Positions 1 through 45,871 of a stretch of 45,871 bases of DNA are shown one piece after another. Source of the DNA: Thermodesulfobacteriota bacterium (GTDB lineage Bacteria; Desulfobacterota_D; UBA1144); contig JAQWMJ010000010.1 in NCBI GenBank assembly GCA_029246845.1, forward strand, positions 1 through 45,871, in the 5' to 3' direction. The notes beneath the pieces are model-generated. The model did no database searches. It saw nothing but the letters and a program-made list of their open reading frames with translations, and was not told the DNA's origin. The position numbers and the translations under genes are program-made. Numbering within the stretch: position 1 is the stretch's first letter; the number at the start of each line of letters is the position of its first letter.

Positions 1-2193
1 GAACTCCCTAATGATATAACAAGAGATACTCCAGCATCATTTGAGCCTACTCTAGACTATGTTGTTGTTAAGATCCCTAGATTTACATTTGAAAAATTTC
101 CTCAAACTGAAGCTCTGCTTGGTACTCAGATGAAGTCTGTTGGAGAAGTTATGTCGATTGGTAGTACATTCAAAGAAGCTTTGGGTAAGGCTATGAGATC
201 TTTAGAAGTGGACAGTATTGGTTTTGATAAAATGGAGAAGAATAAAGATAAAGTTCTCAGCATCCTATCTTCTAATAATCCTGAAAAGCTTTGGTACTTG
301 GCTGATGCTTTAAGACTTGGTATGTCTATAGATGATATCTTCGATATTACTAAAATTGATAAATGGTTTTTAAATAATATAAGAGAAATAATAGATGTGG
401 AAAAAAGAATTCTTAAAAAGACAATCTCTAATATCGACTCAGAATTAATTTTGAATGCCAAGGAATATGGCTATTCTGACATTATGATTTCTATTTTATT
501 AAAGACAGAAGAGGAAAAAGTAAGAGCTTTTAGGATGGTAAACTCTATTTTTCCTGCATACAAGATGGTGGATACTTGTTCCGCGGAGTTTGAAGCTTTT
601 ACTCCTTATCTCTACTCTACGTATCAAACAGAAGATGAATCAAGACCTTCGAAGAAAAAGAAAGTTGCTATTTTGGGTAGTGGTCCCAATAGGATAGGTC
701 AAGGTATTGAGTTTGATTATTGTTGTGTCCATGCCTCTTTTTCTCTAAAAGAAGAAGGCTACGAGACAATAATGATCAACTGTAATCCTGAAACTGTTAG
801 TACTGATTATGATACATCTGATAAGCTCTATTTTGAGCCTTTGACGGTTGAAGATACACTCGCTATTTTAGATAATGAAAAACCTGATGGCGTCATTGTT
901 CACCTTGGAGGTCAAACTCCTCTTAAGCTAGCACTAGACTTAGAAAAAGCTGGCGTGAAGATTATGGGCACATCTGCAGATAGTATTGATATAGCAGAGG
1001 ACAGAGAAAGATTCAAAAACCTTATGGACGAACTTAGCATACTCCAACCCGAGTCAAGAATTGCTAAGTCCAAAAAGGAAGCGCTCAATTTATCAGAAGA
1101 GATAACTTATCCAATGGTTGTAAGACCTTCATATGTTCTAGGGGGAAGGTCAATGGAAGTTGTTTATTCAAGAAATGACTTAGAATCTTATTTGCAGGCG
1201 AAAGTAGATATTTCCTCAAATAGACCTTTGTTAATGGACCAATTTTTAAAAGATGCAAAAGAAATAGATGTAGATGCGCTCTGTGATCAATGCGATGTTG
1301 TAATTTGCGGAATACTAGAACATGTAGAGGAGGCTGGTGTTCATTCAGGCGATAGCACAATGGTAATGCCCCCATATTCTCTTTCGAAAGATTTGCTAGA
1401 TGAAATAAAAGAAAAAACTAAACAAATTGCTTTAAGATTAAAGGTTAAGGGTCTTATAAATATTCAATATGCAATTAAAGGAAATGATCTATATATGATT
1501 GAAGTCAACCCTAGAGCTAGTAGGACTATCCCTTTTATTAGTAAAGCGATTGGAATTCCAATCGCAAAGATAGCTGCAAAGGTAATGTCAGGTCGTAAAT
1601 TAGCTGAATTAAATTTTTTAAACGAAATATCAATCAATCATTACTGTGTTAAAGAGTCAGTTTTCCCGTTCATCAAATTTCCAGATGTAGATACAATTCT
1701 AGGTCCTGAAATGAAATCGACAGGTGAAGCTATGGGAATTGATTCAGACTTACCAGCAGCTTTTGCTAAGGCTCAAATCTCGTCAGGTAACAGTCTCCCA
1801 ACTTCAGGTAGGGCATTTGTTAGTGTTAAAGATGACGACAAAGTTAAGATTCTATCTTTATGCGAAAATTTAATATTGCTGGGTTTTGATATTATTTCAA
1901 CAAAGGGCACTCATGAATATTTAAAGAAGAACAATATATCATCTCAAGTAGTTAAAAAAGTAAAGGAGGGCTCGGGTAACATAGTTGATTTAATGAAGAA
2001 TGCAGAAATTGATATTCTAATAAATACAACCTCTACAAAAAAAGAAATTTTAGAGTCCTTTAGCATTAGAAGAACAGCTTTAATTAAGCAAGTTCCTTAT
2101 TTTACAACTATAGCAGGAGCTACAGCCGCAATTGATGCAATAGACTATCTAAAAAAAGGTATAATAAAGGTTAAACCGCTTCAAGAATATTAA
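1..2193 (+). CDS. carB: Carbamoyl-phosphate synthase large subunit, C-terminal ~730 codons (5' end lies upstream of the window)
   Basis: Frame 1 is open from nt 1 (ELPNDITRDTPASFEPTLDYVVVKIPRFTFEKF..QMKSVGEVMSIG). It contains the second ATP-grasp half (GPNRIGQGIEFDYCCVH, EVNPRASRT) and a C-terminal MGS-like domain. Confidence 0.95.
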   Translation, partial: ELPNDITRDTPASFEPTLDYVVVKIPRFTFEKFPQTEALLGTQMKSVGEVMSIGSTFKEALGKAMRSLEVDSIGFDKMEKNKDKVLSILSSNNPEKLWYLADALRLGMSIDDIFDITKIDKWFLNNIREIIDVEKRILKKTISNIDSELILNAKEYGYSDIMISILLKTEEEKVRAFRMVNSIFPAYKMVDTCSAEFEAFTPYLYSTYQTEDESRPSKKKKVAILGSGPNRIGQGIEFDYCCVHASFSLKEEGYETIMINCNPETVSTDYDTSDKLYFEPLTVEDTLAILDNEKPDGVIVHLGGQTPLKLALDLEKAGVKIMGTSADSIDIAEDRERFKNLMDELSILQPESRIAKSKKEALNLSEEITYPMVVRPSYVLGGRSMEVVYSRNDLESYLQAKVDISSNRPLLMDQFLKDAKEIDVDALCDQCDVVICGILEHVEEAGVHSGDSTMVMPPYSLSKDLLDEIKEKTKQIALRLKVKGLINIQYAIKGNDLYMIEVNPRASRTIPFISKAIGIPIAKIAAKVMSGRKLAELNFLNEISINHYCVKESVFPFIKFPDVDTILGPEMKSTGEAMGIDSDLPAAFAKAQISSGNSLPTSGRAFVSVKDDDKVKILSLCENLILLGFDIISTKGTHEYLKKNNISSQVVKKVKEGSGNIVDLMKNAEIDILINTTSTKKEILESFSIRRTALIKQVPYFTTIAGATAAIDAIDYLKKGIIKVKPLQEY

Positions 2194-2212
2194 AGGGGGT
2201 TCGAGAAAACTT

Positions 2213-2683
2213 ATGGATAAAATGCCAATCACACCAAAAGGCTTTACCTTTCTTCAAGAGGAGTTAAGGCGACTAAAGAACGATGAAAGACCAAAGATTA
2301 TTAAGATGATTGAGTTTGCAAGATCTCTTGGTGATCTATCTGAAAATGCTGAATATGAGACAGCAAAAGATAGACAAGCATTTAATGACAAAAGGATTAA
2401 TGAGCTAGAGACTAAACTGTCATCTTGTGTTGTAATCGATCCAAACGATATAAAGAATAAATCAAAATTGATATTTGGACTTTCTTTTGAGATTGAAGAT
2501 TTAGATAGTGGAGAAAAAAAAGTTTATCAACTTTTAGGCCCAGAAGAATCAAGTCCGGAAAAAGGATCTATATCAATAGAGTCCCCATTAGCCAGAGGTG
2601 TTTTGGGTAGAGAAGAAGGTGATGAATTTATAGTTAAAACTCCTTCAGGTCCTAAAGAATATATATTAAATAAGATCTTTTAA
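2213..2683 (+). CDS. greA: Transcription elongation factor GreA
   Basis: 156 aa. N-terminal coiled coil with LSENAEYETAKDRQ and a C-terminal SPLARGVLG..G motif typical of GreA. Confidence 0.9.
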   Translation: MDKMPITPKGFTFLQEELRRLKNDERPKIIKMIEFARSLGDLSENAEYETAKDRQAFNDKRINELETKLSSCVVIDPNDIKNKSKLIFGLSFEIEDLDSGEKKVYQLLGPEESSPEKGSISIESPLARGVLGREEGDEFIVKTPSGPKEYILNKIF

Positions 2684-3144
2684 TGAAAAATTCTCTAATA
2701 ATTTTAATTCTTTTTTTGGTAGATCAGTTTACCAAAAATTTTGTTGTAGATTCTATAATATTGAATACCTCACATGAAGTAAGCTCTTTTTTAAATATAA
2801 TTTTTATATACAATAGAGGCTTTCTCTTTGGCTACTTCTCTGATCTCCCAGACTTAATACTTTTATTTATACATTTAGGGTTATTTTTCGCTTCGATTTA
2901 TATTATATTTAAATTTCTTTTTATGGATTACAAATATAGACACATAGCTATCTTATTTTTTGCTGGTGCACTGGGAAACTCTTTTGATCGATTCTTTAGA
3001 GAAGGAGTCGTAGATTTTCTTGATTTTCATTATTATGATATTCATTGGCCAGCATTTAATTTCGCGGATTCATACATTTTCATTGGTGTTATTATATATA
3101 TAATGAAATACGTTAGAGAGGAAAAGATTTGTTCACAGGAATAG
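2683..3144 (+). CDS. lspA: Lipoprotein signal peptidase (signal peptidase II)
   Basis: 4-TM protein with NRG.LFG and FDR...VVDFLDF...WPAFNFADS motifs. TAATG overlap with the greA stop. Confidence 0.85.
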   Translation: MKNSLIILILFLVDQFTKNFVVDSIILNTSHEVSSFLNIIFIYNRGFLFGYFSDLPDLILLFIHLGLFFASIYIIFKFLFMDYKYRHIAILFFAGALGNSFDRFFREGVVDFLDFHYYDIHWPAFNFADSYIFIGVIIYIMKYVREEKICSQE

Positions 3145-3722
3145 TTGAGAAAGTTGGTGCAATAAGTATCATCAATCTTCAAGAATCAGGAGAGTATCTT
3201 ATTAGAATTGAATGTAAGTCCCTTAAGCCTGATACTTTTCTTCTTGGGGAGTCTATTTCGGTTAATGGAATTTGTTTAACAGTGACAAAAAAAACAAAGA
3301 CTTACTTTGAGACATTTGCCTCAAAAGAAACTTTGAGTAAAACCTCATTATCTAAATTAAAGTCAAATTCTAAAGTAAATCTTGAAAGAGCCATGAAAGT
3401 AAATGGTAGATTTGGAGGACATATAGTTAGTGGACATATTGATTCTACAGGTGTTATATCTAAAGTCGAGAATTCAGGGAAATCTATTCAATACTGGTTT
3501 CGTATTAGCAAGAAACATAGTAAGTATATAATTAGTAAAGGATCTATAACAATTGATGGAATTAGTTTGACCGTAAATGAGGTCAAAGGAAGTATTTTTT
3601 CCGTAAATATAATTCCTCACACTACCAGCAATACAATATCTAAAACTTGGTTAAAAGGCTCAATTGTAAATTTAGAGTTTGATATGATTGCTAAATATGT
3701 AGAGAAGATGATGTTGAAATGA
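3129..3722 (+). CDS. ribE: Riboflavin synthase alpha chain
   Basis: MFTGIVE N-terminus and duplicated lumazine-binding halves (SISVNGICLTV / SITIDGISLTV). TTG start preceded by GAGAGGAA. Overlaps lspA by 16 nt. Confidence 0.9.
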   Translation: MFTGIVEKVGAISIINLQESGEYLIRIECKSLKPDTFLLGESISVNGICLTVTKKTKTYFETFASKETLSKTSLSKLKSNSKVNLERAMKVNGRFGGHIVSGHIDSTGVISKVENSGKSIQYWFRISKKHSKYIISKGSITIDGISLTVNEVKGSIFSVNIIPHTTSNTISKTWLKGSIVNLEFDMIAKYVEKMMLK

Positions 3723-4225
3723 GTAATATTTTTTTGATAGGATTTATGGGTGCAGGTAAAACAACTATAGGCTCGTTATTAGCTGATAAAATTAATTTTA
3801 ATTTTTATGATACTGACCAAATGATAGTAGAGCAAGAGTCCAGAGAAATAGTAGAGATTTTTAAATCTAATGGTGAAGATTATTTTAGAGACTTGGAAAC
3901 TAGTAAACTAACTGAGATAGAAAATTACAAAGAAACAATCTTTGCTACAGGTGGCGGAATTATTTTGAGACAAGAAAATCGTGAAATTCTTAAACGAAAT
4001 TTCTCTGTATACCTAAAGGCTTCTTTTGAAACTATTTTTGAAAGAATCAAAGAGGACACTACTAGACCTTTGCTCAATACTGAAGACCCTTACTCTACGG
4101 GCCTAAAAATTTTTGAATCAAGAAAAGAATTATATGATTCATTTACTCTCTCTGTAGATACGGATGATATCTCTCCTGACTTGATTGCAGATAAAATTTA
4201 TTCTCTCTATAAAAAACAAAAATGA
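3719..4225 (+). CDS. aroK: Shikimate kinase
   Basis: GFMGAGKTTIG P-loop, D(T)D, GGG(I)I. 168 aa. ATGA overlap with ribE. Confidence 0.85.
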   Translation: MSNIFLIGFMGAGKTTIGSLLADKINFNFYDTDQMIVEQESREIVEIFKSNGEDYFRDLETSKLTEIENYKETIFATGGGIILRQENREILKRNFSVYLKASFETIFERIKEDTTRPLLNTEDPYSTGLKIFESRKELYDSFTLSVDTDDISPDLIADKIYSLYKKQK

Positions 4226-5283
4226 AAGAATATATTGATTTAACGAATCAAATTAAGGATATAATTTTATCAAATGGGTTCGACTCTGTAGGAATATCTA
4301 AGGCGCAAGAATTAAAAGACTCCCACTTTTTGGCAGATTGGATCAAGAAAGAGTTTCATGCAGACATGGAATATATGGAAGATGTTGAAAAAAGATCAGA
4401 TGTGAGAAAGATTGAGCCCAACTTTAAATCAGTTATAAGCTGTACCATAAATTATAATTCTCTAGACGCAGAAAAAAATTCCTCAGTTGCTATGAGTAAC
4501 GGAAAGGGATGGATCTCAAGATATGCTATTGGTGACGATTACCATAAAATTATTAAAAAAAAGCTAAAAGCAGCAAGTTCACAAATTAAGGATTTATATA
4601 TTGATGAAGTGAACTCACGAGTTTATGTTGATACAGGGCCTGTTTTAGAAAGAGCCTATGCATCAATTTCAGGCTTAGGTTGGATAGGTAAAAATTCTTG
4701 CTTAATTAATAGAGATCAAGGGTCATGGATATTTCTTGCTAATATTCTCATTGACCAGGAGTTGGCTTTTGATAACTTACCCTCAAAAAACCTTTGTGGT
4801 TCTTGTACTAAATGTATAGACTCATGCCCTACTAATGCAATAGTTGATGACAAGGTTGTGGATGCTAGGAAATGCATCTCTTACTTAACAATTGAAAATA
4901 AAAAATATGTTAATAATGATTTGGCACATAAAATCGGAAACAACATCTACGGCTGTGATATTTGCCAGGAAGTTTGTCCTTGGAACAAAAGAGCTACTAT
5001 CACAGAATTGAATCAATTCCATCCTAGAGATGAGTTAATAGAACCAGATATGATGAATTTGATTTCCACAATTGAAGAAGACTGGGATAGAATTAAAATT
5101 AAAAGTCCTTTAAAGAGGGTTAAGAAAGATGGATTGATAAGAAACATATTAATCGTAATGGGCAATTCTGCTAGCAAGAAATACTTGGGAATATTAAAAA
5201 AGTATTCCGAAAGCGAGAATTTAATACATTCAATGACCGCGAGGGACTCTATAGAAAGAATAAGAAGTACAATGATATCTTGA
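4222..5283 (+). CDS. queG: Epoxyqueuosine reductase (tRNA queuosine biosynthesis, 4Fe-4S)
   Basis: GLGWIGKNSCLINRDQGSWIFL plus two ferredoxin-type clusters (CGSCTKCIDSCP, CDICQEVCPWN). 353 aa. Confidence 0.85.
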   Translation: MKEYIDLTNQIKDIILSNGFDSVGISKAQELKDSHFLADWIKKEFHADMEYMEDVEKRSDVRKIEPNFKSVISCTINYNSLDAEKNSSVAMSNGKGWISRYAIGDDYHKIIKKKLKAASSQIKDLYIDEVNSRVYVDTGPVLERAYASISGLGWIGKNSCLINRDQGSWIFLANILIDQELAFDNLPSKNLCGSCTKCIDSCPTNAIVDDKVVDARKCISYLTIENKKYVNNDLAHKIGNNIYGCDICQEVCPWNKRATITELNQFHPRDELIEPDMMNLISTIEEDWDRIKIKSPLKRVKKDGLIRNILIVMGNSASKKYLGILKKYSESENLIHSMTARDSIERIRSTMIS

Positions 5284-5331
5284 CACCATTCTTTAATCTG
5301 TTTAGCTTAATAGTGTAAATCGGAGGTTATT

Positions 5332-5850
5332 ATGAGCAATGAAAGAGAAGCAGCAGTTACATTAAAAGGTAATCCTATCACTTTAGTGGGACCAGAACTT
5401 AAAGTTGGAGATAAAGCTCCAGATTTTACTTGTGATCAGGGCTTAGTTCCATCGATATCTCTTGCAGATATGGGAGATTCAATTAAAGTTTTTAATGTAG
5501 TTTTATCAGTTGACACCCCTGTTTGTTCTGCGCAAACAAGAAGATTTAATGAAGAAGCTGCCAATATAACAGGCAATCTTAAGATTTATACGGTGAGCGC
5601 TGACTTGCCTTTTGCACAAAAAAGATTTTGTGGAGCAGAAGGTATTGATAGAGTTGGAAATATTTCAGATTATAGGGGCAATGCTTTTGGTGAGGCTTTT
5701 GGTATCTTGATAAAGGACAAGGGATTATTAGCAAGAGCGGTATTTGTATTAGATAAAGATAATACTATAAAGTATGTAGAATATGTCAGTGAGATAGCAA
5801 CAGAGCCTAATTTTGATTCTGCCTTAGAGGTTGTAAAAAGTTTAGTTTAA
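5332..5850 (+). CDS. tpx: Thiol peroxidase (atypical 2-Cys peroxiredoxin, Tpx type)
   Basis: SVDTPVCSAQTRRFNEEA and a resolving Cys context (KRFCGAEG). GGAGG RBS. Confidence 0.9.
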   Translation: MSNEREAAVTLKGNPITLVGPELKVGDKAPDFTCDQGLVPSISLADMGDSIKVFNVVLSVDTPVCSAQTRRFNEEAANITGNLKIYTVSADLPFAQKRFCGAEGIDRVGNISDYRGNAFGEAFGILIKDKGLLARAVFVLDKDNTIKYVEYVSEIATEPNFDSALEVVKSLV

Positions 5851-6161
5851 TGAGTGATTCAGGTCTCAATAAAATTAAAGTTCTAGAAGTATTATCTGAT
5901 GTATATGATCCCGAAATTCCTATAGATATAGTTAACTTGGGACTTGTATATGATGTGGAAGTTGTGGGTACTGTGGTAAATCTTAAAATGACAATGACTT
6001 CTCCTGGTTGCCCATCGGCTAGAGAGATAGTTCTCGAATCGCAGACATTAGTAAGTGAAATGGAAGGTGTGAGTGAGGCAAATGTTGAGATTGTCTGGGA
6101 TCCCCCTTGGACTCCAGAGAAAATGAGCGATGAAGCACGAGTTAGTATGGGGATGGATTAA
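5850..6161 (+). CDS. DUF59 / SufT(PaaD)-like Fe-S assembly protein
   Basis: VYDPEIPIDIVNLGLVY and MTMTSPGCP motifs of the MIP18/DUF59 family. 103 aa. Confidence 0.75.
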   Translation: MSDSGLNKIKVLEVLSDVYDPEIPIDIVNLGLVYDVEVVGTVVNLKMTMTSPGCPSAREIVLESQTLVSEMEGVSEANVEIVWDPPWTPEKMSDEARVSMGMD

Positions 6162-6167
6162 TAGGCC

Positions 6168-6620
6168 ATGTCAAGATCTCTAATAGTGGGGTCAAAAGCT
6201 CCAAAGTTCAAATATAATTTAGCTGATGGTTCTTCAGATTCATTAGCAAACTATCTTGGCGGAAAAGTTTTAATATGTTTTTATCCAAAAGATAATACTC
6301 CAGGCTGTACATCGGAGGCATGTTCATTAAGTGATTCCATAAAGAAGTTTGATAAACAAAAAGTTAAAGTTTTCGGAATTAGTAAAGATAATGAGTTATC
6401 ACATGATAAGTTCATAAAGAAATATAACTTAAAGATAAGCCTTATTCCTGACCCAGATTTAAAAATAATTACTAAATATGGGGTTTTGAATGAAAGGGGT
6501 TCAGCAAGAAGAACATCTTTCTTGATAGATGAAAGTGGAAAAATAATAAATATTTGGTCTAAAGTTAATACGAAGGCACACGCTGAGGAAGTACTTAAGT
6601 TCCTTGATGAAGATAAATGA
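6168..6620 (+). CDS. bcp: Peroxiredoxin Bcp (thioredoxin-dependent)
   Basis: FYPKDNTPGCTSEAC active-site motif. 150 aa. Confidence 0.85.
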   Translation: MSRSLIVGSKAPKFKYNLADGSSDSLANYLGGKVLICFYPKDNTPGCTSEACSLSDSIKKFDKQKVKVFGISKDNELSHDKFIKKYNLKISLIPDPDLKIITKYGVLNERGSARRTSFLIDESGKIINIWSKVNTKAHAEEVLKFLDEDK

Positions 6621-7360
6621 TTTTTTTTGTTTCAGGAAACGATACTGACATAGGTAAGACTTTCGTCTCAAGCTTGCTTCTTAAATCTTTATTAAAGAAA
6701 TATAACAAGATAGCCTACGTTAAGCCGATTGAAAGTGGTGTTTCACAGATTAGTCAATCTGACTTGTCATTTGTTAAAAAATCTAGCGATTTTGGGAAAA
6801 AAGTTGATTTTTTTCAATTTATCTTATTTAAAGAACCTGTTGCTCCTTTTACTGCGTCATTAATTGAAAAAAGAAGGATTAGTTACCCTGAAATAGTTAA
6901 AAATATAAAAAGATTAGAAAAAGAATATGATCTTCTAGTAATTGAGGGTGCAGGTGGACTAAGAGTGCCAATTACGAAAAGCAAGGAAATTGTTGACTTG
7001 ATTAAATCAATAAAGGCGATAGTTATTTTAGTCATCAGTCCTTTTTTAGGTACATTAAATCATACTTTTATGTCTATTGAGACACTAAAAGTAAGAAAAA
7101 TTCCCCTTGAGGGAGTTGTAATTAATTCATATCCATATAAGCCAAATATATCGGAAGTTCACAACCCAATTATTATAAATAGTAGGAAGATTAAGATTTT
7201 AGGTGTTATTCCTAGGATGACTAATTCATTGAAAAAATCGAAAAACTTTCATTTAAAAAGTCTTTTCTCACCTCGTTTTGGGGGTCAATTTTGTCAAGTA
7301 GATTTTATTGAAAAATGTCAAAATAAATTCGAAGCACTTTTAAAAAAATACGCTAATTGA
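6617..7360 (+). CDS. bioD: ATP-dependent dethiobiotin synthetase
   Basis: N-terminal GNDTDIGKT P-loop variant and EGAGG(L)RVP motif. ATGA overlap with bcp. No other bio genes in the window. Confidence 0.75.
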   Translation: MIFFVSGNDTDIGKTFVSSLLLKSLLKKYNKIAYVKPIESGVSQISQSDLSFVKKSSDFGKKVDFFQFILFKEPVAPFTASLIEKRRISYPEIVKNIKRLEKEYDLLVIEGAGGLRVPITKSKEIVDLIKSIKAIVILVISPFLGTLNHTFMSIETLKVRKIPLEGVVINSYPYKPNISEVHNPIIINSRKIKILGVIPRMTNSLKKSKNFHLKSLFSPRFGGQFCQVDFIEKCQNKFEALLKKYAN

Positions 7361-7384
7361 CAGTCATTTTGACTATGCTATCAT
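7357..7384 (+). promoter_or_regulatory. Candidate sigma70-type promoter of the act operon (TTGACA-16 nt-TATCAT)
   Basis: TTGACA at 7357-7362 (overlaps the bioD stop), a 16-nt spacer, and TATCAT at 7379-7384, about 45 nt upstream of the actA start. Confidence 0.35.
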
Positions 7385-7429
7385 TTTTACCAGTCCCCAG
7401 ATTCAAGTTGCAAAAGAGGAAGTATAAAG

Positions 7430-8218
7430 TTGTCGAAGAAGCTCACAATTGTTACAATATTGGCCTTATTGGGCACAATTGTAATATCATACTTTGCATT
7501 TGTTAAAGACTACGAACCTCACCAGCCGATTGCCTTTAGTCATAAAATCCATAGCGGAGTCAATGAGATTCCTTGTACTTATTGTCATGCATATGTTGCT
7601 AAGTCTTCACAACCTGGAATTCCTTCCGTAATGGAATGTATGGGCTGTCATAAGTATGTAAATGCTAAATATGATCCTAAAGATCCCAAAAGAATTTATA
7701 AATATAATGATGAGTCAATTGATCCTACAAATTATTTGTATGATGGCAGGAAAAGAATTAATTTTGAGAATGAGATAAAAAAATTAACTGGTTATTGGGA
7801 AAGAAAGGAACCAATTGTATGGGTCAATTATCACTATGTACCTGAACATGCAAAATTTCCTCATAAACCGCATATAAGATATGGATTAGAGTGTAAAACA
7901 TGCCATGGTGACGTTGAAAATGTTGATATTCCTAAGCCTCAAACTACATTGCAAATGGGCTGGTGTATAAGCTGCCATGAAGAGAAGTTGCAGAAAAAGT
8001 TCGATGACTTTGAAAAAGTCCACGATGGAATTTCAAAATTAAGTGATCATGATAAGCGAATTATGTCACATACAGGTAGAATTCAATCGAGGTTATTGTA
8101 TAAAGATTTTGATAGGAAGTTAGGTGATCAACATAAACTTAACACTGGAAAAGAAAAATTAATTAATATTAATAAGGAGGTAGCTTGGTTGAAAGACTGT
8201 TCTACTTGTCATTATTAA
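7430..8218 (+). CDS. actA: Alternative complex III subunit ActA, pentaheme cytochrome c
   Basis: N-terminal TM anchor and five CxxCH motifs (CTYCH, CMGCH, CKTCH, CISCH, CSTCH). First gene of the actABCDEF order. TTG start after AGAGGAAG. Confidence 0.85.
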   Translation: MSKKLTIVTILALLGTIVISYFAFVKDYEPHQPIAFSHKIHSGVNEIPCTYCHAYVAKSSQPGIPSVMECMGCHKYVNAKYDPKDPKRIYKYNDESIDPTNYLYDGRKRINFENEIKKLTGYWERKEPIVWVNYHYVPEHAKFPHKPHIRYGLECKTCHGDVENVDIPKPQTTLQMGWCISCHEEKLQKKFDDFEKVHDGISKLSDHDKRIMSHTGRIQSRLLYKDFDRKLGDQHKLNTGKEKLININKEVAWLKDCSTCHY

Positions 8219-8239
8219 TCAAGGATTATTAATCAGATT

Positions 8240-11182
8240 ATGAGTAAAGATAAAGGAAAAAAAGGAACACTAAATAGAAGAGATTTTTTAAAGGCTCTAA
8301 CAGCTATTGGTGGAGCTGCAGTCGTTTCTTCTGGTTGCTCACCTGAACCATTAGATAAATTAGTCTCTTATGCAATTCCTCCGGAGGATGTTATTCCTGG
8401 GATACCAAATTACTATTCGACTGTTTTACCTTATTCACCAGTTGGTGCCTCAGTTGTTGTAAAGGTGAGAGAGGGAAGGGCTATATTTATTGAGGGTAAT
8501 AAGCTTGACCTGGTATCGAACGGTGGTGTTTCTTCAGAATCACAAGCCTCATTGCAAGGTTTGTATGATCCTGATCGAATTAAACAACCATTATTTAAAA
8601 ATAATAGGGGAGACTTATCTCCAACATCTTGGGGCTCAGCACTCGAGATATTTACTAATAGATTGAATGGAAAAGAAAGTAAGAACAGATATATAATTAC
8701 AGACAATACAACCGGTACTCTTGATAAACTTTTAACTAATTTTTCGGATAAAATTGGTGCAAAAAGAATTAAATTTGAAACCTTTTCTTTCGAGCATATT
8801 GCTGCCGCAAATGAGTTTTCATTTGGAAAAAGATTAATACCTACTTATAAAATTGATGAAACAGATTATCTACTTAGCTTTGGAGTTGATTTCCTTGAGA
8901 CCTGGTTATCCCCTATGGAATATGGGTCTAGATTTGAGAAGATGCATTCAGTAAAAGGTGATTCTAAAGGTAAATTTGTTCAAGTCGAACCTAAATTAAC
9001 TTTGACTGGCGCTAAAGCCGACGATTGGGTACCAGCTAAACCAACAACTAATTTATATTTGGCATTAGGGATAATAAATTATATTAAATTAAACAGACTT
9101 AATAAAAAACCTGTACCAAATACTTTTACTAATCTTTCTGAATTTACTTTAGAAAGAACAAGTGCCCTGACTGGTATTTCTACTGAATCGATACAAGAGA
9201 TAGCCAAAGACTTTGCTAGTTCCAAGTCTTCACTGGCAATAGCTGGGGGTATAGCATCTACAGGCGAGGACCAACTTAAAACAGTGGTTGCGGTTAATAT
9301 TCTAAACTTAATAACTGATAATTTAGATAAATATGATTTTGATAATCACTACATGATATCCAATGCTTCAAGCTATTCAGAAATACTTAAATTTAGGGAA
9401 GATGCATTAAGTGGTAATGTAGGGATGCTAATTACATACAACGCAAACCCAGTATTCAATTTGTCAGATTCTCTAGAAATTGAAAGTGCCTTAGATAAAA
9501 TAGATTATAAAGTAAGCTTCTCTTCTACTCTTGATGAAACATCTGAATTGTCAGACTTGATTTTACCTGATCAACATCCTTTAGAGCAGTGGGGTGATTA
9601 TCAAGGTAAGAAAGATTCGAGATACTTAATGCAACCTGTAATGAAAGCACTTTATGGTAATTTGTCCATTGGTGACTCTTTAGTATCTATTTATAATAAT
9701 GTAGAACCGAAAAATCAAAAGATTGAAGAAGACTCTTACCTTCAGTACTTGAAGAATTCATGGATGGCGATTTATTCTCCTTCCTCGTTTACATCCTTTT
9801 GGAATCAAGCTCTTAAAGATGGAGGAGTATTTAACGAAGTGCCCGCTAAGGTTGATTTTAGTTTTAATACTAGTAAAAAATTAACAGTTAAAGTTGATAA
9901 TGATTTAGGAAATAAACTTAAATTATTTATAACTCCTAACTATAGGCTCTATGATGGTAGAGGTGCCAATAAGACTTGGCTTCAAGAATTACCAGACTTG
10001 TTAACCACTACTGTTTGGGATTCTTGGGTAGAGATAAATTCTAAACTTGCTGAGAAACTTAATATTATCGAGGGTGACTTTGTTGATATAGAAACTGATT
10101 ATGGAAAAGTCACAACACAGGCTTATTTATCCAAGGCAATGAGGCCTGATACAATTTCTATCTCTATGGGACAGGGCCATACAGCTTATGGAAGGTATGC
10201 GAAAGATAGAGGTATTAATCCCGTAGATTTATTAAATGGGGAAAGTGTTGGTGATGCAGGAAACTTAAACTGGTGTTCTGGAAAAGTATCAATAAATAAA
10301 ACAGGTAATTGGGAAAAATTAGTAAAAGTTCAACATTCTTATTCGCAAGATAATCGAGATATTGCTCAAACTATAGCTTTGTCTGAGGTTGTTCATCATG
10401 ACGATCATCATGACGATCACCATGACGAACATCATGCAGAAAGAGATATGTATAGAGAATATGACTATTTCATTCACAAATGGGGAATGAATATAGATTT
10501 AGATAAATGTACTGGATGTGGTGCATGTGTTACCGCATGCTATGCGGAAAATAACATTCCAGTTGTTGGAAAGGAACAGGTTGGGAATGGGCGATATATG
10601 TCATGGCTAACTTTAGAGAGGTTCCAGACTGAGGAAGATGACTATTTAGATTCTGTAAGAGTTGACACTAGAATAATACCGCAGCTATGTCAACATTGTG
10701 AAAATGCTCCATGTGAACCTGTTTGCCCTGTTTTTGCTACTTATCATAACCCCGAAGGAATTAATGTGATGGTTTATAGCAGGTGTGTTGGAACAAGATA
10801 TTGTTCAAATAACTGTTCTTATAAAGTAAGAAGATTTAATTGGTTTAAATATGAAATGCCAGAACCACTCAATATGCAACTTAACCCAGACGTGACTGTT
10901 AGGTCAAGAGGAATTATGGAGAAGTGTAATTTCTGTTTACAGAGGATTACTGCTGCCAAAGATATAGCTAGAGATGAAGACAGAAAACTAAGAGATGGTG
11001 AAGTTAAGACTGCATGCCAAAGTGTGTGTGGATGTAATGCAATAGTCTTTGGAGATCTTAATGAACCAAGTTCTAAGATATCAAAAATGGTTGAGGATAA
11101 AAGGTCATATAAGCTATTAGCCGAACTTAATACAAGACCTTCAGTATCTTATCTTAAAAAAATCGAGTGGGATAGAACATGA
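8240..11182 (+). CDS. actB: Alternative complex III subunit ActB (fused molybdopterin-like B1 plus 4Fe-4S ferredoxin-like B2)
   Basis: Tat signal RRDFLKALTAIGGAA, a large MopB-like domain, and a C-terminal poly-ferredoxin domain (CTGCGACVTACYAENN, CQHCENAPCEPVCP, CVGTRYCSNNC, CNFC). Confidence 0.9.
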   Translation: MSKDKGKKGTLNRRDFLKALTAIGGAAVVSSGCSPEPLDKLVSYAIPPEDVIPGIPNYYSTVLPYSPVGASVVVKVREGRAIFIEGNKLDLVSNGGVSSESQASLQGLYDPDRIKQPLFKNNRGDLSPTSWGSALEIFTNRLNGKESKNRYIITDNTTGTLDKLLTNFSDKIGAKRIKFETFSFEHIAAANEFSFGKRLIPTYKIDETDYLLSFGVDFLETWLSPMEYGSRFEKMHSVKGDSKGKFVQVEPKLTLTGAKADDWVPAKPTTNLYLALGIINYIKLNRLNKKPVPNTFTNLSEFTLERTSALTGISTESIQEIAKDFASSKSSLAIAGGIASTGEDQLKTVVAVNILNLITDNLDKYDFDNHYMISNASSYSEILKFREDALSGNVGMLITYNANPVFNLSDSLEIESALDKIDYKVSFSSTLDETSELSDLILPDQHPLEQWGDYQGKKDSRYLMQPVMKALYGNLSIGDSLVSIYNNVEPKNQKIEEDSYLQYLKNSWMAIYSPSSFTSFWNQALKDGGVFNEVPAKVDFSFNTSKKLTVKVDNDLGNKLKLFITPNYRLYDGRGANKTWLQELPDLLTTTVWDSWVEINSKLAEKLNIIEGDFVDIETDYGKVTTQAYLSKAMRPDTISISMGQGHTAYGRYAKDRGINPVDLLNGESVGDAGNLNWCSGKVSINKTGNWEKLVKVQHSYSQDNRDIAQTIALSEVVHHDDHHDDHHDEHHAERDMYREYDYFIHKWGMNIDLDKCTGCGACVTACYAENNIPVVGKEQVGNGRYMSWLTLERFQTEEDDYLDSVRVDTRIIPQLCQHCENAPCEPVCPVFATYHNPEGINVMVYSRCVGTRYCSNNCSYKVRRFNWFKYEMPEPLNMQLNPDVTVRSRGIMEKCNFCLQRITAAKDIARDEDRKLRDGEVKTACQSVCGCNAIVFGDLNEPSSKISKMVEDKRSYKLLAELNTRPSVSYLKKIEWDRT
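10394..10435 (+). repeat. In-frame 12-nt tandem repeat encoding HHDDHHDDHHDEHH inside actB
   Basis: cat cat gac gat / cat cat gac gat / cac cat gac gaa / cat cat, read directly from the sequence. Confidence 0.9.
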
Positions 11183-12522
11183 GCCAGATAGCAGAAGCAG
11201 ATAAGTATTCCAGTCTAAATAAGGCTGTTATGAACATGCTAACCAGACCTTCTTTTGGTTGGTGGGCTATTTTTATTTTTGACCTAATATTTCTTGCTTT
11301 TGGAATTTATTGTTTTATTTATCAAGTTTACACTGGTTTGGGAGTAGCAGGATATAGTCATCCAGTACTTTGGGGAGTTTATATAACTGACTTCGTATTT
11401 TGGGTCGGTATAGCGCACTCTGGAACCTTAATCTCAGCAGTTTTATTTTTATTCAGGGCGAAGTTTAGAATGTCTATTTATAGAATTGCAGAAGCTATGA
11501 CGGTTTTTGCGGTAGCAACCGCAGGACTTTTTCCTATAATTCACCTTGGTAGACCTTGGAATTTCTATTGGCTTTTACCTTATCCAAATCAAAGAGGGTT
11601 GTGGGTTAACTTTGACTCTCCATTGCTTTGGGATGTTTTTGCTGTTAGTACTTATGCAACAATTAGCTCAGTCTTTTTCTTTATCGGCATGATTCCAGAT
11701 ATCGCTGCCATCAGAGATACAGTTGTAGGAAAAACCAAAAAAATACTTTATTCAGTTTTATCACTCGGATGGAAAGGGTCAAATTGGGAATGGAGTCATT
11801 ATACCAGAGCATATTTTTATTTTGCTTGCTTTGCTACACCATTAGTTATATCTGTACACAGTGTTGTTTCTTGGGATTTTGCAATGGCAAATACGCCCGG
11901 GTGGCATACAACAATTTTCCCACCATATTTTGTTGCTGGTGCTATTTTTTCAGGATTAGCTATGGTTATTACGCTCTGTATTCCACTGAGATTAATTTTT
12001 AAATTAGAAGACTATATAACAATGGAAAACTTTGAAGGTATGTCTAAAATGATAATTCTAACCTCTTGTATAGTTTTTTATGCATACTTAATTGAGTTTT
12101 TTATTGCTTGGTATAGTGGAAATAAGTACGAATATGATCAGTTCTTATATAGAGCTAATGGTGACTATGCTTTCTTCTATTGGACAATGATGTTTTGTAA
12201 TGGAATTGTCCCTCATGCATTGTGGTTTAAAAAGATTAGAAACAATCTTGTTATATTATTTATTATATCGCTATTAATTAATGTTGGGATGTGGTTCGAA
12301 AGATTTAATATTATAGTTATTTCTCTTTCGAAAGAATTTGAGCCTGGATCATGGGGACTTTATAGGCCTTCGTGGGTTGAGCTTGGAATAACCGTAGGTA
12401 GCTTTGCATGGTTCTTTATGTTCTTCCTTATTTTTGTTAGAACTTTGCCTGCTTTATCTATAGCGGAAATTAAAGAAATACTCCCTGTTCCTAAAAAGAA
12501 TGGAGGATCAAACCATGAATGA
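11179..12522 (+). CDS. actC: Alternative complex III subunit ActC (NrfD/PsrC-like quinol-interacting membrane subunit)
   Basis: About 10-TM NrfD-like protein immediately after actB, with an ATGA overlap. Confidence 0.85.
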   Translation: MSQIAEADKYSSLNKAVMNMLTRPSFGWWAIFIFDLIFLAFGIYCFIYQVYTGLGVAGYSHPVLWGVYITDFVFWVGIAHSGTLISAVLFLFRAKFRMSIYRIAEAMTVFAVATAGLFPIIHLGRPWNFYWLLPYPNQRGLWVNFDSPLLWDVFAVSTYATISSVFFFIGMIPDIAAIRDTVVGKTKKILYSVLSLGWKGSNWEWSHYTRAYFYFACFATPLVISVHSVVSWDFAMANTPGWHTTIFPPYFVAGAIFSGLAMVITLCIPLRLIFKLEDYITMENFEGMSKMIILTSCIVFYAYLIEFFIAWYSGNKYEYDQFLYRANGDYAFFYWTMMFCNGIVPHALWFKKIRNNLVILFIISLLINVGMWFERFNIIVISLSKEFEPGSWGLYRPSWVELGITVGSFAWFFMFFLIFVRTLPALSIAEIKEILPVPKKNGGSNHE

Positions 12523-13138
12523 CAATAGAAAGATTCTTGGAATCTATTCATATGTAGATTTATTGGTTGATTCAATTAAAGAATTGCGAGCTAAAGGATT
12601 TGAAGATATTAGAGCTTTTTCTCCAGTTCCTAATCATGAAATTGAAGATGCATTAGATAGAGGATATGAGCCCAGTAAGGTAAAGTATTTTACTTTTTGC
12701 GGTGCTCTTCTTGGTGCTTGCGTTGGAGCCGCATTTACAATATTAACTTCTATGGATTGGCCAATAGTAACTAGTGCGAAGCCAATAGTGTCCATACCAC
12801 CCTATATGATAATAATTTTTGAGTGCATGATTTTAATTGGTGGCTTATCAACCTTCCTAGGCCTAATTATTAATTCAAGATTAAGAAAGAATGTAGATCC
12901 AATAGATTATGATGAAAGGTTTAGTAATGATAAGTTTGGCTTATTGGTCACCTGTAATAATGGTGATTTCGAGGAAGTAGAATATATTTTAAGGAATTTT
13001 GGCTCTGAAGAATTGAAAGTTAATGGGGAGCTTTTAGTTGAAAAAGTTCCTGAGCCTAAACCAGCTGTAGAAGAAAAACCTGCTGAACCAGTTGTAGAAG
13101 AAAAACCTGATGACGAAAAGAAAGAAGGTGATTCATGA
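12515..13138 (+). CDS. actD: Alternative complex III subunit ActD
   Basis: Position in the operon and two central TM helices. The ATG at 12515 has GGAGGA 7 nt upstream. The tracked ORF starts 5 codons earlier at 12500. Pro/Glu/Lys-rich C-terminal tail. Confidence 0.65.
   Translation: MNDNRKILGIYSYVDLLVDSIKELRAKGFEDIRAFSPVPNHEIEDALDRGYEPSKVKYFTFCGALLGACVGAAFTILTSMDWPIVTSAKPIVSIPPYMIIIFECMILIGGLSTFLGLIINSRLRKNVDPIDYDERFSNDKFGLLVTCNNGDFEEVEYILRNFGSEELKVNGELLVEKVPEPKPAVEEKPAEPVVEEKPDDEKKEGDS
13067..13109 (+). repeat. 16-nt exact direct repeat (gtagaagaaaaacctg, period 27 nt) encoding the VEEKP tail of ActD
   Basis: Copies at 13067-13082 and 13094-13109. Confidence 0.9.
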
Positions 13139-13650
13139 GTATATTTAGTAGTTATGCCCTACCAATTTTAATTATTTTCTTTGTTTCAACTACAAGCTCT
13201 TTCTCTCTGCCGTGGTCAACAGACTTGTGGGAGCAGCCTAGTATTAAGCCCTATGAAGAAGCTAGAGATTATCCTGATAAGTCGGTTTTTAAAGATAATA
13301 AACCAAGAGAACTTGAAAGAGAAGAATATGAATCTATCGTTACCGGTCAGAATAGAGGAGATGATTCTATTGCTAGAGGTAAGGCGCTCTATGAGATAAA
13401 TTGCTACTCTTGTCATGGTATGACAGGATTAGGTGATGGACCTGTAATTAAAAATGATTTGAGGCCTAACTCTTATTTTTACCCGGTTAATTTAACTCAG
13501 GAACAAACAGTTAATAGAACAGATGGATATATATATGCTTATATTCGTTACGGTGGAAAAGTTATGATGCCAGCATATGCAAGAATTACTCCTGATGAAA
13601 CATGGGATGTAGTTTATTATGTAAGGTATTTGCAAGGAAAAGTTAAATAA
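13135..13650 (+). CDS. actE: Alternative complex III subunit ActE, monoheme cytochrome c
   Basis: Signal/anchor sequence, a single CYSCH heme motif and a downstream Met ligand region (KVMMPAY). ATGA overlap with actD. Confidence 0.8.
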   Translation: MSIFSSYALPILIIFFVSTTSSFSLPWSTDLWEQPSIKPYEEARDYPDKSVFKDNKPRELEREEYESIVTGQNRGDDSIARGKALYEINCYSCHGMTGLGDGPVIKNDLRPNSYFYPVNLTQEQTVNRTDGYIYAYIRYGGKVMMPAYARITPDETWDVVYYVRYLQGKVK

Positions 13651-13662
13651 AGGAATTTTATT

Positions 13663-14928
13663 ATGAGCATAGATGTTAAAGCTTTATTAGATAGAAAAAT
13701 TGAGTTTCCCAAGACTGTAGATTATTTCCTCTATGGTGGATTTATTACAGGCCTACTAACGTTTTTATATACTATTTCAAATGGACATGCAGATGTAGCA
13801 TGGACAGCCTTTCATTTAAATTTTGTTTTTTGGGCAGGAGTTAGTCATGGTGGGGTTCTTTTTGCTTGTGCTATGAGGATTACTAGTTCCAGTTGGGGAA
13901 GGTCATTGATGAGAATCTGTGAATCCTTCGCAGCTTTTATGCCAATTGTTTTTATTTTATTGTTAGTATTTCTTTTTGCAGGTGGAGAGCAAACATTGCC
14001 ATATCTTGCGGAGGAATATAAAAATTACGATGCTGTTACAAGTAAGAAGTGGACTACCTGGCTTAATTTTAATTTTGTATTAACAAGAAGCGTTTTACTT
14101 ATTGGAACCTTACATATTCTTACATATTACTATTTATATCACTCCATAAAGCAGGATTGTGAAGGTACTGAAAGATTTAAAGGATTTTTCTCTTTCCTTT
14201 CTTCTACACCTATTGAAGGAGAAGAGGTTGACCATGATCAGAAACTTTATAAGTACTCAATAGCAATTGCATTTGCTTATTCATTATCTATGACTTTTCT
14301 TGCCTTCGATTTTATGATGTCACTTCATCCTCATTTCTATAGCACATTATTTGGTGTTTATTACTTCATGGCTTCTGTTCTAGCTGCCCTAGGATTAGTT
14401 GTGATTATTTCATCTATGATGACTATTAAATTCAAATTAGAATCTGTGATTACACAATTTCAATATTATGACGCCGCTAAGTTGATGTTCGGGCTAAGTG
14501 TTTTCTGGCTGTATACATTCTTTTCTCAGTTTCTTCCTATATGGTATGCAAATATGCCTGAAGAAACAGGATATATTGCTACTAGAGTATTCGAGGAGCC
14601 TTATAAGTCTCTTTCTTGGGTCACACTGACGTGTGTTTTTGTCATTCCTTTTGTTACTCTAATTCCTAGAACTACAAAAATTGTTAAACCTATTTTGGTA
14701 ACCATAGCTTCTGTTTCATTTTTAGGACTATTTGTAGAAAAGATAGTATTAATTTATCCTTCCGTTATGCATGACCACTTTCACTTTGGTCTAGAAAGCA
14801 TACTTATATCTTTTGGATTCTTATGCTTGTTTTTAATATGTGTAACAAAATTTTTATCTTATTTTCCTATATTTGGTCTAAGAGATAAGAAGTTAATAAA
14901 AAAACTTTCTAATGCAGGGGGACACTGA
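13663..14928 (+). CDS. actF: Alternative complex III subunit ActF (second NrfD-like membrane subunit)
   Basis: Polytopic membrane protein at the last canonical position of the act operon. Confidence 0.8.
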   Translation: MSIDVKALLDRKIEFPKTVDYFLYGGFITGLLTFLYTISNGHADVAWTAFHLNFVFWAGVSHGGVLFACAMRITSSSWGRSLMRICESFAAFMPIVFILLLVFLFAGGEQTLPYLAEEYKNYDAVTSKKWTTWLNFNFVLTRSVLLIGTLHILTYYYLYHSIKQDCEGTERFKGFFSFLSSTPIEGEEVDHDQKLYKYSIAIAFAYSLSMTFLAFDFMMSLHPHFYSTLFGVYYFMASVLAALGLVVIISSMMTIKFKLESVITQFQYYDAAKLMFGLSVFWLYTFFSQFLPIWYANMPEETGYIATRVFEEPYKSLSWVTLTCVFVIPFVTLIPRTTKIVKPILVTIASVSFLGLFVEKIVLIYPSVMHDHFHFGLESILISFGFLCLFLICVTKFLSYFPIFGLRDKKLIKKLSNAGGH

Positions 14929-15077
14929 TGGATAAAAATAGCGATAGGCTAGGTACCGCTGGAGCAATAGGATTTGCGCTTGGTGTTTTTGGTTTTATTT
15001 CAACCTTATTAATAATTTCATTCTTGGGACCCTTACTTCCAGACTTGATAAGGAAAGTTTTTGGGGTTATAAATTAA
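14928..15077 (+). CDS. Untracked 49-aa single-TM ORF translationally coupled to actF (candidate small ACIII-associated subunit)
   Basis: My own translation: MDKNSDRLGTAGAIGFALGVFGFISTLLIISFLGPLLPDLIRKVFGVIN. The ATG overlaps the actF TGA (cacTGATGg) and AGGGGGA lies 5 nt upstream. It fills the otherwise unexplained 155-nt gap before purM. Confidence 0.45.
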   Translation: MDKNSDRLGTAGAIGFALGVFGFISTLLIISFLGPLLPDLIRKVFGVIN

Positions 15078-15083
15078 TTCTTA

Positions 15084-16097
15084 ATGAAGTCTAAAATAAC
15101 TTATAAAGATGCAGGGGTAAATATAAAAGCAGGCAATGATTTTGTAAGTACTATCCAGCCCTATGTTAAGAAAACTCTAAGTAGCAATGTGATAGGCAAG
15201 ACTACTTCATTCGCTGCCCTATATTCCATAAACAAAGAGAAAGTTGATAATCCTGTTTTAGTTTCGTGCACAGATGGTGTAGGTACAAAGATTGAAGTTG
15301 GTATTAAAACTAACAAGATTCGAGGTTTAGGAATAGATTTAGTCGCAATGTCTGTTAATGATCTTATATGCACTGGAGCAAAGCCATTATTTTTTCTTGA
15401 TTACCTGGCAACTTCTAAGTTGAAAGTAGATTATCACTCAGAAGTTATAAAAGGTATTGCTCAGGGTTGCAAAATGTCTTCTTGCTCTCTTATTGGTGGT
15501 GAGACGGCTGAAATGCCAGGTATGTATAAAGGTAAAGATTTTGATTTAGCTGGTTTTGCAGTTGGAATAGTAGATAAAAGTAAAATAATTAAGCCAGAAA
15601 ATATAAAAGGTGGAGAGATTCTTGTTGGTATTTCCTCAAGTGGACCCCATTCAAACGGCTATTCTTTGATTAGAAAGCTTTTCTTCGATAAGAGCACTAA
15701 GTATAAGAAAGATTCTAAATTTATAAATTCTGTAATGAAGCCAACCAGAATTTATACAGATTTGATCTTAAATATAAAAAAGAAGGTAAATATTAAGGGC
15801 ATGGCTCATATAACAGGTGGAGGACTTCTAGAGAATATCCCTAGAATTTTACCAAATGGAATGGGGGTAGAGCTGCTAGAATCCAGACTACCAAAAGTAA
15901 AACTTTTTAAGCAGATTCAAGAAGCTTCGAATTTGAAATTAAGAGAAATGATTAGTGTATTCAATGTAGGGATAGGTTTTGTTTTGTGTATAAATGAGAA
16001 AGATCTAAGCTTGTTAGTTAAAATTCTTAAATCTAAAAAAGAAAGAATGTATATTCTAGGAAAAGTAATTAAGAAGCCAGAATTCAGAGTAGTCTAG
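15084..16097 (+). CDS. purM: Phosphoribosylformylglycinamidine cyclo-ligase (AIR synthetase)
   Basis: YKDAGVNI, DGVGTK, DYLA, GGETAEMPG and SSGPHSNGYSL motifs. Confidence 0.95.
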   Translation: MKSKITYKDAGVNIKAGNDFVSTIQPYVKKTLSSNVIGKTTSFAALYSINKEKVDNPVLVSCTDGVGTKIEVGIKTNKIRGLGIDLVAMSVNDLICTGAKPLFFLDYLATSKLKVDYHSEVIKGIAQGCKMSSCSLIGGETAEMPGMYKGKDFDLAGFAVGIVDKSKIIKPENIKGGEILVGISSSGPHSNGYSLIRKLFFDKSTKYKKDSKFINSVMKPTRIYTDLILNIKKKVNIKGMAHITGGGLLENIPRILPNGMGVELLESRLPKVKLFKQIQEASNLKLREMISVFNVGIGFVLCINEKDLSLLVKILKSKKERMYILGKVIKKPEFRVV

Positions 16098-16873
16098 TAG
16101 TACCAACCTTGAGGTGTGTAGTTAAAATTAATATTAATACTAAGTTTCTTCAGGGTCCATGAAGAAGGAAAAGGGCCAAAAGGGGAAGCTGATAATACTG
16201 CACTTTTAGCTTCTTCATCAAGTTCGATAAATCCAGAAGATTTTATTATTTCGATATCTTTTAGTCTTCCAATCTTATCTAAAGTTACACGAAGGCTAAC
16301 TTGACCTGTCTCACCTCGTTGCAGAGAGGATTTGGGGTAAGACCATGTCATTTCAATCTTTCTCTTTATTCTTAGAAAGTATGAAATATATTTAAATTCC
16401 TTTGTATTAAAATCTACAGTTGCTTCATCATTGCTTTCGGGGTCTGTCATTCCGTAGCTAAAAATTCGTTCTTCACTCTGAACTGATTCTCTTTTAGATT
16501 TCTTATTTTTTTCTTTTTTGATAGCTTCAAGATCACCAAACTCTTTAATATCTTTCTTTTTATCAGATAATTCTTTTTTTATCCGCTCACTTTTCTTAGA
16601 GTTAATATCTTTTCTGTTATTACTTTTAATGGGAGCCTTCTTAATTTTTTCTTTTACTACTTTGTTAGAATTCTTGGCCACTCTTTTAGAATCATTTGGA
16701 ATTTTATTTGAATCAGGCGAGCTAATTTCTGTTATCTCAAGATATTTCAGAGGCTTTTGGTAAACTTTATTAAAAAGATTATAATTGTGAAAAATCATAA
16801 AGATAATTATGTGAATTATGATTGATACAACAAGAAATTTCTGTTTTTTAATCTGTACCACTAGTTTTTTCAT
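16094..16873 (-). CDS. TonB-family protein (N-terminal anchor, Lys-rich linker, TonB C-terminal domain)
   Basis: One N-terminal TM helix. C-terminal ~80 aa match the TonB_C pattern (GETGQVSLRVTLDKIGRLKDIEIIKSSGFIELDEEAKSAV..ASPFGPFP). The linker is K/E/S-rich rather than Pro-rich. Confidence 0.65.
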   Translation of the reverse strand: MKKLVVQIKKQKFLVVSIIIHIIIFMIFHNYNLFNKVYQKPLKYLEITEISSPDSNKIPNDSKRVAKNSNKVVKEKIKKAPIKSNNRKDINSKKSERIKKELSDKKKDIKEFGDLEAIKKEKNKKSKRESVQSEERIFSYGMTDPESNDEATVDFNTKEFKYISYFLRIKRKIEMTWSYPKSSLQRGETGQVSLRVTLDKIGRLKDIEIIKSSGFIELDEEAKSAVLSASPFGPFPSSWTLKKLSININFNYTPQGWYY

Positions 16874-16891
16874 TTTATTTTATCTAATAAA

Positions 16892-17200
16892 ATGTATCAT
16901 TATGTAGTGATTAAATCAGTGTTTTTTTTCTTGATTTTTCTTGGATCTTTCTTTTCCATGCTTGCAATATCCGCTGACAGCTCTCCAAGAGAAAGATGGA
17001 ATTATCAAAAGAAAGAAGATAGAATTAAGCATCACACAATAAAAATAAAGATTAAGTCTCAAAATAGAAAATTAAACAAAGACCCTTTAAATAAAAAAAG
17101 TGAATACATAAATAATGTTAACAAAGAAAATAATAAGATTGAAAGTGTTGAGGGAAGTAGTAATATTGAAAGACCAGGTTCACCAAGAGAAAGATGGTAG
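16892..17200 (+). CDS. Hypothetical secreted Lys-rich protein with a duplicated SPRERW motif
   Basis: Signal-peptide-like N-terminus (..FFSMLAISA/DS). The same 15-nt string encodes PRERW at 16985-16999 and 17183-17197. No visible SD. The composition could be an artefact of AT-rich DNA. Confidence 0.35.
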   Translation: MYHYVVIKSVFFFLIFLGSFFSMLAISADSSPRERWNYQKKEDRIKHHTIKIKIKSQNRKLNKDPLNKKSEYINNVNKENNKIESVEGSSNIERPGSPRERW

Positions 17201-17208
17201 GTGTTAAT

Positions 17209-17883
17209 ATGATTAAGAGAATCTTTTTGTTTACAATCGTAATGTTTTTTTTCAATTCTTGTTCATGGATTAATAAGGAGTGGAAAGATAGGCCAGATTG
17301 GCTTATGCCAGATTCATCCGTGTCTACTTCGCAAACTATGAATAATAGTTCTAATACCTTTTTAGTCTCTGGTTTCAACTTGTTTTCTAGTCCCAGCGAA
17401 GCTAAGAAAGATATTGTTTCTGGGGGTCTAAAATATGAAAAATCCAAGAATGATAAAAAAGCAAAGCTATTAAGCTATAGTTTTGGTGGGACTCTTATTA
17501 ATGCTCCAAGCGCATTTAGTTATAGTTCATCAAATTCAACTATAAATTTCTTTGATGGATCTCTTTTGTCTACAAGAATGACATTCAATGCGAATAGTGA
17601 CGAAAACTTAGAAGAAATTATCAATTCTTTATATCAAATTCTTGTGAATAGCTACTCTTCGCCAGATTCTGAAAATTCTATATATTCGTTTCAAACCTAC
17701 AAGTGGAACAACGAGGACGTAGAAGTTTTCTTGTCCGTAGATAAGGAGAATGGAAAAGTCTTTGTAACTGAGATTAATTCTAAATTAGAAGAATCCAGAA
17801 GCTTTAAAGAATTCAAAAGAAAGTATATTGATGAGTATCAGACTTACGATGAAGAAGTAAGGTATGGCAAGTCTAAGCGTTAG
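17209..17883 (+). CDS. Hypothetical lipoprotein
   Basis: MIKRIFLFTIVMFFFNSC lipoprotein-like signal. AGGTG lies 5 nt upstream of the ATG at 17209 (the tracked ORF starts at 17194). No recognisable domain. Confidence 0.5.
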   Translation: MIKRIFLFTIVMFFFNSCSWINKEWKDRPDWLMPDSSVSTSQTMNNSSNTFLVSGFNLFSSPSEAKKDIVSGGLKYEKSKNDKKAKLLSYSFGGTLINAPSAFSYSSSNSTINFFDGSLLSTRMTFNANSDENLEEIINSLYQILVNSYSSPDSENSIYSFQTYKWNNEDVEVFLSVDKENGKVFVTEINSKLEESRSFKEFKRKYIDEYQTYDEEVRYGKSKR

Positions 17884-19843
17884 CGATATCCTGGTCTACG
17901 ATTCTAGCAAAGTCTTCCATAATTTTATTTAACGAATAGTCTTTGGGAGTGTAGACGGCCCTTACGCCCGAGTCTTTTAATACTTTATGATCTTCGTCTG
18001 GTATTATGCCTCCAACAATTATCGGAGTGCCACCGCATCCTTGATTCTTCATTATCTCAACAATCTTAGGTACTACAGTAAGATGAGAGCCAGATAAAAT
18101 ACTCAAGCCAACTAAGTCAACATCCTCTTGCTCTACAGTGCTAACAATTTCTTCTGGCGTCAGCCTTATTCCATGATATATAACTTCCATTCCGACATCT
18201 CTTGCTCTTACGGCAATTTGTTCTGCCCCATTTGAATGACCATCGAGTCCTGGTTTGCCTACAAGTATTTTAATTGGCCTTCCAAGTCTAGTGCTTACAA
18301 CTTTAACCTTATCTCTTACGGTTTCGATTTCTTCATGGTTCATATTGGTAGATATCCCGGTTCCAGTAGGAGGCCTATATTCTCCAAATACTTCACGGAG
18401 TGCACCTGCCCACTCTCCAGTAGTTAAACCATTCTTCGCACATTCAATCGATATAGGCATTATATTTTCTGAGCTTATTACAGCATTTTTAAGTTTCTCA
18501 ATCGACTTACTTATTAATTCGTCATTTCTTTTTTCCTTGTATTGGGACAAGGAGTTAATTTTCGCAGAAACTATTTTATCATCTACTTTTTGAATTGACT
18601 CATCTACAGATAATGGAGAGGGCTCTGTTTCTTGAAAAATATTAACACCAATAATTTTTTTAGCACCGCTTTCAATATCATGTGATCTCTTCGCTAGCGA
18701 AGCCACTAGTGATTCTTTCATGTAGCCATTTTCAAGAGCTACAGCTGCTCCACCCATCTCATCTATCTTTTTAATTTCATCATATGCTGATTTTTTTAAA
18801 TCCTTTACTTTACTCTCTATTACCTTAGATCCTTCGAATATATCCGAAGACTCCAATAAATCTGTTTCAAATGCTAAAATTTGTTGAAACCTCAATGACC
18901 ATTGTTGATCCCAAGGTCTTGGTAATCCCAAAGCCTCATTCCATCCAGGTAGCTGAACAGCACGAGCTCTAGAATTTTTACTTAAAGTTACTGCAAGCAT
19001 TTCAATTATTATTCTAGCAACATTATTTTCAGGTTGTTGAGCTGTAAGTCCAAGAGAGTTTACTTGAACACCATATCTGAACCTTCTGTATTTGGGTTCA
19101 TCAACACCGTATCTATCCTGACATATCTCATCCCACATTTCTGTAAAAGCCCTCATCTTGCATAACTCTTCAACAAATCTAATTCCTGCATTTACAAAAA
19201 AGGAAATCCTACCAACTACTTTTGGAAAGTCTTCCTCAGGAATCTGGTTGGACTCTTTCACTGTATCTAATATGCAAATTGCATTAGAAAGAGCAAATGC
19301 TATTTCTTGAACAGGAGTTGCCCCCGCTTCTTGCAAATGATAGCTACATATGTTTGTAGGGTTCCATTTAGGTATTTCTTTATAGCAAAAGACAATCATA
19401 TCGGAGATAAGTTTAATCGATTCCTTTGGTGGAAAAATATATGTACCACGTGACAGATATTCTTTTAATATGTCATTTTGTGTTGTGCCCTGAAGCTCAG
19501 AGATGTCTACTTTATCCTTCTCAGCTGTGGCACAATAAAGCGACAATAACCATGCAGCCGGTGCATTGATTGTCATAGAAGTATTCATTTGCTCAAGAGG
19601 GATGTCTTGAAAAAGCTTATTCATATCTTCTAAGTTTGATATAGGTACGCCCACTTTACCTACCTCACCTTCTGAGAGAACATGATCTGAGTCATAGCCA
19701 GTTTGAGTTGGTAGATCAAAGGCCACACTAAGTCCAGTCTGACCTTTGTTTAAATTCATTTTAAAAAGTTTATTGGATTCCTCAGCCGTACTGTGCCCGG
19801 CATAAGTTCTCATAATCCAAGGTCTATCTCTCTTTACAGTCAT
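17873..19843 (-). CDS. Fused B12-dependent acyl-CoA mutase, ethylmalonyl-CoA mutase (Ecm/MeaA)-like
   Basis: RPWIMRTYAGHSTA, GQTGLSVAFDLPTQTGYDSDH, GRISFFVNAG, RFRYGVQVNSLGLTAQQPENNV and LPGWNEALGLPRPWDQQWSLR resemble MeaA/Ecm rather than MutB (which has RQYAGFSTA), as I recall those sequences. The C-terminal cobalamin domain carries GLDGHSNG. Confidence 0.75.
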   Translation of the reverse strand: MTVKRDRPWIMRTYAGHSTAEESNKLFKMNLNKGQTGLSVAFDLPTQTGYDSDHVLSEGEVGKVGVPISNLEDMNKLFQDIPLEQMNTSMTINAPAAWLLSLYCATAEKDKVDISELQGTTQNDILKEYLSRGTYIFPPKESIKLISDMIVFCYKEIPKWNPTNICSYHLQEAGATPVQEIAFALSNAICILDTVKESNQIPEEDFPKVVGRISFFVNAGIRFVEELCKMRAFTEMWDEICQDRYGVDEPKYRRFRYGVQVNSLGLTAQQPENNVARIIIEMLAVTLSKNSRARAVQLPGWNEALGLPRPWDQQWSLRFQQILAFETDLLESSDIFEGSKVIESKVKDLKKSAYDEIKKIDEMGGAAVALENGYMKESLVASLAKRSHDIESGAKKIIGVNIFQETEPSPLSVDESIQKVDDKIVSAKINSLSQYKEKRNDELISKSIEKLKNAVISSENIMPISIECAKNGLTTGEWAGALREVFGEYRPPTGTGISTNMNHEEIETVRDKVKVVSTRLGRPIKILVGKPGLDGHSNGAEQIAVRARDVGMEVIYHGIRLTPEEIVSTVEQEDVDLVGLSILSGSHLTVVPKIVEIMKNQGCGGTPIIVGGIIPDEDHKVLKDSGVRAVYTPKDYSLNKIMEDFARIVDQDIANA

Positions 19844-19849
19844 ATACTT

Positions 19850-20884
19850 TTATTCGTTTGATCCCAAAATATCATATCCTGTAATAGACTTACTTTTTTC
19901 CGCCATCAAATCTAAGTACTCTTTATCAACTAATCCAGCAAGATAAGCTTTTGAAACTCTCATTAAAGCAATTTTTGCAGTTGCTTCGTCGATCATTTCT
20001 CCAGTTTCTGGATTAAACATGGAGCCACCACCCATTTCATGGTAAAAATCTAGTTGTTGTTTTGCTTCTTTGATTTGTTGTTCGTTTGGCGTAAAGGCAC
20101 TATTTGATATTACAGCTTGTTGCGGATGTATTACCCATGTTCCATCCATACCGATTAGCGCTGAACCTTGTACTTTCTTTCTTAAACCATCTTCAACTTT
20201 AGCCACTTGCTCGGGAGTATCGTCTTTTCTCCATAGGCCCAGATAAACGTTATCGATAGCATGAAGACCTGCAGCTTTTGCTGCTGTTATAACAGCCTTT
20301 TTTTCATAATAGAAAACTTCATTTTGAATATCTAAGCAAGCACTAGGATCAACCCCTAGTTCCGCAGTATAGTCCGCAATCCCAAAAATTAATCCTGCCA
20401 TTCTCGGAGATGCTTTAGCCATCTCAAATGCATACTCCAAAGCTCTAGGTCTCTCAATTAAGGCTTCTATGGCTAATTTTGTTTTCCATCCATGCTTTGC
20501 TTCTAGTTCATCTAAAGTATCTGACACTAACTTTACATCTTCAGGCCCATTACATTTAGGAATTATTATTCCATGAAATTTATCTACAGCTCCACTTAAA
20601 ACGGCTTCCATGTCACCTCTAAAAAATTCTGATCTTAGATTGTTAGGTCTGACAGTTATAACTTTTTTACCAAAATCCAATGTATTTAAAGCTTCAACCA
20701 TTGTAGCCCTACTTTTGTCGCCCTTGAATTCATATGGGCATGCATCTTCTAGGTCAGCCATTACATGGTCGACTGGAGTCTTCTCAGGATTAGCTGCATT
20801 AGTATGAAGCTTCATATTATGTCCCGGGTATGTCAATTCTGTTCTTGGTACTACTACTCTTGTTCCTTCGTCTAATATAAACAA
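19850..20884 (-). CDS. HpcH/HpaI-CitE family C-C lyase, malyl-CoA/beta-methylmalyl-CoA lyase-like
   Basis: 344 aa with a CitE/Mcl-like pattern (ADLEDA, IIPKCNGPEDV, IEALIERPRAL, GIADY). TTG start with AGGAGGAA 6 nt upstream. Confidence 0.65.
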   Translation of the reverse strand: MFILDEGTRVVVPRTELTYPGHNMKLHTNAANPEKTPVDHVMADLEDACPYEFKGDKSRATMVEALNTLDFGKKVITVRPNNLRSEFFRGDMEAVLSGAVDKFHGIIIPKCNGPEDVKLVSDTLDELEAKHGWKTKLAIEALIERPRALEYAFEMAKASPRMAGLIFGIADYTAELGVDPSACLDIQNEVFYYEKKAVITAAKAAGLHAIDNVYLGLWRKDDTPEQVAKVEDGLRKKVQGSALIGMDGTWVIHPQQAVISNSAFTPNEQQIKEAKQQLDFYHEMGGGSMFNPETGEMIDEATAKIALMRVSKAYLAGLVDKEYLDLMAEKSKSITGYDILGSNE

Positions 20885-20911
20885 TATAGTTTCCTCCTAA
20901 AAATAAATTTT

Positions 20912-22072
20912 TTATTTTAAAATAGCTTTGGCTATAACTTCATGTTGTATCTCACTTGTACCTTCAAAGATACTTATTACTCTTCCATCTCTCCAGAATC
21001 TTTCAACCGGAAATTCTTTAGAGTATCCGTAACCACCCAGAACCTGCATTGCTTCTCTTGTTATAAATTCTACAGCTTTAGCAGCTTTAACTTTAGCCAT
21101 CCCAGCTTCAAGGTCACATCTTTTCCCTGAATCCTTCAATGATGCTGCATAATATGTAAGCTGTCTTGCAGCCTCTAGTTCAACTTTCATCTCAGATAGT
21201 TTCATTCTGATTGCTTGGTGTTCACATATTGGTACACCAAATTGTTCACGTTCCTTTGAATATTGAAGAGCGAAGTCAAAAGCAGCTTGTGCAACTCCTA
21301 CTGCTCTTGCCGCAGTTTGAAGTCTTGCGCTTTCGTAACTTACCATTAACTGATAAAAGCCTCTATTTTCTTCACCACCAAGTAGTGAATCTTCAGGGAC
21401 AAATACATCATCAAAAGCGAGATTGTAAGATCTCATTCCATGGTAACCAACTGTAGGGATAGGCTCACCTTGAATATTTGGATGAACTATTTTTTCGGCT
21501 GACTCTTTTTCAACAAAAAACATACTAAGACCTTTGTGCCTTATTGAAGCATCAGGATTTGTTCTAGCTAAAACCATAAGTACATTTGCTCTGTTTGCGT
21601 ATGTGCACCAAGCTTTAGCACCATTTAATAAGTACCCACCCTCAGTTTTAGTAGCTTTCATTATCATACTTGCAGAATCTGACCCTGAATCAGGCTCAGT
21701 AAATGCAGCTGCTGGCAAAATTGTTCCAGTGGCAAGTCCGGGCAAGTATTTCTTTTTTTGTTCTTCAGTGCCATGGGCTTGTAAAAGAGTTCCCATTATA
21801 ACCCCTCTTGTCATAACGCTTCCAACACTCAACCAGCCTTTACTTAGTTCTTCGGCAACTATAGTCATAGTAATATTATCAAGTCCTAATCCATCATATT
21901 CTTCAGGAAATAGAACTCCAAAATAACCCTGTTCAGCCATCTTGGCTATTATTTCCATTGGAATTTCTGCATTTTTAGCATCAAGTTCAGATGCTATAGG
22001 TACGATCTCCTCTTCGGTAAATCTTCTTACCGCATTTCTAAATTCTTCGTGATCACTTGTAACAAAAGACAT
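20912..22072 (-). CDS. Acyl-CoA dehydrogenase (short/medium-chain type, 386 aa)
   Basis: Typical ACAD motifs (AFTEPDSGSD, QAFDFALQYSKEREQFG, GGYGYSKEFPVERFWRD..I.EGTSEIQ). Confidence 0.9.
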   Translation of the reverse strand: MSFVTSDHEEFRNAVRRFTEEEIVPIASELDAKNAEIPMEIIAKMAEQGYFGVLFPEEYDGLGLDNITMTIVAEELSKGWLSVGSVMTRGVIMGTLLQAHGTEEQKKKYLPGLATGTILPAAAFTEPDSGSDSASMIMKATKTEGGYLLNGAKAWCTYANRANVLMVLARTNPDASIRHKGLSMFFVEKESAEKIVHPNIQGEPIPTVGYHGMRSYNLAFDDVFVPEDSLLGGEENRGFYQLMVSYESARLQTAARAVGVAQAAFDFALQYSKEREQFGVPICEHQAIRMKLSEMKVELEAARQLTYYAASLKDSGKRCDLEAGMAKVKAAKAVEFITREAMQVLGGYGYSKEFPVERFWRDGRVISIFEGTSEIQHEVIAKAILK

Positions 22073-22231
22073 AATTATACACCCTCCAGGTAAAATATCG
22101 TTTCAGTTTAAAATTGGGGTTAAACTCCATCTTAATTATACATTGCAAAAATTGAATATAAAGAGTAAAAAAACTTTTATATATTGAAAAAAAATATATA
22201 TTATTAGTATCAAGAATTAAAGGAGCTTACT

Positions 22232-22699
22232 ATGGCATTTACACATATTGAAATTCAACTTGAGACGGGAAATGTAAAAATAAAACTCAGACCTGACCTT
22301 GCGCCTAATCATGTGCAGAGAGTTACTGAATTAGCATCAGAAGGTTTTTATGATGGAGTTGTTTTTCATAGGGTGATTCCAAATTTCATGGCTCAAACTG
22401 GTGATCCCACAGGAACAGGTACTGGAGGTTCGGATAAACCAAATTTAAACCAAGAATTCTCTGACGAGAACCATACTCGAGGTTCTGTATCAATGGCAAG
22501 GTCTGCCGATCCTAATAGCGCAAATTCTCAATTTTTTATTTGTTTTGGAGATTGCTCTTGGTTAAATAGTCAATATACTATTTGGGGTGAAGTAGAAGAG
22601 GGTATGGACTTAGTCGATCAGATAAAAAAAGGTGAAGATGAAAGTGGTGTGGTTATAGAGCCGGATAAGATGATTAAGGTTATCCCTACAGAAGGTTAA
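22232..22699 (+). CDS. ppiB: Peptidyl-prolyl cis-trans isomerase, cyclophilin type (no signal peptide)
   Basis: FHRVIPNFMAQTGDPTGTGTGG and SMAR...NSANSQFFI motifs. AAAGGAG RBS. Confidence 0.9.
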   Translation: MAFTHIEIQLETGNVKIKLRPDLAPNHVQRVTELASEGFYDGVVFHRVIPNFMAQTGDPTGTGTGGSDKPNLNQEFSDENHTRGSVSMARSADPNSANSQFFICFGDCSWLNSQYTIWGEVEEGMDLVDQIKKGEDESGVVIEPDKMIKVIPTEG

Positions 22700-22710
22700 G
22701 TGAGAGTTAA

Positions 22711-23295
22711 ATGAATATCAGAAAAATACTTGGAAGATTTAGTAAAATTCCTTTTTTTAGAGATAATGGATGGTTATTTATGCCTCTCTTTTATTTGTCC
22801 TTAATTGTAATAGTTGTAGGGATTTATTATTCAATCAACAATTCTAATCATTATAGCTCTTATAATAATGGTTCAATTGATGGAGTCCTAATTAATGAAA
22901 CTCCTTCTATAGATTTGTCAATCTATAAAATTTCACCTGAAGATTCATCTGAATATATAACAGTTTCTAATTTATTGGGAGTCAAAGATTTCAAATTACA
23001 TATAAGAAAAAGCAAACTACAAGATTTGAAAAATGTTTATTCTTTTTATTCTGAAGGCCCTAATGAAAAAACAAAAGCCGTTGGTTATTTTGGCTATGGG
23101 AACCTTGATTGCACAAAAATGAGAGCTATTTCATTAAGTAATCTGGGAAAGCATCACATGGTTACTGTCGATAACGGAATCAGTGAATCCTTGTCTTGGG
23201 AATCAGATGAATACAATTTTATTTTTCTAAATAAGTTTTTATCGGATGGGATTGAGTTGAAAAGTTCCTGCACTTATGTAGTCTTTAGTAAGTAA
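22711..23295 (+). CDS. Hypothetical membrane-anchored protein
   Basis: One TM helix (residues ~20-40) followed by a ~150-aa Ser/Asn-rich extracytoplasmic part. No recognisable motif. Confidence 0.45.
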   Translation: MNIRKILGRFSKIPFFRDNGWLFMPLFYLSLIVIVVGIYYSINNSNHYSSYNNGSIDGVLINETPSIDLSIYKISPEDSSEYITVSNLLGVKDFKLHIRKSKLQDLKNVYSFYSEGPNEKTKAVGYFGYGNLDCTKMRAISLSNLGKHHMVTVDNGISESLSWESDEYNFIFLNKFLSDGIELKSSCTYVVFSK

Positions 23296-23296
23296 A

Positions 23297-24052
23297 TTGG
23301 TGGCTAAGATTTTAGAATATAGAAGTTTTGAATCGTTACAAAGTAGCTATGAGCAACAAGAAAATTCGAATTTTTTCCCACCATCACTAGAAATTGGCTC
23401 CTGTTTTTCTAGACATTTGTTGGTCAATAGATTTTTAATTACTAAGAAGCCAAAGTACCTTTTTTGGTCAATTGAGGCTGATTCAAACGTGATGATGGAC
23501 CCTTTTTGTGCTGAAACGTTAAATTGGTGGAGGAATCTACTAGTTGAATCTAATAAATCAACCGATACAGAGATTCTATCTCAGCTCCTTAAAAATATTG
23601 GTCTAGCATTGAGTAGGCATCGGGACTTATCTAATTCTTTTCATTATGACTCAGGATTTGTGCACAATTACAGAAAAGAGGATTCTTATTTTTCATTTGA
23701 AATACACCCACCCAGGAGATGCTTCAGACTAATTGAGAATTTTGAAAAAATAGTTAGTAAAATAGAAAAGATAAAGATTCTTGGCGGCGATCTAAGATTG
23801 GAGCTTGAGGGCAAATACTCAATATCTGATTTGAACACGGGATTTTCTAATTATAATAATATTGCAGCACAAGTGATATCAAAAATTCACAACATGTTAC
23901 CCAAGAATAAGAATGACAAAACTGATATTTTTTTAACTCCATTTATTGCCGAGGAAATCTATAAAGATGCGAAGGCCTATTGTTTAAATCTTGAATATAT
24001 TGTTGACACTCTTCAAGTTGTTGACTATTGGAGCCCGGACAAAAAAAGGTAA
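23297..24052 (+). CDS. Hypothetical soluble protein
   Basis: 251-aa ORF that starts (TTG) 1 nt after the previous stop. No TM helix and no motif I can name. Confidence 0.45.
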   Translation: MVAKILEYRSFESLQSSYEQQENSNFFPPSLEIGSCFSRHLLVNRFLITKKPKYLFWSIEADSNVMMDPFCAETLNWWRNLLVESNKSTDTEILSQLLKNIGLALSRHRDLSNSFHYDSGFVHNYRKEDSYFSFEIHPPRRCFRLIENFEKIVSKIEKIKILGGDLRLELEGKYSISDLNTGFSNYNNIAAQVISKIHNMLPKNKNDKTDIFLTPFIAEEIYKDAKAYCLNLEYIVDTLQVVDYWSPDKKR

Positions 24053-24648
24053 AAAAACTTTTTAAACTTGTCCATCCCTAAGTAAATTCCAATATTTACA
24101 GTAAACATAATTAACTTACTTAAACCAGTGATTCTATCAAAGTATGTTGAAATAAATATAAACTGACATGCCCACATCCAAACTGTTATGACTAGGTAAG
24201 CTCCGAGCTTCATTTCATTGTAATAATCAATATTTAAATTCGTAGTTGCTGATAAAAAAATGAGGCATAATGAACCAAAGATAACAGGTGATAAAGTATA
24301 GCTAAAACCTTTAAATATTGAGTTAAATGAAAGTTGTTTCTGTGAGCCATTAAAAAGTCGGCCGAGTATGCACAATGCAATACAAGAGATTATTATTTCA
24401 CTAAAATAAAATATAGAGCTAAAATTTGATAAAGCATATTTATTGTCAAATATATAATAAGCAAAATCATCTAATAGGGTAGCTAAAAGAACAACAAATA
24501 AAGCTCTTGATCCTTGAATATAGTGCCTGTTAAGTGAAGCAGCCATATATATCTTATTGCTCAAAAACAATGATGATATTAAATTTAAAATCATATATAA
24601 ACCAAAAACTAATTGTAATTCAACAAGCCTTTTAGTATTATATAACAA
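24025..24648 (-). CDS. Hypothetical polytopic membrane protein (about 5 TM)
   Basis: Hydrophobic segments throughout. TTG start. Its 3' end overlaps the convergent 23297..24052 ORF by 28 nt. Confidence 0.45.
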   Translation of the reverse strand: MLYNTKRLVELQLVFGLYMILNLISSLFLSNKIYMAASLNRHYIQGSRALFVVLLATLLDDFAYYIFDNKYALSNFSSIFYFSEIIISCIALCILGRLFNGSQKQLSFNSIFKGFSYTLSPVIFGSLCLIFLSATTNLNIDYYNEMKLGAYLVITVWMWACQFIFISTYFDRITGLSKLIMFTVNIGIYLGMDKFKKFFYLFLSGLQ

Positions 24649-24693
24649 ACCTCTACTTATATTCTATAGTTAATTTTAGTTTGGAGCCACATA

Positions 24694-25662
24694 TTGAATG
24701 GAAATGAACCTAAGAAGCCAATAAAAAAGAAAATTATAGAGATTCTAGGATATTTAGTTAGCTTTGCTGCGTTGTATTTCGTATATCGCTATGTTGTAAA
24801 CATTGATCTTGAAGCTGCAAAACAAAAATTAAGTTATTCATGGATTCCTTTGTTGTTACTTTTTATTTCTATTTATATAGTTCTAATGGGTTTTTTGGCT
24901 ACCGGTTGGAGATATATGTTGGAACTTCTTCATGGTTCTCCTCTTCCCAAATGGAGAATAATAGGAATATATACTAAAACTCAAATCTATAAATACATAC
25001 CTTCTAATTTGATGCATGTTATTGCTAGGATATATTTTGCCACTAAGCTGGGACCTTCTAAGGCAAATGTAGTTCAAAGTTATTTCTTGGAAATAGTTTT
25101 CATGGTTTTAATAGGACTTATAATTGTACTAACATCAGTCTATACAGGAAGCTTTACGTTGTCTGATGAGTTAATTGCTAAGATAAGAGATTTTTCGGGT
25201 GGAAAAGTCAAAGGCTTTTCTTTTGGGATTTTAATATTTGGTGCTTTAGCCATAGCTTTTTATCTAGTCAAGGCTTTAAAAAATTATAAATCAGCCTTTT
25301 CCTCGGAAAATTTAATGAGGATAGTTAAACTTTTCTTACTTTTGCTTTGTTTTTTCATTGGGATGGGGTCTGTGGAATATTTTGTTTTCTCGAACTTGCT
25401 AGGAATGGATATAGGCTTCTTTTATGTAGTTTCACTTTTTACAATTACATGGCTTGGAATGTTTATTATTCCCGGGGCACCTGGGGGAATTGGCATAAGA
25501 GAGTTTATAGTTATTGCTCTACTCTCGCCAATATATGGTCCAGACGACCCTACTATTGGAATATTAATTTTTAGAGTTATAACAGTCCTTGGTGATGCAA
25601 TTCTATTGCCTATAGGATCTATATTTGTTCCTGAAGAACTTTCAGAAGCAAAAGAAATTTAA
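24694..25662 (+). CDS. UPF0104 / lysylphosphatidylglycerol-synthase-TM-region (flippase-like) family membrane protein
   Basis: About 8 TM helices with the characteristic PGAPGGIGIREF motif near the C-terminus. Confidence 0.6.
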   Translation: MNGNEPKKPIKKKIIEILGYLVSFAALYFVYRYVVNIDLEAAKQKLSYSWIPLLLLFISIYIVLMGFLATGWRYMLELLHGSPLPKWRIIGIYTKTQIYKYIPSNLMHVIARIYFATKLGPSKANVVQSYFLEIVFMVLIGLIIVLTSVYTGSFTLSDELIAKIRDFSGGKVKGFSFGILIFGALAIAFYLVKALKNYKSAFSSENLMRIVKLFLLLLCFFIGMGSVEYFVFSNLLGMDIGFFYVVSLFTITWLGMFIIPGAPGGIGIREFIVIALLSPIYGPDDPTIGILIFRVITVLGDAILLPIGSIFVPEELSEAKEI

Positions 25663-25667
25663 AACTA

Positions 25668-25696
25668 TTGACAAAAAGTCTTTTCTTGTGTAATTT
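25668..25696 (+). promoter_or_regulatory. Candidate promoter (TTGACA-17 nt-TAATTT) in a convergent intergenic region
   Basis: A perfect -35 TTGACA at 25668-25673, a 17-nt spacer and TAATTT at 25691-25696. There is no protein gene downstream on this strand. Confidence 0.3.
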
Positions 25697-25702
25697 ATAT
25701 GC

Positions 25703-25781
25703 ATCAGGTTGAGTTAGAGATAAAATAGTTTGTCTCACGTAGAAAGCTAAGAGATTAGCACTAAAACTCAATCTTTTTTTT
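25703..25781 (+). ncRNA. Candidate ~75-80 nt structured small RNA, or an elaborate intrinsic terminator
   Basis: A 10-bp closing stem (25706-25715 with 25765-25774, one G-U) is followed by T8 (25774-25781). Internal hairpins are GCTAA-GAGA-TTAGC (25746-25759, GNRA loop) and GAGA/TCTC (25717-20 / 25733-36). Confidence 0.3.
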
Positions 25782-25797
25782 CGCCCTTTTTACTTTA

Positions 25798-26421
25798 TCA
25801 CTCATGCAGCCCACACTCTCTCTTTTCTTCTACTTTGGTAGGGTCATAATAATCAAATTCATTCTTTAGTCTATGTTCTTTCATGTAAAAGTCTAAATCC
25901 TTATCAGACCAAAAATAAAAAGGGCTAAGCTTTAATAAACCATCCTTAGTTTTACTTGCAATACCTATGGTATCTCTAAATTTCGTTTGACCTTTTCTAA
26001 GATTTGTAATCCAGAGATCAGGACTTATATCCGACATTGCTCTTCTGAATGGCTCTAGTTTAACTTGATCCGTGAATTCTTTATGTTGGGGGTCTATAAT
26101 ATCTGGAATATCGCCCATAAAAACAGACCGATATTCCTTTGTTTGCCTTGGAACATATAAGAGTATGTTAAGTTTTAGCTCCGAGATAATTTTTTCAGCA
26201 AAAAGATAAGTTGCTTTTGTGTTGTAACCTGTATCACACCAAACAACTTTAATGTCTGGTTTAGCTTTTATTGCTAGGTGTAATATTGCAGCTTCATAGG
26301 GTCTAAAGTTTGTAGTAACAATTGGATTTCGACTTCCTTTTAATCCCCATTTAATTATATCTATAGGAGTCTTATCTTTAAGCTCAGCATTTAAGGAAGT
26401 CAGATCTTTAATACTATTCAT
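25798..26421 (-). CDS. cysH: Phosphoadenosine phosphosulfate (PAPS)-type sulfonucleotide reductase
   Basis: PAPS_reduct fold and the C-terminal catalytic motif KRECGLHE. Only 2 Cys in total, so the CC...CxxC Fe-S motifs of APS reductases are absent. Confidence 0.85.
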   Translation of the reverse strand: MNSIKDLTSLNAELKDKTPIDIIKWGLKGSRNPIVTTNFRPYEAAILHLAIKAKPDIKVVWCDTGYNTKATYLFAEKIISELKLNILLYVPRQTKEYRSVFMGDIPDIIDPQHKEFTDQVKLEPFRRAMSDISPDLWITNLRKGQTKFRDTIGIASKTKDGLLKLSPFYFWSDKDLDFYMKEHRLKNEFDYYDPTKVEEKRECGLHE

Positions 26422-27401
26422 ATTATTTCCCCGATAATAACGTTAGTTATTAGATATGATATTACGATACAGATTATTGGTGCAAGAATCCAAAATGTTA
26501 TAATTTGTGCAACACCTTTCTTTTTAAATGTCTTTTTGAATCCTGAGGTTGAACAAGAAAATCCAATTATTCCCGAAGTTATTATCTCAGCCATAGAAAT
26601 AGGGATTCCATAGAATGATGCAAAAGCAAGAAAAAATCCTCCTGTAAAATTAACAGAAATCGCTCTTATTATTGACAAGGATGTTATTTTGGTGGCTATA
26701 TTTTCAATAATAGCTCCCCCAAATATTAGAGCTCCTAATGCCATAAAGAAGCCAGATATCAGAGCTGCATCTCCTGCTGATATAACATTAAGGCCAACAA
26801 TAGGGGCTGCAGCATTAGCGGCATTATTTGCTCCTGCAAAGAGAGCTAAGAAGCAGGCAGAAGATATAAGTAAGAATTTTAAAGAGAAGGATATTTTTTG
26901 AGTCTTTCTCCCGTCCATACTTATTAACTTGTCGACTATTTCAAAATATACATACTTTCCAATCAGATAATTTAAAAGCCAGATGGCAATTGGAGTAATC
27001 AGCCACCATGCAATTATTTCGCTTGCCTTTCCTAAGTTAAGAGAATTTAAACTTAATCCTATTCCAAATATAGTACAAACAACTACGTGCGTGGTTGCAA
27101 TAGGTATTTTAGACTTATTAGCTACAAATATTGAAACTATTGGAATAATTAGAACTAAATAAATTAAATTGGATTTTAAACTAAGAAAATCAATATCAAG
27201 CAAGTTCTTTCCAACAGTGGTCACAACTTTCTCTCCCCCAAGCGAAGCTCCCAGGAAAACAAATATAAAAACCAGTGAGACTGCACCTAGCTTTGAAAGC
27301 ATTTTTGCGCCATATACTGTTGACATAGATGTTGAAGCGTTGTTTGCGCCTATATTAAATGCCAAGATTAAGCTTAAGAGAGATATAAGAGCAATCTCCA
27401 T
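26418..27401 (-). CDS. PiT (PHO4) family anion permease embedded in the cys operon, probable sulfate permease of the CysP type
   Basis: Two-fold repeat with GANNAS.S and GANNAANAAAP signatures (PiT GANDVAN-like). About 10 TM helices. Start overlaps the cysN stop (TAATG) and stop overlaps the cysH start (ATGA). Confidence 0.75.
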   Translation of the reverse strand: MEIALISLLSLILAFNIGANNASTSMSTVYGAKMLSKLGAVSLVFIFVFLGASLGGEKVVTTVGKNLLDIDFLSLKSNLIYLVLIIPIVSIFVANKSKIPIATTHVVVCTIFGIGLSLNSLNLGKASEIIAWWLITPIAIWLLNYLIGKYVYFEIVDKLISMDGRKTQKISFSLKFLLISSACFLALFAGANNAANAAAPIVGLNVISAGDAALISGFFMALGALIFGGAIIENIATKITSLSIIRAISVNFTGGFFLAFASFYGIPISMAEIITSGIIGFSCSTSGFKKTFKKKGVAQIITFWILAPIICIVISYLITNVIIGEII

Positions 27402-28654
27402 TATTTTATAATTCCTGCAGCAACAGTATTATTTGATTCAATATCGATAATAATAAATGAACCAAGCTCTTTATTTGATTCATATGTATCGTAGACAATA
27501 TTATTTTGGATTTTTATTTCTACCTGACCAATATCGTTCATTCTAAATGTATCATCAGGCTCCACTTCTTTCAGTGATTCAATTTTTATCTTATTTATCA
27601 ATTTGTTTATTAAAATTTTAGAACTCTTATTGGAGTGCTTCATTATATATTTTTTTTTTAATTTTAGCTCTTCCTCACCCATCCAGCATATCTGTGACAA
27701 TATTGTATCGTTAATCTTTAGGGCATAGTTTAAGGATGCTATAACATCACCACGTGAGATTTCTAGCTCATCTTCTAGTAATAATGTTCCCGATCGACCC
27801 TTATTTATTTCTTGACCGTATTGACCAGACTCAATTATATTTTTTATTTTTGATTCTTTCTGAGCCGGCAAGATTTTAACTTTATCACCAATTTTAAATC
27901 TTCCCGATGTAACCATTCCCATATAACCACGAAAATCTTTAATTTCCTCATTGTCTACCCTAGATATGAGTTGAACGGGAAAGCAGGATTTTCTGTCATC
28001 TTCTTCACGATATATTTTAGTATTTTCAAGTATATGAATTAACGTGTCCCCTTTGTACCAAGGAAGATTTATTCCTCTATCAACAACCATGTCCCCATTT
28101 AGAGCAGATATAGGTATGAAGTTGATTGAATTGATTGATAAATTGTCGGATAATTCTAAAAAGCTCTTCCTTATATCTATAAATTTTTCTCTATTGTAGT
28201 CAATAAGGTCCATTTTATTTACAGCAACAATTATATTTTTAATTCCTAAAAGGTAACTTATATACAGATGACGTCTGGATTGTTTTAATACACCTTTCCG
28301 TGAGTCAATTAGTATAATTGCCAAGCTAGAGTTACTAGCACCGGTAAACATATTACGAGTATATTCTTCATGACCAGGAGTATCTGCAATGATAAATTTC
28401 CTTTTGGGCGTAGAGAAATACCTATATGCTACATCAATTGTAATTCCTTGTTCTCGCTCATCTTTAAGTCCATCTGTCAGATGAGCAAGATCTATTTCTT
28501 TTAGATTCTTAGATTTTGAGTCACTTTCAAGTGTTTCTAATTGATCAAGAAATATACCTTTTGAATCGTACAATAATCTTCCTATAAGTGTTGATTTACC
28601 GTCATCGACGCTTCCTGCAGTAGCAAATCTTAAAATCTCAATTGAATCACTCAT
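27401..28654 (-). CDS. cysN: Sulfate adenylyltransferase subunit 1 (GTPase), without a fused APS-kinase domain
   Basis: GSVDDGKSTLIGRLL, DTPGH and NKMD GTPase motifs. I place the start at the ATG at 28654 (MSDSIEILRF), 1 nt after the cysD stop. The tracked ORF's extra 34 codons lie inside cysD. Confidence 0.9.
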   Translation of the reverse strand: MSDSIEILRFATAGSVDDGKSTLIGRLLYDSKGIFLDQLETLESDSKSKNLKEIDLAHLTDGLKDEREQGITIDVAYRYFSTPKRKFIIADTPGHEEYTRNMFTGASNSSLAIILIDSRKGVLKQSRRHLYISYLLGIKNIIVAVNKMDLIDYNREKFIDIRKSFLELSDNLSINSINFIPISALNGDMVVDRGINLPWYKGDTLIHILENTKIYREEDDRKSCFPVQLISRVDNEEIKDFRGYMGMVTSGRFKIGDKVKILPAQKESKIKNIIESGQYGQEINKGRSGTLLLEDELEISRGDVIASLNYALKINDTILSQICWMGEEELKLKKKYIMKHSNKSSKILINKLINKIKIESLKEVEPDDTFRMNDIGQVEIKIQNNIVYDTYESNKELGSFIIIDIESNNTVAAGIIK

Positions 28655-28655
28655 A

Positions 28656-29540
28656 TTAGAAATAACCTTCTCTTTTTTTATCTTCCATTGAGTTGGAACC
28701 GTGATCAATAATCCTAGTCTCACGCTCACTTCTTTTGGCTTTAATAGTCTCTTCAATTATCATATCTACATTAGTTGCATTAGAACGAACCGCACCTGTA
28801 CATGGCATACAGCCTAGGGATCTAAATCTTGATTCAACCATAGTTGAGCGCTGATTTCCTGAACCCTCAGCAGGTATTAGGCTTTTATCTTGTATTATCA
28901 TATTTCTATTTTTTGAAAAATATAAAGGGGTAATTTCTATTTTTTCATGTTTAATATAATTCCAAATATCTGTTTCTGTCCAACTAGATAAAGGGAAAAT
29001 TCTTACAGATTCGTTTTCGTCAATTTCTCCGTTAAAAATGTTCCATAATTCTGGTTTTTGTGACTTAGGATTCCATTGACCAAAGGTGTCACGAAAAGAG
29101 AAAATTCTTTCTTTGGCACGTGACTTTTCTTCATCTCTCCTTGCTCCACCTATAGCTGCATTAAAATTGTATTTATCCAGAGCATCTAGTAAGGCTTGAG
29201 TTTTTAATGCTCCACAGCATTTTGCAATTCCATTTTTGGAAGGATGGAATCCTTTTTCTATTGCATCTTCATTTCTGTATATAATTAAATTTGCTCCAAT
29301 TTCTTTAGTAAACGAATCTCTGAATTCATACATCTCTCTAAATTTATATCCTGTATCCACATGAAGTAATGGAAAAGGAATCTTTGACGGAAAGAAAGCT
29401 TTCCTGGCTAGATGAAGCATTACACTTGAGTCCTTACCTACAGAATATAGCATTACAGGTTTTTTAAATTCTGCGACAACCTCTCTAAGAATGAATATTG
29501 CTTCACTTTCTAATTCTTTTAGATATAACTTTTTTTTCAT
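28656..29540 (-). CDS. cysD: Sulfate adenylyltransferase subunit 2
   Basis: LKELESEAIFILREV, SVGKDSSVMLHL, and C-terminal ..RIIDHGS..MEDKKREGYF typical of CysD. Confidence 0.92.
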   Translation of the reverse strand: MKKKLYLKELESEAIFILREVVAEFKKPVMLYSVGKDSSVMLHLARKAFFPSKIPFPLLHVDTGYKFREMYEFRDSFTKEIGANLIIYRNEDAIEKGFHPSKNGIAKCCGALKTQALLDALDKYNFNAAIGGARRDEEKSRAKERIFSFRDTFGQWNPKSQKPELWNIFNGEIDENESVRIFPLSSWTETDIWNYIKHEKIEITPLYFSKNRNMIIQDKSLIPAEGSGNQRSTMVESRFRSLGCMPCTGAVRSNATNVDMIIEETIKAKRSERETRIIDHGSNSMEDKKREGYF

Positions 29541-31232
29541 TTATACGACAACATTCCTTAGAACTTCGAAGTCCTCAATATTGCAGAAATCGCCGAAGGC
29601 TTGTTCTTGATCTTTTCTATTTGCCTTCCAATAGCTTATTAATTTCGATATTTTATCTGCTAGTTCCTTATCATCTACAAGTTCTAAAAATAATCTATTA
29701 AGCCTCGTCCCATAAAAATCGCCACCTAAATAAATGTTATATTTGTTAGCTGTTGCGCCAATTAAGCCAATTTCTGATACTGGTGGTCTAGAGCAAGAGT
29801 TAGGACATCCACTCATTCTAATTTTTATTTTTTCATTACCAAAACCTCTAAGATCTAATTGGTCTATGAGAGAAGGAAGGAATCTTTCAGCTTCTGCAAC
29901 CGCAAGACTACATGTTGGGAGTGCCGGGCAGGCCATCGATGCCAATCTTAGATTAGAGTATCTCTCGTTTGTATCAATATTATTCTTCTCTAATAGGCTA
30001 TTAATATCCTCTATGTTTTCTTTATCAATATTGACTAGAATCAAGTCCTGTGTAGCAGTAAGCCTAGTTTCCACATTATGCTTTTTAATGATTTCAGCTA
30101 AACCAGATTTCAGCTTAACTGTTTCAGTATCTTTTATACGACCGTTTTCAATAAAAATTCCACAATAGAATTTATTTTCTTGTTTTTGTTTATGCCATCC
30201 ATAGTAGTTTTCTATTCTGGCTACTGATTTCTTAATATATTTTTCTAATTTAAAGTTTATTCTTGATTCCAGCTCGATTTTAAACTTTTCTATTCCCCAG
30301 TCTTCTAGTAGGTACTTCATCCTTGCTTGTTTTCTGTCGGTCCTTACACCGTAGTCTCTCTGAATTGCTATTATACCCTTTACAACTTCTATAACTTCAC
30401 TTTCCTTACACATGCCAAGCTCATCAGCGAGCCTAGGAAAGGTTTGAGTCTGCCTGTGATGACTGCCTAGTCCACCACCCACCAGGATATTAAAGTACTT
30501 ATTTTTTCCCTCTATGATGGGTAATATTCCAATATCTTGTGTATATATATCAATAGAGTTGTCTAATTGATGCCCTATGCCTATTTTAAACTTTCTTGGT
30601 AAATAAGTTTTTTTATAGAGAGAATCTTCTTCGATTTTGTCTCTATTTGCCTTAGTTGAAACCTTTTCTCCATCAACCCATATCTCATAATATCCTTTTG
30701 ATTTAGCTAATGTAGCCTGGTCAATTTCCTTAGCTAGAGACTGTGAGTCATAGCTGAGGTCTTCTCTAATATCAGATATAGGCGATGCAACAGTATTCCT
30801 AACTATATCTCCACAAGCTCCATAAGAAGTTATAAGATTTTCGTTTAAAGTTTTAACTAATTGCTTTAGATTCTTTTTGCCAATTCCATGAAATTGAAAG
30901 CACTCCCTGGTTGTAATTCTAAGGGTGGGATTTGACCATTTATTTGTAATATCATCCATTATGAGCCATTGCTGTGGAGTTATATTTCCTCCACCTGGAT
31001 TTTTTGTTCTAATCATAAAGCTATAATCTTTCTCTAAGCGAGCTTTCATTAAAGCTTTTCTTTTGTCTCGATCATCTTGTTGATAAATTCCATGAAACTT
31101 TAGTACTTGTTCGTTGTCGCCTGAAAATTTAATAGAATCTTGACTAGATAGCTCTTCTTCAATTGTTCCTCTCAGCCCATCACTAGACTCTTTTATTCCT
31201 TCGTTTTTAACTAATTTTACTTCTTTTTTCAT
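29541..31232 (-). CDS. cysI: Assimilatory sulfite reductase hemoprotein (siroheme/4Fe-4S; CysI or ferredoxin-Sir type)
   Basis: LKFHGIYQQDDRD, and cluster/siroheme Cys motifs CPALPTC and SGCPNSCSRP. AGGAGAGG RBS. No cysJ in the window. Confidence 0.88.
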   Translation of the reverse strand: MKKEVKLVKNEGIKESSDGLRGTIEEELSSQDSIKFSGDNEQVLKFHGIYQQDDRDKRKALMKARLEKDYSFMIRTKNPGGGNITPQQWLIMDDITNKWSNPTLRITTRECFQFHGIGKKNLKQLVKTLNENLITSYGACGDIVRNTVASPISDIREDLSYDSQSLAKEIDQATLAKSKGYYEIWVDGEKVSTKANRDKIEEDSLYKKTYLPRKFKIGIGHQLDNSIDIYTQDIGILPIIEGKNKYFNILVGGGLGSHHRQTQTFPRLADELGMCKESEVIEVVKGIIAIQRDYGVRTDRKQARMKYLLEDWGIEKFKIELESRINFKLEKYIKKSVARIENYYGWHKQKQENKFYCGIFIENGRIKDTETVKLKSGLAEIIKKHNVETRLTATQDLILVNIDKENIEDINSLLEKNNIDTNERYSNLRLASMACPALPTCSLAVAEAERFLPSLIDQLDLRGFGNEKIKIRMSGCPNSCSRPPVSEIGLIGATANKYNIYLGGDFYGTRLNRLFLELVDDKELADKISKLISYWKANRKDQEQAFGDFCNIEDFEVLRNVVV

Positions 31233-31540
31233 TTTACCTCTCCTAAATTTAAAAATTAATATGTGAATCCAATTGGTAACAACCTCAAAGAAAATTATCG
31301 ATTTTGATAAAATTTTTAACTAAAAGTGTTAAATTGGATTTTTTGCTAGCTACAACAGCAAGAGTTTGTAAAGTTAGGAGAACATAAATCTTTTCCTTTT
31401 AAAAATAAAAGAATATTTAGATTAACCATAACGAAACTCCTGAAATTAATTTTTTAACCCTAAGAGGAAAAGAACTTACAAGTTCCCTTGCTCGGCTTAG
31501 CAGTTATTTAAAGTCGTTGCAAGTAGAGTTAAATGACGAC
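31233..31540 (-). promoter_or_regulatory. Long (~300 nt) 5' leader of the cysI-cysD-cysN-PiT-cysH operon with a uORF and an anti-SD element
   Basis: Lies between the candidate promoter (31547-31576) and the cysI ATG. Contains a nested stem-loop (31460-31500), the uORF (31346-31429), and TCTCCTAA (31381-31374) complementary to the cysI SD TTAGGAGA (31246-31239). Confidence 0.45.
31346..31429 (-). CDS. Candidate leader peptide of the cys operon, 27 aa: MVNLNILLFLKGKDLCSPNFTNSCCCS
   Basis: My own translation of the minus strand. ATG at 31429-31427, AGGAG at 31441-31437 (7-nt spacer), TAG at 31348-31346. Codons 16, 24, 25 and 26 are Cys (TGT, TGC, TGT, TGT). Too short for the ORF track. Confidence 0.5.
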   Translation of the reverse strand: MVNLNILLFLKGKDLCSPNFTNSCCCS

Positions 31541-31546
31541 AATTTG

Positions 31547-31576
31547 ATTATAGCACTATATGTTCTTAAACAGCAA
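31547..31576 (-). promoter_or_regulatory. Candidate extended -10 promoter of the cys operon (TTGCTG-18 nt-TGcTATAAT)
   Basis: The minus strand reads cTTGCTGtttaagaacatatagTGcTATAATcaaattg, with an A/T-rich tract upstream. Confidence 0.4.
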
Positions 31577-31615
31577 GTTTTTTTAAAAAAATTAATATGA
31601 TATTATTATTTTTCG

Positions 31616-32527
31616 ATGGATAAAATTAATTTCGAGTTAATTAGCTTTTATAAATTTCTCCCTATTAAGGACCCTGATAAATTAAAAGATATGCTTTTTG
31701 TCTTATGTAAAAAATCTAAAATTCTTGGAACTATAATTGTATCAAAAGAGGGTGTAAATGGTATGCTAGCTGGGAGCAGCACTTCTTTAAATACTGCAAT
31801 TTCTTTTTTTAGCAAACTAGGTTTTTCTATTGAGGATTTTAAATTCTCTAGAACTAATATTAAGCCTTTTAAAAGACTAAGGATAAAGATAAGAGAAGAA
31901 CTCATTAGCTTAGGTTATGTAAAACTATCAAATCCAAATGAAGCTGTAGGTAAGTATGTTGATCCGGAGGATTGGAATAATTTAATAAGCAAGAAAGACC
32001 TAGTGTTAATTGATACTAGAAATAAGTATGAAACTTCTATTGGAACTTTTAATGGAGCAATCTTGCCACCTATGAAAAATTTCAAAGAATTTCCTGATTT
32101 TATAAAGAACAATAATATCTCAAAAGATGCCAGTATTGCGATGTTCTGTACTGGTGGGATTAGATGTGAGAAAGCCAGTGCTTATTTGTTGAAGATTGGA
32201 TTTAAAGATGTTTCGCACTTGAAAGGTGGAATAATAAAGTATTTGGAAAAAGTATCAAAAGAGGATTCAAAATGGGAAGGTGAATGTTTTGTTTTTGACA
32301 ATAGAGTATCAATTGAACAAGATTTAACACAAGGAAACTATTTAAACTGCAATGGTTGCGGAAAGCCTTTAAGAAAGGAGGAGGTTACCCACCCTAAATA
32401 CAAAAAAGGCGTTTCATGCCCTAAATGTTATGATAATTTAACTAAAGAGAAAATAGAAAGTTCATCTGAAAGACAGAAGCAGGTTGAACTTTCAGAAAAA
32501 AGAGGTGAAGTGCATATTGGAGAGTAA
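31616..32527 (+). CDS. trhO: Rhodanese-domain protein of the UPF0176/YceA family (tRNA uridine-34 hydroxylase TrhO)
   Basis: N-terminal YceA-like domain, a rhodanese active-site loop FCTGGIRCEKAS, and a C-terminal Cys-rich tail (CNGCGKP..CPKC). Confidence 0.8.
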   Translation: MDKINFELISFYKFLPIKDPDKLKDMLFVLCKKSKILGTIIVSKEGVNGMLAGSSTSLNTAISFFSKLGFSIEDFKFSRTNIKPFKRLRIKIREELISLGYVKLSNPNEAVGKYVDPEDWNNLISKKDLVLIDTRNKYETSIGTFNGAILPPMKNFKEFPDFIKNNNISKDASIAMFCTGGIRCEKASAYLLKIGFKDVSHLKGGIIKYLEKVSKEDSKWEGECFVFDNRVSIEQDLTQGNYLNCNGCGKPLRKEEVTHPKYKKGVSCPKCYDNLTKEKIESSSERQKQVELSEKRGEVHIGE

Positions 32528-33014
32528 GAAGTTCTTATTAATTATACTTTTAACTTTGTTTTCTTGTAATTCAAGCGATCAAGTGTATCAAGCAGAAGGT
32601 GTTTTTGTTAATTCCGCAAATGTTAAAATAGGAACAGTTGAGATAGTTCAGCAAGGAGATGGATCAAACTTTAGGATTCATATTGATACTTTAAAGCCAG
32701 GTTTTTATGCAATGCATATCCACGAGAAAGGTGAGTGTGCTTACCCTAGCTTTCTAACCTCTGGCGGTCACCATGGAATAAAAAAAGATGGTACTTTCTA
32801 TGGCGACTTCCATCCTATTAATGTAAAAAATGAAGTAAGTAAGTACACTGGAAAATTGAAGAAGTTTAGTCAAATAATTTTCCTTAAAGATGTTCACCTA
32901 AATCCCGATTCCAAATTTACCATTATGGACAATGACAGATCTTCAATAATTATTCATGAGAGTGCTCAAGGTGGAAAAAGAATAGCCTGTGCTGATTTGT
33001 ATAAGAAGTACTAA
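32517..33014 (+). CDS. sodC: Cu,Zn superoxide dismutase, probable lipoprotein
   Basis: HIHEKGEC, GGH and SIIIHE metal/active-site patterns. Lipobox LFSC. The start is ambiguous: TTG 32484 (tracked, 44-nt overlap with trhO), GTG 32505, or TTG 32517 with AGAGGTG 9 nt upstream. Confidence 0.75.
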   Translation: MESKKFLLIILLTLFSCNSSDQVYQAEGVFVNSANVKIGTVEIVQQGDGSNFRIHIDTLKPGFYAMHIHEKGECAYPSFLTSGGHHGIKKDGTFYGDFHPINVKNEVSKYTGKLKKFSQIIFLKDVHLNPDSKFTIMDNDRSSIIIHESAQGGKRIACADLYKKY

Positions 33015-33247
33015 TCCAAGCCACCATCTGAGTTAAGCTTGTTTAAATCATCAAACCCACCAATAAGTTTATCGTCTATTATAACAATAGGAACAGTTCT
33101 CCAATTATGCTTAGTTGACACTTCAAGCCTTAGCTCTAAGTCAGATGTTAAATCAATTTCTGTAAACTCTAAGTTCTTACTTATTAGAAGATTTTTAGCC
33201 GCAACACAGAATGGACAAGATGTTGTTGTATAAAGTTTAATTTCCAA
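33011..33247 (-). CDS. grxC: Glutaredoxin
   Basis: 78 aa with a CPFC active site, TVP, and a GG.DD motif. Confidence 0.85.
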   Translation of the reverse strand: MEIKLYTTTSCPFCVAAKNLLISKNLEFTEIDLTSDLELRLEVSTKHNWRTVPIVIIDDKLIGGFDDLNKLNSDGGLD

Positions 33248-33248
33248 T

Positions 33249-33656
33249 TTATATTCTCCTATAAATTAAAGATAATGTTAAATAAAAAATAATTAATGCA
33301 ATTAAATCCTGTAAAACATATATCTGCATATAATTTAACCTATCTAAACCAAAGATGATAAAAAGTATTAAGATATATATTGCAAAAACAATTAGAGATA
33401 CTATGAGTCCTTTAAGTAGCACACCCACCTTGATTTGTTGAAAAAAGAAGTAGTATATTGATGCAAAAAATAATGAAATTACATATAAGAGCAGATAGGG
33501 ATTTAATTTATTATTTGTTAAATAGTGATTTATATATTCAATATAATAAATAATATTAGTTGCTTCAAAGGGATAAAAGGTGTTTGCATAGAATAGATAA
33601 ACAAAAAAAATGCCCAAAAAAGAACCGATTAAAAAATTAATATTAAAAAGTGACAT
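33249..33656 (-). CDS. Hypothetical 4-TM membrane protein (very AT-rich, Tyr/Phe/Ile-rich)
   Basis: 135-aa ORF immediately upstream of grx on the same strand (1-nt gap). No motif recognised. Confidence 0.45.
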   Translation of the reverse strand: MSLFNINFLIGSFLGIFFVYLFYANTFYPFEATNIIYYIEYINHYLTNNKLNPYLLLYVISLFFASIYYFFFQQIKVGVLLKGLIVSLIVFAIYILILFIIFGLDRLNYMQIYVLQDLIALIIFYLTLSLIYRRI

Positions 33657-33692
33657 ATTGGATTATACGATATTAGATAGATTTTAAGAAAT

Positions 33693-33731
33693 TAGAAAAT
33701 GACCAGTTAAAGGAACGCTTTCTCTGGTCAT
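33693..33731 (-). terminator. Intrinsic terminator of the small-protein gene
   Basis: Minus strand: AATGACCAG (33731-33723), a 17-nt loop, CTGGTCATT (33705-33697), running into TTTTCTAATTTCTT. Confidence 0.5.
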
Positions 33732-33747
33732 TTCTATAAAATTAGTC

Positions 33748-33948
33748 CTATTGATTTACAGCTCTTCTATGTCTTGACTGACCTTCAGGTCGTCCAAAGT
33801 CTGTACCTACTTTCGCAGCCCAGTTTTGGAAACCACTTACGTGTCCTGCATATCCAAGTGCTTTTTGAGGGTCATGAGCAGAAACAGCAGTATCTTTACT
33901 TACCTGTCTAGCCCAATTTCTCATTGGTGAATTTTGTTGATCTGGCAT
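33748..33948 (-). CDS. Small (66 aa) basic, hydrophilic protein of unknown function with an internal NWA..V..D repeat
   Basis: GGAGGTG lies 5 nt upstream of the ATG. The gene has its own promoter and terminator. By hand count it is 86/201 G+C (43%), against 17% in a 100-nt sample of the adjacent gene. Sequence: MPDQQNSPMRNWARQVSKDTAVSAHDPQKALGYAGHVSGFQNWAAKVGTDFGRPEGQSRHRRAVNQ. Confidence 0.6.
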   Translation of the reverse strand: MPDQQNSPMRNWARQVSKDTAVSAHDPQKALGYAGHVSGFQNWAAKVGTDFGRPEGQSRHRRAVNQ

Positions 33949-33974
33949 ATTGCACCTCCATTATTGATATATCA

Positions 33975-34003
33975 ATTGTAGCAAAACAAAATTTTAAATT
34001 CAA
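33975..34003 (-). promoter_or_regulatory. Candidate strong promoter of the small-protein gene (TTGAAT-17 nt-TGcTACAAT)
   Basis: On the minus strand, TTGAAT is at 34003-33998, a 17-nt spacer follows, TG is at 33983-33982 and TACAAT at 33980-33975. Confidence 0.45.
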
Positions 34004-34013
34004 CAACTTAATA

Positions 34014-34313
34014 TTATTCAGGACATGGGCTAATTGTTAGGTCAGTTAAAGGAGTAGTAATACATAGTAAAACATGGTTATTCTTGATTTCGTCTTCGGT
34101 TAGAGTGTTAGGTTCGGGTTCTTCTAAGTATTCGAAGTCACCATGGATAATCTTGGCAACACAGGTTGTACACATGCCTTGCATGCAGCCAAAAGGAAGA
34201 GATGCTCCTTTGCTGTTAGAGCTAGTTACTATTGAATCCCCCTGTGTAATATCGTAGGACTTACCTGTGTCAGTGAATGTTACTTTGTGAACCTTGTCCA
34301 TTTTAAAAATCAA
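34014..34313 (-). CDS. Plant-type [2Fe-2S] ferredoxin
   Basis: C..GMCTTC...LLC cluster-ligand pattern. The start is either TTG 34313 or ATG 34301 (MDKVHKVTF), with AAGGAG upstream. Confidence 0.85.
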   Translation of the reverse strand: MIFKMDKVHKVTFTDTGKSYDITQGDSIVTSSNSKGASLPFGCMQGMCTTCVAKIIHGDFEYLEEPEPNTLTEDEIKNNHVLLCITTPLTDLTISPCPE

Positions 34314-34355
34314 ATCTCCTTATCAAAATCATACCTTGTGTATATAATAATTTAA

Positions 34356-35606
34356 ATGTTAAATGTAATCGATAATAAGTTATTTGTTGAAGATGTAAGT
34401 TTTGATTATCTTGCAGACTTTTATGGAACTCCTTGTTATGTCTACAGTAAAGCATCATTGGTTAATGAATTCCTTGAGTACCAGGATGCCTTTAAGGGAT
34501 ACCCTAAGACAACTATTTGTTATTCAGTTAAAGCTAATTCTAATCTATCGATTTTAAAAATTTTCAACTCTCTTGGATCAGGTTTTGATATTGTCTCAGA
34601 AGGGGAACTGGATAGAATAATAAAAGTTGGAGCAGATCCTAAGAAGGTAGTTTTTTCAGGTGTTGCGAAGTCAGATTCAGAGATCACTAAGGCTTTGGAG
34701 TTTGGAATATGCTTTTTTAATGTTGAGTCTTTTGATGAATTATTAGCAATTAATAGGATATCTGAGAAATTTGGAACTAATGCTAGAGTTTCTATTCGAG
34801 TAAATCCAGATATTGACCCTAAAACACATCCCTATATATCCACAGGTTTAAAGACTAGCAAGTTTGGCATAGCCATTGAAGATTCACTTGATGCGTATAT
34901 AGAAGCATCTAAAATGAAAAATATTAAAGTCGTTGGAATTGATGCACACATAGGATCTCAAATTTTTGATTTGCAACCTTTTGAAGACTCTCTTGTAAGA
35001 TTAGAAAATCTCTATTATAAGCTGAATGATTTGGGAATTAACATCGAATATATTGATATAGGCGGAGGACTTGGAATTAAGTATAAGGAAGATGATGCCC
35101 CGCCAACCAAGGCAGATTTTTCATCAAAAATAATTAAAATAATGAAAAATATTAATTGCAATTTAATACTAGAGCCTGGGAGGTCATTGGTTGGGAATGC
35201 AGGATATTTAATTACTAAAGTTGTGTATGAAAAGAAAAGTAATAAAAAAAACTTTCTAATAGTTGATGCGGGGATGAATGATATTCTTAGACCCTCACTT
35301 TATGGTGCTTACCATAAAATTTCAAAATCTATACCATCTTCAGATAACAAGAAGATTTACGATATTGTAGGGCCAATATGTGAAACTGGTGATGTTTTAT
35401 CTTATGATGCAGCATTGAATGATATAAAGTTAGGGGAAAATTTGGTAATACATTCTGCAGGTGCCTATGGTTCTGTAATGTCTTCAAACTATAATTCAAG
35501 ACCCAAGGTCCCCGAAGTTTTAGTGTCAGGGAAGAATGCAAATATAATAAGAAAAAAAGAAACCATTGATCAAATTCTACAGAACGAGGTTGTCATAGAT
35601 GACTAA
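34356..35606 (+). CDS. lysA: Diaminopimelate decarboxylase
   Basis: YSVKANSNLSIL (PLP Lys), GSGFDIVSEGEL, DIGGGLGI, EPGRSLVGNAG and CETGD motifs. Confidence 0.95.
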   Translation: MLNVIDNKLFVEDVSFDYLADFYGTPCYVYSKASLVNEFLEYQDAFKGYPKTTICYSVKANSNLSILKIFNSLGSGFDIVSEGELDRIIKVGADPKKVVFSGVAKSDSEITKALEFGICFFNVESFDELLAINRISEKFGTNARVSIRVNPDIDPKTHPYISTGLKTSKFGIAIEDSLDAYIEASKMKNIKVVGIDAHIGSQIFDLQPFEDSLVRLENLYYKLNDLGINIEYIDIGGGLGIKYKEDDAPPTKADFSSKIIKIMKNINCNLILEPGRSLVGNAGYLITKVVYEKKSNKKNFLIVDAGMNDILRPSLYGAYHKISKSIPSSDNKKIYDIVGPICETGDVLSYDAALNDIKLGENLVIHSAGAYGSVMSSNYNSRPKVPEVLVSGKNANIIRKKETIDQILQNEVVIDD

Positions 35607-36231
35607 TGAACCATTTATTGTCTCAATACTCTCTAAGGGTGGATTTTTTGTATATCCCATCTTGGCCTGTTCTATAGTTGCCTTGGCAATTTTTCTAAAA
35701 AAACTTTTTTTAACAAAAAATAGTAATATATTGCCTAATGTATTTTTAAATAAATTAAATAGTCTTGTATCTGTCGGTAAAATTTCTGAAGCAATTAGTC
35801 TATGTAAGAATAGCAGTAATGTTTATTCAAACATCGCGGAGTCTATTCTTTCATCTCAAAGTAAGACAAGAAGGGAAATAGAAAAAATCGCTGAGGATGA
35901 AGGAGCAAGACAAGTTTTTCGACTATCCCAATCAAATGAGCTGCTAGGGTCATTAAGTAATATTAGCACCCTGCTTGGTCTTTTAGGGACAATCTCAGGA
36001 ATGATTACTGTTTTTCAGGTTATTTCAACTCAGACTGTAGTAGACCCTCCAAGCTTAGCAGGTGGTATTTCTGAAGCACTTTATACTACAGCACTAGGTC
36101 TTATAGTAGCTATACCTATTTTCGTTGGATATAAGTTTATAAATAATAAAGTTAGTGAGATTTCTAACAAGCTCCAAGAAGAAGCGTTAAAATTAATTTC
36201 AGAGCTAGTAAGATCTACAGAATCTAAATGA
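35599..36231 (+). CDS. MotA/TolQ/ExbB family proton-channel protein
   Basis: 3 TM helices and the LGLLGTISGMI...GISEALYTTALGLIVAIP signature. Confidence 0.8.
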   Translation: MTNEPFIVSILSKGGFFVYPILACSIVALAIFLKKLFLTKNSNILPNVFLNKLNSLVSVGKISEAISLCKNSSNVYSNIAESILSSQSKTRREIEKIAEDEGARQVFRLSQSNELLGSLSNISTLLGLLGTISGMITVFQVISTQTVVDPPSLAGGISEALYTTALGLIVAIPIFVGYKFINNKVSEISNKLQEEALKLISELVRSTESK

Positions 36232-36626
36232 ACTTTAACAAAAGGATTAATACCGAAGAGACATTAATGGACTTAACTCCTATAGTCGACGTGGTATTTA
36301 ACCTATTAATCTTCTTTGCCCTATCATTAAATTTTTCTCAAATTACATCTAGTATTAATATTAAACTACCAAAAGCTAAAAGCTCTGAGATAGTAACAGA
36401 GAAGCAAGTAGTTGTGAGTATAGAGAAAGGAAATAAGATTTATATTAATGATAGAAAATTATTTATTGATCAAATTCCAAATTATCTTGATGATATAAGC
36501 AAGGATAAAGTAGTAGTAATTAAGGCAGATGAAGGAATTGACCATGGGTTTGTGGTCCAGGTTATGGACTTAATTAAAAGATCTGGATTTAATAAGCTAG
36601 GAATAGCAGTCAAGAAGCAAAACTAA
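36228..36626 (+). CDS. ExbD/TolR family biopolymer transport protein
   Basis: DLTPIVDVVFNLLIFF TM/Asp motif and a periplasmic domain. ATGA overlap with the upstream gene. Confidence 0.8.
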   Translation: MNFNKRINTEETLMDLTPIVDVVFNLLIFFALSLNFSQITSSINIKLPKAKSSEIVTEKQVVVSIEKGNKIYINDRKLFIDQIPNYLDDISKDKVVVIKADEGIDHGFVVQVMDLIKRSGFNKLGIAVKKQN

Positions 36627-36671
36627 CTCATACCACTGATAATAATAGAAATTCCAAAAGGAGCAGATAGT

Positions 36672-37583
36672 TTGAAGATTAATTTATTCAAAGAAAAATC
36701 TAATATATTGTTTGGATATATCCTGGTTACTGGAACTGCCTTTTTTACAGCTTTCTCATATATCTTTGGAAAAAAAGTTTCTGAAGAATTATATCCAGAA
36801 ACAGTAGCATTTTATTGGTTTTTTGGTGCCTTTTTATTTGCCCTACTAAAAAGGCTACTTTTTGGATTATTTGGAACGAAATTTAGGGTTTCCATTTCAG
36901 ATCTTTGGAAGTACAAAGAGCTTATGATTATGTCATCTATTGTTACAGTATTTGGAGTAGCATTCTGGGTTATAGCGCTTAGATCTGCAGGCCCACCAGT
37001 TACTTCTTTCTTGATGAAATTCCAAGTTGTCTTCTCAGTAATGCTTGGTGCAATCTTTTTGAAGGAAAGACTTAAGAAATTGGAAATCTTTGGAATTCTA
37101 CTTACAATTTTTGGGGGTTTAGTAATTACATATGACACATCATTCTTTGAGCTACGTGGAGCATTTTATGCAGTCATGGCTGCATTTTGCTATTCATGTC
37201 TTTTTATAATTGTAAAAAAGAAAGGGTCAAATTTAAACATGATGATGGTTGCAACCTTAAGATCTTTAGGAGTTTCAATTATTGGAATACTCTACTTGAT
37301 GTTTAGTGGTAGATTCCAACTTCCAAATAATGTTGATTTGGTCTACATGATAATTGGAGGAACATGTGGAGCATATATCGGCAAGGCATTGCAATTCCAG
37401 GCAATCAAATTGGTAGATGTTTCAAGAACAACAGCTGTTACACCCTTAGAGGCCGTTTTCGTTGTATTGCTAACCTTTCTGTTCTTTGATACCGTCCCTA
37501 GTTCATTGAAGCTGATAGGGGGGTTCTTGATAATAATAGGAGTTATCTTCCTCCTAGTTTTTAGAAAAGAAAAAGGTAATTAA
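36672..37583 (+). CDS. EamA/DMT-superfamily transporter
   Basis: 10 TM helices arranged as two EamA-like halves. Confidence 0.7.
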   Translation: MKINLFKEKSNILFGYILVTGTAFFTAFSYIFGKKVSEELYPETVAFYWFFGAFLFALLKRLLFGLFGTKFRVSISDLWKYKELMIMSSIVTVFGVAFWVIALRSAGPPVTSFLMKFQVVFSVMLGAIFLKERLKKLEIFGILLTIFGGLVITYDTSFFELRGAFYAVMAAFCYSCLFIIVKKKGSNLNMMMVATLRSLGVSIIGILYLMFSGRFQLPNNVDLVYMIIGGTCGAYIGKALQFQAIKLVDVSRTTAVTPLEAVFVVLLTFLFFDTVPSSLKLIGGFLIIIGVIFLLVFRKEKGN

Positions 37584-38698
37584 CAGTAATCCGTAGTTAG
37601 CTTATCTTTTTTCTTAAATTTAACTTCAGCTGACCTAATTAATAAATCAATAATTTTTTTTAATTTTATACCATCATTACTAAGAAGTTTTGGAAACATG
37701 CTAATCTCAGTAAAACCTGGAATTGTATTAACTTCACTTAAATAAAGCTTTGCTTTTTTCTCGCTTTTTGTTGATCCAAATAAGAAATCAACTCGAGCCA
37801 TCCCTGAACATAGAAGAACTTGAAACACTTTCTTTGACGTTACCTTCAGCTCATGCATTAGGGATGGACTATTCATTGCCCTCTTGTAAGGTATTTCTAT
37901 TATTGATTCTCCATCTAAATACTTGGCGTTGTAGCTATAAAAGTCATCAGATGGAAGAATTCTACCTGGAGTAGATACAATAATTTTTTTGTCCTCAAGA
38001 ACACTTACTTCTATTTCCTCTGGGTTTAGCACTGCTTGCTCAACCAGGATTCTTTCTGAAAACTTAAAAGCATCGCTGACTTTATTCTTCAATTCTTTTT
38101 TATTCTTAACCTTGAAGACTCCAACACTAGACCCTAAATTAGAAGCTTTTACAAAGCAAGGAAAAGCAATTTTTTTTACAACCTCTTTTGTAATAGATGA
38201 CTCATCGTCTTTCCATTCATCTTTTGAAAAATGTAGAAATTCTGTAGTAGGAATTAATTTATTGGATAGTATTTCTTTTGTTAATATTTTATCCATACAT
38301 ATTGACGAACTCTCTACATCACATCCAACGTAAGGTTTATTAAGAAGCTCAAGAAGTCCTTGGATTTTTCCATCCTCTCCTCCTGTCCCATGAATTATTG
38401 GAAAGAATATGTCAATTTTGGTTCTAGATTTAATTTGGTTTTTGTTCATTATTATTACATTTTTATTTGAATCTCCAGAAAACAGGACTTTATTTTGTTT
38501 TTTGATTATAAAATCGTACTTTAGTGATTTATTGATTCTATATACGGCCTCGTGAAATTCACCTTTTTTGGAAATAAAAATTCCAAAAACCTTATATTTC
38601 CTCATATCCATATTGTTTAGAATTGAATTAGCGGAAATTATTGATATTTCATGTTCAACCGATTTTCCACCAAAAATAATACATACTTTTTTATTCAT
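37580..38698 (-). CDS. ddl: D-alanine--D-alanine ligase
   Basis: FGGKSVEHEISIISA, HGTGGEDGKIQGLLE, KASNLGSSVGV, RVDF and EVNTIPGFT motifs. Confidence 0.9.
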   Translation of the reverse strand: MNKKVCIIFGGKSVEHEISIISANSILNNMDMRKYKVFGIFISKKGEFHEAVYRINKSLKYDFIIKKQNKVLFSGDSNKNVIIMNKNQIKSRTKIDIFFPIIHGTGGEDGKIQGLLELLNKPYVGCDVESSSICMDKILTKEILSNKLIPTTEFLHFSKDEWKDDESSITKEVVKKIAFPCFVKASNLGSSVGVFKVKNKKELKNKVSDAFKFSERILVEQAVLNPEEIEVSVLEDKKIIVSTPGRILPSDDFYSYNAKYLDGESIIEIPYKRAMNSPSLMHELKVTSKKVFQVLLCSGMARVDFLFGSTKSEKKAKLYLSEVNTIPGFTEISMFPKLLSNDGIKLKKIIDLLIRSAEVKFKKKDKLTTDYC

Positions 38699-38730
38699 TA
38701 AATGAATAATACTATCAATTTAATTAAAAG

Positions 38731-38759
38731 TTTATTATTTCTTTATATTTTGGTACAAT
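38731..38759 (+). promoter_or_regulatory. Candidate extended -10 promoter of the thiolase gene (TGgTACAAT)
   Basis: TG at 38751-52, TACAAT at 38754-59, and a weak -35 TTTATT 17 nt upstream. AAAGGGGG RBS before the ATG at 38820. Confidence 0.3.
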
Positions 38760-38819
38760 ATTTAAATTAAAATTTTTATAATTTCTAATTAAAAGTTAAA
38801 GAAAAAGGGGGAATAAATA

Positions 38820-40001
38820 ATGTCTACAAAAGTAGTATTAAGTGAGCCTTTAAGAACGGCTATCGGAACATTCGGGGGAACTCTCCAGGATACTCCAGCT
38901 GTTGAACTTGGTGTCACAGTAGTAAAAGAAATTTTAAGCAGAACTGGTATAGATCCAACTCATATTGATGAAGTTGTTACCGGTAATATTTTAGGTGCCG
39001 GACAAGGTCAAAACCCTTCTAGGCAAGTAGCACTAGGAGCTGGTCTTGATTACGATACTCCTGCATATAGTTTAAATAGAGTTTGTGCATCTGGTGTCCA
39101 ATCAATAGCAAATGCCGCTCAAGCTATTAAAGCTGGAGATGCTGGCGTTGTATTAGCTGGTGGTATCGAGAATATGAACTTAGCTCCGTTTATAATGCCA
39201 AAAGCCAGATACGGTTATAGAATGGCTTTAGAAGCTAAAGATACCGTGCTGGACGGAATGGTATATGATGGATTATGGGATATCTTCAATAACTACCATA
39301 TGGGTATGACAGCTGAAAATTTGGCAGAAAAATATAATATTTCTAGAGAAGAGCAAGATAAATTTGCTATTGAAAGCCAAGGTAAGGCTAAAAAAGCGCA
39401 AAGAGCTGGAACATTTAAAAAAGAAATTGTTCCTGTACAGTTAAAAAAAGGTGTATTTGACATTGACGAACATCCAAGAGAAGTTTCAATGGCAGCTTTA
39501 AGCAGACTTAAACCAGTGTTTACTCCAGAAGGTTCAGTTACAGCAGGAAACGCATCCGGTATTAATGATGGAGCCGCTTACATGGTTGTATCTTCTGAGG
39601 AAAAAGCTAAAGAGTTAGGTTTAGATCCAGTTGGTGAAGTTATTTCTTATGCAGTTGCAGGTGTTGAGCCGTCAGTTATGGGCATAGGTCCAGTTCCTGC
39701 CATGAATAAAGCTTTGGCTAAAGCTGGATTAACAATTGATGATATTGATTTAGTTGAATTAAACGAAGCTTTTGCGGTTCAATCTTTAGCAGTTTTAAGC
39801 GATTTCCCTATACCTGCCGAAAAATTAAATGTTAATGGTGGAGCAGTTGCTCTTGGACATCCAATTGGAGCTTCAGGAACTGTTTTAGTTGTTAAACTTC
39901 TTCATGAAATGCAAAGACGTAAAGTAAAAAGAGGTTTAGTTTCATTATGTGTTGGCGGTGGTATGGGTATTGCTATGGTTATAGAAAACCCCAAAGTGTA
40001 G
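38820..40001 (+). CDS. Acetyl-CoA C-acetyltransferase (thiolase II)
   Basis: NRVCASG (active Cys), [19 protein letters not shown] and CVGGGMG motifs. Confidence 0.93.
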
Positions 40002-40011
40002 TGGACAGTTA

Positions 40012-40230
40012 ATGACAATTGAAAAAAATAATCAATCGAAAGATTTATATAGTTCTCAAGTAGATATCCAAACTAAAAGATTCTTCTTTGATATTAAGGA
40101 GAATCATAAGGGTAGATACTTGAGGATTACAGAGCAAAGTGGGGGTAGGTCGAGTATTGTTGTTCCAATAGAAGGACTAGATGAATTTGAAAATCAGATT
40201 AAATTAGCCATAGATAAGTCTGCTGAATAG
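40012..40230 (+). CDS. Single PUR-repeat (Pur-alpha-like) ss nucleic-acid-binding protein
   Basis: VDIQTKRFFFDIKENHKGRYLRITE closely parallels the eukaryotic Pur-alpha repeat I ([25 protein letters not shown], as I recall it). 72 aa. Confidence 0.75.
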   Translation: MTIEKNNQSKDLYSSQVDIQTKRFFFDIKENHKGRYLRITEQSGGRSSIVVPIEGLDEFENQIKLAIDKSAE

Positions 40231-40233
40231 AAA

Positions 40234-41139
40234 TTATTCTTCCAGTAACTTCATATTTTCTTTCATATGTGAATTTATTATTACTTTGCCCTTCAAATTA
40301 CCGATTTTGACTTCATTGCCAACAAAATTTTCTTCAGTTTTTATAAAACCTATCGCAAAAGTCACAGTCCTCTCTTCTGAGTGAAAATAGCTAGTAATAA
40401 AGCCAACCTTATTGCTTGCTATATTTTGGACTTCTCTTTCATATTTCACTAATCCGTCTATCTCAAAGCAACCAAGAGTTTTTATTACTTTCCCTCTATA
40501 TTTTATTCTTGCTATTGTTTCCTGTCCGATATAGCATCCCTTTGTAAAAGATATTGATGACCACATGTCTGCTTCTATAGGGATTAATTTAGTATTCAGT
40601 TCATTAGGGAAGCTCGGGGATCCAGATAGAATTTTCCATTTTTTATAATCAAGCTCACTAACTTCAAATACTTTAGTTTGCTGAATGTTTTCATTATTTA
40701 GGAAATAGTTCATAAAATCTCTCTCGAGTGTCAATGCTGAAGGGAATTTATTCTCCTTTTCTGGGATAGTAACATTCATTCCCTTGAATGGGTAAAGCTT
40801 GCCGTTACAGTCATTAATATCAACTTTATAGGACATTCTATAGTTTTCTAGATATTTTATTAGTTCGTCTTTTTGCAAGCGATTACACAAAATAAACAAT
40901 GCGTCAGTAGTATTTGAGTAAACCTCAACATCAAAGATTAGTCTGCCTTTATTGTTTAACATTAGGGTACTAACAGAGAGGCTGCCTTTAGTATTAGTAA
41001 CTTCGTTTGAAGAAATACTATTGATAAATTTAAATGAGTCAGAACCATTCAGAAGCAACAAGGATTTACTTTCTTGAAGAAAGATAAACTCTCCATTTAC
41101 AAATATATCATGCAAACTTTTTACTTGTACCGAACCCAT
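40234..41139 (-). CDS. ygfZ: YgfZ/GcvT-like folate-binding protein (Fe-S cluster repair / tRNA modification associated)
   Basis: Signature KGCYIGQETIARIKYRGK. About 300 aa. Confidence 0.75.
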   Translation of the reverse strand: MGSVQVKSLHDIFVNGEFIFLQESKSLLLLNGSDSFKFINSISSNEVTNTKGSLSVSTLMLNNKGRLIFDVEVYSNTTDALFILCNRLQKDELIKYLENYRMSYKVDINDCNGKLYPFKGMNVTIPEKENKFPSALTLERDFMNYFLNNENIQQTKVFEVSELDYKKWKILSGSPSFPNELNTKLIPIEADMWSSISFTKGCYIGQETIARIKYRGKVIKTLGCFEIDGLVKYEREVQNIASNKVGFITSYFHSEERTVTFAIGFIKTEENFVGNEVKIGNLKGKVIINSHMKENMKLLEE

Positions 41140-41249
41140 CTTGATTAAAAAAATTCCTCTCTTTACCTTATGCGTATAAAGTACATAATAATTAACACAA
41201 CTGGTAACATATATAAAATTTGTTATTAAATTTATATTTAAAAGAGGTC

Positions 41250-42197
41250 ATGATGGATTACTCTAAAAAAAATAAAGTTGTAATTATTGGCTCGGGACCT
41301 GCAGGTCTTACGGCAGCAATTTATTGCGCAAGGGCTAATCTTGAACCAATTGTATTTGAAGGATTTCAGGCTGGCGGTCAATTAACAATGACTACGGATG
41401 TTGAAAATTTTCCTGGTTTTCCAGATGGCGTGATGGGGCCAAATTTGATGGACTTATTGAGGACGCAAGCGCAAAAATTCGGGGCAAAATGTATTATGAA
41501 ACAGATTGACAAAGTAGACTTTGAAACTTATCCCTTCAAGTTAGAGACTGACAATGAAATAATAGAGTCAGATTCAGTGATAATATCAACAGGAGCTTCA
41601 GCAAAACTATTAGGTATAAAAGGTGAAGATGAATTTGTTGGAAGAGGTCTTTCAACATGTGCAACTTGTGATGGGTTCTTTTATAAGGATAAGTCTATAC
41701 ATGTAATTGGCGGAGGGGATAGTGCTATGGAAGAAGCAATTTTCTTAACAAAATTTGCATCTAAAGTAACCATTGTTCACAGGAGAGATTTACTACGAGC
41801 ATCTAAAATAATGGTTGATAGGGCGATAAGTAATAAAAAAATCGATTTCTTATGGAATGCTGAACCAATTGAATTTATAGGTGACAAGGAAAAGGGTGTA
41901 TATGCTATGGCCTACAAAGATACTAAAACTAAGGAGCTCACTCAAGTGAATACTGACGGCGTATTTATAGCTATTGGTCACAATCCAAACACAAACCTTT
42001 TTAAGGATACATTAAACATAGACTCAAATGGATATTTGATAACTGAGGATAAGTCATCTCGAACAAATATAAAAGGTGTTTTTGCTTCTGGAGATGTTCA
42101 AGATAGTATTTATAGACAGGCTATAACAGCCGCAGGCTCTGGTTGCATGGCGGCGATTGATGCAGAAAGATTTTTGGAGGAAAACCATGAACTATAG
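41250..42197 (+). CDS. trxB: Thioredoxin-disulfide reductase
   Basis: IIGSGPAG, redox-active CATCDG, GGGDSAMEEA and HRRD motifs. AGAGG precedes the ATGATG at 41250. The tracked ORF starts at TTG 41220. Confidence 0.93.
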   Translation: MMDYSKKNKVVIIGSGPAGLTAAIYCARANLEPIVFEGFQAGGQLTMTTDVENFPGFPDGVMGPNLMDLLRTQAQKFGAKCIMKQIDKVDFETYPFKLETDNEIIESDSVIISTGASAKLLGIKGEDEFVGRGLSTCATCDGFFYKDKSIHVIGGGDSAMEEAIFLTKFASKVTIVHRRDLLRASKIMVDRAISNKKIDFLWNAEPIEFIGDKEKGVYAMAYKDTKTKELTQVNTDGVFIAIGHNPNTNLFKDTLNIDSNGYLITEDKSSRTNIKGVFASGDVQDSIYRQAITAAGSGCMAAIDAERFLEENHEL

Positions 42198-43209
42198 AAC
42201 TTTTCCTAAGAATAAAGACCTAAAAGTTTCGGAAGTAGGATTTGGTGTATGGTCCGTAGCAACGAAGTGGTGGGGAGTAACTGAAGAGAAATTATCACTA
42301 TCTTTATTACATCATGCTTTTGACAGAGGAATAAATTTTTATGATACTGCAGATATTTACGGAAATGGTTACGGAGAAGAAATATTAGCTAAAGCTTTTC
42401 CTAAATCCAGAGATAAAAGAATATATGCAACCAAATTTGGGTACGATATATATTCAAATGCTGGTGAAAGAAAGGGCCATACCGAAATGGCTCAAAAATT
42501 TTCCGCAAAAGATATAAAGTTTTCCTGCGAGCAGAGTTTAAAACGACTAGGAACTGATTATATAGATATTTATCAGATGCATAATCCTCGAATGGATTTT
42601 ATTAATAATGATGAAGTTCTAGAGGCTCTGGAAAAGTTAATCGAAGAAGGAAAGATTAGATCCTATGCTATGGCTTTAGGCCCAGATATCGGATGGTTAG
42701 ATGAAGGGTTAGATTCTATGAATCACTCACCTGTAGGGTTGCAAATTATTTACAATCTCTTAGAGCAAGAACCATCAAAATCCTTGTTTAATAAAGCCTC
42801 AAAAACCCAAACTGGTTTAATTTCTAGGGTCCCACATGCTTCTGGTATCATGGATGGAAGCTTTACTAAAGACAAGGTTTACTCTAAGGATGATCATAGA
42901 AGTCATAGACGACAAAAGTGGATGGAAGCTGGTTTAGATGCCCGAGATGATTTTGGATTTTTATATGATGAAGAAGACAGAACAATCGGTCAGGCTGCTA
43001 TTCTTTTTCCTTTGTCAGTTGCAAATATCTGTACCGTTCTCCCTAATTTTACAACTCACGAAGAGATAGATGAGTATACTGCTGTTTCAGAATTGCCCCC
43101 TTTGTCGAATGAAGAAATTAGCAAAATAGATTCCTTATGGCAAGAAAAGCACTCAACTTCTTTAGATCAACCTTTTTCAAATACTCAAACAAAGCCTACG
43201 CCATCTTAG
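42187..43209 (+). CDS. Aldo/keto reductase family oxidoreductase
   Basis: GFGVW, FYDTADIYGNGYGE and IDIYQMHNP motifs. GGAGG lies 6 nt upstream of the ATG at 42187, which overlaps the trxB 3' end by 11 nt. Confidence 0.85.
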   Translation: MNYRTFPKNKDLKVSEVGFGVWSVATKWWGVTEEKLSLSLLHHAFDRGINFYDTADIYGNGYGEEILAKAFPKSRDKRIYATKFGYDIYSNAGERKGHTEMAQKFSAKDIKFSCEQSLKRLGTDYIDIYQMHNPRMDFINNDEVLEALEKLIEEGKIRSYAMALGPDIGWLDEGLDSMNHSPVGLQIIYNLLEQEPSKSLFNKASKTQTGLISRVPHASGIMDGSFTKDKVYSKDDHRSHRRQKWMEAGLDARDDFGFLYDEEDRTIGQAAILFPLSVANICTVLPNFTTHEEIDEYTAVSELPPLSNEEISKIDSLWQEKHSTSLDQPFSNTQTKPTPS

Positions 43210-44504
43210 ATTTTATTTTTTAAAAATTTAAAATAAAATAAGATGCCTAGTAATAAAGTTGATAAATTCTTAATTAACAATGCAATTGCTGCACCTTCAT
43301 GGCTTGCTTGTTGAATGAAATAGGAAAGTGAAATGCAATAAATAACAGTTGTAATTATAGTGCTAATTGTTAAGAATTTAGCATTTCCAGACGATAAAAT
43401 GGTAGGGTTTACCCAATAAGCAAGATTGTGAATTATCATTGCCCCTATTAAAATTCTCAATGCAAGAACTGCCTCAATATATTCCTCACCAAAAAATATT
43501 ACAATTAAGCTATTTGAAAAATAGAAAATTACCCCACCCATTGCAAGCGAAACCAGTAAGACAAGTTTTGTTGAGTCGTAAATAATTTTTTTATATAATG
43601 TGAATTTTTTTTCAGAATATAATTTAACCAATTCAGGGAATATTATCTCAAGTAAAGGGTCCATTATTCGTCTAATTATTTTAACTATAGCTCTCGCAGC
43701 TCTGTAGAGGCCAGCATAGTAAGGAGTTGTTAAGTATCCAACAGCTATGACACCTAAGTTTTTATCATTAGCAATATTTAATATATTTGAAAAATGTGCA
43801 TTCAGCATAAACTTTATAAATTCTAGCGATAATTTTAAGTCAGGAAAGTCCAGTGATTTAACACTTATATTGTTTAACTTTAGAGTCCTTCTCAAATAAA
43901 AAAGTCTTAGAAAAAAGCCGACTATATAACTAAAAACAAAACAATTTATTACATTCTGAATACTAAGACCGACTAATATTAAGCAAATTCCAACAAGTAA
44001 GAACCTAAGTAGATTTTGATAAATATTAATTTTCAGCATTGAAGTATAATTGTCAAAAACTCTTAAAATCCCATCCATTATTTCATTTAAGGTTATAAAC
44101 AAAACTACGAAAGAATAAGCAAAGATTAAATGCTTAGGGCTCACTATAGAAGTAAAGAGTTTCTCAGCATAGAAATTTGCAATAAGATATATTGCCAAGA
44201 AAGATATTGTTGAAGAAGCAAGACTAAGATAGAAGCTTAATGTTAAATATTTAGATACAACATTTTTTTCTTGGAGATTCTGACCCACGAATTTAACAGT
44301 AGTATCCCAGATTCTGAAACTTAGAAGTATATTGCAAATTTCTACTGCTGATATCACCATAGAAAATATTCCAAACTTTTCTACACCAAGAGATCTACCT
44401 ATTAAAAGTAGAGTCAAGGCGGAGAATACCCCCCCAGCAATTTTTGCTACACTAAGAATTTTGAAATTCTTTTTGATTCTATCGGTTAACTCTTTATAGC
44501 TCAT
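43206..44504 (-). CDS. Polysaccharide biosynthesis protein / MOP-superfamily (Wzx-like) flippase
   Basis: About 12-14 TM helices and 432 aa. N-terminal region typical of the Polysacc_synt family (..KIAGGVFSALTLLLIGRSLGVEKFGIFS). Confidence 0.6.
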   Translation of the reverse strand: MSYKELTDRIKKNFKILSVAKIAGGVFSALTLLLIGRSLGVEKFGIFSMVISAVEICNILLSFRIWDTTVKFVGQNLQEKNVVSKYLTLSFYLSLASSTISFLAIYLIANFYAEKLFTSIVSPKHLIFAYSFVVLFITLNEIMDGILRVFDNYTSMLKINIYQNLLRFLLVGICLILVGLSIQNVINCFVFSYIVGFFLRLFYLRRTLKLNNISVKSLDFPDLKLSLEFIKFMLNAHFSNILNIANDKNLGVIAVGYLTTPYYAGLYRAARAIVKIIRRIMDPLLEIIFPELVKLYSEKKFTLYKKIIYDSTKLVLLVSLAMGGVIFYFSNSLIVIFFGEEYIEAVLALRILIGAMIIHNLAYWVNPTILSSGNAKFLTISTIITTVIYCISLSYFIQQASHEGAAIALLIKNLSTLLLGILFYFKFLKNKI

Positions 44505-45871
44505 TTAATCTCACTTGTTCTATGTAGACCAAGATTCTTATTGCTTTTAACATAGTCCATAATCTGATTATCGAAAAAGTGAATCTTTTTGTTGGGAGAT
44601 ATACAGTTCAAATCTCTATCACCGGATAAAGTTTGATATGGTTTTTTACATATCTTAGGAATATTAAAAAATATTGAATTAGATTTACTGATTCTTTTGT
44701 TGAAGTCACGTAAGGATTCACTCTCAGCAAACAAAGGAAGATAGTAAGGTTTCAATGGAACAAGGTCAGTCCTTAAATAGTCTATTTGACGCTCCCCAAA
44801 AATAATTGAACTTCCACTTTCAATAGCACTGTATTTCTTTTTTAATTGTTTTATATTTTCTGTATAAGTTATGCCTTCAAAGGTGATTTGCTTATATAGA
44901 ACATTATATCCAATTGACAAAGAACCGATAAGTACTAGTGCCAGGTATATGTTCTTTATACCGTCGAAATGTATATTTGTTCTAGACAATACTTTATAAG
45001 CGAAGCCTATCATTATAAGAATTGATGCAGGGAATAATATTCTGTAGGAGAAAGGAGAAAACCAGATTGTGAGTCTCCAAAATAAAACTATAGTTATATA
45101 AAATAATGACATATATATAAAGTTAGTAGCTAAACTGTTAAGCTTCTCGTCTTTGATAGAAGTTTTTTTACAGTATAAGGCAACTAGTGAAATGAGGATG
45201 GCCGAAAAGAATGATGAGAATATTGAGAACATAGGACTGATTTTAAATCTAACACTGGCCATAATGAGATTAAGTTCCTCAAAAACTTTCTTTACAAAGT
45301 GAAGAATTATTTCACTTGATGATTCATAAGTAATGTATGCATGAGGATAGGTTAAGGATCCTGTAAAATACTTATTCATGTAAAGGTATCCAAGCATATA
45401 TGTTCCCGACGCCACTAGAAGAATAATAAGTCCCCTGGTATTAGATTGATTATTCTTTAATGATCTAAGGATTAAGAAAAAGTTAAATATTAATAGATAG
45501 CCACCTATGTATCTTGAAGAAAATGTTAGGACAAAAGAGAGTATGGCTATTAATATATTTTTTTTGCTAGCTCTTACTGTTAAGTTGTGAGTTGAATAAG
45601 CATAGGAGACTAGACCAACTATAAATAAATTTTCTGTTAATGTATACGAAAATATATTAATGAAGCTACCAGAAAGGAACAATAGAGCAATTAATGAATA
45701 TCCAAATAATGTATTTTTGTAAATCATTAAAAATATTAATAGGACTGATAAAATATTTAGTAACTTTGAAGACCAAAAGACATCAAGAAAAGTTAGTTTT
45801 GATATTAACGATATTAGGAGTGGATAACCTAAGGGCCACATGCTAAAGAAATTGATCTCCCCGCTATTAGT
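44501..45871 (-). CDS. Polytopic membrane protein, GT-C-fold (ArnT/PMT_2-like) glycosyltransferase candidate; 5' end lies outside the window
   Basis: The frame stays open to the window edge (TNSGEINFFSMWPLGYPLLIS...). Many TM helices plus a C-terminal soluble part. ATGA overlap with the flippase gene. Confidence 0.45.
   Translation of the reverse strand, partial: TNSGEINFFSMWPLGYPLLISLISKLTFLDVFWSSKLLNILSVLLIFLMIYKNTLFGYSLIALLFLSGSFINIFSYTLTENLFIVGLVSYAYSTHNLTVRASKKNILIAILSFVLTFSSRYIGGYLLIFNFFLILRSLKNNQSNTRGLIILLVASGTYMLGYLYMNKYFTGSLTYPHAYITYESSSEIILHFVKKVFEELNLIMASVRFKISPMFSIFSSFFSAILISLVALYCKKTSIKDEKLNSLATNFIYMSLFYITIVLFWRLTIWFSPFSYRILFPASILIMIGFAYKVLSRTNIHFDGIKNIYLALVLIGSLSIGYNVLYKQITFEGITYTENIKQLKKKYSAIESGSSIIFGERQIDYLRTDLVPLKPYYLPLFAESESLRDFNKRISKSNSIFFNIPKICKKPYQTLSGDRDLNCISPNKKIHFFDNQIMDYVKSNKNLGLHRTSEIK

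Follow-up and report, generated by a model that had tools for sequence, protein, structure and literature searches.

A conserved poly-cysteine leader ORF and a SAM-II-class aptamer candidate in the leader of a marine bacterial sulfate-assimilation operon

On its minus strand, the window (the whole stretch of DNA analysed, 45,871 nt) carries a sulfate-assimilation operon whose gene content, originally predicted as cysI-cysD-cysN-permease-cysH, was confirmed with Pfam and NCBIfam.

25798..31232, minus strand: the regulated operon (Pfam and NCBIfam)
31232-29541, minus strand: sulfite reductase hemoprotein gene, cysI (NCBIfam, 669 bits)
29540-28656, minus strand: cysD (Pfam/NCBIfam)
28756-27401, minus strand: cysN (Pfam/NCBIfam)
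27401-26418, minus strand: gene for a PHO4/CysP-type sulfate permease (Pfam/NCBIfam)
26421-25798, minus strand: gene for a PAPS/APS reductase (Pfam/NCBIfam)
31230..31244, minus strand: cysI ribosome-binding site, with the Shine-Dalgarno sequence (SD) AGGAGAGG at 31244-31237 and the ATG at 31232-31230

Textbook models of Gram-negative bacteria place sulfate assimilation under the control of LysR-type proteins. No LysR gene lies near this operon; the divergent gene (31616-32527), considered as a protein regulator, was rejected as such, being TrhO-like (UPF0176/rhodanese).

Upstream of cysI, the following elements of a promoter and a short leader ORF can be read.

31547..31576, minus strand: predicted sigma-70 promoter, consisting of the -35 hexamer TTGCTG (31576-31571), an 18-nt spacer and the extended -10 TGcTATAAT
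31555-31554 and 31552-31547, minus strand: TG and TATAAT, the two parts of the extended -10, as read from the sequence
31441-31437, minus strand: SD of the leader ORF, AGGAG, with a 7-nt spacer (TTTCGTT) to the ATG
31346..31429, minus strand: leader ORF of 27 codons plus TAG, MVNLNILLFLKGKDLCSPNFTNSCCCS
31429-31427, minus strand: ATG of the leader ORF
31384-31382, minus strand: further Cys codon (TGT) of the leader ORF
31360-31352, minus strand: Cys-Cys-Cys run, UGC UGU UGU (TGC TGT TGT), the proposed ribosome pause site
31348-31346, minus strand: TAG of the leader ORF, 113 nt ahead of the cysI ATG at 31232

Every coordinate that the original prediction had given for this minus-strand ORF, from the SD through the ATG and 27 codons to the TAG, was confirmed, as were its distance of 113 nt to cysI and its four Cys codons, three of them consecutive. 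The promoter as read from the sequence implies a transcription start at about 31540 and hence a predicted leader of about 308 nt, close to the earlier estimate of about 300 nt behind TGcTATAAT. This promoter is absent from the list of the consensus scan because its first hexamer matches at just 4/6 positions.

Seen in this one sequence, a poly-Cys ORF is less exceptional than had been argued. Cys accounts for 1.27% of the residues in the long ORFs of the window, and no CCC occurs among the 13,985 residues of these ORFs; yet TGYTGYTGY is found 6 times in the window, and CCC is present in 2 of its 611 small ORFs (15-60 aa, all frames). The second of these small ORFs lies antisense inside a gene and was set aside as a chance occurrence. 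It is therefore the conservation of the leader ORF, and not its rarity in a single sequence, that lifts it above chance. A chance ORF without function, with which the other CCC small ORF arising by chance in the same 46 kb would accord, is refuted by the comparative data (22 leaders, two gene contexts, an open frame and invariant Cys), and we assign it practically no probability.

For comparison, related marine MAGs and metagenomes supplied 22 distinct leaders. The hosts are uncultured; their MAGs, AT-rich and of marine origin, were binned as Candidatus Dadabacteria / TMED58. All 22 leaders possess an SD-led ORF of 21-29 codons; the SD region GGAGUUUGUUAUG is nearly invariant, and the SD and the ATG themselves, at proper spacing, are invariant. 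Although the length of the ORF varies over this range, the distance between the Cys run and the stop remains 1-3 codons. Its last two Cys are kept in 22/22 leaders and all three in 21/22, a second Cys cluster is located 8-10 codons upstream of the run in 16/22, and in L005 and L051 the run is lengthened to five Cys. Across the leaders, the Cys codons are TGT in 106 cases and TGC in 12. There are no in-frame stops in the 22 leaders, compared with 33 and 69 in the other two frames. Codon differences in the leader ORF are mostly nonsynonymous (32, compared with 13 synonymous ones), whereas the downstream gene shows 41 nonsynonymous and 179 synonymous differences; the corresponding ratios are 2.5 for the leader ORF and 0.23 for its neighbour. 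Outside the Cys and the residues overlapping a helix termed H1 (described below), the peptide sequence is without conservation. The module heads the cysI operon in 13 leaders and a gene for a tandem-rhodanese sulfurtransferase in 9, and no poly-Cys ORFs were found upstream of cysI in more distant relatives (L006-L021). The original prediction implied that related leaders should keep an SD-led ORF with a Cys cluster while the other positions drift, and this is the pattern in the 22 distinct leaders. As judged from these comparisons, the 27-codon ORF with three Cys codons is real and is conserved before sulfur-acquisition genes in uncultured marine bacteria.

Since the constraint falls on the Cys codons only, we propose that the leader ORF reads the supply of charged tRNA-Cys. 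Alternatively, the ORF could encode a functional small Cys-rich peptide (e.g. a metal-, persulfide- or sulfur-carrying one) that is expressed together with the sulfur-assimilation genes under control by SAM and is not itself a sensor. The arrangement of the conserved Cys in two clusters (C/CC/CCC ... CCC), the conserved Asn after the run, the moderately hydrophobic N-terminal half of the peptide and the co-located sulfur genes would suit such a function. On the other hand, the length of the peptide ranges from 21 to 29 residues, conservation does not extend beyond the Cys and the residues overlapping H1, as the ratios of 2.5 and 0.23 reflect, and spending 4-8 Cys when sulfur is short would be costly; moreover, H1 appears to shut translation off. 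We consider a functional peptide quite improbable. Because the conservation check was passed and the module also precedes the tandem-rhodanese sulfurtransferase gene, a cysteine-sensing leader ORF is the best reading of these data. To this extent the predicted cysteine-sensing attenuator stands; it is, however, not the only sensor proposed for this leader, whose 5' end carries a SAM-II-class aptamer candidate.

31491..31540, minus strand: SAM-II-class riboswitch aptamer, predicted from a permissive Rfam match and from pairing; first ~50 nt of the transcript
31540-31536 (GUCGU) with 31517-31513 (ACGAC), minus strand: aptamer helix P1
31535-31518, minus strand: aptamer loop, CAUUUAACUCUACUUGCA
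31512-31496, minus strand: aptamer linker, UUUAAAUAAC plus UGCUAAG
31528-31526 (loop CUC) with 31493-31491 (tail GAG), minus strand: aptamer helix P2a
31462..31489, minus strand: predicted expression platform, a hairpin of the MFE fold plus an anti-SD
31489-31481 (AAGGGAACU) and 31476-31468 (AGUUCUUUU) with the loop UGUA, minus strand: platform hairpin
31467-31462, minus strand: pyrimidine anti-SD of the platform, CCUCUU

At the curated Rfam thresholds, no cis-RNA is found in the whole window. SAM_alpha (RF00521) appears only in the permissive scan, where it matches 31550-31476 with 23.5 bits (E 0.0047), under the gathering threshold of 36; the best-scoring relative, L030, reaches 34.8 bits and is likewise under it. 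The element is present at 62 metagenome loci, and its sites lie before the cysI operon, before the rhodanese sulfurtransferase gene and before a pair of thrC-like and ThiS-like genes; one subgroup sits ahead of small ORFs. In L001-L005 and L009, an arrangement TTGnTG...TGCTATAAT precedes the conserved element by 6-8 nt. Across 53 sequences, pairing of P1 amounts to 100%, with a double change from G-C to A-U in 4 of them, and pairing of P2a (loop CUCU with tail AGAG) to 89.6%, compared with 30-53% in slid controls. P1 and the pairing of its loop with the 3' tail together constitute an H-type pseudoknot. The core motifs AUUU, UUGCA, UUAAA-AA and GCUAA are invariant in the 53 sequences, a result that the search pattern itself partly required, and the columns of the triplex core, being invariant, contribute no information. 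We infer that the aptamer binds SAM.

The platform stem varies in its letters among the relatives with pairing retained, and CUUUCCUCUU is conserved. For its CUCU, complementarity offers two possible partners, (A/C)GAG in the aptamer tail and GGAG in the SD. Masking the aptamer so as to mimic the SAM-bound state produced no consistent change in the predicted accessibility of the leader-ORF SD, in a test whose nearest-neighbour energies discriminate poorly for short AU-rich helices. Counted from the aptamer, the leader ORF starts at +102 to +110, and in the sister loci the thrC-like gene starts at +100 to +108. The predicted leader ORF thus begins exactly where the gene under putative riboswitch control begins in the sister loci. 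The platform ends at the ribosome-binding site (RBS) of the leader ORF, and the ORF constitutes one half of a composite leader.

Further pairings involve the leader ORF, the spacer behind it and the cysI RBS.

31361..31369, minus strand: 3' strand of helix H1, ACAAACUCU, in the Thr-Asn-Ser codons just 5' of the Cys run
31440-31431, minus strand: 5' strand of helix H1, GGAGUUUCGU, comprising the leader ORF's SD and spacer
31343..31361, minus strand: hairpin A, in which UUGCU of the Cys codons (31361-31357) pairs with AGCAA (31347-31343), overlapping the stop codon
31265..31341, minus strand: long stem-loop between the leader ORF and cysI, with the arms AAUCCAAUUUAACA (31340-31327) and UGUUACCAAUUGGAUU (31281-31266) and a variable interior
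31374..31382, minus strand: predicted cysI anti-SD within the leader ORF, UUCUCCUAA (codons 16-19), pairing with UUAGGAGAG (31246-31238)

In the window, the H1 duplex amounts to -7.4 kcal/mol (RNAduplex), and in 14/22 leaders no other part of the leader pairs better with the SD region than the H1 segment. The substitutions observed in it (UCU to UUA or UUG, AAC to AAU, AAC to AGC) keep G-U pairing and sometimes alter the amino acid. Hairpin A folds locally with -4.4 kcal/mol in the window and with -2.6 to -10.8 kcal/mol across the 22 leaders; the 5' arm comes from the Cys run or its 3' flank in 20/22, the exceptions being L002 and L025, and UUGCU/AGCAA of the window corresponds to UUGUU/AACAA in L009 and L033. 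The long stem, with -13.9 kcal/mol in the window, is found in 13/13 cysI-type leaders (-7.6 to -15.7 kcal/mol), and its arms co-vary, e.g. to CUAAUUUGAUAU/AUAUCAAAUUAG in L009.

Because H1 and hairpin A share the nucleotides of the Asn-Ser-Cys codons, part of the conservation at this site acts at the RNA level and is no proof of cysteine sensing. Carried to its end, this argument would leave a riboswitch only: CAAACUCU UGU UGU UGU AAC would be kept as RNA, as the strands of H1 and hairpin A in an extended SAM-II platform, and the Cys codons would be a by-product. It is precisely these nucleotides that form H1 and hairpin A, the changes from Ser to Leu that keep G-U pairing point to constraint on the RNA, and in the sister loci an identical AACUC motif, located at codons 3-4 of the thrC-like gene, pairs with the SD region; the mixed results of the thermodynamic tests of the pausing model, given below, also lean this way. 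Constraint on RNA pairing does not account, however, for a frame that is open in 22/22 leaders despite changes in length, when the other frames contain 33 and 69 stops, nor for an invariant SD and ATG at proper spacing. The upstream Cys cluster lies outside H1 and hairpin A in 16/22 leaders, changes from TGT to TGC retain Cys while the pairing alters, and the run has expanded to five Cys in the two leaders mentioned above. Furthermore, the encoded amino acid is the final product of the pathway, and proven Cys attenuators share this layout. A riboswitch acting without cysteine sensing is, in our estimation, unlikely.

As for the final step to cysI, the best partners of the main RBS are the platform segment CUUUCCUCUU and the 3' third of the leader ORF. 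In the window's leader, the best one is the anti-SD at 31382-31374 (-11.5 kcal/mol), which is also present in the MFE fold. The position of this anti-SD is not conserved: several relatives also have a partner inside the ORF, at varying positions, and other leaders use CUUUCCUCUU of the platform or a segment of CUCU plus Cys codons. RNAalifold yields no consensus structure for anchored alignments of the full leader, owing to the variable leader lengths; group-wise alignments recover the long stem and the pairing of CUCUU with the cysI SD and, for the rhodanese-type leaders, hairpin A and a hairpin that sequesters the SD.

The original prediction had appealed to the logic of trpL, hisL, leuL and thrL, which implied a terminator and an antiterminator. 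This part did not hold, as neither in the window nor in the relatives is a terminator found between the ORF and cysI: the scan detected no intrinsic terminator in 31000-31900, and manual inspection of the 22 leaders revealed no consistent U-run after the conserved hairpins. Under attenuation of the trp/his type, or in a Rho-dependent form, pausing at the Cys codons would prevent premature termination before cysI. Such a mode has features in its favour. The leader ORF carries tandem end-product codons close to its stop, and a U-rich stretch follows the long stem's inner hairpin in several cysI-type leaders, among them those of the window (~31300-31288, UUUUCUUU), L002, L005 and L009. Translation of trpL is shut off through pairing of its ribosome-binding site, and H1 resembles this arrangement. 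Rho was also suggested for Mycobacterium by Seliverstov et al. (PMC1262725). However, no terminator passed the scan, U-tracts are missing in L003, L004, L055 and all rhodanese-type leaders, and the spacer is AU-rich with few C and therefore a poor site for Rho. The hairpin of the rhodanese-type leaders abuts the SD, which points to translational control. Regulated termination appears rather improbable to us.

We regard it as fairly probable that the leader of about 308 nt is a composite with two sensors in series, i.e. a SAM riboswitch and a leader ORF that senses Cys-tRNA. In the model that we infer for the direction of the switch, the pausing and the final link to cysI, the tail (A/C)GAG would pair either with CUC(U) of the aptamer loop, as in the SAM-bound P2a, or with CCUCUU of the platform (31467-31462). 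With SAM holding the tail, CCUCUU would be free to cover the GGAG of the SD, and the leader ORF would stay untranslated; at low SAM, its RBS would be open. A ribosome that has initiated there would reach the stop codon when cysteine is plentiful and would pause on the Cys-Cys-Cys run when cysteine is scarce. The footprint of the paused ribosome would cover 31369-31361, otherwise in H1 with the ORF's own SD, as well as the Cys codons, whose alternative partner in hairpin A is the stop-codon region. Its occupancy could prevent pyrimidine-rich anti-SD segments of the ORF's last third from reaching the cysI RBS, and translation of cysI would rise. The mode would be translational attenuation of the type of ermC and mycobacterial Ms5788A, and not trp-type termination, and H1 probably restricts translation of this Cys-costly ORF to the first rounds on a given transcript. 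Overall, full expression would require SAM and cysteine to be low at the same time.

Folding predictions agree with the last step of this model in the window and in about half of the leaders. With a ribosome placed on the first Cys of the run and the ORF SD masked, the predicted accessibility of the cysI SD in the window rises from 0.000 to 0.053, and a rise is likewise predicted for L001, L002, L004 (weakly) and L005. In L055 a clear response requires two ribosomes that have collided, and placement at the stop codon brings no comparable rise. When ribosome masks were set on the first or last Cys or on the stop, equilibrium folding opened the main SD in only about 8 of the 17 leaders tested. 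In the rhodanese-type leaders, the SD-sequestering hairpin remained closed in most mask simulations. For these leaders, a classical four-segment relay was tried and rejected: in nascent-transcript folds, the helix that the post-stop segment forms with the SD hairpin's 5' arm is weak (-2.4 to -5.8 kcal/mol).

A more specific version of the composite leader can be put forward as a tentative proposal, to which we give somewhat less than an even chance. It describes a two-input RNA gate in which the SAM-II aptamer licenses the tRNA-Cys-reading leader ORF through a relay of CUCU-like and GGAG-like segments, employed at no fewer than two sulfur-gene sites as a small regulon of ribosome and riboswitch, of an origin independent of the actinobacterial attenuators and with H1 sparing cysteine. 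The relay may run, in this order, through the aptamer loop, the aptamer tail, the platform anti-SD, the leader-ORF SD, the codons before the Cys run and the SD of the main gene.

The operon leader thus probably reads the supply of both SAM and cysteine, and a SAM riboswitch and a poly-Cys ORF in one leader would allow the end products methionine/SAM and cysteine to be read separately. Firmicutes regulate sulfate assimilation with S-box or T-box RNAs, and mycobacteria do so with leaderless poly-Cys ORFs; we know of no earlier poly-Cys leader outside Actinobacteria. A streamlined, uncultured marine lineage appears to regulate sulfate assimilation by RNA alone. If this is true, leader ORFs that sense cysteine are not peculiar to Actinobacteria, SAM-II-class riboswitches extend past their known hosts and targets, and a riboswitch can act via a leader ORF instead of directly on a gene. 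ORFs below annotation length before sulfur genes merit a systematic search, and the Rfam threshold for SAM-II misses a whole marine clade of the aptamer.

Compared with known systems, the leader shares with trpL, hisL, leuL and thrL a short SD-led ORF of predicted translation with clustered end-product codons, and differs from them in having no pair of intrinsic terminator and antiterminator. The proposed remodelling of hairpins by a ribosome stalled in the leader ORF, by which a downstream SD opens, resembles ermC and cat. In the rhodanese-type leaders this likeness concerns Cys codons that pair with the post-stop region, a post-stop CUAG that pairs with CUAG/CUGG, and a hairpin placed right against the SD; in contrast to ermC and cat, the stall signal would be tRNA supply instead of a drug, and the predicted alternative helices are weak. 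In the mgtA leader of Salmonella (Park et al. 2010, cited in PMC6460261), a Mg2+-sensing riboswitch is combined with a proline-codon ORF, mgtL. That leader joins a ligand-sensing fold to a short ORF in which the speed of translation at certain codons alters the fold, two inputs leading to one output, as the leader described here would. mgtL lies within the structure of the riboswitch and affects the elongation of transcription, whereas the ORF considered here lies downstream of the aptamer, at the output of the platform and with no terminator seen, and the inputs would be SAM and Cys rather than Mg2+ and Pro.

The aptamer candidate resembles the SAM-II riboswitch (Rfam RF00521; crystal structure by Gilbert et al.) in P1, the loop motifs AUUU and CUUGCA, the linker UUAAA-AA, the GCUAA strand and a short 3' P2a, and furthermore in its marine, AT-rich setting, its association with methionine and sulfur genes and its placement in series with a second sensor. 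It departs from that class in its score under the gathering threshold, in a host outside Alphaproteobacteria and Bacteroidetes, in a platform that consists of a separate hairpin and anti-SD where SAM-II has the SD within P2a, in a second sensor that would be a leader ORF and not a second aptamer, and in sulfate assimilation as its target.

The closest counterparts of the leader ORF are the leaderless poly-Cys short ORFs Ms5788A and Rv0815A of the mycobacterial 'Cys ribulon' (Canestrari et al., bioRxiv 10.1101/834739), in which the proven mechanism is translational: a ribosome that pauses at the Cys tract keeps the downstream SD from being sequestered. Poly-Cys leader ORFs had originally been thought to be reported from mycobacteria only; Cys leader peptides are predicted in Propionibacterium and Bifidobacterium as well as in Mycobacterium (PMC1262725), all of which are nevertheless Actinobacteria. 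Several differences set the present ORF apart. It belongs to hosts of another phylum (Candidatus Dadabacteria / TMED58 MAGs), it is SD-led, begins about 110 nt into the transcript and lies behind a putative riboswitch, and its run comprises 3 Cys, in rare cases 5, and is accompanied by a second cluster, where the mycobacterial type has 8 Cys. Its Cys tract pairs with the stop-codon region and not consistently with the downstream SD, and the codons flanking the Cys run pair with the ORF's own SD. Common to both are a short ORF whose 3' end carries a Cys run and which lies about 100 nt before sulfur or cysteine genes, the lack of a terminator and the occurrence of the same kind of ORF at several loci. 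The likeness extends to the target: the operon behind the proven mycobacterial leader includes a thiosulfate sulfurtransferase (bioRxiv 10.1101/834739), and the rhodanese-type leaders described here likewise precede a sulfurtransferase gene.

The leader of the cysI operon is a composite of a riboswitch, putatively of the SAM-II class, and a leader ORF; the original prediction saw the leader ORF alone and overlooked the riboswitch-like element. On the minus strand, the predicted ORF coordinates, Shine-Dalgarno sequence (SD), terminal Cys codons and gap of 113 nt between its stop and the cysI ATG (31232) are all borne out, and so is the sulfate-assimilation operon downstream (sulfite reductase hemoprotein, cysD, cysN, PHO4/CysP-type sulfate permease, PAPS/APS reductase). 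Because of the position of the predicted promoter, which is absent from the output of a consensus promoter scan of the region, the leader would measure about 308 nt, and the predicted transcript would open with the riboswitch-like element, 50 nt in length (GUCGUCAUUUAACUCUACUUGCAACGAC UUUAAAUAACUGCUAAGCCGAG). The features are as follows.

31552-31547, minus strand: -10 element of a promoter predicted by reading the sequence (TTGCTG, 18-nt spacer, TGcTATAAT)
31540-31491, minus strand: putative SAM-II-class aptamer
31489-31468, minus strand: platform hairpin, conserved among leaders, with varying sequence but kept pairing
31467-31462, minus strand: conserved pyrimidine stretch CCUCUU, usually followed by GAGUUACA; the SD comes next
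31441-31437, minus strand: leader-ORF SD AGGAG, with spacer TTTCGTT
31429 (ATG) to 31348-31346 (TAG), minus strand: leader ORF of 27 codons, peptide MVNLNILLFLKGKDLCSPNFTNSCCCS
31360-31352, minus strand: Cys run of three consecutive codons, TGC TGT TGT
31440-31431 with 31369-31361, minus strand: predicted helix H1, SD and spacer GGAGUUUG with the codons just 5' of the Cys run CAAACUCU
31361-57 with 31347-43, minus strand: predicted hairpin A, Cys codons with the stop codon and a few bases beyond it
31340-31327 with 31281-31266 (core), minus strand: long stem of cysI-type leaders, found by comparison, with co-varying arms and variable interior

The divergent neighbour of the leader is a TrhO-like tRNA hydroxylase/rhodanese gene (31616-32527, plus strand), not a LysR regulator. 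A Cu/Zn superoxide dismutase ORF comes next (both within 31616-33014, plus strand); because its longest reading (TTG 32484) shares 44 nt with the end of the TrhO gene, its true start probably lies further downstream.

Taken by itself, the poly-Cys ORF of the window barely exceeds chance, and it is comparison that supplies the evidence. The window has a G+C content of 33%, and Cys accounts for 1.27% of the residues of its long ORFs, none of which contains CCC. Yet the earlier argument that such a run is unlikely by chance is weak on one sequence: the window contains TGYTGYTGY six times, and CCC turns up in 2 of 611 small ORFs. The other one (20262-20336, plus strand; MKTCSFCCCYNSLFFIIENFILNI) lies antisense within a 344-aa ORF (19850-20884, minus strand); it arose by chance and provides a control for the argument from one sequence.

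A CysI protein scan, restricted to one genome per species, led to marine MAGs labeled Candidatus Dadabacteria UBA1144, Deltaproteobacteria TMED58 or plain 'bacterium'. The same leader is present in all of them down to 72% CysI identity and absent from the next relatives (68-70% and below); a metagenome scan with the pattern of the conserved 5' element added 62 loci. Both scans combined give 22 distinct leaders, each with an ORF of 21-29 codons led by an SD, and in these, as the original prediction anticipated, clustered Cys codons are kept and other positions vary. In the terminal run, all 22 leaders have the final two Cys and 21 have all three, the run reaching five in two related loci (L005 and L051); it ends 1-3 codons before the stop, and 16 leaders carry a second Cys cluster 8-10 codons 5' of it. 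In-frame stops are absent from all 22, the other two frames containing 33 and 69 over the same spans. Closely related pairs differ by 13 synonymous and 32 nonsynonymous codons in the leader ORF (179 and 41 over the initial 120 codons of the downstream gene). Since the frame stays open and the Cys codons are kept as the peptide drifts, selection acts on frame and Cys codons and spares the remaining peptide. Such a pattern marks a leader ORF as regulatory, and the comparison supports its interpretation as cysteine-sensing.

The aptamer itself escapes Rfam at curated thresholds, which give no match in the whole window. In a permissive scan it matches the full SAM_alpha model (RF00521) with 23.5 bits (E 0.0047), and sister copies reach 34.8 bits, the threshold being 36. 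P1 is paired in every one of 53 distinct copies, the closing pair changing from G-C to A-U in four; P2a, joining the loop CUCU with the tail AGAG, is paired in 89.6% of cells (slid controls: 30-53%). SAM-II and SAM-V are described with this same arrangement (PMC6061858). With high but not complete confidence, we consider the element putatively SAM-II-class, belonging to or adjoining SAM-II, its score being below the curated threshold.

Three aptamer contexts are observed, the first being the poly-Cys leaders. In the second, the aptamer lies directly 5' of a thrC-like gene, after which a ThiS-family sulfur carrier is encoded, plausibly a homocysteine route. An example is the related locus L053 (3238-4865), where the gene (NCBIfam thrC, 280 bits) comes right after aptamer and platform; both also accompany thrC-like genes in L027, L030, L035, L045, L046, L054, L058, L061, L068, L071, L077 and L081. 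The thrC-like protein has an N-terminal Cys-rich extension and the next gene encodes a ThiS-family protein of 92 aa with C-terminal AIAGGVS. The locus resembles a SAM-controlled homocysteine route that depends on a sulfur carrier, and not a genuine threonine synthase. The third context comprises AT-rich marine contigs, in which a G+C-rich terminator hairpin with U-run follows the aptamer, and then often a second aptamer (RF01726 at 35-37 bits in several loci), resembling the SAM-II/SAM-V tandem of Pelagibacter. Nearly identical aptamers (loop AACUCAAC) occur here in L029 (2496-2672) and L052 (528-598); further loci are L022, L023, L032, L039, L043, L044, L048-L050, L057, L062, L064, L076 and L083. 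The small ORFs that follow (139-154 aa) match no Pfam or NCBIfam family. L074 (2861-3100) has intact aptamer and platform, and its sequence beyond GAGUUACAAAA matches none of the three contexts, which may reflect a rearrangement or assembly join. A more divergent copy (loop AACCCAAGGCAACUUGCA, P1 UUCGU/GCGAA) is found in L028 (3322-3470) and L066, about 45 nt 5' of a 210-aa ORF that has no family match.

The ATG of the leader ORF lies at +102 to +110 nt relative to the aptamer's CAUUUAAC, and in thrC-like loci, with a platform identical in kind, the ATG of the gene itself is found at +100 to +108; the leader ORF therefore sits where a riboswitch-controlled start sits. The tail (A/C)GAG could pair with either of two segments, the CUC(U) of the aptamer loop or the platform CUCU, and the latter instead with GGAG, which would provide the usual logic, in three steps, for switching translation off; equilibrium folding did not reproduce this logic. 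Some thrC-like proteins (L027, L046, L061) start MSNSC/MSNSY (AUG UCU AAC UCU UGC...), and the leader ORF reads ...SNSCCC. Because the same SD-paired AAC UCU UGY nucleotides (31366-31352 in the window) are common to both, the sequences suggest that the poly-Cys leader was born from duplication of the thrC-like riboswitch-plus-start region.

Around the Cys codons, three helices are seen repeatedly. In 14 of 22 leaders, no segment is a better partner of the SD region than the one in H1, and substitutions keep pairing through G-U, even where Ser becomes Leu; most plausibly, H1 would restrict translation of this Cys-costly ORF to the first rounds per transcript. Hairpin A has arms UUGCU/AGCAA in the window and UUGUU/AACAA in other leaders. 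A third recurring helix depends on leader type: the long stem in cysI-type leaders and, in rhodanese-type leaders, a hairpin that borders the SD with its 3' arm (CUAG/CUAG changing to CUGG/CCAG). A ribosome paused with a run Cys codon in its A site would cover the H1 3' strand and the hairpin A 5' strand. The trp-type attenuation originally proposed is not borne out: a scan around the leader found no intrinsic terminator, and U-runs after hairpins are inconsistent between leaders. For these reasons we favour translational attenuation like that of Ms5788A, where the ribosome, once paused, keeps the next SD from being sequestered (bioRxiv 10.1101/834739). Pairing with the main ribosome-binding site is best for the platform CUUUCCUCUU (-9 to -14.6 kcal/mol) and for stretches within the final third of the ORF; the window's ORF-internal partner is UUCUCCUAA (31382-31374), which pairs with UUAGGAGAG (31246-31238; -11.5 kcal/mol). 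Folding lends partial support to the SD-opening step: with a ribosome on the first run Cys and the ORF SD masked, predicted cysI SD accessibility in the window rises from 0.000 to 0.053, similarly in L001, L002, L004 (weakly) and L005, and clearly in L055 with two collided ribosomes only. A ribosome at the stop codon gives no rise, and no effect is seen in L003, L009, L033, L047 or the majority of rhodanese-type leaders. A Rho-dependent or kinetic (co-transcriptional) mechanism is a possible alternative to translational attenuation.

In nine of the 22 leaders, the gene that follows is not cysI; it encodes a protein of 280 aa that contains two rhodanese domains and comes closest to 3-mercaptopyruvate/thiosulfate sulfurtransferases. 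Given both contexts, the module is portable and tied to sulfur acquisition. Poly-Cys ORFs before the tandem-rhodanese gene (L025, L026, L031, L037, L040, L042, L067, L073, L078, L082) have two CCC(C) clusters, e.g. MVKTLFVSLISEVDTCCCNFSNLCCCNYK, and contain the direct repeat UGUUGUUGUAACU twice. These loci parallel the mycobacterial Ms5788A-cysA2 operon, in which an experimentally characterised poly-Cys ORF heads an operon with a thiosulfate sulfurtransferase (bioRxiv 10.1101/834739).

The literature searched yields no report of an aptamer combined with a poly-Cys ORF, nor of riboswitches in Dadabacteria, an absence that is unproven. For a ligand-sensing RNA joined to a codon-sensing short ORF, the mgtA leader of Salmonella with its mgtL is a precedent (PMC6460261), although ligands, layout and output all differ. 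The leader ORF would work in the manner of the poly-Cys leader ORFs of Actinobacteria (PMC1262725; bioRxiv 10.1101/834739); however, it is SD-led, lies behind a riboswitch, belongs to an unrelated phylum and pairs its Cys tract differently, and thus stands outside that group in the strict sense.
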